Shown here piece by piece: positions 1 through 64,000 of a stretch of DNA of 64,000 nucleotides. Source of the DNA: Octopus sinensis (taxonomy: Eukaryota); NCBI RefSeq assembly GCF_006345805.1, contig NC_043011.1, positions 47,566,464 through 47,630,463 of the forward strand, given 5' to 3'. Made by a program: the position numbers and the translations under genes. The notes under the pieces were generated by a model. It saw only the letters and a program-made list of their open reading frames with translations, did not search any database and was not told the origin of the DNA. Position 1 is the stretch's first letter. Every line of letters begins with the position of its first letter.

Positions 1-659
1 AACTACTTGGATATGAGTTTGAGTTAATTCTGTCGATGGTGTTGACAATAGGCTGACACTGACTTGATGAAAAATGTTAGTCTTTCCATGCACCACATGA
101 GATCACAAAACCGGCACATAACTCTAGTATCCATCCTGTTACAATGATAAAAGATAATGACTCCAGCGGAGAGAGTAGAAGTTTGTCATAGAACTTTTCT
201 CAGAAAAATTTACTTCTTATTAGTTCTCTGCAAACAAAACAGCTGTGGTTCACTGTATTGAACTTAAAGGTACAAAAACCAAAAAACACGAATTTATACC
301 AGCTTTAGTAACACATCAGATATACATGAAATTTGTTTTCCTTCTGTGTTACCTTAATTATTATTAATTTACTTATAATTGAATGTGTTGTATTATAGAA
401 GCCCTAGAACCATAAACTTAATATCTTGCAGTATTTTGCTACATTCCTTTTCATTTGGAGTTCAGTTCTCACTGGGGTTCATCTTGTCTCTGTTCCTCTG
501 GTGTCAATAAAATAAAGTAGCTGTCGAGTACTAAAGTCACTTTAATTACCTAGAACTCATACCCAAAATTTCTAATGTGGTGCCTAAAGTGCAATCCATT
601 ATTATCAATAATGGATTGCACTTATTATTAGTAATGGATTGTGAGGAAGCACAATCAGT

Positions 660-842
660 AGAACAATGGGCCCAATGGCTTGTAGCACTTAATTTCATAT
701 CTCCATGTTTTGAGAGTTCAAATCCAGCATTTGGTACTTTGGGAGTTGATTAATTAAGGTACCAGTCAAGTACTGGGATCGATGTAATTGACTAAACTAC
801 CCCTACAAAAGTTCAGGCCTTGTGCCAAGATTAAAAACAATT
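660..842 (+). mobile_element. tRNA-derived SINE, family B (tail ...ggccttgtgccaaaatttgaaacc-(att)n), decayed
   Basis: gagttcaaat B-box, gtaccagt..tactggg..gatgtaattgac body and ggccttgtgccaag tail match other copies at 1159, 18560, 53305, 58835 and 61505. Confidence 0.7.
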
Positions 843-1015
843 CTTATTATCAATATCCTTATTATCATTATTATTATTATTATTATCATTATAATCATTA
901 TTATTATTATTATTATCATTATTATCATCATTATTATTATCATTATTATCATCATCATTATTATTATCATCATCATTATTATTATTATCATTATTATCCT
1001 CATTATTATTATTAC

Positions 1016-1066
<51 letters not shown>

Positions 1067-1105
1067 CATCATCATTATCATTATTATTATCATCATTATT
1101 ATTAC

Positions 1106-1158
<53 letters not shown>
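843..1158. repeat. (TAT/CAT)n trinucleotide microsatellite
   Basis: About 315 bp of tat/cat triplets directly after a SINE tail; explains the poly-Y, poly-I and poly-H ORFs at 788-1220. Confidence 0.95.
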
Positions 1159-1160
<2 letters not shown>

Positions 1161-1370
1161 CTGCTCAAAATGCTTAGTGGCATTTATTCTGTTTTAAACT
1201 TTGAGTTCAAATTCTGCTGATGTCGACTTTGCCTTTCATCCTTCCAGGGTCGGTAAAATAAGTACCAGTGGAGAACTGGGGTCGATGTAATCGACTTACA
1301 CCCTCTCCCAAAATCGTTGGCCTCATGCCAAAACCTAAAACCATTATTATAGTTGTTATTATTAAAACAA
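1159..1370 (+). mobile_element. SINE family B copy
   Basis: aaatgcttagtggcattt...gagttcaaattctgc...gtcgactttgcctttcatcc...gtaccagt...tggggtcgatgtaatcgactta...ctccccaaaat...gccaaaacct. Confidence 0.85.
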
Positions 1371-1709
1371 TGGTAGTGAAAGGGCAGTAGAGCATAAAAT
1401 TTAAACATCTATTGTTACTTAGCTCACTCTCAATATATCATAAATTCTAACCTCCTCACAGTACCTCTATTTCCCATACACTGGGTTGATTAGTGGCTTT
1501 TTCACTAATCTATAAAAATCATAGTCAACATTAGTTGTCTTGGTAACAGAGTGACAGAAATATTTATATACAGGTCTAAAAGATTTACATAACTATGTTT
1601 TACCTATTCTGAGTTTAAATCCCACAAGGGTAAACTCTGAGGATCCTCTCTTTGGGATTGGTACATATATCAAGTGTATGTTGAGTATGAATTCAAATGA
1701 ATATATTGT

Positions 1710-2185
1710 TTAACTCTTTAACTTTCAGATTTCTCTGTCAAATATAATGCTTATTTATTCACATTGATATGAATTTGTCATGTGTCACCTTGTAGCTTCG
1801 AGATTTCAATGATGTGATTGTTTAATTTTAGAATAATATTTATTTCTTTATTGCCCACAGGTGACTAAACATGGAGGGGACAAACAAGGACAGTCAAAGG
1901 GATTAAGTCAATTACATCGACCCCAGTGCATAACTGGTGTTTATTTAATCCACCCCGAAAGGATGAAAGGCAAAGTTGACCTTGGTGGAATTTGAACTTG
2001 GACCATAACAACAGACGAAATACTGCTGAGCATTTCATCCAGTGTTTTAACGATTCTGCCAGCTCGCTTCCCTATTTTTAGAATAATATTGTAGGGTAAG
2101 TGTGAGAAGCCAGATCTGGTCAATTCAAAGATAAAACAGGTAGAATTTTTTGGCTGGATAGCCGGTTCAAATGCTAAAGGGTTAA
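1710..2185. mobile_element. piggyBac-type MITE (TTAA ends) interrupted by a SINE
   Basis: Begins ttaactctttaac and ends gctaaagggttaa; the interior recurs at about 32790-32960. Confidence 0.65.
1842..2075 (-). mobile_element. SINE family A (tail ...gccccttgtgggcaataaagaaata) inserted in the MITE
   Basis: Near full-length copy flanked by a 14-bp TSD ttttagaataatat at 1828-1841 and 2076-2089. Confidence 0.9.
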
Positions 2186-5041
2186 TCTTAAATGTGTGGC
2201 TTTATGGAAATGAAACACAACGGCAGAATGACAGAAAAATGTCTTGTAATATTTAGTCATGGAATTTTGAGGTCAGGGTTCAAATTCTGTCACTGTGAAC
2301 TTTGCTTTTCATCTTTCTTGGTACTGATGAAATAAATTATCACAACTCTTGGGTAGGGGTGGGGGTAGGGCAATATAATTCACTGTAACTTCCTTCCATC
2401 ATCAAAAACATGAATTTGTACCAATTTTAAAAATCACTGTAACATGTAAAGAAGTCTAAGCACCTGGAAGTCTCTAGTTCTGGTGAGCTAAGTTCAAATT
2501 CTCTTGGATTTTCATAATTAACTTTGTTATCTCTGGCATAACCCTGCTATTCCTCTCTCTGGAGTTGTTATTTAACCCAAAGACGGCCTTCATGAAATAT
2601 GCCTAGGGTTAAGTATTATTGTATATTAAGACTTCATTGTCCAATGGGCTCTTTTTTTATCGACAGAAGATTTGGCTGTTATTTTTAACAGTTCAACCAC
2701 AGATACACATCGTATACAAGATGTAATACAAGTATATTATACATTATACCTCTAAATATTTTGAGATCCTCTACAACTGCAAAGAGAAGTAATTAATGTT
2801 AATGGCATATGCTGGATATTCTAATAGTTTTAAAATATACATTTTCTGTTCATCTGGTTATAATTTTATTTAATGGGACATTTTGAAAAATGATGAACAG
2901 AAGGACAGTTAGAATCGCATTGGCTGAAAGCTCTCTAATGACGCATATCAATGTAAAATGTGATACATATTAGAGAAAAATATACACAGTCGCAAAAACA
3001 CAAACACAAACATACAGAAAGTGGATCAGAAAAACGAGACTGGAAAGAATAAACCGGAAAGAAAAAAAAACTGTTGGAAGTTTATCTCTGTTTACACATT
3101 AGCTCTCAAATGAAACATGATGTTGAAGAAAAAAATTCTCTTGCTTAACTGAGAAACTTAATATACAAGATAGAAAAATTGCTTGTAAAACATATAACAT
3201 AAAAATACATTTAAACTGCAGACTAAAAAAGAAAAATATACACAAATTCATTTTAACATTTCTCATAAAAAAAAAAGATAATAATGAAATATATAGAAGA
3301 AACCCTTCTTAATTTCTTCGAATTTGCTTTATTAATTCACTCAATTATTCAGATATAGATTTTTTTAAGTATTTGAAAATTAATTGCAAAGTTTGAAAAC
3401 TATTCTGCTCAGGTTTTGATTTCAATAACATAATTACAAACAAACTTATAATCTCACGTGTTGCTTTGTGTGGGTTGATGGTTAGTTGTTACATAAAACG
3501 CACGTGGGAGTTGGATTGCATTGCATTTCTTTCTTATACATAAATATACATATCTATCATCTTTGAGTGCATGGGACTTGCAGTCTCCTTACAATCTCCC
3601 CTGACAACTAACTGTTAGACTGGCATAGAAAGTGATCAGCTGATGTATATAAGCACAAGTTCTAGATCTTCCCAAGACCATCACTGTGGGTTCTTTCCCA
3701 TTTTTTTTATTTTGTTTTTTATAATACCCACAAAGAACCCTGATTTTCTGGTGACAATGAAGGTGAGATTTGAATTCAAAGAACACCAAGCTGAAACAAC
3801 AAGGCAACTTCCTGGTGCCTTACCATTCCACTGATCTACAGCACGCTACACTTTTTTGCAACTTTTTGAAAGGAAGAACGATGAAGGTAAACTATGAAAG
3901 GAGGGACTACTGAGGACCAAAACAAATCTAGCAATGCATTCTGGTCTATACAGTAATGGAACAATGAATTCACTACCATACTACACACACAGAAACACAT
4001 ATGTCCATACATACACACACCACACACACACACACACATACATACATACATATCTCTAACTATATAGAAAAACATTTAGAGTTTAAAGTTGTAGGTAAAA
4101 AAATCACTCAATATTTATGACAAACTTTGTTGAGTTTGACAAAATTAAGGCTACTTTTTCTCACCATGAAAAGTTTCCTTTTTCTTTTTTTTAGCTTTTC
4201 ATTGCTACTTTTCACCTGCCTGAATAAGAATCTGACACTAGCTAACAAATGAGGGTAATTTTACTTTCAAAAATTATGTTACGATTCTATGTCTGCCACT
4301 TTGTCATATATATTTCATAAATGTATTTTGTGTATATACATACATACATATATATGTGTGTATATATATATATACATTTACATATACATATATATTTGTG
4401 TGTGAGTGCAGATATATGTATATGTGTATGTCTATGTGTTCATAATAAATATATATATAACTGCACACACACACAGAAATATGTGTGTCTATATATATAT
4501 GTATGTGTTCATAATACATTATATATATATATATATAGCTATCTATCTGCATCTAACAACTTCCCAACCTACCAATCTATCTATCTATTCACATACACAC
4601 ACACATATATATACATATATAGATACACTTATATATATATATATATACATACACACATATATATATAATCATGGTTTTAACATCCACTATGCCATGCTTG
4701 CATGCGTTAGATATAAGTAATTGATACTGATTTTCTATCCCCTTCCTTTTGCTATCCTTCACTTGTTTCTAACGAAAGTAATATTTCTCCGGGATTAGGC
4801 ATGTTTTCTTAGATAATTCGGAACAAAACCACTTGTATGGTTGTGACACTTGTTTACGACTATCATGAAATGCCAAAGCAAGGAGACAATAACACACATA
4901 CATACATACACACAAACTAAGAGATACAGGTACCTACCTATCTATCCATCCATCCATCCATCCATCAATCAATCTGTGTGTGTGTGTGGGTGGGTGTACA
5001 TGTGTTTATGTGTGTTTGTGTCTGTGTACATGTGTAGATGC

Positions 5042-5089
<48 letters not shown>

Positions 5090-5499
5090 TGTGTGTGTGT
5101 TTATCAATTCATTTTGCAAGATTCCTGATGTGAAATAGAGTGTTGCAACAGATGTTTTTTTTTTACCAAATAAACACACATATTATATATATATTTTTTT
5201 TCTTCTCTCATTTATGACTCTTCTTATTTTATTATTTTAACCTATGTCCATTGTCCAGAAATCTTTTTTGTCACACATCTGTGACCTCTTCAGGGACACT
5301 TTTCGTTTTTGTGTGTGTTCTTGCTCCACTTACTCCATTCTGTTCTAAGATGTGTATATATATATATAAAGAGGGAGAGAGATATGCACAGTGAGAGATT
5401 TCATCTACAAAATCAGCATACACAAATTTAGACTAACTGGAGCAATAGAAAACACTTGCTGAAGGTGTCACAGCAGAATTGAACCCCAAACCATGCAGT

Positions 5500-5610
5500 T
5501 TGGATGCCAAATCAGATTGGAAGTTGGTGCAGTTCTCCAGCTTAACAGTTTCAGTCAAGCCGTCTAACTCATGCCAGCATGGAAAGCAGATGCCAAATGA
5601 TGATGATGAT
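5500..5610 (+). mobile_element. RTE LINE 3' UTR tail fragment
   Basis: ...catgccagcatggaaagcagatgccaaatgatgatgatgat; same tail as follows the RTE ORF at 55628-56338. Confidence 0.7.
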
Positions 5611-5720
5611 ATAAATATGTATACAATGATATGAACTCTGATATTTATATAAATATATATTACATAAATATATATTACATACATATATATTACATATATA
5701 TATATATATGCACAGATGTA

Positions 5721-5760
<40 letters not shown>

Positions 5761-6104
5761 CACACACACGCACACATGCATTCATCTTCATAACCATAAG
5801 GTTGAGTATATGAACACTGTGCCAATGAGTGTCACACTGAGCCCTAACAAAAGGTGGTTCATTCCATGCGGCTTCTGTCAACTCAGGTAGAATTGTGTTT
5901 CAGCTTTTGCTTCTAAATGTTGCAGCTTTGACCCTTTTCATGAGCAACTATGATGACATTTAGGACAACCATGATTAAATATGCCCTAAAATACTTTGCC
6001 AAAAGTATGGAGCATGTTACCCCATCACATTGGCTTAAAAACTATGCAAATATATATGTGTGTGTGTGTGTAGGTATATAATTACGTGCACATATGTAAT
6101 AAGT

Positions 6105-6430
6105 AAAGATGCCCTTTGGTCATGAATGACCATGGGGATTGCCCCCAGAAAGTTTCCCTCCAAGGCACAAATCCAGGCAAGGTTGTTTGTGGAAGACCAG
6201 GAGTCACCCACGTGCACCAGCCTCCCTTCTCCATCCAGCTGATGTTGTCTAAGGGAAAGGCAAACGTCAATACAGCTTGGCACCAGTGACTTTGCAGCTC
6301 ATTTCTACAGCTGAGTGAACTGGAGCAATGTGAAATAAAGTGTCTTGCTCAAGAACACAACACAGCCCAGTCCAGGAATTGAACTCACTACCTCATGATT
6401 GTGAGCCTGATGCTCTAACCACTGAGCCAT
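6105..6430 (-). mobile_element. tRNA-headed SINE with Meta-like central domain (family D)
   Basis: Minus strand reads tggctcagtggttagagc (A box), gagttcaattcc (B box), then gttcttgagcaagacactttatttcacattgctccag; a second partial copy lies at 51432-51620. Confidence 0.75.
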
Positions 6431-6739
6431 AAGTATATATATATACGTGAGTGTCTGTGGACACATTTATATAAATATATATACACGCATGTATACGGAT
6501 GTCTCTATATATATATATATATATATATGAATGTGTGTTTTTGCCCTAGAATTGTTTGATAAGTCCCTGTATGTTTACATCCTCATAAATTAGTGGTTTG
6601 ACTACAGAGTCTGGTAATATAAGGTCCTGTCTCTAAAAAAATGAATTGCAGGGTTTAATTCATTAAATTAGACCTCCTCAAGACAGTGCCCCAGGATGAT
6701 TGCAGTCTGATTTCTAAAACAAGTAAAAGATATATCTAC

Positions 6740-6769
<30 letters not shown>

Positions 6770-6770
<1 letters not shown>

Positions 6771-7190
6771 TATAGGCACAGGTGTAGCAGTTTGGTAAGA
6801 GGCTTTCTTTCTAACCACAGGATTCCAGGTTCAGTCCCACTTTGTGGAACCTTGTGTAGGTATCTTTTACTACAGCATCGTGCCAACCAAAGCCTTGAGT
6901 GAATTTGGTAGATGGAAACTGAAAGAAGCCCATCACACAAGTGCTAATAAATTATGCATCTATATGTGTGTGTGTGTGTGTGAGTGTTGCCTCCCCATCC
7001 CACTGCTTGACAACCGGAGCTGGTGTGTTTATGTCCCTGTGAATTAGTGGTTGAGCAAAAGTAACCGATTGAATAAGTGACAGGCTTATTCTATAAGTGC
7101 TATGGTCGATTCATTCAACTAAAGATACTTCAAGGCAGTGCCGAAGCATGGCCGCAGTGGAATGACTGAAACAAGTAAAGAACAAAAGGC
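6770..7190 (+). mobile_element. CORE-like SINE (family C, OR2-like)
   Basis: tRNA-like head, accttg..ca/gagt gtcttctactatagc core, internal (TA)(TG) tract, tail ccagcatggccgcagt..aatgactgaaacaagtaaa. Confidence 0.8.
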
Positions 7191-7192
7191 AC

Positions 7193-7254
<62 letters not shown>

Positions 7255-8309
7255 GTATATATATATATATATATATATGTATAAAGTATATATGCATATA
7301 TGTATATGTGTGTATATATATGTATATATATGTGTATATATATGCATGTATATATGTGTATATATATGTATGTGTATATATATGTCTATGTATATATGTA
7401 TGTATATATATGTGTATATATGTATATATATATGTGTGTGTGTGTGTGTATATGTGCATATATATATGTATGTATATAGAGGTGTGTATACATATATATA
7501 TATATGTATTTGTGTGGGTATATATATATATATGTGTGGTTGGCTTCTTTCAGTCATAGTCCACCAAATAGACTGACAATGCTTTGGTTAGTATGGGGCT
7601 ATAGAAAAAGACACCCATGGTGTCATGCGGTGGGACGGAACCTGGAACCATGTGGTTGGAAAGTAAATTCCTTGCCACATATCCATACCCGTACCTGTAA
7701 ATATTCATACTAATATACATACACATATGTCTCTACAGAGATACATTTCTATACATGTGCACACACTCACACACACACGCGCATGCACATATGTATATTT
7801 GTGTATATACATATGAGAGAGATAGACAGATGTAGATATACATACATATATATGCCTATAGATGCATACAGACGTATATAGGCACACACTCATATATGCA
7901 AAGATATACATGCATATACGTATGTGTACAGATGTATATGAATATATGTACAGATATATACAGTTACATATATATACACATACTTAAATGTACATATACA
8001 TATATACATATATCTATATAGTTATATATGTGCATATGCATATATGAATGTATATATAAATGCTGACGATGCATGATATATATATATATATATATTATAT
8101 TCTTCATATAGACATATACACATAGTACACACGCACACACACACGTGCTAATATAGGTATATACATTTATATATATACACACACTGAAATACATATATAC
8201 ATACATGCTTACCTTTATACATATACATTCTTTCAGATGGATGTATATATGTATACACATACACTAAGCTGCACATAAAAAAATACATACATATACACAC
8301 ACATGCACA

Positions 8310-9106
8310 TATATGTAGATATGGCTGTGTGGTAAGAATTTCACTTCTCAACCTCATGGCTTCAAGTTCAATTTTTCTATGTGGCACCTTGGGCAATTAA
8401 TTCTCTTCTATTATAGCTTATCTAAGCCTTGTTATTAAATTTGGTAGATGGAAACTGAATGAAGCCTGTGTGTGTGTGTGAGTGAATGTGTGTGTGTGAG
8501 TGAGACTGTGTATGCTTGTCTTTGTGCTTCTGCCCTCTACTGCTTGGCAACCCTTGTCGGTTTGTTTTTTTCCCTATAACTTAGCAGTTCAGCAAAATTT
8601 AATTTGTTCTGCTAAACTCTTTAGGACAGTGCCCCAGCATGGCCACACTCCTATGACTGAAACAAATAAAAGATACATGCACATACATTCACATGCCTAT
8701 ATAAACATATGCATATTGATTCATACATACATACAATTATATATATGTGTGTGTGTGTGTATAGGCACAGGAGTGCTGTGTGGTAAGTAGCTTATATCCT
8801 AACCACATGGTTCCAGGTTAAGTCCCACTGAGTGGCATCTTGGGCAAGTGTCTTTTACTATAGCCTTGGGCCAGCCAAAGCCTTGTTAGTGAATTTAGTA
8901 GATGGAAACTGAAAGAAGCCTGTCATACATATATATACATATATATATAAGGCATGGCTATGCGGTAAGAAGCTTGCTTCCCAATCACATGGTCCTGGGT
9001 TCAGTCCCACTAGATACCACCATGAGCAAGTGTCTTCTATTATAGCTTGGGCTGATCAAGCTTTGTTGTGGCTTTGGTAGACAGAAACTCAAAAAAGTCT
9101 GTCATA

Positions 9107-9162
<56 letters not shown>

Positions 9163-9176
9163 GTATATATATCACG

Positions 9177-9213
<37 letters not shown>

Positions 9214-9950
9214 GTACGTATGCATATTTATGGGTGTGTGTCTTTGTTCCTCCCCACCATTGCTTGACAACCGATGTTGATTTGTTTATGTCCCCTGTAA
9301 CCTAGCTGTTTGGTTAAACAGACTGATAGAGTAAGTTCTCAGCTTACAAAAAATATATCCTGGGGCTGATTTCTGTGACTAAAACTCTTTAAGGCAGTGC
9401 TCCAGCATGGCCACAGTCAAATGACTGAAACATGTAAAAGTAAAAAAAGTATATATATATATACATATATATATTTACACACACACACACACACACGTAC
9501 ATGTATGTATATACAGACCAACGTATATAAGCAGGATATGTAGGTGCAGGAGTGGCTGTGTGGTAAGTAGCTTGCTAACCAACCACATGGTTCTGGGTTC
9601 AGTCCCACTGCGTGGTACCTTGGGCAAGTGTCTTCTGCTATAGCCCCGGGCCGACCAATGCCTTGTGAGTGGATTTGGTAGACGGAAACTGAAAGAAGCT
9701 CATTGTATATATGTATATATATATATGTGCGTGTATGTTTGTGTGTCTGTGTTTGTCCCCCTAGCATTGCTTGACAACTGATGCTGGTGTGTTTACGTCC
9801 CCGTTACTTAGCGGTTCGGCAAAAGAGACCGATAGAATAAGTACTGGGCTTACAAAAGAATAAGTCCCGTGGTCGAGTTGCTCGATTAAAGGCGGTGCTC
9901 CAGCATGGCCACAGTCAAATGACTGAAACAAGTAAAAGAGTAAGAGAGAG
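8310..9950 (+). mobile_element. Cluster of four same-orientation CORE-like SINE (family C) copies
   Basis: Copies start near 8320, 8765, 8955 and 9545. The 9545-9950 copy is full length: ggagtggctgtgtggtaag...gtaccttgggcaagtgtcttctgctatagc...gactgaaacaagtaaaagag. The accttgggcaagt motif resembles the MIR/CORE domain. Confidence 0.9.
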
Positions 9951-10612
9951 TATATATATACTCAGACTCATTTACATACACTCATACACCTGTATGTATA
10001 CACACAGACAAGCATCTATATTTATTCATGTTAAGAAAATTGAGAATGCCTCTGTTTTCTGTCAATCTTGCTGCCTATAGCGACAAAAATGAGAACGCAT
10101 ATATTGGTCATACCTGTAGTAATTGAATCATACGTTTCACACAGACACTGACAGGTAGACATGTGCATACATCAGTAGACCGGCAGAAATGCATAGTAAA
10201 AATATAGACATCTAGCATTTAGTAATACAGAAAAATAATTAGATAAATAAATAGATAACAATATTGTAATTAATGTGCTTCTATCAGATTAATCAACTCA
10301 AAGAGAACTTTTCTACATTGAAAATACATTAAGCATGCTGAATATCATATTTCTTGCAGTAGTTGAGGAATTTCTTCTCATTCTGAAATACATCATGTAT
10401 ATATATATCATTGATACAAAAATTAAAACACTGAGTGTCTTGTAGCAGATTTGTCTGTCTATTCCTTTTATCATCGTCTTTACATTACACCCTTAAAATA
10501 TAAATAACAGTATATACAAAGTTTAAAACTTTTCTGTATTATATTACAAAGTTTGAACTTTCAAATATAACAATATATACATATGTACACACACACACGC
10601 ACATATATGTAT

Positions 10613-10643
<31 letters not shown>

Positions 10644-11181
10644 GGAGGAAGAGAGTGAGAATCTGCTTGGGTGTAATTTGTAGCAGGATCACTAAGCAAG
10701 TGAGAAACAGATGTAAGGTTCAATTTCTTTTGTAGTTGACTCTGCTTTTCCCTTCTGTCTCATCCCACATATATAGACAGCTTATATATTTCTCTGCATT
10801 ATTCATTCTTAAATGTCTTAACAATTTCTATTACATTTTATTATTTATGCGAAGTAGCGGTGAGTAGTTGGCTACCTGCTTCTCGCAACTGGTTTGATAC
10901 CGAGTTGAACATCATCTAACCTCCACATTGTGGTTTTGGTCCTTCCCTGTGGGGGGGCTTACTTTATAAACCTTCAACATTTCATAGAGATACAAATCCC
11001 ACAGATTGTGGGACATTTTTTATTCCATTTCATATCCATGCTTTCATTTACGTATGCTAACATTTTACTTACACACTAATAATCAAATACACAAGAAAAC
11101 ATGTTCATGTGGGTGTATGTGTCTACATGTATATATAAAATCACACACACATATATATACAAATATATCTGTATACATATG

Positions 11182-11264
<83 letters not shown>

Positions 11265-11642
11265 ATATGTATATATATGTATATATATGTATATATATAA
11301 ATACGTACACACGCACAAACATATTTAGATATTTCTAAATATCTACAAACATACACATACAGACACACACACAACTTTTATATGCTTTCCCAGATGTGTA
11401 CATAAATAAACTTGACCCTGTACTACACGGTCAAAATACCCTTCTTTTCTATCCAATCCTAGTCTTTCTAGGCTCTCAAACCGGTCACATTTCATCCCTA
11501 ATTTCTCCTGCTGCTGGCTTACATCAGTTGCTTTTCTTCTGTCATTACACATATGTCTAACGTAACATAACGTATGCTTTGACCTGCATGCAGTATTATT
11601 AACAGAGAGGCACAGAGACGAATCATAGCAAAACGAACTTAC

Positions 11643-11853
11643 CTTTTTTACAAAAACACACAATAATCCAGTCTAGAAGACAGCATTTGTATTTTAGTTG
11701 AAGTTTCTCAATATATGTGAGATTCGGGTCTATTTCTTGTGTAGTTTCACTTTCTGTAATAGATCCATTTTTTATGGATACAATTGTTCGGGTGGTAGGG
11801 GTGGCTATAGTCAAATTTTTATCTGTATTTACTACCTTCTTAGTATTCTCCAT
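11643..11853 (-). CDS. Candidate first coding exon (70 codons plus 1 nt, phase-1 donor) of a gene running off the left end; N-terminus resembles palmitoylated KChIP/calsenilin-type N-termini
   Basis: MENTKKVVNTDKNLTIATPTTRTIVSIKNGSITESETTQEIDPNLTYIEKLQLKYKCCLLDWIIVCFCKK-G. Non-repetitive composition, Kozak acaatcATGG (A at -3, G at +4), in-frame upstream TGA and consensus donor AAG|GTAAGT at 11643/11642. The product call is inference only. Confidence 0.55.
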
Positions 11854-13117
11854 GATTGTGTTGTTATGACAACGGCAACAACAACAACAACAACTACAAC
11901 AACAACAGCACCACCCTCAAGAAATGAAATGCAAACAAATTAAAGAGGAATTTGATGCTGACAAGAAAGGTGGTGGGTCTGTTTACTTCTTAGCAAACAA
12001 CAGCAACAATCACAATAACAACAACAACAACAACACTGAATGGAATGACAGTAGCAGTAACAAACAAAAATGATTACGAATCCTTTTTTTGCCTTTTTCT
12101 CTTTTTTTTAATGTCGTCTTTCATTTGTTTTTTTTTTCACCCCACTTATTTATTTTTTTTTTTGCTTTCCTTTTAACCAAACTTTCTTTACTATCTTCTT
12201 CGACCTAGGAATTTCAGGATTTATAAATGATGATAATAATAGTAGTAGTAATAATAATAATGATGATTATAATAATAATAATAATAATAATAATAACTAA
12301 TATTAATAATAATAACGAGATGATATTATTGACAAGAAACCCCCCCTGAAGGCGTATAGTATTGTTGCAGATGTATGCGACTGTCGACCAAAGCAACTGG
12401 TCGAAATATCTCAGGTGTGAGTGACATTAGCCAATATATCTTGGGGTTGTTAATATTAGGTATCTCAGGTGGCTGATATTGTCCCCCGTCACATCAGTAG
12501 GTTGTCCAGTTTCCCTTCCTTTTCCTTTTTTTTTTTTTCCTTGCGTTCATGCATCAGGTTTTTTTGTTGATTAATTATTTACTAACCAATACAGAATGAT
12601 TGCTAATTATATATTTCTGCTAATGTATAAGTGTATGTGTATTTATACATGTATACCTATGTATACCTATATATTTATACCTATATATATATATGGCTAT
12701 ACTTTCTTCCCTTCGTTAAAGGTATCACTGGTTTTTACCTTATATTTTGACATCATGCTTGTTTTATATTCTTTTCTAATTTGCTAGCATTTAAAATGTT
12801 TTTTTTTGTTTTTTCATTTTGGTAAGTGTGCGCATGTGTGTGTGTATGTATGTGTGCACGCGTGGTGTGCAAGACTTGTAGTAGTTAAAAATAGAGGTAG
12901 TAGTGGTGGGTTTTCTTCTATTTTTTTTTCCCTTTTTCTTTAGTCAGTTTGTCTCTTCCCTGCACATTCTCACACACATTTCTATGTGTAATTCATCTTC
13001 TTCTATGGATAACTTCATGGAGAGTATTGTTTGGTAGTTTCAATTCAACTGTCATTCACTTTTCTTTTCTTTCCTGTAAGTTTTACTTATACATGTGTAC
13101 ATAAAATTATGAATGTA

Positions 13118-13156
<39 letters not shown>

Positions 13157-15189
13157 TCACTTTTTTTTATCTTTGTACTGGAATTAATTATGCAAATTAA
13201 AAGAATGAGCAAAAGCTAATTATAATAATTATAATAATAATAATAATATAGTAATTATTATTATTGTTATAATACAAATAATATTAATGGTTGCAATGAG
13301 GAAAAGAGTTGGAGGAATAGGGGTGTTGATGAAAGTAAAGGTATGAGGAGATAAAGTTATGTGAGAGGTAGCAGTTGAAGTTGGAGTGAAATGTATTGGG
13401 ACCCAAAGATGAAGACGTGTATGAACAGCAATAACTTCTAGGATAGTAAGAAAAAATTAAAAGAACAAAAGAAATAAAAAAATACAGAAAGAAATTTCAA
13501 ACCATAATTGAATAATAATTGAATAATTAAATAATAATAATTGTAATAATAATGAATAAATTAATCTGGATAAGGAATAGTTGCGAAAACAAGAGTGGAG
13601 TGTTTTTTTTGTTTTAAAGAATAAAGAAAAAGTGAAGAATGAAACAAAACACAGAAAACAAATAACAAACAAAAGCAATAAATAACTTATCCAAATCTAT
13701 TTTCTAAAGTGAAAATTGAATAAGGTGAAATTTTTATCTAAGTTCAGTGAAATATGTTGTCTTTATATCTATGAATTTCTGAATATATTTGAATATTTTA
13801 TGTAATGGTATGTGCCGTTGTATGTGTGTGAGAGTTTTTATTCATCTCTTTCCTCTCCTTCTTTCTCTTCTGGCTGTAACTCATTCATTTGTTTGTTTGT
13901 TTGTTTTTCCTTTTTGCTGTTGTTTTCTCACCTTCCCCAGGTTATTGTTTCGTGATGATGATGATGGTGGTGGTGGTGGTGGTGGTGGTTGCAGCAGCAG
14001 TGGTGGTGTTGACAATTTTAGATCTTCCTGGTGCTGTATGTGTGAAACACCTTACCTCTTTTAAAGATCAATGCAGCATGCTGATTGAGGGAAGGGGGTG
14101 GAATAATTGGGTCACATGACCACAAGGAGGGGGAAAAAAAAAGCACTAATTAGAAAATTCAAAACAAAATCTTATGTTACTAGTGTTGAGCGAATGCAAG
14201 CTGAAGTTAATATAAAAAGTTAGGAAAAACAAGTGTAGTCTTATAAATAAACGTGTATTTCTACTTTCACTTTCCCTTTATATGTATATAGGTAAATAAA
14301 TATTTATATACATTTATCTAATAAGAACTATACTGGGTGAATACACCTTGGTGTGAATCTAATGACAAGTTAGGCAAAATGAAGAGTTATAAGGAAATAA
14401 AATGGATAAAAATTTGACAGACAGATAGATAGATAGATAGATAGGCAGACAAGGAGAGAAGAATGGATAGAGAGAGAAGGAGAGAGATGGATATTTGGAT
14501 GGATTGACAGAAACAGTAGTTTGAGAGAATATGAGCAAAATAGAGTGAGAGAGAGAGAAAGATGCGGAAAAGTAGTAACTTGGATGAGAATAAAAGATGA
14601 CAAAAGGATGAGGAGAAAAAATGAGAGGATGAAGCAGGTAATAGTGTAATGCTAGTAAAAACTTGAGAAAGATTGAGAGGAAGCGAGAGAAGGTTGAAAA
14701 GAAGCGAGAAGAAGAATAGGAGAAAGTGTGAAAAACCTAAGAAGAGAGAAAAGAGAAACAAATTAAAACTTAAAAGAAAAGAAAACTATAAATGATTTAC
14801 TAAATAAAAATTACAAATCAAAAATAAACAAACTGAACTGAAATTTGTCAAAGTAAAAATTAACGAAAAGAAAAGAGCCACAAACAAACAAACACCTGAA
14901 GGAACAAAGAACAAATGATAAGAAAATAAGAAAAACAATTTTAAAAATGACAAAACAAGAGATATAATTACTAATTTATAACACAAGAATTTTTTAGATA
15001 CATTTCCGATTGTCTCATGTATATATATACAAAATGCAATATCTTAAAAAATTGTAGCTTGATGACGATACATATATACAAAATATATCTGTATAGTTAT
15101 ATAAAGTTGTTTTTGATTACATATCTATATATATATATAAATACATATATGTATGTGCACCTGTTTGTGCGTATATGTGCACATGTATA

Positions 15190-15237
<48 letters not shown>

Positions 15238-15579
15238 ATCTATATATGTATATTATATAAATAAACGTATGTTTATGTATATAGAAGGTTGTTTTGTGCT
15301 AGCCTTTTTTTTATCCCCTTTTTTTCTGTTTTAAATGTTATTGTTTGTACGGTGTGTATACGTGGGCATATGTATCTGTGCATGTGTTCATATCGGTGAC
15401 AAAAGATGCAGCTAAGGTGACAGGAATGTGATGATTGCAAATGTGATAAATTTAACTATGGTTAGAGTCATTTTGCAGCTTCACTCTATGACATAGAATG
15501 GCTATAATACAGCGCCACAGTACCAGTGCACTCTCCTCACTCTCTTTCTTTCCCCTCTCTCTCTCTCTCTTCCTTTCTT

Positions 15580-15627
<48 letters not shown>

Positions 15628-15699
15628 TTGCTTGGTGCTGTAACTAGCGCAGGCAGCCAGCATGCACAGTCTCGCTTATTGAACTGTGAAGTTGCACTC

Positions 15700-16060
15700 T
15701 GCCGCTGTTGACGACGCTACGCTGCTGCCGCTGCTGCTGCTGCTGCTGCTGCTATTGCAGCTGTTGATGACACTATTGCTGTCAATGATAACGATGACAA
15801 TGATGACGGTGATGGTGATGGTGATGATGATGATGATGATGACGATGGCGGTGGTGGTGGTGACGATGCGACTGCTGTCACTGTCATCATCGCTACCGCT
15901 GCAGCCAATCTCACCACTTCAGCCATCGATGCTGCAAAGGACTGCTGATGCTGATGCTGATGCTGATGCTGATGCTGATGCTGGTGATGATGATGATGAT
16001 GATGCTGATGATACTACTGATGCTGATGCTGCTGTCATTGTTGCTGTTACTACTGGTGAG
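15700..16060. repeat. GC-rich cryptic trinucleotide island (CTG/ATG/GTG/GAT periodic)
   Basis: Runs of gct, gat, ggt and gctgat with strict 3-nt periodicity, flanked by (CT)n tracts. Confidence 0.85.
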
Positions 16061-16795
16061 ATGCTACAAACTAGTCAGTGCAAATAGTAAAAACGAAGGT
16101 GACAGCCGGGTAGTTAACGACGCCTGGGTTTAATCACAGGAGCAAGCAGCTGGTCTCAACTTGTCCTCTTCTTCCTCACCCAGCCCCTCATCCCCTCATC
16201 CCCACACTCTCTCCTCTCCCTCTCACTCACACACACACACACATACATACACACACACACATACATACACTTCATCTCTTTTTTTGCACACACTCCATCC
16301 TTTCCTATAAACGATTCCCCTACACTGCTTCTATCTTTCCCTCACACACACCTTCTCCGTCTTTCACCTTTTTACTTGAGCTACCTGTAAGTTTGTCAAG
16401 AATTTCATAGCCACTCCCTCCAATACTCTATAAATACATTTTAACATTTTTAACTGTCCATTCAACCATCCATCTATCTGTTCAGTTATTTATCTATAAA
16501 TTACAATATATCTACCACCCACTTACCCTAATCTCTCTCTCTCTCTCTCTCTCTCGCTAAGTATATATACATAAATACATATATAAATACATGTGTGTAT
16601 ATGTATGAGTGTAGTGACTAATTATTTATCTCCACCTCCCTATATATATATCTTATAGTCTATCTATTTAGCTATCAAGCTCATTAACTTCACTAAACAA
16701 CTTCTAACATTTTATATTGCATCTTAGCACACACATTCTCTCTTTTTACACACCCACATACACAAGAACTTACCTGTTCTCCTTATTCTCTCTCC

Positions 16796-16859
<64 letters not shown>

Positions 16860-16959
16860 CACTGTCGTTTTCATATCAAATATTCACAAAAATTCAGTAT
16901 TTCAGAGACTTACGCACACACACATACTTTCCCTCTCTCCTTACACAAATACGCACAAT

Positions 16960-17275
16960 CTCTCTCTCCCTCTCTTTTTCTCTCTTCCTATACTCTCCTC
17001 CTCTCTTCTCTTCCTTTCTCTCTCCTATACTCTCCTCCTCTCTTCTCTCCTCTCTCCCTTTCTCTCTTCCTATACTCTCCTCCTCTCTTCTCTCCCTTTC
17101 TCTCTTCCTATACTCTCCTCCTCTCTTCTCTTCTCTCCTCTCTCTTTCTCTCTTCCTATACTCTCCTCCTCTCTCCTCTCTCTTTCTCTCTTCCTATACT
17201 CTCCTCCTCTCTCTCTCTTTCTCTCTTCCTATACTCTCCTCCTCTCTTCTCTCCTCTCTCTCTCTTTCTCTCTCA
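16960..17275. repeat. Polypyrimidine tandem repeat (unit about ttctctcttcctatactctcctcctctc)
   Basis: The motif cctatactctcctcctc recurs about 7 times in an almost pure C/T tract. Confidence 0.9.
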
Positions 17276-17595
17276 AATTCACACACATTCTTCCTCACAT
17301 ATCTATTTCTTTTTATCACACTTCGACGACGAAAAGGCCTCCTTTTCTATTTCCCCACACAAACTCTCCACCTCTGTCCATCCCTCACACTCACACACAT
17401 ATAATCATACACACACACACACACGCACACTATTTTTCCCTCTCTCTCTCTCTCTCTCCTCATACATATGTACACATTGAATAACACTCGTTATTCAATC
17501 CTCACATCCTCCTCCTCCTCCTCACCTCTTAACCTCTCGTACACAGTCTGAGCAATACACCTCTTTCATTCCTTTAGTCACTCTCCACCTACAGA

Positions 17596-17641
<46 letters not shown>

Positions 17642-17939
17642 ACACTTACACACACTCAAACACATCCTTTCGCCATGTAATACCTCGCTGCTGTTGCTTG
17701 CAGAACAACTGTTAGCCACCTGTTGCACTCCTGAGCAGTCTGGAAGCACTGTTATTTGCTTGGCGCTTAGCGCCTGTCATCAGGTATTGCTGTCCACATA
17801 CTGGGTGTGGCATCATCTCTTTGATGACACACACACTCTCTCTCTCACTCACTCTCTCTCTCCACACACACACACATAAATATATATGAGTTTGGATTTA
17901 GAAATGTGAGAAAAATAATATGTGTATACACACACACAC

Positions 17940-17992
<53 letters not shown>

Positions 17993-18013
17993 TAGATAGA
18001 TAGATACACATAC

Positions 18014-18054
<41 letters not shown>

Positions 18055-18348
18055 TATAGATAGATAGAGGGAGAGAGGGAGGGAGAGAGAGAGAGAGAGA
18101 GATAGCCAGATAAATACACATACATTCATACATATATATAATATATACACACACACACACATATAGATAGCTAGAGAGAGAGAGATAGCTAGATAGATAC
18201 ACATACATTCATACATATATATAATATATATATATATATAAATATATATATATTGAGAGAGAGAGAAAGAGATACACGCACATTCATACATACATATATA
18301 TTATATATATATAGCGAGAGATGAATAGATAGATACACACGCACATTC

Positions 18349-18387
<39 letters not shown>

Positions 18388-18460
18388 AATTTATTCATTC
18401 ATAGAACAGATATTTCCCTACATTGCTACTCTGAGTTTTACATTTTAGTTTTATTTCTCT

Positions 18461-18496
<36 letters not shown>

Positions 18497-18559
18497 CTGA
18501 ACAATTAAACATATATTGATTACAAGATAATTATTACAAGATAAATTATAATAATAATA

Positions 18560-18789
18560 ATCATTAGTTTCAGAATTTTAGCACAAGGCCAGCAATTTCA
18601 AAGGTGGAGGTAAGTTGAATACTCCAACCCCAGTGCTTAACTGATGTCCTTATTTTACCAACCCTTGAAAGGATAAAAGGCAAAGTCGTCCTCATCAGGA
18701 TTTGAACCCAGAACATAAAGTCAGAGGAAATGCCACAAAGCATTTCATCCAGTGTGGTAACGATTCCACCACCTCACCTCCCTTCACTT

Positions 18790-18790
<1 letters not shown>
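18560..18790 (-). mobile_element. SINE family B copy
   Basis: Reverse complement of the family B body and tail (gcacaaggccagcaattt...ggataaaaggcaaagtcg...tttgaacccagaac). Confidence 0.8.
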
Positions 18791-18842
<52 letters not shown>

Positions 18843-19869
18843 TAATAATAATAATAATTATTATTATTATTATTAAACATTTACATAATCTTTCACTGTT
18901 TTATAAACACATGCTTAAACACACACACACACACTATATTTATCCTTTAAATGGTTTGCCATGAGAATATAAACAGGAGTAAAGCAATCAACACATATAG
19001 TAGAATTTCTTCCTTTATTTCAATCTAATGAATCATTCTGGCTTTACTCAGAGTTTCCTCACATCCCTCCTTTCATTCTGGTGACAATAGAGCATGTGCA
19101 TACGTGCGTGTGTTACCTGGTTACTTTAAAACTACTGTCTATCTTTAATCCTGCTTTACTTGTAATGTTTGAATTCGCAATTTCTCTGTACTACTAATTC
19201 ATACTCACATATATATATATATAAATATATACACACTCCGCAACCTGTGTTTGTACACACTCACTCTATGCATCGTTAAAATTCACGATTAAATTTTATT
19301 TTCATCACATTGCTAATCGGTTTTTCTGTAATTCCTTAGTATTTTAAGGAGATAATCGGTTAAAATAATTTTTTGTTTCTAATATTGTAGTTATAATTTT
19401 GTAATTTATTTCAATATTATATAAAGGAACCTATTAACAATTCAACCTGCTAGAAATAGCAGTTAAATCTTCATCAAATCACACCTTTAACTCTATGAAA
19501 GGAGAACAGGTTATAGATATAGTAGTTTGGGAGAAAAGAAAGTATCAACTCTCAGGGTAGAAGAATATGAAAAATGACATTGGGTGTGTAATCTTAAAAA
19601 AAAATGGGGTGCTTTGATTGCAGGTCTCCTTATTTACAGTCAGCTTGGGGTGAAACCACAACAAACAAGAATTTACAAAGAATTTTTTTCAAAATTAATT
19701 CATAAAAATCAGTTCACATATTTGTTGCTTAAATAAAGGATTAATGAGCAGGTACCACTATCATCATCACTGTCAACATCATGCATCATAAATGTGTGTG
19801 TGTGTGTGCATGCACATATTTGTGTGTGTGTTTACCTGATAATCTCAACCCCAACCAGAGCTTCATCAC

Positions 19870-20810
19870 TTCTGAAAGAGGAACCCCTCTTTGAACTCCT
19901 TCTTCCATTGTCTGTCTCTTGCCAGTCGTGATCATGCAGGACCCATATAGTGGGTAACATCATTTATCCATCTTGTCTTTAGTCAGCCTCTTTATCTTCT
20001 CTGTTGTCGTGGCAACCATTCCATCCCCTTGATTGTCCACCTGTCGTCCTTTAGTTGAGCAATATCTCCTTTACTCTTTTACTTGTTTCATTCATTTGAT
20101 TGCGGCCATGCTGGAGCACCGTCTTTAGTCGAGCAAATCGACCCCAGGACTCATTCTATGTAAGCCTAGTACTTATTCTATCAGTCTCTTTTGCTGAACC
20201 GCTAAGTTACGGGGACGTAAACACACCAATGTCGGTTGTCAAGTGATGTTGGGGGGGGGGGGCAAACACAGACACACAAACGTATATACACACACATACA
20301 TATATATATATACATATATACGACGGGCTTCTTTCAGTTTCTGTCTACCACCCACAAGGCTTTGGTCAGCCCGAGGCTATAGTAGAAGACACTTGCCCAA
20401 GGTGCCACACAGTGGGACTGAACTTGGAACCATGAGGTTGGTAAGCAAGCTACTTACCACACAGCCATGGTCAGCTCATCTATATTTGTTCTCTTTGATG
20501 GTCCATATGGCACCACTCGAATGTGTGTGCTGTTGTATCCAGGCATTGGTTTTCTCATCCTGCAATGTGATGCCAAGCATCACTTGTTCCATTTACCATT
20601 GGGCTACAATGTGACCGTTCATGATGGTGGTTTGAGAGCCCATGCTTCACTGCCACAAATCATCACAAGCAGGATCTTTCCTTTAATTTTCATGGAAGCC
20701 CCAGGACTTCTCATGAGGTTTTTCCACCTTCCCAAAGGTTGCCAAATCAAGCCCAACCTGATGCGATGGCCGCAAAAGATCTCCAGAATGGTATAAGGTG
20801 ATATCTTGAT
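19870..20810 (-). mobile_element. Decayed RTE-clade LINE C-terminal fragment split by a SINE
   Basis: 20470-20810 encodes RIRLGLIWQPLGRWKNL...ICGSEAWAL (YGSETW motif). 19870-20070 encodes IAQLKDDRWTIKGMEWLPR...TRWINDV...ARDRQWK, the RTE RT 3' end, with stops. Confidence 0.8.
20071..20467 (-). mobile_element. CORE-like SINE (family C) nested in the RTE fragment
   Basis: Full family C sequence on the minus strand between the two RTE halves. Confidence 0.9.
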
Positions 20811-20949
20811 CAAAACTGGTAATACATTACATGAAATAGGAATCAATGATTATGCAATTTAAGAAACTGACATAAGCGACTGTTGGTTGGATAGATAGAT
20901 AGATAGACACACAGACAGATATGTGTGTGTGGTGATAATATATTCTCAA

Positions 20950-21050
20950 ATTACCTTGTTTCAGATATGCCCTAGCAATGATATTCCTAGCATGGATTTT
21001 TCCATCTCTCTCTGACTCATAGCTTATTACTATTCTTCCTTTTTCTGTAA
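20950..21050 (-). mobile_element. RTE LINE fragment
   Basis: Encodes AMSQREMEKSMLGISLLGHI, similar to the RTE motif TQRAMERSMLGISLRDRI. Confidence 0.6.
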
Positions 21051-21099
21051 ATGCCCAAAGTAGTTTGTCTGACTTGTGTGCAAGAGCAAAGGAGGGCAA

Positions 21100-21290
21100 G
21101 AAAAAAGACTGGAGGAGACCATTTCTCAAGTGTTACCAAAAGATTGGAGGAGAACATATGTCAGGAGTTTTCCAAAAGATTGGAGGAGACCATATGGAAG
21201 ACCTCCAAGATGAAAAGAAGACGACAGTCAAAAATTTGAGCCTAAATGGAAGAGAATGACGCAATCAAGGGAAGAATGGAAGCATATTGT
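21100..21290 (+). mobile_element. RTE LINE 3' coding end fragment
   Basis: KDWRRPYGRPPR*KEDDSQKFEPKWKRMTQSREEWK matches the RTE RGRP..RW.DD...W...AQDR..W pattern; gattggaggagac is duplicated. Confidence 0.6.
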
Positions 21291-21740
21291 AACTAACAAT
21301 GTATAAGATTGGATAGTCTTGTCAATAGTTCAATAAGGCCATACATATGTATGTACATACACACATACATACCTATAGATAGACAGATAGATAGATATAC
21401 AGAGAGCAAGAGAGAGAGAAAGAAGAAGAAAGATTATTACTTGGCTTATAGAAAAGCCATCTTGATCCTAGATTTTCTGTCATCTCTCTCTTTCTATTAT
21501 TCACCTTCTCGTCCCATTTCTTCAGAGAAAAAAACACATTATAGAGCAGTAAGAATTTTCAGCATTACAGAACATCAGGCAACTTCATTAGCGTTGGTAC
21601 CATGGTAAAAACAAACCCAGTACACTTTGCTTGGTTGGTAATATGAGGGGCAGCCAATCATGGCTAAACAAGTTATAAGGGAAGTTGATTCCAAAAAGAA
21701 CTAAATCAGGCTGTGCTTATCAACACAACCTATACCAATA

Positions 21741-21975
21741 CATATTTCTTTATTGCCCACAAGGGGCTAAACATAGAGGGGACAAACAAGGACATACAAA
21801 GGGGTTAAGTGGATTGCATCGACCCCAGTGCGAAACTGGTACTTTATTTATCGACCCCGAGTGGATGAAAGGCAAAGTCGACCTCGGCAGAATTTGAACT
21901 CAGAACGTAACAACAGATGAAATACCGCTAAGCATTTCGCCCAGTGCACTAACGTTTCTGCCAGCTCGCCGCCTA
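21741..21975 (-). mobile_element. SINE family A, full length
   Basis: Complete copy; TSD tataccaata at 21731-21740 and 21974-21983. Confidence 0.92.
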
Positions 21976-22142
21976 TACCAATATAGAAAGCAGGTGTAAA
22001 ATGATGATGATAATGGAGATAATATTGATGTTGATGACAAATGTTAATTTCTAGGATGCAGGAATTTGCAGGGATTATAAGAATTACAAGGGAACTTGTT
22101 TTATGGATGGGGGTTCAGGACTAAAATTTACGTTAGATATAT

Positions 22143-22370
22143 ATTTCTTTACTGCCCACAAGGGGCTAAACATAGAGGGGACAAACAAGGACAGACAAAC
22201 GGATGAAGTCGATTACATCGACCCCAGTGCGAAACTTTATTTATCGACCTCAAAAGGATGAAAGGCAAAGTCAACCACTGCAGAATTTGAACTCAGAACG
22301 TAACGGCAGATGAAATGCGGCTACGCATTTCGCCCGGCGTGCTAACGTTTCTGCCAGCTCGCCGCCTTGC
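22143..22370 (-). mobile_element. SINE family A, full length
   Basis: Complete copy; TSD ttagatatat at 22133-22142 and 22372-22381. Confidence 0.92.
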
Positions 22371-22499
22371 ATTAGATATATGATGAATTAACTGACTGAC
22401 CATCAGGTTTCACTGAATATTTTATTCAACTCCTCAACCTGGTTGAGTAAAGCTGATCAGTCAATCTTGAAGCCCAAATCAAAACTAATATCAACTATG

Positions 22500-22925
22500 A
22501 GGAAGAAGTTTGCTTCCCAGTCACTAAAGGCAGTGCTCCAGCATGGCCACAGTCAAAATGACTGAAACAAGTAAAAGAGTAAAACAGATAAATCGGGGTC
22601 CAGATTCACTGCATGACACCTGGGGCAAATGTCTTCTACTATACCCTCGGGCTGACCAAAGCCTTATAAATGGATTTGGTAGAAGAAAACAAAGAAACCT
22701 GCCTTTGTGTGTGTATGTGTGAGTGTGTGTGTCCTTTTGTACTCCTGCTTGACAACCACTGTTGGTGTGTTTGCATCTCCGTATCTTACTGTTTGAGAAA
22801 ATGAAACCAGCAAAGTAAGTACTAGGCTTAAAAGAATAAGTCCTGGGTTCGATTTGTTTGACTAAAATTGAAGGTAATGTTTCAGCATGGAAGCAGTCTA
22901 ATGAAAGAAGTAAAAGATAAAGGAT
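22500..22925 (+). mobile_element. Decayed family C SINE whose head is interrupted by a 3' tail of another family C copy
   Basis: agaagtttgcttcccagtcac head, then the tail taaaggcagtgctccagc...aagtaaaagag (22526-22590), then the body resumes at ggggtccag. Confidence 0.65.
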
Positions 22926-23044
22926 ATAGAAATGTATCTCTCTCACTCACTCTGTCTCTCATACACTCACACACACTGTGTGTATATGAGAGACACAGAG
23001 ATACTATGTGTATGTGTGTGTGTGTATATATATATATATAGGCT

Positions 23045-23400
23045 TAAAAAAAGCCCTTACTGTTGGTTTCCTTGTCCTGTTATTCTTTATTTGTCCTGTT
23101 TTTTCTTCATTTGTATTGCTTTTACGTCCTGTTCTTGTCACTTGTTTTACCCCTCTGTAAAAGAATTTTATTTAATTAATTTTGCAGAAAGGACTGCTTC
23201 GGCCGGATCGTGTTCTGCCCTTACCTTCGAAACACGCATTGAGTCGAAACAGGGACAGCTGATGAAGGGGAATATTCCTTGTATTGTTTGTCTTGTACTC
23301 TTGTTTTTTCGTTGATAAAAAAAGTCCGTTTTCTTGTTTGATTTTATGTTTTCGTTTCTCGTTGTGTTCTACGTTTATTTGTGGTGTCCTGTACTCATAT
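23045..23400 (+). mobile_element. Possible Penelope-like terminal-repeat fragment
   Basis: T-rich segment carrying gtcgaaac and ctgatgaagg motifs reminiscent of PLE ends; no coding remnant seen. Confidence 0.3.
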
Positions 23401-23710
23401 ATGCAAGGATATATACATATAGATGTAGGTATGTACATATATGTATGTATGCATATGTTTTATTTATTAAATTGTTATTATATATATAGATATATGTGAT
23501 AATAATAACAATAATCCTTGGATGGAATGTATAAACATCTAATGCTTTGCTACATGCATTTCCACAAGCACATGTCTCTTAAGTTCAACCCCAAAAAACT
23601 GGTTCACCAGTCAGCATCATTAGACTGTGGCCAGAATAATGGAATAAGAGCTTTATTTGCATATTCAAAACGTTTCCTGTAAATACATTTTAAAGACATA
23701 TATATATGTG

Positions 23711-23795
<85 letters not shown>

Positions 23796-24340
23796 ACATA
23801 TATGTACATACACATATATACATACACACATACATTTATATACATACACACACATACATATATATATGTATACACACACATGCTGCGTCCATTTTGTCAT
23901 TTCAACTTTATTCTATAGATGCAATAATTGTTTCACCCCAAGGCATTCCTAATAGGGCAGAGCTTTCATCAAAATAATTTCTAGCCAAACATTTTGCATA
24001 GGACTATAGAGGGTAAACCTTCATTGATAATATATGCAAATATATGCAAGTATGTCTTTGCTTGCATGAGGTTTGCAGTAGATAGTAAACTACACTAACA
24101 TCCCTCCTCCCCCATATCTTACAACAGCAACAATTAACCTAGGGAGGCATCATTTCCAAAGACCGCACACTTGATGTATGCTATTAATCTAACTCAAACA
24201 AGCCGAATATCCTATGAGAGACTTAGTGGCTTATTCTAAATAACTATCTCATACTTCTGGCATTCTGTGCTTGTGTTCCCAATTTTTTTTTTAATAAAAG
24301 ATAAAAAATGTGGACCACGTATCATCATCATCAGGATCCC

Positions 24341-24568
24341 TTACCCTTTTGTTACCATATTTCTGTTGAGATGCTCTCAGTTTCTTTCAATTAAATTAAA
24401 TATAACAAAGAATTTAGTAAAATAACTTAGTTATCATTAAGCTGGTGTTAGGAACATAAATTGTGACTAAGGTTTGGTGGAAGGTTTTAATACAAAATTT
24501 GTGAAAACAAGACATTTGTACTACAAAACCAGAAGCAGTCTCAGGCGGATTGGTAACAAAAGGGTTAA
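24341..24568. mobile_element. piggyBac-type MITE
   Basis: TIRs tta(a)cccttttgttacc and ggtaacaaaagggttaa; interior matches 42691-42916. Confidence 0.85.
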
Positions 24569-24574
24569 ATGGTA

Positions 24575-25000
24575 CAGCCAGTTGCTGAAGTGCCACTCTT
24601 GATGCTTTCATAGCAACCTTTAGCTACTGGTATCTGCTCTCTGTCATGCATAGCAGGTTCTCTCTATTGTGGCCTATCTGGTCCTTAATGTTGTCGAACC
24701 AGGATTTTCTCTGTTGCTCTCAATTGTGCCCTGAAGAATGGACTTTGACTGGGAGTTGTCGTAGGACCCATGACCGTACCAAGCAAGCTTTCATCATTTT
24801 ACCTGTGCAATGAGTGGTTCCGGTCTCTTAGCCAATTTGTTGACCTGCTGCCTGACCACATATAGCAGTCATCAAAACCCTGGAGGCCCCTGACAACCAG
24901 TAACCACAAAAGTTCTTTCGAGTATACGTCAAACTACGCCCTTTCCAAATCTCTTCCTTCCTTTCATAGGACGGACTTGACACTGTAAACAAAATAAAGT
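24575..25000 (-). mobile_element. Decayed RTE LINE 3' coding end
   Basis: PEPLIAQVK**KLAWYGHG...SKSILQGTIES...WFDNIKDQIG, the RTE WFGHV / ILQG.VEG / W.D.IK motifs, with frameshifts. Confidence 0.8.
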
Positions 25001-25899
25001 TGGCAAATTCTGAAGAATATTCTACTACTACCACCTTCAGCAGGTATATCATACTAACATGTGGTTCCCATGAACAGCTAAACAGACTGAGCTTTTACAG
25101 CCTATTCTTTTGACACAAAATATCTCAGCATGTGTTGGTGACAAGATGTAAAATGTCATAGTAACACCTCTGCCATACAAAGCTCTTTCTCTCTCTCTCT
25201 CACTCTCTCTCTTTTTCAATCCACCCACGCAAGCAAACTCACACTCACAGCCATATGCATTAATGATACACACATCTGTCAACACACAGACTAAACACAT
25301 ATACATATGTATCACATATACACACTTTGCTATACCTTAATGCATATGTGACAGGAAGCTCGTGTCTGGGCATGTGAATGTGTGAATGTACGTGTTTCTG
25401 CACACACGCCAGATGTATGTTAATACATACCCGTGTATGTCTGTGTGTCTGTGTGTATGAGTAAATCTTAAATCAGTTGTAGAAGTATTCATAGAAATGT
25501 TTTAAGATGTGCGGGTGTGCGTGCATGTGTGTGTGTGTGTGTGTGTATTTACATGTCTGTAAAATGTTTGTGATTGTGTACATGTGCAATTAAGAATTAT
25601 ACATTTACATACGTCCAACCCAAGCCAGCAAGAAAAACAGATGTTAAAAGATGATGATGATGCTATACAATATACTCAGGAAAGGATGAAAACTATATAT
25701 ACATTTATATATATATATATATATATACACGCACACATTCAAATATGCTTGCTAGTAGTTCTTCAATTTCCAGAGACAATGTGTGTGTATATGAATATAC
25801 TACATACACACAAACATCCTCCAATGTGTACTATCTATTTATTTGAATATTATGTCTATATCTCAAAAGGGATCATGTATCAACACATGTATATATAAA

Positions 25900-25974
25900 C
25901 AGACACATCAATATATATATATATATATAATATATATATATATATTTATATACATATATATGTTACATACATAT

Positions 25975-26026
<52 letters not shown>

Positions 26027-26207
26027 ACATACATATATATATATATATTTTATACATATATATGTATTCATACATATATATATATATTTATATACATATA
26101 TAGTATACATACATACATATATATATATATATATTTATATACATATATATGTATACATACATATATATATATGTATACATACATATATATATATATGTAT
26201 ACATACA

Positions 26208-26254
<47 letters not shown>

Positions 26255-26405
26255 CATGTATATATATACATACATATATATATATATTATATATATATAT
26301 ATATACATACATATATATATATATACATACATATATATTATATATATATATTTATATACATATATATATACACATATATATTTATACACACACACACACA
26401 CATAC
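25900..26405. repeat. (TA)n/(TACA)n compound microsatellite
   Basis: Directly visible; source of the YI-repeat ORFs. Confidence 0.95.
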
Positions 26406-26774
26406 ATACATAGTGATGTTGCTGTTATAAGGATGTCCTGAGCTAGACCAACCTATGATAGGACATGTTCTGAGCTATGATCGTCCTGACTTGCACTGCT
26501 GGGCAGAATATTTTGGGCTACAAAACTTGGTGTGTTTCTTTTTATAAAACGGCAGAATGCAGGCAGAGGGACAAGTGACTGCTATAAATAGGAACTTGAG
26601 TCACTGCATAGAGAATAGAGACTCCATGCGTTTATGTGAGAGAGACCTTCTATAAATTTATACCTGTGAGTGTGTGTGTGTGTGTGTGCGCGCGCGTGCT
26701 TCTGTAATTAAATATATCAAATGCACTCACTCACATACATACATACATACATACATACATACCAAACACACACA

Positions 26775-27165
26775 TCTCTTTTACTCTTTTACTTGTTTCA
26801 GTCATTTGACTGCGGCCATGCTGGAGCACCGCCTTTAGTCGAGCAACTCGACACCCCGGACTTATTTTTTGTAAGCCAAGTACTTATTCTATAGGTCTCT
26901 TTTGTCGAACCGCTAAGTGACAGGGACATAAACACACCAGCATTGGTTGTCAAGCAATGCTAGGGGGACAAACACGCACACACACATATATATATACATA
27001 TATACGACGGGCTTCTTTCAGTTTCCGTCTACCAAATCAATTCACAAGGCTTTGGTTGGCCCGAGGCTATAGTAGAAGACACTTTCCCAAGGTGCCACGC
27101 AGTGGGACTGAACCCGGAACCATGTGGTTGGCAAGCAAGCTACTTACCATACAGCCACTCCTGCG
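26775..27165 (-). mobile_element. CORE-like SINE (family C), full length
   Basis: ctcttttacttgtttcagtcatttgactgcggcc ... ttaccatacagccactcctgcgcc. Confidence 0.92.
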
Positions 27166-27389
27166 CCTATATGTATATATATATATATATATATGCACAA
27201 ACTACACACACACACATATATATATACATATGCATAGACACATATTTATGCACATATATATACTCACACAGAAACACATATATGCATATGTACACATATA
27301 TTTGCACAAATACATACACACATATATACACACATATATGCACATTTATGTATGCACATATACACATGAATCTACACATGTATGGACAC

Positions 27390-28025
27390 AGACATACATA
27401 TGCACACATACATGCACACATGTATACACCCACATACAGGCATATACAGATACCCATACACATGCATGTATTTACACATGTATACACACACATACATATG
27501 CACACATACATGCACACATGTATACACCCACATACAGGCATATACAGATACCCATACACATGCATGTATCTACACATGTATACACACACATACATATGCA
27601 CACATACATGCACACATGTATACACCCACATACAGGCATATACAGATACCCATACACATGCATGTATCTACACATGTATACACACACATACATATGCACA
27701 CATACATGCACACATGTATAACACATACAGGCATATACAGATACCCATACACATGCATGTATCTACACATGTATACACACACATACATATGCACACATAC
27801 ATGCACACATGTATACACCCACATACAGGCATATACAGATACCCATACACATGCATGTATCTACACATGTATACACACACATACATATGCACACATACAT
27901 ACACACATGTATACACCCACATACAGGCATATACAGATACCCATACACATGCATGTATCTACACATGTATACACACACATACATATGCACACATACATGC
28001 ACACATGTATACACACACATACACA
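27390..28025. repeat. 98-bp minisatellite, about 6.5 copies
   Basis: The unit containing cccacatacaggcatatacagatacccatacacatgcatgtatctacac recurs every 98 bp, with one unit about 3 bp shorter near 27720. Confidence 0.95.
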
Positions 28026-28344
28026 CGTACACATGGAGATACACATACACATATAGACTCACAAACATACACCCACACACATGCACAAATATTACATAAT
28101 AGACACACACACATACTTATGTGAGCATCTGCACGTGTTGGTTGCAGTCTGAAGATATGTATCTGAGATAATTTATGTCTACGAGCATGTCAACGTGTTG
28201 GCAGATGCCTGCCTGCACATGTATGCATATATGTGCATACATGTAGGAACATGTTTCCATGTGTGTGACTCAATGCAGTACTTTCCATGTGCATAGCTAT
28301 TTGTGAGCTGTTGTGAGTATATTCATATATATATATATATATAT

Positions 28345-28755
28345 ATACTCTTTTACTCTTTTGCTTGTTTCAGTCATTTGACTGCGGCCATGCTGGAGCA
28401 CCGCCTTTAATCGAGCAACTCGACCCTGGGACTTATTCTTTTGTAAGCCCAGTACTTATTCTATAGGTCTCTTTTGCCGAACCGCTAAGTAACGGGGGAC
28501 ATAAATACACCAGCATCGGTTGTCAAGCAATGCTAGGGGGACAAACACAGACACACAAACACACACACATATATATATATATGTACATATATACGACGGG
28601 CTTCTTTCAGTTTCCGTCTACCAAATTCACTCACAAGGCTTTGGTCGGCCCGTGGCTATAGTAGAAGATACTTGCCGAAGGTGCCACAAAGTGGGACTGA
28701 ACCCAGAACCGTGTGGTTGGTAAACAAGCTACTTACCACACAGCCACTCCTGCAC
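28345..28755 (-). mobile_element. CORE-like SINE (family C), full length
   Basis: Complete family C sequence on the minus strand. Confidence 0.92.
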
Positions 28756-29011
28756 CTATATATATATATAATAGATATAGGGTAAAGAATAAATTTTACC
28801 AAGTGGCTTCGGTATGGAAAAAAAGAAACCATTATCGGTAAAAACTAATACAAAAATTTTTTTTATAATTATAAATATAATTAAGGGTTTAGCAAAATGT
28901 TGCTTTACCACATACCGAAAATTTAGAAATAGCAGTCAAGGACAGCTAATTCTTCTGACTACAATATAACTCCACAGACAGCAATACTTGTAAATCATAG
29001 AGGTATATATA

Positions 29012-29234
29012 TATGATGGGATGCTGAGAAGTTCTCGGTTTTGGGTAAAAAGAAAATACAGGAGGATCAATTAATTATGATTTTATTAAGCATATTCACC
29101 TCTCAGATTCAAATACTCATTGTTGTGGTCCTTAAGGTTTTCTGAGCTCTGTAAAAGAACTTGGAAGTTTGGGCCTCCAAAAAGGCCTTTTATGATACTA
29201 TTAAAGTCAGAAACTTTTCAGCACCCCACTCATG
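29012..29234. mobile_element. Mariner-type MITE
   Basis: TIRs gggatgctgagaagttctcggtttt and aaagtcagaaacttttcagcacccc; the same family occurs at 48540 and 62113, with a partial copy at 29893-30020. Confidence 0.8.
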
Positions 29235-29377
29235 TGTGTTTGCGTGTGTGTATTTGTACCTCTATGTGCATATTTTATACATACATGTACACAGTTGTGT
29301 ATGTATAAATGTATAATTGTAAAAGAAGTGTATATGTATTAGTGAGTAGGTGTATTAATTTATATGCATAAATATAT

Positions 29378-29610
29378 ATATTTCTTCACTACCAACAAGG
29401 GGCTAAACATAGAGGGGACAAACAAGGACAGACAAAGGGATTAAGTCGATTATATCGATCCCAGTGCAAAACTGGTACTTTATTTATCGACCCCGAAAGG
29501 ATGAAAGGCAAAGTCGACCTCGGCGGAATTTGAACTCTGAACGTAACGACAGACGAAATACCGCTAAGCATTTTGCCCGGCATGCTAACATTTCTGCCAG
29601 CTCACCGCAT
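29378..29610 (-). mobile_element. SINE family A, full length
   Basis: tatttcttcactaccaacaagggg ... tctgccagctcaccgc. Confidence 0.9.
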
Positions 29611-29713
29611 AAATATATATCTTCTATTGCTTATCTTTTTTAGGCTGTGGCCATACTGGAGCATCAATTCAAATCATTTTATTTGAAAGCATCAGCCCCC
29701 AGTAACCTAATCT

Positions 29714-29752
29714 CTGTGTGTGTGTGTGTGTGTGTGTGCGTGCGTGCGTGCA

Positions 29753-29819
<67 letters not shown>

Positions 29820-29820
29820 A

Positions 29821-29878
<58 letters not shown>
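29714..29878. repeat. (TG)n-(CGTG)n-(TG)n alternating purine-pyrimidine tract
   Basis: Directly visible. Confidence 0.95.
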
Positions 29879-30019
29879 AATATAAGTATGTAAGCCCTGT
29901 AAAAGAATTCAGAAGGTTGGATCACTACTGCAGTGCTCTTTCAGTTTTTCTAAGCTCTGTAAAAGAATCTGGAAGGTTGGATCTCCAATCAGGACTTTCA
30001 TGATACCTTTAAAACCAGG

Positions 30020-30094
<75 letters not shown>

Positions 30095-31404
30095 TCGCAC
30101 ACACATACACACACGTATTCTAAGTAATTCATATAGAAGACAGAGTATGCTAGAAACTATCACAATAGTTTCAGCATAATTCTGCACTGTTCTTAGTAGG
30201 TGCAGAATGATAGAATGAATTATAAAACACACACACACACATGAATATATATATATATGATAGGCTTCTTTCAATCTCCATCCACCAAATTCACTCACAA
30301 GACTTTGGTTTGCCTGAGGTTATAGTAGAAGGCACTTGCTCAAGGTGCTATGCAGTGGGACTGAACCCTGACCCATATGGATGGGAACCAAAAGTTTTTC
30401 GTACATAACCATACCTGCACCACTTATATGTTATCTTTCTTTCACTTTACTCACCTATGTAAAGGGTTGGCCAAAAGTCACCTGACAGTAAATCAAAAAT
30501 TCAAATTCCATAAATACTTAATATTCAATTTTACTTATTCATGTTTAATAATTGAATGCTGTCAGTTAAAATCACTGTTGGTTTTCAACGTTTGTCTATC
30601 TATTAGCGAAGTCTCATATAAAATAATTTTTTATTTTAATCTTGGAATTAAATTGTTTTTTTTTTTTTATTTAATGTCAGGTGACTTATGACCAACCTTT
30701 ATAATGTTTGATATCATTGCATCTCCTCCAACTCATCTCTCTCTCTCTCTCTATCATCCCATCATCAACTTTCAGTCAGAATCCCCAGACATTACTTTTT
30801 TACTACCCTTTTATTTTCCTTTCCCAAACACCATCTCTGTTGCTCTCTCCCTTACCACCAATCTCTCAAAAATAAGCCTGTATAACTTCAACAGCAAATG
30901 CATAGCACCCAGAACCCTGATAAAAGTGTCCAACCCATATTGACCTGGCAGATGGTTTGATCTTCTCTGTCACTATGCTCATCATGGAAAAAACAGACAT
31001 AAAAAGACGACAATAATATACACATATACATAATATATACATACACACGAGATAATGCTGAAGTTGTATTTGTATAATACATACACACAGATAGATATAC
31101 ACACAAGAGCAGAATAAAACAGAAGATCCAGTTTAAATTTTTATTTTCACATCATAAACTACATAATCATTACACATGTTTCACTAACATATACTAGTTT
31201 ACCATGCAATATTTGTTATATAAATGATTGCATAATCACCTTATAATGCCAGATCATCAGAAGAAAAAATGTAATTTAATTTGTTGTTGGTTGTCAACAT
31301 CAGCTGATATTCTATGCCAAAATGAGAGCTGCGCTACATGTATTTTCAGTAGATTCTTTTATAGCCATTAAAAGGAAGAATTTTATTATTTTTATTTTCC
31401 TCAT

Positions 31405-31860
31405 CATCATCGTTTAATGTCTGCTTTCCTTGCTAGCATGGGTTGGACGATTTGACTGAGAACTGGTGAACTAGATGGCTGCACCAGGCTCCAATCTGAT
31501 CTGGCAGAGTTTCTACAGCTGAATGCTCTTCCTAATGCCAACCACTCCAACAGTGTAGTAGTTGCTTTTACGTGCCACCGGCACAAGGGCCAATGAGGCA
31601 GTACTGGCAACGGCTCAAATGATGTTTTTTACATGCCACCTGCACAAGAGCCAGTCCAGTGGCACTGGCAATGACCTCGCCTGAATGTTTTTTCACGTGC
31701 CACCAGCACAAGTGTCAGTAAGGGGACGCTGGTAACAATCAAATGGTGCTTTTTACGGAAGCCAGTTAACTGCTCTGGCAATGATCATGCTTGGATGGTG
31801 CTCTTAGTACTCCACTAGCACGGATGCCAGTCATCGAATTTTATTTCGATTTCGATTTGT
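31405..31860 (-). mobile_element. RTE LINE 3' UTR (no coding part)
   Basis: catcatcatcgtttaatgtctgctttccttgctagcatgggttggac... matches the UTR at 55883-56338; repeated ttttacgtgccac modules. Confidence 0.8.
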
Positions 31861-32354
31861 TTTATCTTTGAGATCAATGGGAAGGGGTAGAATTATTGGT
31901 GATGAGTGAAGTCTGGTGTTTAGCCTAGAAGTCAGCGGCAGAAAATGAGCCAGACAATACATGCCAGTTCATTTGCATACACTCATATATATACGACACG
32001 TATATAAAAGATAGTGGAAGTTCAAATACCCAGTCACAAGTGCACACATATACACATGTTACATAAACATGTATGTAATCTTTGATGTTATCAGTTCAAA
32101 AAGTTCAAATGATTTCTCTTACAAAATTCATATGGTGCTAGACCTCGGTTTCTGACGGCTACTGAGTGGTCATAGGAATGGTTACAGTTCTAGTAGTGCA
32201 TGTTATCCTTTGTCATTCAGAACTTGTTATTACTAGAAGTAGCAGCAGCAATGCTTCTGGCTGAGTATTCCTGGCTGTGGCTGTATCAGTTTCATTAGCA
32301 GAAACAGAATGGCAACTTAACCTTTTATCATTCTGGTTTCTTTGCTTTGCTGAT

Positions 32355-32574
32355 TTACTCTTTACTCTTTTACTTGTTTCAGTCATTTGACTGTGGCCAT
32401 GCTGGAGCACCGCCTGTAGTCGAGCAAATAGACCCCACGACTTATTCTTTGTCCTTTTTCTATCTGTCTCTTTTGCCGAACTGCTAAGTTACGAGGACGT
32501 AGACACACCACCGTCGGTCGTCAAGCAATGTTGTGGGGACAAACACAGACACACAAACATATACACACACACAT

Positions 32575-32613
<39 letters not shown>

Positions 32614-32790
32614 ATACATATACATATATATGATGGGCTTCTTTCAGTTTCTGTCTACCAAATCCACTCACAAGGCTTTGGTCGGCCTGAAGCTATAGTA
32701 GAAGACACTTGCCCAAGCTGCCATGCAGTGGGACTGAACCCGGAATCATGTGGTTGGCAAGCAAGCTACTGACCACACAGCCACTCCATT
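32355..32790 (-). mobile_element. CORE-like SINE (family C)
   Basis: Full family C sequence on the minus strand. Confidence 0.9.
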
Positions 32791-33189
32791 ATTCACATTG
32801 TTTTGAATTAATCATGTTTTATCCTGTACCTTCAAGATTTCAATAATGTGATTGTATGACCTTGTGGGGTACATGTGAGAAGTTGGATCTGGTCAGTTTT
32901 AGCATAAAACACAGAATATTAGGGTCGGTTACAGCTGGTTTAAATGCTAAATGGTTAGGCAATAGTCATTGAAGCAATGGTGGTAGAGACTTGTTGCTCT
33001 AGTATTAGGTGTACTAGAAGCTGCAATGTTTGTAGTAGCAGCAGTAGTTTCAGTGGTTATCTCCCTTTCACTCCTACAGTGTTCAGCATTTGGTTATAAA
33101 AACAGTTCCTTTATTGATACCTTGTTGTTGTGTAATCACTAAACTGGCATCAGGGGAAGATTGTAAATTATATTTCTTATCTACACATG

Positions 33190-33860
33190 AGGCACAGAGT
33201 GGCTGTGAGGTAAGAAGCTTGCCTTATAACCACATGGTTCAAGGTTTAGTCCCACTGTGTGGCACCTTCAGCAAGTGTCTTCTACTGTAGCCTCAGGCCA
33301 AACAAAGCCTTGTGAGTGGATTTAGCAGAGAGAAACTGAAAGAAACTCGTTCTATTTATACATATATAATATATATATATGTGTGTGTGTGTGTGTGTCT
33401 GTATTTGTCCCCCCACTATCGCTTGACAACCAATGTTGGTGTGTTTACATCACCGTAACTTAGCGAAAGTGACCAATAGAATAAGTACTAGGTTTAAAAT
33501 AAAAAATAAATAATTGCGCTCTTTTTAAAGCCTAGCTAGGCTCATGGGCCCTGGTTTCCCAGTTTCAATGGTGTATGTGTTCCCCAGCTGGACGGGATGC
33601 CAGTCCATCGCAGTGTTACTCATTTTTGCCAGCTGAGTGGATTGGAGCAACGTGAAATGAAGTGTTTTGCTCAAGAACACAATGCGTCGCCTGGTCCAGG
33701 AATCGAAACCACAATCTTGCGATCATGGTGCTGACACCCTAACCACTAAGTTATGTGCCTCCACCAAGTACTAGGCTTACAAAGAATAAGTCCTGGGGTC
33801 AATTTGTTTGAATAAAGGCGGTGCTGCAATGCTGCAGTCAAATGACTGAAAGAAGAAAGA
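33190..33860 (+). mobile_element. CORE-like SINE (family C) containing a nested SINE
   Basis: Family C head at 33190; the tail resumes at 33766 after the insert. Confidence 0.85.
33493..33765 (-). mobile_element. Meta/V-domain-like SINE (family E) nested in family C
   Basis: TSD aagtactagg at 33483-33492 and 33766-33775; body matches 50659-50922. Confidence 0.88.
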
Positions 33861-33889
33861 GAATAGAAGAATGTATCTACGTATTCTCT

Positions 33890-34095
33890 AAGTCTTATGC
33901 TCATGGCCTGCATTTCCATCAGTTACAATGACAAGGGTTCCAGCTGATTCAATCAAATGGATCAGCCTGCTCGTAAAATCTACACACAAATGACAGAGCA
34001 CTCCACAGACACACATACACTTAATGTAAATTCTTAGGGAGATCCAACGTGCTGCACCAAATGTGACAAGGGTGGCCCTTTTGAATTACAGGTTG
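33890..34095 (-). mobile_element. 3' part of SINE family F
   Basis: gagcactccacagacac...gtgacaagggtggcccttttgaattacaggt aligns with 43520-43620. Confidence 0.65.
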
Positions 34096-34529
34096 AGATC
34101 TGTGCAGATATATTCTCAAATTCAAGCATATTCTCACATTGACACATCCTATGCCGAACCCAAACGTCTGCACACACATACATATACATTCAAAGCATCT
34201 AGGCACACATATCAGTACATACACACCTGTACAAACATCTCCACATTGTAAAACCTTACAGCAAAACCTTCTTAAGGTGTACTGCACTTTTACTATTTGC
34301 ACACAAATATACCCACTGTTGAAGGTATTCACAACACAAAAGTAGATTAGGTATAAGATTGTAGGTATTCAAAACCGAAAATTAGATTACATAATTTTTC
34401 TCAACAAACAATTGCGTAATCCTGTCAGTTGATTTACCAAAATATGTGTATGTTTTATAAAGCTCAAACCACCAAATAGTTTTTCTTTCTATTTTATTAA
34501 TACTACGTACAAAACCACACACATATATA

Positions 34530-35039
34530 AGTGCATGCATAAATACACACATTTGTATATATGTATAGAGAGAGAGAGATGCACACACAAATGTAAATAT
34601 ATATATATAACATATTTATGAATATACATACTATACACCCACATAAACATAAACATAAAAAATACCTATTTACAGATGTATACATACATACACACAAATA
34701 TATACAAATATATATGCATATATACAGATGGAGATACATACACACACACGTGTGTGCGTGTGTATTATATATATATATATCAACTTATTTATGGATATAC
34801 ATACTATACACCCACATAGTCATAAATAATACCTATTTTCAGATATATACATACATACGGACAAATATATAAAAATACAGATGTGCGTATATATAAGTGT
34901 GTGAATACATACATACATACATGTGTATATATCTTTGCACACATCCATATACATGCATATATTATATATATATATATATACACATATATATACATGCACA
35001 TATTGATATACATACATATATACTCATACATACATGTAA

Positions 35040-35070
<31 letters not shown>

Positions 35071-35392
35071 CATATATACATGTATCCATATCTATACATA
35101 TGTATATATACACACATATTATACTTATATATATACATATATATATAAACACACACACATATATATGTATAAACACACACACACACACATATATGTATAT
35201 ATAAATAAATGTATGCATAAAATATTTACATATACACATATAAAATACACATTATTACACACCTGTGTGCACTCACACAGACGCATATATAAATAAATCT
35301 CTGCACACGAAGCTGTGTGACTATAGATTATGTTGCCTGTCAGTGTATTGGTGTCCGTACGATGCAGATGTGTGTTTTTGTGCATATGTATA

Positions 35393-35443
<51 letters not shown>

Positions 35444-36160
35444 TTTAAATATATTTGAGTAACTAAGAACAATAATCAATAATGTCTACAGAACCAGTTT
35501 TACACTCTCTTAGTGTATATTATATATACATGCATATATTTACCTGTGTATAAGCATGCATACACATTTTCATGTGCATTTATATGCACAAATATATATA
35601 TATATATATCAATGCACATACATGCATACATTTATATATATGTATACAAACACACACATATATGTATATATATATATATATAATTATAGACACATATAAA
35701 TATCATATATATATACACATGCATATACATTCATTATATATACACACATATATACATATGAACATATCTACATATATATATGCACATATATACATACATA
35801 TGCACACATATTACATCCATAGATACATACATATATACACATAAGCATATATACACTCATACATGCAAACATACGTACAGATACACAGGCATACATATAC
35901 ACATATATATGCATGCATACATACATACATATACACACATATACATATATATGCATACATACATATATATATATGCATTAATGCATACATACACATATGC
36001 ACAATCATATATGCATACACACATAAATATACACATATATGCACACACACATATATATATATGCATATATATATGTATATATACATACATATATATATAT
36101 ATATGTATACACACACACACGCACGCACACACACACACTAACACACACATACACACACAT
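34530..36160. repeat. Extended (TA)/(CA)/(TACA) degenerate microsatellite block
   Basis: Directly visible; accounts for all ORFs at 34503-36262. Confidence 0.9.
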
Positions 36161-36659
36161 CTGCAGCTTAGTAAATCAGGCAAACCATCATTGTTTTTTT
36201 TTGCTGTTTTACTTTACTTTCAGGAATATTTTTTTCAATTTTTATTTATAAACTGCACTTAATAATAAGATATATATATATATTTGACACTAATTAGCAT
36301 TACAAATTAGCATATGAAGGGGAAAAACATGTTGCTTTTCAATCATGCAGTAGACTGACTTATTTACCATTATATAATATGCATTCTATTCCACTCACAT
36401 GTGCATGTATGTATATGTGTGCATGCAAGTGTCTTGTTATGTACTAGCATATATGTCTGTGTATATGGATGTACTCCTCCTGTTTTACTCACCTATATAT
36501 ATTCGCATTAGGTTTTATATACCCAAATGCATCTCAAAGTATGTCAGTCTGTGACTGGGAATACATCTTGTTTTGTATATGTACAAATGCCTTGTATAGT
36601 TGTCTAGGAATGCTTATTATATGGACATGTATAACTCTGTGAATATACATACATACATA

Positions 36660-36880
36660 TAAACATCACCTTCTCCCCAGCTCTCCTGTGTGGCCCTTCT
36701 GTCTGGCATTCACCATGATAGATCGCTAGCCACTACACATTCTTTATTTTCTCTCCTTGTTTCTTTCTGTACAAGAGCATAGGCTCGAAACGTTAAAGAC
36801 TTTTTCACTTCTTGAGTGTTATACTAATACATCTGTTTGTTGTCTACACCACCTGTCTTCATCTTTTTTTTTTATGAATT
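36660..36880 (+). mobile_element. Possible Penelope-like terminal fragment
   Basis: aagagcataggctcgaaacgtt resembles the GAAG..N..CGAAACGTT motif of PLE terminal repeats. Confidence 0.35.
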
Positions 36881-36920
36881 CTCCTCCTATATATATATAT
36901 ATATAGATATATATTATATA

Positions 36921-36952
<32 letters not shown>

Positions 36953-36974
36953 CCTATGTGGGTATGTGTATACT

Positions 36975-37240
36975 GTAATGTGGTTGGCATTTTGTAGAGC
37001 ATCCAGCTGTAGAAATAATGGCCAAACTAACCTCACCTGTGCTAATGTCCCTTAAAAAGCACTGAGTCCACTTTGCAGAGTTGTTGGTGTTAAGAAGGGC
37101 ATCCAGCTATAAAATCCCTGCCAAAACAGACACAGCAGCCTAGGGAAGATTTTCTACCTGGCCGCCTCCAGTCATCCATCCTACCCATGCATGCAAGGAA
37201 GATGGATGTTAAACAATGCTGGTGATGATGATGATGATGA
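36975..37240 (+). mobile_element. RTE 3' UTR tail, decayed
   Basis: gttggtgttaagaagggcatccagct...cccatgcatgcaaggaagatggatgttaaac...gatgatgat. Confidence 0.7.
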
Positions 37241-38179
37241 TATATATGAAGGACTTTTTCAGTTTCCATCTACCAAATCTACTCACAAGGCATTGGTTGA
37301 CCCAAGGCTATAGTAGAAAACACTTGCCCAAGGTGCCATGCAGTGGGACTGAACCCAGAACCATGTGGTTGGGAAGCAAGACACAAGCAGTATGTTTAAA
37401 AATTCACTTCATGATCACTTGGTTTCTGGTTCAATCCACCCATGTGTGGCAAGTTGGGCAAAGTTTTTTTTTAATACAGCCTTAGGTAGGCCAATGATCT
37501 GCAAGGGAACTGTTATTGATGGGAATTACAAACACACACACACACTATGATTGTTGTAAGCCTTGTGTATGACACTGGGTAAATGGATGGTTCTGAACCT
37601 TCAACTGGAAAGGCCAGTCTTTCTGCATTTTGCATAATGCTGATATCACTTGAGGAGTAAGCAACTGAATCTTTATGTGTGTGTGTGTGTATGTGTCTAT
37701 GTGTTTCTTACTGAAGATCCATCATCGTGTATGTGTTTGTATATGTTTGTAATATAGTCCTGTCATTGCAATTGTTCTCCCCTACTTTTATACTTACTAA
37801 CATATGTTTTTCAGATTAATGACAACTTCTGGCATATTGATCACTATCTGATTTCAGATAATAACTACTGCACATCATCACCAACCCTCGTACACACTCA
37901 ACTCCTACAGCCATACATAAAGTATTAAATTCATTAACTAAATATCACCCAACTGACAGTCTACTTTATCACTTTTGAAACTACTTTGCTCGCCAAAACA
38001 TATTTACAACACCTCAATAAATGTACACTTCACTGCAAAAGATACCAATAAATAATACCCATCTCTCATAAATAGATCTAAAAATTATGAACAAACGGTT
38101 ATGAATTATCAAGCAAAACTTAAAACCCCAAGCAAAATCAATTTTATAATTTAAATGATGAAATAATTATCAAGTTGTT

Positions 38180-38500
38180 AGGCATGGTGCCTGAATGGTA
38201 AGAAGGTTACATCTCAACCAAATGGTTGCTGGGTAAGTCCCACTGCATGGCACTGAGAGCTGGTGTGTTTTACTATAGCCCGAAGCCTTGTGAATGGATT
38301 TGGTAAATGGAAACTGAAAGGAGTCCTTCGTGTGTGTGTGTGTGTATGTTGTGTGGAGGAGGTGTCCTTGTATTTGTCCTCCACTGCAGTTTGACAGCCA
38401 GTGGCATGACTTAGCAGTTCAGCAAAAGAAACCGATAGAATAAGTGCTAAGCTTACAAAGAATAAGTCCTGGAATTGATTTGACTGAAACACACCATGGC
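38180..38500 (+). mobile_element. CORE-like SINE (family C), decayed
   Basis: tggtaagaag head, gatttggtaaatggaaactgaaag, gatagaataagtgctaagcttacaaagaataagtcc. Confidence 0.75.
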
Positions 38501-38554
38501 TAGAGTTCAGTGACAAACAAGTGTGTGTGTATAAATATATATATGTAGACCGAG

Positions 38555-39243
38555 ACCTCTGGAAGTGTGCTGTGCGCGAGAAGACCCGGCAGGACAAGTG
38601 AGTCCACAACCCGTGGCCTTCTACATGGGATGGAGCCAGCCTACGTATGCATACCTTCCCTTCTTGGGACACAAAACTCTACTTGTGAAGACGTGTTGAG
38701 GCAAGTGAGGATCAGAATCGAAATCGATCAATGGAAATCGATCAATGGAAATTGCGGATGTGCTACCAGTGCTGGTGGCATGTCAAAACTCTGCTTGTGA
38801 AGACCCGTTGAGGCAAGTGACAATCAGAATCGAAATCGATCAATGGAAATCGTCAATGGAAATCGATCAATGGAAATTGCAGATGTGTTACCAGTGCCGG
38901 TGGCATGTAAGAGAACTTTCCGTTTCGCGACCGTTGCCAGCACCGCCCCGTTTCGTGTCCGTTGCCAGCCTCGCCTGGCCCTCGTGCCGGTGGCACATAA
39001 AAAGCACCATCCGTTCGTGGCCGTTTGCCAGCTCTGTCTGGCACCAGTGCGGGTGGCACGTAAAAAGCACCCACTACACTCACGGAGTGGTTGGCGTTAG
39101 GAAGGGCATCCAGCCGTAGAAACACTGCCAGATTTGACTGGGCCTGATGAAGCCTTCTGGCTTCACAGACCCCAGTAGAACCGTCCAACCCATGCTAGCA
39201 TGGAAAACGGACGCTAAATGATGATGATGATGATGATGATGAT
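38555..39243 (+). mobile_element. Long RTE-type 3' UTR with an internal about 110-bp tandem duplication
   Basis: ctctacttgtgaagac..ttgaggcaagtga..atcagaatcgaaatcgatcaatggaaat occurs twice (about 38677 and 38789); ends catggaaaacggacgctaaatgatgatgat. Confidence 0.8.
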
Positions 39244-39249
39244 ATTGTT

Positions 39250-39480
39250 TTATTCTTTTACTTGTTTCAGTCATATGACTTTGGCCATGCTGGTGCAGCC
39301 TTTATCAAGCGAATCAATCCGAGGACTTATTCTTTGTAAGCCTAGCACTTACACACCGGCATCGGTTGCCAAGTGATGGTGCAGTGACAAACACAGGCAT
39401 ACAAATATATATATAAAAGAAGCCTGTCTTATGTATATATTATATATATGTATGAAAGAAGCCCATTGTGTATGTATATA

Positions 39481-39514
<34 letters not shown>

Positions 39515-39654
39515 TTTCCAGCTACCACATCCACTCACAAGGTTCTGGTCGGTCCAAAGCTATAGTAGAAGATACTTGGCCAAGGTGCCATACAGCAGGA
39601 TTGAACTCGGAACCATGTGGTTGGGAAGCAAGCTTCTTATCACACACCCACGCC

Positions 39655-39660
<6 letters not shown>
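39250..39660 (-). mobile_element. CORE-like SINE (family C), rearranged
   Basis: Family C tail and head on the minus strand, with the central gaaagaagc segment duplicated in inverted form. Confidence 0.7.
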
Positions 39661-39734
<74 letters not shown>

Positions 39735-39838
39735 CACGAATACAGCTTGTATTTGTATCAAGGTGAATTATAGATGTTTTTTGTTAAATTGTCTGTTTTT
39801 TAACATGTACAGAAACAGCCAAGGTTATCCCTCCTTCC

Positions 39839-39880
<42 letters not shown>

Positions 39881-40482
39881 TATGTAGAGGAGCATAAATG
39901 GACAGCCCAATTATACATCCTTTTCCACAGAAAGGTTATTTATTCAATAATGCATAATATTACATAATTACTTATCAACATCATTTCATCAGGTAATATT
40001 TTCTACATTCTATGAGTAAAATCAATTTGTGAATAAATATGTTTGTGGAAAAATATATATTAAAATTAAGAGGTGTTTTAGAAAAAGTCTAGAATTTAGT
40101 TAGAGGAGGAGATATTTTGAATTATAGCCAATCAATCAGCTTTATTTGCTAAAGCAGTAGTAGTTGTAGTAGTAATAGTAGTAATGGGAGATATTACAAG
40201 TTGACAAGGGAGTGGTCTGAGTCAAATCTACTGCTTGTTGGATATATTTACTTACCAGTCAAAAGTTTATCAATGATGCTGACAGCAATAAATTCTTTGA
40301 TTGTCAACACAATACAACTTACAAGTAAGTTAGACAACCAGGCAATATAATACTGTCACCACTACACTGACACAAAGTTTAGAGATAACAGAGATAAAGT
40401 AATATAACAATCCAATCATACACAATACACTTGTATATACACAGTTACCTCAAATACTGTGAATATACCATAGCATAGACTA

Positions 40483-41095
40483 AGGCGGCAAGCTGGCAGA
40501 GTCGTTAGCATGCCAGGTGAAATGCTTAGCGGTATTTCATCTGCCGTTACGTTCTGAGTTCAAATTCCACCGAGGTCGACTTTGCCTTTCATCTTTTCGG
40601 GGTCGATATATTAAGTACCAGTTATGCACTCGAGTTGATATAATCGACTTAATCTGTTTGTCTGTCCTTGTTTGTACTCTATGTGTTTAGCCCCTTGTTG
40701 GTAGTAAAGAAATAGAAATAGGTATTTCGTCTGCCGCTACGTTCTGAGTTCAAATTCCGCCGAGGTCGACTTTGCCTTTCATCCTTTCGGGGTCGATAAA
40801 TTAAGTACCAGTTATGCACTCGAGTTGATATAATCGACTTAATCTGTTTGTCTGTCCTTGTTTGTACTCTCTGTGTTTAGCCCCTTGTTGGTAGTAAAGA
40901 AATAGAAATAGGTATTTCGTCTGCCGCTACGTTCTGAGTTCAAATTCCGCCGAGGTCGACTTTGCCTTTCATCCTTTCGGGGTCGATAAATTAAGTACCA
41001 GTTATGCACTCGAGTTGATATAATCGACTTAATCTGTTTGTCTGTCCTTGTTTGTACTCTCTGTGTTTAGCCCCTTGTGGGTAGTAAAGAAATAG
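40483..41095 (+). mobile_element. Head-to-tail trimer of SINE family A (190-bp period)
   Basis: ggtatttc starts at 40531, 40721 and 40911. Only copy 1 has the 5' head. The array is flanked by a 21-bp TSD-like pair gaatataccatagcatagact (40461) and gaatataccaaagcataaact (41095). Confidence 0.92.
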
Positions 41096-41649
41096 AATAT
41101 ACCAAAGCATAAACTACTGAGCCTTAGGGACAACTTAAATATTTCATCTTCAGCAAATCCAGATTCTGTTAAATCTCTGTTGTTAAAAACCATCTCTCAT
41201 CAGTGTTTAAGAAGAGGATCAATATTAATATATTGATATAGTAAACTGTAAAGAAACTAACAGCTTGGAAAATTTCCTAATTAACAATAACTATAACACA
41301 CCCAGAAACAAAGTAAATATATATAACTATTCTATATGCTTTTGCCTTTGTTGAAAGCATGGATGTTGTAAACTTCATGACAATAGATGTTACATAGGTT
41401 ATATTAATTACTACTGCAGTCTCGTGTTGTCTTAGAGTAAAGAGGTATCGCATGTATCTTAAATATAATAGACAAAGAGTATGTAAAGAGTTTCCATGCA
41501 ACACTCTAGGTCCTTTGGTAACTCCTACAGTATTTCCAGCTTTGGGAAAATTTGTATGTGTTGGACAACATTGGGGAAAATACTTGAGGCCAATTATGAT
41601 GTATGCTATGGAGCTACGTGTGTCTAATAACTAAGCACACAAACAGATA

Positions 41650-41695
41650 GATGAAGAGATAGAAAGAGATAGGAGATAGATAGATAGATAGATAC

Positions 41696-41765
<70 letters not shown>

Positions 41766-41782
41766 GGATAGACAGATAATAG

Positions 41783-41825
<43 letters not shown>
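41650..41825. repeat. (GATA)n microsatellite
   Basis: Directly visible. Confidence 0.95.
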
Positions 41826-41827
<2 letters not shown>

Positions 41828-42690
41828 TGAATGTATATACAAATGCAAATACATAGCGACTATCAACTCCCTTGTTCAGAATTAGTCTTATATGCTGATT
41901 GCTTATTTAATGAGTTATGTTTAAAATATGATAAATCATTGTCAACAAACGGGCAGAGTTTTCTGTTTTAGTTTTCTGTTTTACTTTTCTGCTTTAATTT
42001 TTTTAACACACTAAAGGAATAGAAATGGTGTTTCCTCTGTATTAAACACGAAGATAAATTCAAGTTTTAAAAAGAAATCGAGAGTTCTTTAAAACATTTT
42101 ACTTTATAATTTGTTTTCTCTCTTGAGAATATTCTTTGTATTCTCGGAATTTCTCCGCAACAGTTGAAATATGAGATACAAAAAACAAATTCAGGAAATT
42201 ATCTCATGCTAATCAAATGAAGGTTATTATCAACTTCCATTGTGATTTTCGAAAAAAAATCTGCCTATTACGTTTCCCAAATATTTTCAGTACCAGAGGA
42301 AAGATGTAAAAATTCAGAAACAACTAAATACAATAAATCAGGTGTTTTGATGTTTCGAAACAGGATTGCATTATCTTCATTGATTAATCGGAATTAGTCA
42401 GCATGGCCGTATGATTAAGAAGTTTATCCTGAAAACTATGTAGTCTTTGGTAAAAAAAATTCCAGTGCACAGTACTCTGAGCAAATTATTGTCTTCAACT
42501 ATTTCCACAGGCCGGTGCTAACCAACGTCTGTGAAGAAAATTGATAGGTGGAACCTTTCGTGAAAATTCAGCTCCCATGTACTGTCTTGTGTGTGTATGT
42601 GTGTACATTCACAGATGCTCATGTGTGCTTGTGTATGTGTGTGTCTGTGTGTGTGTAAAAGTTTCATTTTCAATTCTCACATGACATCAT

Positions 42691-42916
42691 TTAACCCTTT
42701 CATTACTGTATTTATTTAGAGATGCTCTGTGTTTCTTTCAATTATTTTAGATATAACAAAGAATTTAGTAAAATAACTTAGTTATCATTCAGCTAGTGTT
42801 AGGAATGTAAATTCTGACTAAATTGTGGACGATTTTAATGCAAAACGTTTGAAAACAAGGCATTTGTAGTCAGAACCAGAGCCGCTTTCTGCTGGGTGGG
42901 TAACAAAAAGGGTTAA
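42691..42916. mobile_element. piggyBac-type MITE
   Basis: ttaaccctttcattac ... ggtaacaaaaagggttaa, with TTAA at both ends. Confidence 0.85.
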
Positions 42917-43004
42917 GCAAAATTTTGCAGTGAACATTGTGTCCTCCGAAACTATGATCTCAAAGTAGTGGAATGAAATCTTCCTCACTTGTAAAACAGC
43001 AAAG

Positions 43005-43190
43005 AGTTGGCATTAAGAAGAACATCATCATCATCATCATCATCATCTTGATCATTTAACGCCTATTTTCCATGCTAGTATGGGTTGGACGGTTTGACTA
43101 GGGTCTGGGAAGCCAGGAGGCTGCTCCAGGCTCCAGTCTGGTCTGGCAGTGTTTCTACAGCTGGATGCCCTTCCTAACCCCAACCAACAT
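43005..43190 (-). mobile_element. RTE 3' UTR tail
   Basis: catcatcat...tttaacgcctattttccatgctagtatgggttggacgg...ggatgcccttcctaac. Confidence 0.8.
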
Positions 43191-43463
43191 CTGCCCATAC
43201 ATGACTGCCTCCAACAAGCTTTCATACACTTATGCAGATTAAGAGTATGTGTGTCTGTGGAGCATTCAACCACTTACAAGTTAATTTCATGAGGAAAATG
43301 TTTCGTTGATAGGATCAACTGGAACACTCGTCATTCTATCCGACAGAATCCTAGTTTAGCATAATATAAACTGAGTGAATAAGCTATTTTTCATCAAACA
43401 TGACTAGTCCTGGAATGTTTTGATACCACCTCATAATAGGCATGTTTTACTTTGTGTTATGGA

Positions 43464-43820
43464 TGGAAGCACTCCGTCGGTTACGACGACGAGGGTTCCG
43501 GTTGATCCGATCAATTAACGTGTAAGTGGCTGAGCACTCCACAGACATGTGTACCCTTCACGTAGTTCTCGGGGATATTCAGCGTGAGAGTGACAAGGCC
43601 GGCCCTTTGAAATACAGGTACAACAGAAACAGGAAGTAAGAGTGAGAGAAAGTTGTGGTGAAAGAGTACAGCAGGGATCACCACCATCCCTGCCGGAGCC
43701 TCGTGGAGCCTTTAGGTGTTTTCGCTCAATAAACACTCACAACGCTCAGTCTGGGAATCGAAACCGCGATCCTACGACCGCGAGTCCACTGCCCTAACCA
43801 CTGGGCCATTGCGCCTCCAC
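43464..43820 (-). mobile_element. tRNA-derived SINE family F, full length and little diverged
   Basis: Minus-strand head gtggaggcgcaatggcccagtggttagggcagtggactcgcggtcgtaggatcgcggtttcgattcccag has A and B boxes; CpGs are retained. Confidence 0.85.
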
Positions 43821-44643
43821 ATTTTGTGTTATAATATATCTGTGTATTTCACTAGTATGTATACGATTAGAGCAATCCTTGGATAGACTCAATATGACAC
43901 TTTATGACAAGGTTGAATCCCTTGAATTAGAACAGTCCTGAATTTAACTTGCAAAGCAAAACAGAGTTGAGGCCATGACAGAAGACACTTAACCAAGATA
44001 ATATATTGGAATAGAACGTAAGACTTCATAATTGCAAAAGAAATTTTGTCAACCATCAGGATTGCATCCAGAAGGCTTAATACACAACCAGATTTAACCA
44101 CAGACCACAAGGAAAAGACTAAATGCTAAATTACATGTGGATTTATGTCCTACTGGGTAAGCAATCTTCGCCATTCAGTGTAAGAAAGCAATATAACATT
44201 TTAGTTGATATTTTTAAATATGGAAAGGAGAAATTAAAATAACTTTGATAATTTGAACTTCTTTCTAGCACGTTATGAGCGTTTGGTGTGAATGGTTATG
44301 AAGAGAAGCAGAGAACTGTTATGTAAAGTTAATATTAAGTAGGATATGGATACCAAATTGCAAAGATGGATAATATTATTGGAAATACGGATGCCAGCTT
44401 CCTGAAGAGAAAATTATGGCGCTTCCTTCACATATGTGCGTGTGTGTGAAGTACGTTAACGTATTTAAGTATAAGTATACGTGTATGCAAGCATGTGTAA
44501 TTATGAATTGTCTAGGTTAGTATATTCCATCGTACATCTATCAAGAAGCATGTAGTTACAAATCTCTGTATATACATACATGCAGGTATATAAATGTACA
44601 TAAAAAATGAAAGGCATATTACTACATGCTTCTACCCATTAAG

Positions 44644-44737
<94 letters not shown>

Positions 44738-45401
44738 CTTTTAAAGCTTTACATGCAGGTACAGAGACATACATATTATATATGCACCTGCCTATACTCA
44801 TGTACCTACACACACATACAAACATATATAAGCATATACATGTGTATGTGTGTAACTATACGTATATGTAAGACTTGCCTGTGTATTTCTCCACTTGTTT
44901 TATATTTTACCATGATAATAATTTTAAAAAAACACGCAGTGTGTTACTTATTTTTTCTTTTACTTCTTTATTATATATATATATATATATATACAAGCCA
45001 TGGTATTGAGATAAGAATATGTAAGTAGATTATTGCCATTTTCACAAGAATGATAATGGACAGGAAACAGATTAGAGATTAGCTAGAAGGCAAATGAAAA
45101 TCCAATGTGAAAATTTGCCATGAGCTGTGTAAAAGAGAGATAACTGCAGATAAGTATAAAACAGAGAGAAGGGACAAATGCAATAGTTGTATTCGCAAGA
45201 ACATAGTTTGTGTAATACAGCAGAAAGTGGAACAACAATTTGTTGGTGATTCTTCCTGGAAATCGAAAATTTCAATATATTGTTTTAACTTGGCACCATC
45301 TTCTTAAAGCTGTTTCTGGTTCTGTTTCTGATTTATCCTATTTGCATAATTTTGCATATATCCATGTATATGAGATGGCTATCCACTCATGACTGAGGAA
45401 T

Positions 45402-46155
45402 ACCTGTTTCTTTACTACCCACAAGAGAGGACAAACAAGGACAGACAAACGGATTAAGTCGATTAGATCTACCCCAGTGGGTAACTGGTACTTAATTTAT
45501 CGACCCCGAAAGGATGAAAGGCAAAGTCGACCTCGGCGGAATTTGAACTCAGAACGTAGCGCGACGAAATACCTATTTCTTTACTACCACAAGGGGCTAA
45601 ACAGAGGAGGACAAACAAGGACAGACAAACGGATTAAGTCGATTAGATCTACCCCAGTGGGTAACTGGTACTTAATTTATCGACCCCGAAAGGATGAAAG
45701 GCAAAGTCGACCTCGGCGGAATTTGAACTCAGAACGTAGCGGCAGACGAAATACCTATTTCTTTACTACCCACAAGGGGCTAAACACAGAGAGGACAAAC
45801 AAGGACAGACAAACGGATTAAGTCGATTATATCGACCCCAGTGCGTAACTGGTACTTAATTTATCGACCCCCGAAAGGATGAAAGGCAAAGTCGACCTCG
45901 GCGGAATTTGAACTCAGAACGTAGCGGCAGACGAAATACCTATTTCTTTACTACCCACAAGGGGCTAAACACAGAGAGGACAGACAAACGGATTAAGTCG
46001 ATTATATCGACCCTAGTGCATAACTGGTACTTAATTTATCGACCCCGAAAGGATGAAAGGCAAAGTTGACATCGGTGGAATTTGAACTCAGAACGTAGCA
46101 ACAGATGAAATATAACTATGGATTTCGCCCGGTATGCTAACGTTTCTGCCAGCTC
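45402..46155 (-). mobile_element. Head-to-tail tetramer of SINE family A
   Basis: The junction gacgaaatacctatttctttactac is repeated; only the rightmost copy carries the head. Confidence 0.9.
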
Positions 46156-46359
46156 ACTGCCTTCTATTAGAAATGCTGTGCAGTCAAACAAATTTACATT
46201 TTACAATTGTGGATCACACTTGTGAATAACGAGCCCAGCTGTAGCTAAACATACATGTCTGCAGATATTGCAGGCCATGCTTCCTCCATTTGTTGCACAG
46301 GTGGTGTATTTTTGAGCAGCTCAAATTAATTCTGCATGAAAAATGTATCTTTGTTTTTG

Positions 46360-46500
46360 CTTACGAATCACATAGTTCCGGGCTCAGTCCCACTGTGTGG
46401 CACCTTGGGCAAGTGTCTTCTACTATAGTCTCAGGCCAACCAAAGCCTTGTGAGTGGATTTGGTAGACGGAAACTGAAAGAAGCTTGTTGTATATATGTG

Positions 46501-46531
<31 letters not shown>

Positions 46532-46738
46532 ATGGTTGTGTGTCAGTGTTTGTCCCCCCAACATCGCTTGACAACTGATGCTGGTGTGTATAAGTCCCCG
46601 TAACTTAGCAGTTTGGCAAAAGAGACCGATAGAATAAGTACTAGGCTTACAAAGAATAAGTCCTGGGGTCAATTTACTCGACTAAAGGTGGTGTTCCAGC
46701 ATGGCCACAGTCAAATGACTGAAACCAGTAAAAGAGTA
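46360..46738 (+). mobile_element. CORE-like SINE (family C)
   Basis: Near-complete copy carrying the private variant gtgtataagtccccg. Confidence 0.9.
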
Positions 46739-46876
46739 ATCCTTACTTGTATCTTTTAGTGCTTTACTGTTTTTTTTTTTAAACCCAAGAGGTCTTCCTA
46801 AGCACAGAACTACTGATAATAATATCCACATTAACACACTTTCTTGCATATACACACAGACATATATAGCAAGAAA

Positions 46877-47271
46877 TCTTTATATATAAAAGTGAGGTTG
46901 TGTGTCTGTCTCCTAGGATTTAGATTCCTAACTAGTCCCACATTTTGCAGTGCAGTTTAACCAAAACCGGGTATCTTATAGTCGTGATTCATATCGAGCC
47001 CTTCTGGATATTAGTGCACGTCTACGATGAGTCTAGGATTTAAAAAAAATTTACCATCAATTTTTCCCATTTTTAATGCATTTTTGGCATATATAAGGGA
47101 AGTAACTCTCTAAAAATTTATTATTAAATCTCAGAACGTAAAAAGCTACAGTAACACACCCCCCCCTTTGTGGTTAGCCATATTCAGATGGCTATTATAC
47201 TTTACATCTCTAAAAATGCTTATATAGTTATTTCCCTTACAAACCTGAGCAATGCTGAGCGATACTGCTAG
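46877..47271 (+). mobile_element. Non-autonomous Helitron-like element
   Basis: A|TCtttatatataaaagtgag 5' end; 3' end aacctgagcaatgctgagcgatactgCTAG|T with a degenerate subterminal hairpin; inserted between A and T with no TSD. Confidence 0.65.
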
Positions 47272-47344
47272 TTATAAAATAAATTAAAATATCATTTTAC
47301 ATAATGCAAACATTATCTGATATAGGATTCAATATGTTGGATAG

Positions 47345-47519
47345 ATTAAAGGTGGCAAGCTGACAGAGTTGTTAGTATGCTGAACAAAATGTTTAGCCAC
47401 ATTTCGTCCATCATTCCATTCCGAGTTCAAAATAAGCCAAGGTTGATTTCTTTTTACATTCTTTCTGGGTCGATAAGAGTAACCCTTGGATAGACGGAAA
47501 CTGAAAGAAGCCTGTCGTA

Positions 47520-47578
<59 letters not shown>

Positions 47579-47595
47579 ATATATATATATATGTG

Positions 47596-47626
<31 letters not shown>

Positions 47627-47835
47627 ATATGGTTGTGTGTCTGTGTTTGTCTCCCCAACATCGCTTGACAACTGATGCTGGTGTGTATAAGTCCCCGTAA
47701 CTTAGCAGTTCGGCAAAAGAGACCGATAGAATAAGTACTAGGCTTACAAAGAATAAGTCCTGAGTTACAGTTGAGTACTGGGGTTGATGTAATCAACTAC
47801 TCCCTCCCGTGAAATTGCTGGCCTTAGCCAAAATT
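47345..47835 (+). mobile_element. SINE family B split by a family C internal fragment (47487-47765)
   Basis: Family B body runs to gggtcgataagagtaac and resumes at ttacagttgagtactgggg. Confidence 0.75.
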
Positions 47836-47959
47836 TGAAATCAATATAATATTTTTTTTTTGTTTCCTAACAGAGAATGTTATATTCAGAATGAAAAATA
47901 TACCTTATGCCATGTGGAATCTCACTAGCACTGTTGTAACTGAAATTAATCCCAACACC

Positions 47960-48390
47960 ACTTTTACTCTTTTACTTGTTTCAGTCATTTGACTATGGCC
48001 ATGCTGGAGCACCGCCTTTAGTCGAACAAATTGACCCCACGACTTATTTTTTTGTTAGCCTATATACTTATTCTATCAGTCTCTTTTGCCGAACCACTTA
48101 TTTACGGGGACGTAAAGATACCAGCATCGGTTGTCAGGCGATGCTGTGGGGGGAGGGGGGGGACAAACACAGACACACAAACATATACACAGACATATGT
48201 ATGTATGTATGTGTATATATATATATATATAACAGGCTTCTTTCAGTTTCCATCTACCAAATCCACTCACAAGGCTTTAGTTGGCCTGAGGCTATAGAAG
48301 ACACTTGCCCAAGGTGCACAGCAGTGGGACTGAACCCAGAACCATGTGGTTGGTAAGCAAGCTACATAGCACACAGCCACTCCTACGCCT
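47960..48390 (-). mobile_element. CORE-like SINE (family C), full length
   Basis: Complete family C sequence on the minus strand. Confidence 0.9.
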
Positions 48391-48539
48391 ATAAAACAGA
48401 ACTGATAAAACAAAACTACAGCACCAGTAAGCTATTTAAGAAGTTTTATGTACCCTTCCTATTTCACTTGGACTAAACATCTAAACTAAGATCTACTTTG
48501 GTGCTGCGAAAAAAATAGTGATGACCCTTCAATTGGATA

Positions 48540-48768
48540 TATGAGGAGAAGCAGGAAAGTTCCTGGCTTTCGGGGTTGACACGAAAGGCCCAGTTGAAGG
48601 CCCAACCTTCTGAGTTCTTTTACAGTGCTTAGAAAAACTGAAGAGCTGCTCCAGTAAGTATGTGAATCTGTGAAGGGGGGGAACATGTTGAATAAAATCA
48701 TAATTAACTGATCCTCCTCCTGTATTTTCTCAAACTGAAAGCCAGGTACTTTTTAGCCCTTCCTTGTA
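48540..48768. mobile_element. Mariner-type MITE
   Basis: tatgaggag..gaaagttcctggcttt and aaagccaggtactttttagcccttccttgta termini; interior matches 62113-62332. Confidence 0.78.
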
Positions 48769-49322
48769 TGAAGCAGCTAAATAAAAGAATACTGGGACGA
48801 AGCTCAACCCAACTTCAGTTTGAGAACGAAAAGAATCCTTACACACGAAACATGCATGCACACAGATATGTTCTTGTGAAATTACTGTTAAAGACTTTTT
48901 CTGCAGACAAATTTGGAAAAAAACCGACTCCAATGATATTTGAGCATTTACATCAATAATAATTTTTCCATATTCTAGAGACGAGTTGTATTTAACTGCA
49001 CAGAATTTTTCTTCTTTCATACATATTTCTGCTATTTATTTTTTTTTCTCCTTCTTTTATCATATGCTCAAGTGTTTTTTATTGAACATTTTAATTGCAT
49101 ATATTCTGTTATTCAGTGTACTTTTACATAACTTTCCTCGTTGTTTACTGTCTAACAGCCACTGTGATCGGCTTGTATTTGAAAGAATAAATTGACCGTC
49201 TTCATCTGTATCAAATGCATTGAATACTTTTCCTTTGATTTGCAGACACCTTGATTAAGTATATGATCAAGTATACCTGTAGTCTCATTTCTGCGCATAT
49301 GTACGTATGCATACATACATAC

Positions 49323-49387
<65 letters not shown>

Positions 49388-49388
49388 C

Positions 49389-49426
<38 letters not shown>

Positions 49427-49572
49427 GTATATATATGATGTGTGTGTATGTATGTATCCATACATACATATATATGATGTTTGTGTATGTATGTATATAT
49501 ATGATGTATGTGTATGTATGTATTCATATATATATATGTGTGTATGTATTTATGCATATATGTATGTATATA

Positions 49573-49612
<40 letters not shown>

Positions 49613-49723
49613 AAAAGCAATAAAGATTCAAGTTAATTTAATGAATTTACTTGAATATGGTACCTAACTTAGATGCACCAAAAAAAACTATACTGTTTTA
49701 ACAATACAGTAATGTGGGGTGAT

Positions 49724-50150
49724 TATAAGCGAGAAAGAAGCAACAAGAATGGATAGGTTTTTAGTACAATCGTTTCATACAAGGACAGGCTTTATTAAAA
49801 GTTGCAAAAATTACAGCATATAAACGTGTCCCGTACTCATCAGCTAAAATACATGTGAGTTCTCTAGACATCCTAGTGGTTGAGGCTATACTCATGAAGT
49901 GATGTAGATAATTAAGTAACATAAACAGATTTCCAAAGTTCATTTGGAAATCTGTTTATGTTACTTAATTATCTACATCACTTCATGAGTATAGCCTCAA
50001 CCACTAGGATGTCTAGAGAACTCACATGTATTTTAGCTGATGAGTACGGGACACGTTTATATGCTGTAATTTTTGCAACTTTTAATAAAGCCTGTCCTTG
50101 TATGAAACGATTGTACTAAAAACCTATCCATTCTTGTTGCTTCTTTCTCG

Positions 50151-50156
<6 letters not shown>
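49724..50156. repeat. Perfect inverted repeat: 214-bp arms with a 5-nt loop
   Basis: 49724-49937 is the exact reverse complement of 49943-50156 by manual comparison; the loop is gttca (49938-49942). Confidence 0.97.
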
Positions 50157-50195
<39 letters not shown>

Positions 50196-50658
50196 TGATG
50201 CATCCTGTTGAGTACTTTTCTTATGACTAAGTCATATTCCTGTACAAAGATCACACACCATTGTATGTATTACACAATGTCACTGCAGTATTTAAAAGCC
50301 ACTTGACCAATGTGTCGAGCAATTTGAATTATTGAGTAGTTCATTAAGAGGGAAATCATTAATACTTTCCTCGTTTCCTTTTTCACATTAGTTTCATTCT
50401 GTCGGTTCAGACAAAACTAATACCGTCTTCTATCTTATATATCCTAAAATGTGTGCTAACCTCAAGTATTACAGATGTTTCTTTCCTTCACCAAAAAATA
50501 TGTGAAACCTACAAAATATTATGAATGAGTGAAGCTAGCATCATTGTGGCTCAGAAGGATGCTTTGCAGCCAAGTGTTTCAGGTTTGATCCCACTCCTTT
50601 ATATTTTAGGTGTCTTCTATAATAGATTCGAGCTTTCCAATACCTTCTAAGTGAAATA

Positions 50659-50922
50659 GTGGAGGCGCGTGGCTTAGAGGTTAGGGTGTTAGCATCATGA
50701 TCGTAAGATTGTGGTTTTGGTTCCTGGACCGGGTGATGCATTTTGTTCTTGAGTAAAACGCTTCATTTCACGTTGCTCCAGTCCACTCAGCTGGCAAAAA
50801 TGAGTAACACTGCGATGGACTGGCGTCCCGTCCAGCTGGGGAACACATATGCCATAGAAACCAGGAAACTGGGCCCATGAGCCTAGCTAGGCTTTAAAAA
50901 GGGCACATTTATTTATTCTATG
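50659..50922 (+). mobile_element. Meta/V-domain-like SINE (family E)
   Basis: tRNA head gtggaggcgcgtggcttagaggttaggg, ttcttgagtaaaacgcttcatttcacgttgctccag (Meta-like), cactgcgatggactggcgtcccgtccag (V-like); TSD taagtgaaata at 50648-50658 and 50923-50933. Confidence 0.9.
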
Positions 50923-50931
50923 TAAGTGAAA

Positions 50932-51420
50932 TACGAGGTGGTATCAAAACAGTTACCAGACTAGTTCTTTAGTGCACCAGTAGATGACAGCACACAGTTG
51001 CATGAGCAGTGAGAGATAGCAGTGACCTTCATGGGGCAGAGTGCTGATTGACATTGCTAGGTTTACTTCGCAATTTGGGAAATTTGTGTTTTTGTGATTA
51101 TGTGTAAGCTGTAGTCTGTGATTTTTGTCCTTAACAGGGAACTGAAACAAAGAGCCAACATCAAGATTTTTATTGAACTTTGGAAGTCTGTTACAGAGAG
51201 GTCGAGAATGCTTCAGCAAGCTTACGGCAACAAAGCAATGGGTTGCACACTATGTTTTAAGTGGCACAGGCACTTAAAAAAACTGAAGATGATGAGTGAT
51301 CTGGAAGATCTGCCATGAGTGTCACTCCTAGAAATGTGGAGAAAATTCAACATCTCATGTATGAGAAGCATTAGGGGACAATCAACAAGGTTTTGAAGCA
51401 TTTGAAAGAAGACATACGGT
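50932..51420 (+). mobile_element. Mariner transposon 5' fragment (TIR plus HTH N-terminus, pseudogenised)
   Basis: TA|cgaggtggtatcaaaa TIR; ELKQRANIKIFIELWKSVTERSRMLQQAYGNKAMGCTLCFKWHRH resembles mariner EQRANIKF..LGKS.TE...MLQQAYG. Confidence 0.88.
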
Positions 51421-51431
51421 GAAAGTATGCT

Positions 51432-51620
51432 GTCCAAGGGAAAGACAAAAGCTGATACAATTTGGTACCAGTGACTTTGCCACTCATTTCCATATCTAAG
51501 TGGACTGGAGCAGTGTGAAATAAAGTGTCTTACTCAAGGATACAACACACAGCCTGGTCCAGGAATCAAACTCACTACCTCATGATTGTCAGCTCAATGT
51601 TCTAACCACTGAGCCATGCA
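51432..51620 (-). mobile_element. SINE family D partial copy
   Basis: Aligns with 6240-6430. Confidence 0.75.
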
Positions 51621-51711
51621 CCTACAAGAGAGTACATATATACACACATATATAATTACATACATACACACATACGTCATATATATGCATAATAAATAAA
51701 AACAAAATACG

Positions 51712-51944
51712 CCTAGCCAGGCTCATGGACCCGGTTTCCCAGTTTCAATGGTGTATGTGTTCCCCAGCTGGTTGGGATGCCAGTCCATCGCAGCGTTACT
51801 CTTTTTTGCCAGCTGAGTGAACTGGAGCAACGTGAAATGAAGTGTTTTGCTCAAGAACACTACACATCACCCGATCCAGGAATTGAAACCACAATCTTAT
51901 GGTCATAATGCTGACACCCTAACCACTAAGCCATGCGCTTCCAC
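51712..51944 (-). mobile_element. SINE family E
   Basis: Reverse complement of 50659-50900. Confidence 0.88.
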
Positions 51945-52531
51945 ATATATATGCATACCTATGTATTATTGTTTATGAAATGATATAACTTTACATTGTG
52001 AATGCTATTTTGTAGATATGCATGTGGAGAGGTGTAGAGTATACACATACATACACACACACACACACACACAGCCATCAATCTATCTATATCGTCGTCA
52101 GGTGTCTCCATACGTATGTGGCTCATTATTTACAGCATCTACATCTACAGTGACAAGATATCTCAAGGTTAAAACAAGAAATGGTAGCGTCATTTGACAG
52201 ATTCATATCTAACATTCCTTGGACAATTATCTCATTACTGCAGGCAGAGATTAAATTGAAAATTAAAGCTGTCAACTCACACTTACGGTTTAAAGAAGCA
52301 TTATGCCTAGCTGCTGGATGGGGGTTTTAAAATATGGTATTTAAACAAATTGTTTGGTAAATAACTGTATTGGAAGTAAGCAACAGGCATTAGTATTGCT
52401 ATCACACATTTACAGAACCATAGGTACATTGTATGTATGTAAGTATGTGTATAACTGTTCCTTCTGAACGACAAATTCTTTACTTTGTAGCTATGCAAGA
52501 AACATGCCCCCTCCACCACCACCACCACCAC

Positions 52532-52532
<1 letters not shown>

Positions 52533-52572
<40 letters not shown>

Positions 52573-52789
52573 TATTATTATTATTGTTATTATTATTCAG
52601 TAGTTTTATTTTTATAGCGTGCTTTCACTTCACTACCGAGCGCAGCTCTGTGTGCCTTGGGTATGTGCTGTGATTTGTTGTGATGCTCTGATGGTTATTG
52701 TATGGAAAGTGTTCTGCGTAGGATGTGTGCAGTGCCTAGTAGTGCAATTTTCTGTATGTTATATGTGTTTGTAAGTCCTGGTGTTTTTG
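52533..52789 (-). mobile_element. 3' end of an RLE-type (R4/Dong-like) non-LTR element with (TAA)n tail
   Basis: KTPGLTNTYNIQKIALLGTAHILRRTLSIQ* followed by a short UTR and (taa)n. Confidence 0.8.
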
Positions 52790-53190
52790 TTATTATTATT
52801 ATCATTGCCTTTGCACAGCTTCTAACGCTGGAGATGTACTACAGTGTCAGCTGCTCCCTACCACTGAACTAAGGTAACACCTCTCATTTTTCGAGCACCT
52901 TCCAGAGTATTCGAGTGGTTCTAAGCAGTGCTGCTTTCTTCAAGTGCTCCACCCTTATTGCAGCCCCTATTTGTTCCACGTACTTCTCGAGATTTTTGCT
53001 CACTGTTCCTAGGGCTCCAACAATTATTGGTACTACTGCCACCTTTTTCATCGACCACAGCTGCTTAACTTCCCAAGCTAACCTGTCATATCTCTCAACT
53101 TTCCGTTCTTCCTTATCGCATATCTTGTTGTTAGCTGAGCATGCTATATCTATGATCCAGCAGAGTTTGTTTTCTTTCTCAATTAAGACT
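52790..53190 (-). mobile_element. 3' end of a second, different RLE-type (R4/Dong-like) element
   Basis: Uninterrupted frame VLIEKENKLCWIIDIACSANNKICDKEERKVERYDRLAWEVKQLWSMKKVAVVPIIVGALGTVSKNLEKYVEQIGAAIRVEHLKKAALLRTTRILWKVLEK* (stop 52884-52886) carries the IID / K..KY / VP...GALG RLE motifs. Confidence 0.88.
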
Positions 53191-53304
53191 ACTATACCAG
53201 TTGAATACTGGGGTCGATGTAACTAACATAGCCCCTTCACCTGGCTTGGACCAACCTACTGACCTTGGATCAAAATTTGTTTCCATTATTATCATCCAAG
53301 TCAA

Positions 53305-53520
53305 AGCAGCAAGCTGGCAGAATTGTTAGCACACCGGGGAAAATGCTTAGCAGTATTTCATCTGCTGCTATGTTTTGAGTTCAAATTCTGCCAAGGTCGA
53401 ATTTACCTTTCATCCTTTTGGGGTTGATTATAAGTGCCAGTTACACACTGGGGTTGATGCAATTGACTTAATCCCTTCCCCCAAATTTGAGTCCTTGTGC
53501 TTCCAGTAGAAAGAAATATT
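53305..53520 (+). mobile_element. SINE family B
   Basis: agcaagctggcagaattgttagc head through ccccaaatttgagtccttgtgc tail. Confidence 0.85.
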
Positions 53521-54067
53521 ATCATCCAAATAAGGTTTGTTCTCTTCCTGTTAGTATTTGTTAGTATTTGATTGAATTAAAAATAATTCAAATCACAATC
53601 TTCGGCTTGCCAAAATCTTATCTCTACTTATATTATCCAGGCTATTTGTTTCTAAAACCTATGATGACATATTTAAGAAAATACATTAATACGTTTGCTA
53701 TACTGATGTATTTCAATTTATATTCATTTGGAAACCTCTCATCACAAAGTTTAACTGTGTTTAACTGTGCAACAGACAGATCTGTCTACTTTCACTTTTG
53801 TACTTTATTCTGCTAAGAAAACTCCAGACTGACAACTTGGTAAAGCTTTCTGAACATGCACACGACAAAGCACATACACACACGCACAGACATATTGATA
53901 CAAACACATTCACACATGCATACACACTACTACATAAATATATGCAAACACAAATATTGGGATACATAAGTGTGTGTGTATGTGTGTGTGTGTACATCCA
54001 CACACACACACACATGTAAATGCACATAACATTGAAAAAGGTACACACGCACACACACAAACAGCTA

Positions 54068-54610
54068 CAAACACACACTACGTCACACACATATTCACAG
54101 ACTCTAACATAGTGCATACATATATACATACACACACTATGTCACACACATATTCACAGACTCTAACATAGTGCATACATATATACATACACACACTATG
54201 TCACACACATATTTACAGACTCTAACATAGTGCATACATATATACATACACACACTATGTCACACACATATTCACAGACTCTAACATAGTACATACATAT
54301 ATACACACACACACTATGTCACACACATATTCACAGACTCTAACATAGTACATACATATATACACACACACACTATGTCACACACATATTTACAGACTCT
54401 AACATAGTACATACATATATACATACACACACTATGTCACACACATATTCACAGACTCTAACATAGTACATACATATATACATACACACACTATGTCACA
54501 CACATATTCACAGACTCTAACATAGTGCATACATATATACATACACACACTATGTCACACACATATTTACAGACTCTAACATAGTACATACATATATACA
54601 TACACACATA
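54068..54610. repeat. 59-bp minisatellite, 9 copies
   Basis: actctaacat recurs at 54101, 54160, 54219 ... 54573. Confidence 0.97.
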
Positions 54611-55207
54611 TATACATACACACATATATACATATACACATATATACATACACACATATATACATACATAATAGAGTCGATGAAGAATAATCGATACAGT
54701 TGAATCAATCAGTTCCAGAATTCTTTAAGCATTTCTAAGCTTTATGAAATAATGAGAAATAGACTTCTAATAGAGTTAGTGAAAATGCACATTTCTATCC
54801 CTACCCTCTGTCCATTACCCCCCGCCACACACACATACACACACACTTCATCCAATATGTACTAGAATTGGAAAATATGGTCTACACTGACTGATACAGT
54901 ATGAACATCTGGGTTTTTTTTCTGGGGGAACGGCAGATGAATATTGTGTATTGATTTAAGTAGCATAACCAGCAATCAACAACATAATTACACATGCACA
55001 CATTATAATGCATGTATGCATGCATGTATGTTTATATGTGTGCATGCATGTGGTGTTAATGTACAAATGGGGGGAAAAAAATACTTGTAGACGTATTCAT
55101 CTCAATTTTGTTGCCTAAATGAAAGCATTCAAGCAAAAGACTTTGAGCTGTGACAGAGTGAATCATCAGCCTCTAATGAATGTATATCTCTATTTATTAC
55201 TTGTTAG

Positions 55208-55257
55208 GGCTGGAGGAAGGGACCAAACTGTATTATTTTTAGGGCCCTCCCAGTTTG
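55208..55257 (+). other. Candidate 50-nt internal exon
   Basis: Acceptor tctctatttattacttgttag| and donor TTG|gtaaga; two frames are open (AGGRDQTVLFLGPSQF and GWRKGPNCIIFRALPV); no partner exons identified. Confidence 0.25.
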
Positions 55258-55614
55258 GTAAGAATGACGCTGTTAACATTTTATATATAATGTTGCAAGA
55301 AGACAAGATTGACATATTCTCATTGGAGAACACTTTCAAAGCCTCTGTTTCCTGAGTCAATGCAAGTTTAGTATAAGATGTCTGGGTTGCATGTGAATAG
55401 TGTGGAACTAGGTGAAAAATGGGCAGTAATGGTGGAAACTGAGTCATCATCTAAAGTTTGGATATTAGCTTTATAAGTATTGAAGAGCTGGTAAAAATAC
55501 CACATAATTTTGGCAATGGGTGATTTTCTTCAGACACTATAGGATCAATCTTCACATATAGACAAATAAAACAAACATATATATTTACATTTATTTATAT
55601 TCTACAGTGTAAGC

Positions 55615-56338
55615 ACCCAGGAGAGAAATGCTGGACATAAGAAGCATCAGATGTAGTGTGCAAGAGAGACGTTTGCGCTGGTATGGTCATGTACTACGCA
55701 TGGATGAAGAGGGATGTGTGAAGAAGTGCCACTCCCAAACAGTTGAAGGTATCCGGTGGAGAGGTAGACCCAGGAAGACATGGGATGAGGTGGTCAAGCA
55801 TGACCTTCAAATGTTGGGCCTCACAGAGGCTATGACGAAAGACCGAGATTTCTGGAGATATGCTGTGATTGCAAAGACCTGACAAATAACGTGAGTTCAT
55901 GGCTGTTTCCTGCACCAGTTTTGCATAGCCCCAGCCCATCCAAAGTACCTTGGATTGCAGAACAACCTGCTGTGCTTACCTTGAATCGTAGGGTGACCTG
56001 CTGTGCTTGAGGAGACCTATTGAGTCAAGTACATCAACATCAAAATAAATATCAAATGGAAATTGTAGTTGTGATACCTCTGCCAGTGGCATGTAAAAAA
56101 GCACCATCCGAACATGGCTGATGCCAGCGCTGCATTGACTGGCTTCTGTGCCGGTGGCATGTAAAAAGCACCCACTACACTCACGGAGTGGTTGGCGTTA
56201 AGAAGGGCATCCAGCTGTAGAAACACTGCAAAATCAGACTGGAGCCTGGTGCAGCCTCCTGGCTTCCCAGACCCCGGTTGAACTGTCCAACCCATGCCAG
56301 CACGGAAAATGGACGTTAAACGATGATAATGATGATGT
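55615..56338 (+). mobile_element. 5'-truncated RTE LINE: last 84 codons plus full 3' UTR and (GAT)n tail
   Basis: MLDIRSIRCSVQERRLRWYGHVLRMDEEG...VEGIRWRGRPRKTWDEVVKHDL...KDRDFWRYAV is the canonical RTE C-terminus; ends ggacgttaaacgatgataatgatgat. Confidence 0.93.
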
Positions 56339-57352
56339 AGGCATTGAAAACTGTGTTCTAACTATTGAATTTATTTTAGAATTTCCTATATATACTGTTT
56401 GTGCAAAAGACATTTATGAAAGAAAAATAAATAATTACGTTTTTTTTTTAATCTGTCATATGGGAACAGATATCTGTATAAATATTGTGATGTAGAAATT
56501 GCAATTCTTCCACATGTTCAGTCTTAGTTGGAAGAACTGTTGTTATATATATTTAAAAAAGGTATTTAGATTTAATCTAAGGTATTTACTAATCAAAATT
56601 GTCAATTCGTATAAAAAACATTATTTCATTTTAATTTTTGGCTTAGTTAAGAGTAAGACATATTTTTGATGAAAACGGAAAATAAATTTTACACACTCAT
56701 ATTCACACACAATTGTAAACACACACACACACACACACACACACATGCACATGCCTGTATATTATTCAATTGTCAATAATAATAATAATAATAATAATGT
56801 TGTTCAAACATGAAGAGGCCTTTGAGCTCATCCAAGTTTTAAATTTTGTGACTTTCTTCTCATGAGAGTGATGTGTCAAAAGTTATTAACAATAATGTTC
56901 ATTACACGGTTAATTATGTAAGAAAGAAGAAAGCAAAGATAAACTTTAGCATGAACTCATTTTAAACATAGCAAATACATAATTACAAAAATATATGAAG
57001 TATATTTCTTAAGGATTGAACTTAAGACAGTAATAATTATAAGGGTCAATGTAAACCTAAGAAGTAAAATTTTAAATCGAATTTTTCTAATCAGAATGCT
57101 GTAAAAAAATACTAATAAATTCATATTTTACAAATTGATGTTAACTGGAATTTCAGAGTGTAAAAAAAATTGTTATTGAATTTGGATTCAAGTTATTTTT
57201 AACTTCACCAAAACAATTTTGTAATGTAAAAAGATACTAGTTTGATCAATTTTGAAATAAAAAAAAAAAGCAAAGACCTCTGCAACAGAAATTCTGATTT
57301 TGGCAGGAGATATTGTTTTATATATATATATATATATTATATATATATATAT

Positions 57353-57383
<31 letters not shown>

Positions 57384-58099
57384 ATATATGTATATATGTA
57401 TGTATATAAGAATAATATTTTTAAATGAGAAGAGAATAAAAGATAGGTAATGAACTTCATTAGCTTACAGCTGTTTCTGCTATTAAGATGAAGTGCACTC
57501 CAGTTTGAATGTCTGGGAATCATCCTATAGCTTCATTGGTGCTTCAGAAATGAAGAGCAATTTTATTTATGGAAGCAATCACAATTATACATACATACAT
57601 ACATATATATATATATATATTTATAAATATATATATGTATGTTTGTATATTGAAAAATATTACCGATGAAAAATGCATAAACATTTGTAAGAAATGAAGT
57701 CAGGAGCTTGATGGGGAGAAACCCCTTCCAGAATATAAGAGCACAGATATATACTCTTATATATATATATATATATTCTTTTACATATTAGGATATATAT
57801 ATATATACACTCTTATATATATATATATATATTCTTAAGTGTTTATGAGAATATAAACACATAAGATGTTCAGGCTAAATTAAACAATTATTTTATGTCT
57901 CCTGTTTTTCAGGAACTTCTCTGTTCACCACTTGTGATTTACATATATATATATAAAAATTAAATAAATATATACATACAAATAGAAATATGTTTTATAT
58001 GAATATTCCACTTAATGGAAAGGGGTTAAGTATTAGAGACACACACACACACACACACACACAGCTGAAACCAAAACACTTATTTTATATTATGTTTGT

Positions 58100-58800
58100 A
58101 AACTTTGACCACAAAACTAAACTTCAAAGCAAATAAAGCAACAAGTTGTGCTTTAGTTCAATTTTCAGCTCGACTGATCGTAGCCTTCCACACCATTGAT
58201 TCTTTCCATTATAATTATGGTGATGGTAGGAAAACTATACCTGCATCATGTATCAGTAAACCTCACTATTACACCATCAATTGTTGGTTGGCTGAAAATA
58301 GTACAGAACCCTATTCCGGAATGACAAATAGTGTGTATCCTATCAACTACAAAAGTTCTAATACAGGATAAAGATTTAGTATCAAGGTTATTGCAATTAT
58401 CAGAACAATTGTTTGTATCCTTTTGTCTCGGGAGACAATGGAGTTGCGCATGAACTAATCCAGTCTGGTTTTTACATTTCATGTCCTCTCCAGGTTCCTC
58501 TCCAGTTTTGCGCATGCCTGGGCTAGATGTTAGAAAATCCTGGGTAGCCCAATTGTCAGGATTCCTCTCTCAACCTTGCTGACGTTGTCCAAAGGAGTTC
58601 AGAGCATTATGTTTGGCACCAGCTTGCTTGCAGGAACTGCCGGAAGAGTGTCAAGTCGAACACTAAACCACCTACGGGACACCACTCTGGATTTCTTTGA
58701 AGATTGTCTCCTTTCCGTAACTCTGGATAGGGACCCATACCAGGTACTGTCAGCCAGAGCCAGCTGAGCCGGGGACTTGTGTCAGGCAGGGTTGTCACTC
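58100..58800 (-). mobile_element. Probable RTE LINE 5' UTR with decayed endonuclease start
   Basis: GC-rich 58500-58800 (ccctatccagagttacgg..., ggtgccaaac..., gggctacccagg) resembles RTE 5' UTRs; the downstream frame has weak APE-like IRT / TICHSG..IGF remnants. Confidence 0.45.
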
Positions 58801-58834
58801 CTTGAATTAGTAAAGAAAATCGCTACCCACTTCC

Positions 58835-59040
58835 AGGCAGAATCATTACTGTGAAAGGTAAAGTGCTGAGTGACATTTTGCCTGTCTTTATGTTCTGAAT
58901 TCAAATGTTGCTGGGGTTGACTTTGCCTTTCGTCTTTTCGGGGGCAATAAAATAAGGACCAGTTGAGTACTGGAGTTGATGTAATCCATTGGGCCCAAAC
59001 CCTGAACTTACTGGCCTTGTGCTAAAACTTGAAGCCCATA
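58835..59040 (+). mobile_element. SINE family B, decayed
   Basis: gttctgaattcaaat...gactttgccttt...ggccttgtgctaaaacttgaa. Confidence 0.75.
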
Positions 59041-59705
59041 GCAATGTCTTCTAATTTAGGTATGAGGTCATTAGAGGAGAGGTTTAACCAATTCCATCAT
59101 CTCTGATACATGGCAAGTGCTTTATTTTTATCAATCCTGGAAAAATTAAGGGCAAAGTTAACCCCAACAGGATCTGAGCTATGAATCTGAAGAAATATTG
59201 TAAAGCATTTTTTACCAAAATTCCAAGAGATTCTGATGGAGATGAAAATGATGATTGCATGGTGATGACAACAATGATAATAATAATAATAATAATGTGG
59301 TGATAATTTTAGCATGAATAGCAAAAACAAAAGAAAATGCCCTTGCTAATCTTGGCCTCTGGAGGATGCCTGGTACTAAGGCAGCTGAAATAAAGTTATA
59401 ATGAAAGGAAACCATAAATAATAATAATAATAATAATAATGGTTTCTTTTATTTTTAATATTAATAATTTCTAAAACTGGATCAAGGCTTACAAATTTTA
59501 TAAAAGGGTGCAACTGATTAAATCAGCCCCAATACTCTACTACTAATTAGTTTAGTGATCCTTTGGAGAACGAAATGCCACATCGGCTGCACAGAGAATT
59601 AAACTCATGAAATAGATTTTAATGAAATTTTCCATTGCTCTGCAATACACTACTTCAGCATTACAGTTGATTAGCACTATCACTATCAACAGTAGTAGTG
59701 GTAGT

Positions 59706-59737
<32 letters not shown>

Positions 59738-59809
59738 TAGTAGCAGTAGTAGTAGTTTTATTAGTGGTGGTAGTGGTAATAATAATAATAATTCTTTTCT
59801 TCATTCTTT

Positions 59810-60340
59810 TATTTCAGTCATTTGATTGTAGCCATGCTGGAGCACTGCCTTTAGTCGAATAAATTGACCTCAGGTCTTATTTTCTGTTTCTTTTTGCTGA
59901 ACTGCTAGGTTACGGTGACATAAACACATTGACATTGGTTGTCAAACAATGGTGGGGAGACAAACAAATATATACATATATATATGACAAGCTTCTTTCA
60001 GTTTCCGTCTACCAAATCCATTCACAAGGCTTTGGTCAGCCCAAGGCTATAGTAGAAGACACTTGCCCAAGGTGCCACACAGTGGGACTGAACGTGGAAC
60101 CATGTGGTTGAGAAGCAATCTCCTTACCACACAGCCACTCCTGTGCCTATGAATAGATCAGTATATATATGTATATATGACAAGCTTCTTTCAGTTTCCA
60201 TCTACCAAATCCACTCACAAGGCTTCGGTCAGCCCAAGAATATAGTAGAAGACACTTGCCCAAGGCACCACACAGTGGGACTGAACCCGGAACCATGTAC
60301 TTGGGAAGCAAGCTTCTTACCACATAGCCACGCCTGCACC
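59810..60340 (-). mobile_element. Two adjacent family C SINE copies (the second 3'-truncated)
   Basis: tatatgacaagcttctttcagtttcc...accacacagccac occurs twice, at about 59980 and 60175. Confidence 0.85.
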
Positions 60341-61504
60341 TTAACACTTCAGAGGGAGTGTATCAGTCGATACCTGCATTCCCAGTATTTGGCCAGTGCT
60401 TTATTATATGGACCCCAAAAGTAAGAAAGAGAAAGCTGGCCTCAATGGGTTTGAACTCAGAATGTAAAAAGAGCCAGAAAAAATGCTGTTAAACATTTTG
60501 TTCTCAGTGCTAATGGTTCTCCCACTTCACTGCCATAATATAAAAAACAACAACAACAACAACAACAAGTATAGCAACAACAACAGCAATAATAATAATT
60601 ACTTATGTTGACATAAAACCTCAAATTTTCATGAAAAGAGTTTAATGATGTGGATCAATCTTCAATACGTTTATAGAGTAATAATGGTACAAAGAAAAGC
60701 AGGAAGAACTAAAAAGAAAAAAAAGAAGTGGAAGAAAAGAAAGGGAGATAGAAAACAAGAAAGGAAAAAAACTGTAAGAAGAAAGAGAGATTGGAAGAAA
60801 GTAAGTGTAGAACCTTAATAACGAGCAGGGAAACTCCCATAATTTGTGAAAGTGAAGAAACATTCGACCCTCTAAATCTGCCAGTTTAAAAAGGTTTTAC
60901 CGTCAATCTGATTCGAAGAATAAATGCTTACCCAGTAAGTAATAACACATTTCTCAAAGAAAGTAATAAAGTATGTAGAGAAGTGTGTCACAGATGGAAA
61001 GGTCAGGTATTGATCCAGAAAGCCATAATTGAAGACTGCACCGAACAGAATGGAGGGAGAAGAAAAAAAGAAAAGCTTGAGTGTGATGTGGATTGGATTG
61101 GATTGGATAGATTACCAGATAGTGTCTGACAGTATTTAGCTATTCTTTGACTGTAGAATCTTTATAGATGAGAAGATGGCACCAATAATAAGCAGGTGTA
61201 TCAAAGATGCCATGAGTTAATGACAAATAACAACTGCAAAGATTCAGTTGAAAGAATGATCGGCAAAAACTAAATCCAGCATCATTAAAGAAGCGATAAC
61301 TCTGACGGTATGTGATTTCTTCAGAAACAAATTGCTGTTTATTTATGGTAACCACAACAAGTATATTTATAGAGAATTGATGACAGACCAAATAGCTGGG
61401 AGAATAAGATGCTGAAAAAACAGGTCACAGGACACACGTTCAAATCTGACGACAGCATTTTGTTTTTGTTCTTGTTTTTCTCTTCTCTTTTCAAGTCTTA
61501 ATTA

Positions 61505-61720
61505 AAGGTGGTGAGTAGACAGAATTGTTAACATGCCAGGAAAAATACTTAGTAACATTATGTCTGTCCTTATATTCTGAGTTGAATTTCTGCCAAGGTC
61601 ATCGTTGCCTTTTATCCTTCCAGGGTCGATAAAATAAGTACCAGTTATGCACTGGGGTGATGTAATCAACTTGCTCCTTCCTCCGAAATTGCTAGTCTTG
61701 TGCCAAAATTTGATATCAGT
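61505..61720 (+). mobile_element. SINE family B
   Basis: aaggtggtgag..cagaattgttaac head through gaaattgctagtcttgtgccaaaatttga tail. Confidence 0.82.
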
Positions 61721-62112
61721 TAAAGGAAGAAAATAAAAAGAAACTTTGATCCAAAAGGCTATTACTGCAGTCTCAGGAATCAATGAAACTAGACTGAGTA
61801 ATTTTCAGTTTAGTTTTGAGCATAATCTGAATGCTTTCTACAATGTGTACACCACTAAAGGCAGTTAAGAGGCAGCCGGTGGATGTTATACCAAGTAATT
61901 AAGTCTTTCAATGAAGAACTGATATCGTCTTTTGGACAGGCACATTGTCTATTTAATTACACTCAAAGGGATGTGGTTGACTTGAGGCAATGATAATCCT
62001 GAACAAATTTGGGAGCAGATGGGCCAGTTGGTATGAGGTTACATAGAGAGAGAGCCTTCACTCATGGCTAGAGGCAATGAATTGACATTTTAGTAAGGTG
62101 TTACCTTTTTTA

Positions 62113-62332
62113 TACAAGGAGGTGCTGAAAAGTTCATGGCTTTAAGGGCATCCCAAAAGGCCTGACTGGAGGCCCACCTTTCAAGTTCTTTTATAGGGCT
62201 TAGAAAAACTGAAGGACCACTGCAATAAGTGTGTGAATCTGAGAGTGGGATATGTTGAATAAAATCATAATTAACTGATCCTCCTGTATTTTCTTTTACC
62301 CAAAACCAAAAACTTTAAACCACCCTTTTGTA
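62113..62332. mobile_element. Mariner-type MITE
   Basis: tacaaggaggtgctgaaaagttc and aactttaaaccacccttttgta termini. Confidence 0.8.
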
Positions 62333-62351
62333 TATAAAATAAATAACAAAT

Positions 62352-62598
62352 ACTCCCTTTTAAAGCCTAGCAAGGCTCATGGGTCTGGTTTCCTGGTTAC
62401 ATTGGCGTATGTGTTCCCCAGCTGGATGGGATGCCAGTCCATTGCAGCATTACTCATTTTTGCCAGCTGAGTGGACTGGAGCAACATGAAATGAAGTGTT
62501 TTGTTCAAGAACACCATATGTCGCCCGGTCCAGTAATTGAAAACACAATCTTACGATCATGATGCTGACACCCTAACCACTAAGCCACGCACCTCCAC
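62352..62598 (-). mobile_element. SINE family E
   Basis: Reverse complement of 50659-50910. Confidence 0.88.
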
Positions 62599-63141
62599 CT
62601 TTTGTATGTACCCATAACCTTTTCATAAGACATATGTAATTAGTATTTGTTACCCAAATATTTGATGAGAAGTTTGAAATGTGATCTACAGTTTACATCT
62701 GAGCTGGGCTTACAACTCTATTTGCACAGGCCTAGCTATGGCAGAATAAATTTGCTCAAGATTCTCTACGGTGTAATGACACTCAGAGCAAAGTGTTTGT
62801 GAAGTAAACCTTGAAACCACGCATCCATGCCTAGACTATAAATATATGAAAATCATTTAAGAAAGACATAAACTAGTTTTATTACACAAGGACTTATTGA
62901 TACTTATTACACAAGGATATACTAAGCAGGCGGGAGAATATTATATTGAACCAGAAGGGCATTTAATGTGAGTTCATATCTGTTGTTTTAACATTGTGTG
63001 ATAAAGTTATGATCAGTTAAGTTATGAAGTTCAGTTATATCAACTGTACCTTGTAGTAAACTTGTAGCTAAGTTAGAAATTAATTTACCTATCTATGAGT
63101 GAGTATATGTGGTGTGTAAATGTGTGTGAGTGTGTGTGAAT

Positions 63142-63174
<33 letters not shown>

Positions 63175-64000
63175 GATGAATGAATACATGTACACGTGTA
63201 GATACATATCATTTACTTTATATTTAAAAATTTAAAGAAAACATGACAAAAATATTTGGATTTTTTTGAAAAATGCTTTTAACTTCGGGTATATTTTACG
63301 TCATATAATAATTTTACAAAGATATATTTTCCCCCCAAGTTTATATTAATATTAATAATATCGACAAGTTCCAATTTACCGTTTGGTTTTAATTTGTAAT
63401 CTGGTTTGTTTTGCGTTTATTATTATTTTTTTTTAGTATTTTTTGCATTTTTTTTTTTGTATTTTTGACATTATTATTATTTCCTGCAAGCAACAAATCA
63501 ATTAATATGACTGATACAATTCAAAAAAAAAAAAAAAACCCAGCTGAAACAGCAAGAGGGATGGTGTGAGGTGAGGTGTGCCAGACAAGTAAACAATGAT
63601 AAAGGGGTTCAAGAGAGTGGGGGGGAACGTAAAAGTTGAATTGAATCCGCAACAACATTTAATGCAATGCAAAACAACAAAGAGTAAAACAAAAAAGACA
63701 AAAAAAATCAGAAGAAAAATGTCATCATCATTGACAACAACAATAAGAAGAACAAAGATATCGCTTTAGTGTGTCATAGAATTTAATTCCTGCCAATGTT
63801 ATTTGATATCTTTAGAAAATACATCCTTATATTAAACAACTTTGATTACATGGACTGTCAATTAGGAGAACATACTTTGCTAGCATATTTCATGTAATTA
63901 TCTGTGTTACATTTTTATGTCTATTAGTGTGAGTATGTATGTATGTATGTATGTGTATGTGTTAGTGTGCCTAGTGTTAGTATATGTATGCTAGTGTCCG

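What the first reader, a model, noticed from the sequence alone, without database searches (positions are those of the whole stretch)
49724..50156. Perfect 433-bp palindrome (214-bp arms, 5-nt loop) in otherwise unique sequence
Seen: the two arms are exact reverse complements with no mismatch found by eye, separated by gttca. The right arm ends in a (TA)n tract, and the left arm starts at a lone TATA about 110 bp from another (TA)n block. The arm sequence matches no other repeat in the window and has no ORF. Known: long perfect palindromes extrude cruciforms and are normally unstable, and long hairpin RNAs are Dicer (hp-siRNA) and ADAR substrates, with A-to-I editing pervasive in coleoids. Inference, four options: (a) a very recent fold-back inverted duplication resolved at TATA/(TA)n microhomology; (b) a fully palindromic foldback MITE with TA ends; (c) a hairpin-RNA locus kept homogeneous by arm-to-arm conversion; (d) an assembly artefact from a hairpin read.
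Basis: partly seen in the sequence, partly recalled or inferred. Interest (0 to 1): 0.8.

Follow-up and report, generated by a model that had tools for sequence, protein, structure and literature searches.

The report
Perfect 433-bp palindrome beside TA repeat
A 214-base stretch of ordinary non-coding DNA is followed five bases later by its exact mirror copy, ending in a TA microsatellite; it is most likely a very young fold-back copying accident at a fragile repeat, with no sign of function, and reads or other genomes are still needed to rule out a mobile element or an assembly error.

Summary
Arms 49724-49937 and 49943-50156 are 214/214 complementary around the loop GTTCA. The next-longest perfect short-spacer stem of non-simple sequence in the 64 kb is 17 nt.

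The arm is unique in the window, has no internal repeats and no credible protein or RNA homologue. The palindrome breaks exactly at a TATA that merges into a (TA)21 tract on the right.

My best reading (about 0.5) is a very recent local fold-back ("snap-back") inverted duplication. A break at or near the fragile (TA)n tract would have been followed by self-primed copying of one arm and rejoining through 4-nt TATA microhomology.

Rivals:
- A young palindromic Tc1/mariner-type MITE with a TA target duplication, about 0.2. Copy number could not be tested.
- An assembly or read artefact, about 0.15. Known long-read fold-back artefacts do not return to unique downstream DNA after 214 nt.
- A maintained hairpin-RNA locus, about 0.05. 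A mollusc small-RNA survey found no dedicated endo-siRNA pathway.

No public collection reachable here holds this genome, so reads, copy number, orthologous sites and the organism itself remain untested. This is a curiosity of a known kind, with modest interest.

The parts
49724..49937 (.). Left arm of the palindrome (214 nt, 34% GC, complex unique sequence)
   Evidence: exact reverse complement of 49943-50156. No other copy in the window. No internal direct or inverted repeats.
49938..49942 (.). Central 5-nt spacer GTTCA (hairpin loop / fold-back point)
   Evidence: It is too short to hold any sequencing adapter. Loops under 9 nt are the class attacked by the Mre11 complex in yeast (PMC8053094).
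49943..50156 (.). Right arm of the palindrome (214 nt)
49724..49727 (.). TATA at the outer end of the left arm: either the partner of the 4-nt junction microhomology or a TA/TATA target-site duplication
   Evidence: Symmetry fails one base further out, at 49723 T versus 50157 T.
50153..50195 (.). (TA)21.5 microsatellite. Its first 4 nt are the last 4 nt of the right arm. Proposed break and rejoining site.
   Evidence: TRF: period 2, 21.5 copies, 95% matches.
49613..49723 (.). 111 bp of unique sequence between the left microsatellite and the left arm
   Evidence: unique in the window.
49311..49612 (.). Complex TA/TG/TACA microsatellite block left of the locus
   Evidence: TRF: period 2, 150 copies, 75% matches.

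Best explanation
This is a very young, local fold-back (snap-back) inverted duplication. It is a mutational scar, not a functional element.

Proposed sequence of events (inferred):
1. A break or collapsed replication fork arose at or next to the cruciform-prone (TA)n tract.
2. After resection, the 3' single strand folded back on itself over a few complementary bases around what is now the GTTCA loop.
3. A polymerase extended it, copying the neighbouring 214 nt in inverted orientation.
4. The new strand came off and annealed through its terminal TATA to the (TA)n on the other side of the break, and was sealed.

The result is A-B-loop-B'-(TA)n-C.

In the simplest version the left arm is the original, and the ancestral allele read ...TTTCCAAAGTTCA followed directly by the (TA)n tract. 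The mirror version, with the right arm as the original, is equally possible.

What is shown: perfect arms, the 5-nt spacer, uniqueness in the window, symmetry ending exactly at a TATA shared with the (TA)n tract, and no transposon-like substructure.

What is inferred: the break, the self-priming, which arm is the parent, and the youth of the event. Zero differences in 214 sites puts arm divergence below about 1.4% at 95%, whereas the interspersed repeats in the window are 6-25% diverged.
For: - Perfect 214-nt arms and a 5-nt loop.
- It is the only complex-sequence palindrome in 64 kb.
- The arm, the 111-bp left spacer and the right flank are all unique in the window. By contrast, SINE-like families recur many times at 75-94% identity.
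- The arm has no internal repeats.
- The outer boundary coincides with a 4-nt TATA that runs into (TA)21, which is the typical size of an end-joining microhomology.

Literature:
- Fold-back priming at double-strand breaks near short inverted repeats gives inverted duplications through Pol delta synthesis (PMC10622511).
- Templated inverted insertions arise at breaks by fold-back plus NHEJ or alt-EJ capture of the other end (PMC11724301).
- AT/TA repeats form cruciforms and cause breaks (PMC9890227 and PMC12972899 abstracts).
Against: - No read data, no second individual and no orthologous site could be examined. Neither the reality of the structure nor an 'empty' allele has been shown.
- The fold-back insertions documented in yeast are mostly 5-34 bp, so 214 nt is long for that class.
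- The TATA at both ends is explained equally well by a TA target-site duplication of a transposon.
- A perfect palindrome with a 5-nt loop is expected to be unstable. Its presence therefore needs either extreme youth or some way of being maintained.
Confidence: 0.5

Rival explanations
1. It is a young copy of a fully palindromic MITE of the Tc1/mariner kind: two long terminal inverted repeats around a 5-nt core, inserted into a TA at the left edge of the (TA)n tract. It would be comparable in design to human Made1 (two 37-bp TIRs around 6 bp), but about five times longer.
For: - TA (or TATA) lies directly outside or at both ends.
- It is small and non-coding with typical base composition, and its 'TIRs' are perfect.
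- A degenerate mariner-type transposase HTH remnant lies 1 kb away (51118-51318, Pfam HTH_48, E = 0.081, below cut-off). This suggests TA-targeting transposons have lived in this genome.
- Made1 is a precedent for a MITE that consists of TIRs only (PMC1784062).
Against: - There is no second copy or fragment in the other 63.5 kb, although other repeat families recur 5-20 times there. This excludes only extremely abundant families.
- There are no paired internal direct repeats, as long-TIR Tc1 elements carry, and no sub-repeats as in FB elements.
- The TA 'duplication' is uninformative. TA is self-complementary, so it cannot be told from the end of the palindrome, and it sits inside a TA repeat.
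- Dispersed MITE copies normally show arm mismatches. 214/214 requires a very recent insertion from a perfectly symmetric master copy.
Confidence: 0.2
2. It is an assembly, gap-filling, polishing or library artefact. The real genome would hold one arm only, and the second arm comes from chimeric reads or from a local mis-reconstruction next to the hard-to-assemble microsatellite.
For: - Perfect arm identity and a junction inside a microsatellite are what a software or library artefact would also give.
- Fold-back reads are a known long-read artefact, at about 0.55-0.6% of ONT genomic reads (PMC12338684).
- The window has no N over 64 kb despite dense microsatellites. This suggests a long-read assembly (inference).
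Against: - Documented fold-back reads are symmetric about the read midpoint and run back over the same locus. They are a small minority of reads and nearly absent from HiFi data.
- Here the sequence leaves the copy after exactly 214 nt and continues into 13.8 kb of unique DNA. Two independent chimeric junctions 214 nt apart would have had to win the consensus.
- There is no adapter or foreign sequence at the 5-nt centre.
- No other such structure exists in the window, so there is no systematic assembler habit.
Confidence: 0.15
3. It is a maintained hairpin-RNA locus. Transcription would give a 214-bp perfect dsRNA used by Dicer (hpRNA/endo-siRNA) or ADAR, and the arms would be kept identical by arm-to-arm conversion.
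For: - If transcribed, the region would form a perfect hairpin.
- In E-value mode, Rfam models of long-hairpin miRNA precursors score on it, for example MIR841 at 111.9 bits.
- In Drosophila, young hpRNA loci arise by inverted duplication (PMC10317233).
Against: - All Rfam matches are far below gathering scores (111.9 against 200, and so on). They are centred on the loop on both strands, meaning they reward any perfect hairpin.
- hpRNA arms typically derive from a target gene. The arm's only ORF has no relative among 5.8 billion clusters. The 20 weak phmmer hits are an 18-aa motif summed over bacterial Ig-like repeats.
- Nothing shows transcription.
Confidence: 0.05

Closest known systems
Fold-back (inverted) duplications and templated inverted insertions formed at DNA breaks (fold-back priming; snap-back synthesis in SD-MMEJ / Pol theta end joining)
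   Same: An inverted copy lies directly beside its template, with a minimal spacer at the fold point and short microhomology at the far junction. It also sits next to a structure-forming, break-prone repeat.
   Different: Experimental interstitial events are mostly 5-34 bp. The large events create hairpin-capped or dicentric chromosomes and not a 214-nt interstitial insert. Here the event itself is inferred, not observed.
Made1-type palindromic MITEs (Tc1/mariner derivatives made of two TIRs and a few central bases)
   Same: A nearly or wholly palindromic small element, with a 5-6-nt core, TA at the ends and no coding capacity.
   Different: Made1 is 80 bp, has thousands of copies and has imperfect arms. 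Here the arms are 214 nt and perfect, only one copy is known, and copy number is untested.
Drosophila hpRNA loci
   Same: A long inverted repeat with a short loop that could arise by local inverted duplication.
   Different: hpRNAs are defined by transcription, Dicer-2-dependent siRNAs and homology to targets. None of these is shown here, and the pathway was not found in molluscs.
Palindromic AT-rich repeats (PATRRs) and other fragile long palindromes (own knowledge; yeast work in PMC8053094)
   Same: A near-perfect palindrome several hundred bp long, with a tiny or absent spacer. It is predicted to extrude hairpins or cruciforms and be attacked by Mre11 and other nucleases.
   Different: The arms here are ordinary 34% GC complex sequence and not extremely AT-rich. 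Polymorphism and breakage have not been examined.
Fold-back artefacts in long reads
   Same: Near-perfect forward/reverse concatenation, often with under 11 nt between the halves.
   Different: The artefacts are read-length, are symmetric about the read midpoint and do not rejoin downstream unique sequence.

Membership tests
Fold-back inverted duplication (break/replication repair product) | An inverted copy immediately adjacent to its template, with a short spacer at the fold point | tested here: met
   214-nt arms, 5-nt spacer, 100% complementary.
Fold-back inverted duplication (break/replication repair product) | Short microhomology or a blunt join at the second (outer) junction | tested here: met
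   Symmetry ends exactly after a TATA that is shared with the adjoining (TA)21 tract. This is also compatible with a TA target duplication.
Fold-back inverted duplication (break/replication repair product) | An ancestral or allelic state that carries only one arm | not testable with these tools
   No collection reachable here holds this genome or its relatives.
MITE (Tc1/mariner-type, palindromic) | Terminal inverted repeats, small size, no coding capacity | tested here: met
   Met trivially by any palindrome: 433 bp, with only a 60-aa orphan ORF.
MITE (Tc1/mariner-type, palindromic) | TA target-site duplication flanking the element | tested here: inconclusive
   TA/TATA is present at both ends. 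It is self-complementary, so it is part of the palindrome, and it lies within a (TA)n tract. No 8-bp (hAT), TTAA (piggyBac) or 3-bp (PIF) duplication fits (read).
MITE (Tc1/mariner-type, palindromic) | Multiple dispersed copies in the genome | not testable with these tools
   No other copy in the 64-kb window. The genome itself is not available. Arm 28- and 29-mers are absent from the metagenome and prokaryote collections, which is uninformative.
Long-TIR Tc1 (IR/DR) derivatives and FB elements | Paired direct repeats (transposase binding sites) or tandem sub-repeats inside each arm | tested here: not met
   No direct repeat of 10 nt or more (0 mismatches) up to 20 nt (5 mismatches or fewer) within the arm.
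hpRNA / miRNA-like hairpin gene | Match to a described RNA family at its curated threshold | tested here: not met
   0 matches at gathering score. All E-value-mode hits are far below gathering.
hpRNA / miRNA-like hairpin gene | Arms homologous to a target gene | tested here: not met
   No relative of the arm ORF was found. The phmmer hits are a chance repeated motif. Only protein-level homology in one frame was tested, so UTR or non-coding targets are untested.
hpRNA / miRNA-like hairpin gene | Transcription and Dicer-dependent small RNAs | not testable with these tools
   No expression data here. Literature: no dedicated endo-siRNA pathway was seen in molluscs.
Long-read fold-back artefact | The palindrome spans the read, is symmetric about its midpoint, and does not return to downstream sequence | tested here: not met
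   The arms are only 214 nt. Unique sequence continues for 49.7 kb on the left and 13.8 kb on the right. Criteria are from PMC12338684. Read support itself is not testable.

The most novel reading that the evidence does not exclude
A hairpin-RNA locus caught at birth in a cephalopod. The fresh, still perfect inverted duplication would lie in a transcribed region and yield a 214-bp perfect dsRNA. That RNA would be hyper-edited by ADAR, or processed into small RNAs, in a lineage where no endo-siRNA pathway has been found. This would give a natural test substrate for how coleoids handle long self dsRNA.
Probability: 0.05. Interest if true: 0.65.

Novelty: new member of a known kind. Interest (0 to 1): 0.3.

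Why it matters
If real, this is a clean natural example of a several-hundred-base perfect palindrome in an animal germline genome, with both junctions readable. Such structures are expected to be short-lived. One that is still perfect records the mutational mechanism: fold-back copying at a TA microsatellite with 4-nt microhomology. It also marks a site that is likely to be polymorphic and fragile. It would be a useful marker for studying palindrome birth and decay, and for checking how assemblers handle palindromes. It does not by itself bear on a long-standing question, and nothing points to a function.

Tried and rejected
1. Independent copies through the protein collection. Exact look-up of ten window ORFs, including the 60-aa ORF that crosses the loop and the ORFs that cross both outer junctions, found none on record. 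A homology search with the arm ORF found nothing. A control search with a SINE-derived ORF of the same window also found nothing. The collection therefore does not hold such ORFs of this genome, and the negatives say nothing about copy number.

2. Exact 28- and 29-mers of the arm in metagenome contigs and in prokaryote genome contigs: 0 matches. This was expected and is uninformative.

3. phmmer of the arm ORF against 1.84 billion representatives. There were 20 hits at E of 1e-3 or less, the best at 9.6e-9. All are long bacterial Ig-like repeat proteins in which one 18-aa motif (about 10/18 identical) recurs 4-8 times, so the scores add up. I rejected these as chance.

4. Rfam. Nothing at gathering score. 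In E-value mode many long-hairpin miRNA models score on the centre, on both strands, well below their thresholds. I rejected these as structure-only matches.

5. Transposon substructure in the arm: none.

6. Pfam on 16 window ORFs. The only results were a sub-threshold mariner HTH remnant near the locus and a sub-threshold DUF3093 match (E = 0.045) in a low-complexity ORF.

7. Identification of the organism. There are no rRNA or tRNA genes and no named homologue, so the 'octopus' premise is unverified.

8. Parvovirus-like or telomere-like hairpin termini, and a retro-copy origin for the 540-bp block between the two microsatellites. I considered both from the sequence and dropped them. The hairpin is simple and not T/Y-shaped, and there is no poly(A) at a 3' end.

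Full report
**Observation.** The arms 49724-49937 and 49943-50156 are 214 nt each and exactly reverse-complementary, with GTTCA (49938-49942) between them. Complementarity stops precisely at 49723 (T) and 50157 (T). As single-stranded DNA the region folds into one uninterrupted hairpin of -264 kcal/mol. One hundred dinucleotide-preserving shuffles give -38 +/- 5 (z = -46).

I scanned the whole window for perfect stems with spacers up to 30 nt. Apart from this palindrome, the longest stem in non-simple sequence is 17 nt (587-623). With mismatches allowed and spacers up to 60 nt, every other inverted repeat of 30 nt or more is microsatellite. The structure is therefore real in the sequence as given, and it is a singular outlier.

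**Surroundings.**
- The last four bases of the right arm (TATA) are the first four of a (TA)21.5 tract at 50153-50195.
- On the left, a 300-bp complex TA/TG microsatellite ends at 49612. A further 111 bp of unique sequence (49613-49723) precede the arm, which begins TATAAGCGAG.
- The arm, the 111-bp spacer and the right flank up to about 50650 have no other copy in the window.
- SINE-like families recur many times in the window at 75-94% identity.
- The window is 35% GC, has no N, and is packed with microsatellites and short interspersed repeats. No ORF has a Pfam match above threshold, and there are no tRNA or Rfam genes.
- It looks like intergenic or intronic DNA of a repeat-rich animal genome. 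I could not verify that it is from an octopus.

**The arm itself.** The arm is 34% GC, like the window. It has no internal direct repeats (none from 10 nt exact to 20 nt with five mismatches) and no internal inverted repeats. It therefore lacks the paired binding-site repeats of long-TIR Tc1-type elements and the tandem sub-repeats of FB elements.

This is 60 aa on the minus strand (49761-49943), crossing the loop, with a 53-aa twin in the other arm. The ORF has no relative in the 5.8-billion-cluster collection. A full phmmer pass over 1.84 billion representatives gave 20 weak hits. All of them come from one 18-residue motif that recurs in bacterial Ig-like repeat proteins, so that the scores add up. 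I regard these as chance.

Rfam finds nothing at gathering score. In E-value mode several long-hairpin miRNA models score on the centre, on both strands and far below their thresholds, for example MIR841 at 111.9 against 200 bits. That is what any perfect hairpin would do.

**External evidence.** I tried to reach independent copies or independent assemblies of the locus.
- Exact look-ups of ten window ORFs, including ones that cross the loop and both outer junctions, found nothing.
- Arm 28- and 29-mers are absent from the metagenome and prokaryote contig collections.
- As a control I searched a SINE-derived ORF from the same window. It too found nothing.

The collections simply do not hold this genome's non-coding ORFs, so the negatives carry no information on copy number. 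Read support, genome-wide copy number and orthologous sites therefore remain untested.

**Age.** Zero differences in 214 paired sites puts the divergence between arms below about 1.4% at 95% (from exp(-214 d) = 0.05). The interspersed repeats in the window differ by 6-25%. Either the duplication is much younger than the window's other repeats, or the arms are being homogenised, or the structure is not biological.

Yeast work shows that hairpins with loops under 9 nt are the class attacked by the Mre11 complex, and that perfect and quasi-palindromes are fragile (PMC8053094). That favours youth over long maintenance.

**Most likely mechanism (confidence about 0.5).** I propose a local fold-back, or snap-back, inverted duplication.

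AT/TA repeats form hairpins and cruciforms and provoke breaks (abstracts of PMC9890227 and PMC12972899). A break near short inverted repeats can fold back and prime Pol delta synthesis to give an inverted duplication (PMC10622511). [quoted passage not shown]

Applied here:
1. A break occurred at the edge of the (TA)n tract.
2. The 3' strand folded back around GTTCA.
3. It copied 214 nt.
4. It left the template where its end read TATA, annealed to the (TA)n on the other side, and was sealed.

The features shown in the sequence fit this: an adjacent inverted copy, a minimal loop, a unique template, and symmetry ending at a 4-nt microhomology with the microsatellite.

The break, the self-priming and the choice of parent arm are inferred. 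The mirror scenario, in which the right arm is ancestral and the copy ran four bases into the (TA)n, is equally possible. A weakness is size: the documented yeast insertions are mostly 5-34 bp.

**Rival 1, MITE (about 0.2).** TA or TATA at both ends is what a Tc1/mariner insertion would leave. A degenerate mariner-type HTH lies 1 kb away (51118-51318, HTH_48, E = 0.081, below cut-off). Made1 shows that a MITE can consist of two TIRs and six central bases (PMC1784062).

Against this reading:
- TA is self-complementary and lies in a TA repeat, so the 'duplication' is uninformative.
- There is no transposon-like substructure in the arm.
- There is no second copy in the window. This excludes only extremely abundant families.
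- Perfect arms require a very recent insertion from a perfectly symmetric master copy.

**Rival 2, artefact (about 0.15).** Long-read fold-back artefacts exist, at about 0.55-0.6% of ONT genomic reads and nearly none in HiFi data. They are symmetric about the read midpoint and map back over the same locus (PMC12338684).

Here the copy ends after 214 nt and unique DNA continues for 13.8 kb. An artefact would need two chimeric junctions 214 nt apart to win the consensus. There is no adapter at the centre, and no similar structure occurs elsewhere in the window. The outer junction does lie in a microsatellite, where assemblers and polishers err, so I keep a non-trivial probability.

**Rival 3, maintained hairpin-RNA locus (about 0.05).** Nothing supports it beyond the ability to fold. 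hpRNA arms normally derive from target genes (PMC10317233), and none was found. A survey of mollusc small RNAs that included O. bimaculoides found no dedicated endo-siRNA pathway (PMC12479628). If the locus happens to be transcribed, the dsRNA would be an obvious ADAR substrate. That would be a consequence, not evidence of function.

**Verdict.** The structure belongs to a known kind, a fold-back inverted duplication or palindrome, of which it would be an unusually clean and long interstitial example. Interest is modest (0.3). The decisive tests are read mapping, a genome-wide search with one arm, and comparison of orthologous or allelic sites. The three models predict different empty-site sequences, which are given under next steps.

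Noticed in passing
window 40482-41095 and 45404-46163 (with inner pair 41676-41765 / 44644-44734): There are two tandem arrays of a roughly 190-bp SINE-like unit: 3 copies at 96-98% identity, and 3.8 copies. They lie in opposite orientation and match at about 89%, and a second inverted pair inside them matches at 92-94%. Together they form a roughly 5.7-kb inverted structure with about 2.9 kb between the inner arms. The unit also occurs singly elsewhere in the window, for example at 29373-29562 and 21743-21926. This could be an FB-like element with sub-repeated arms or an old inverted segmental duplication.
   Followed up: partly
window 51118-51318 (+): A 66-aa ORF resembles the N-terminal HTH of Mos1/mariner transposases (Pfam HTH_48, E = 0.081, 13.5 bits against a cut-off of 24.1). 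It is a degenerate remnant. It lies between two inverted copies of a tRNA-like SINE, 50659-50892 and 51711-51944, which are 87% complementary.
   Followed up: partly
window 587-623: A perfect 17-nt stem with a 3-nt loop in complex sequence (AAGTGCAATCCATTATT...). It is the second-longest non-simple perfect hairpin in the window.
   Followed up: no
window 27292-28023 and 54066-54608: Two well-conserved minisatellites: a 98-bp unit (also scored at 291 and 389 bp) with 7.5 copies at 94% matches, and a 59-bp unit with 9.2 copies at 97%.
   Followed up: no
window 16000-18000: A strongly C-over-G skewed block (GC skew -0.61) made of CT-rich 38/86-bp tandem repeats at 16959-17273.
   Followed up: no
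window 46357-46739 and 47964-48360: Two collinear inverted segments (89-91% complementary) about 1.2 kb apart, just upstream of the finding. Most likely they are two SINE copies head to head. The 48300-48393 segment has at least 15 relatives in the window.
   Followed up: no
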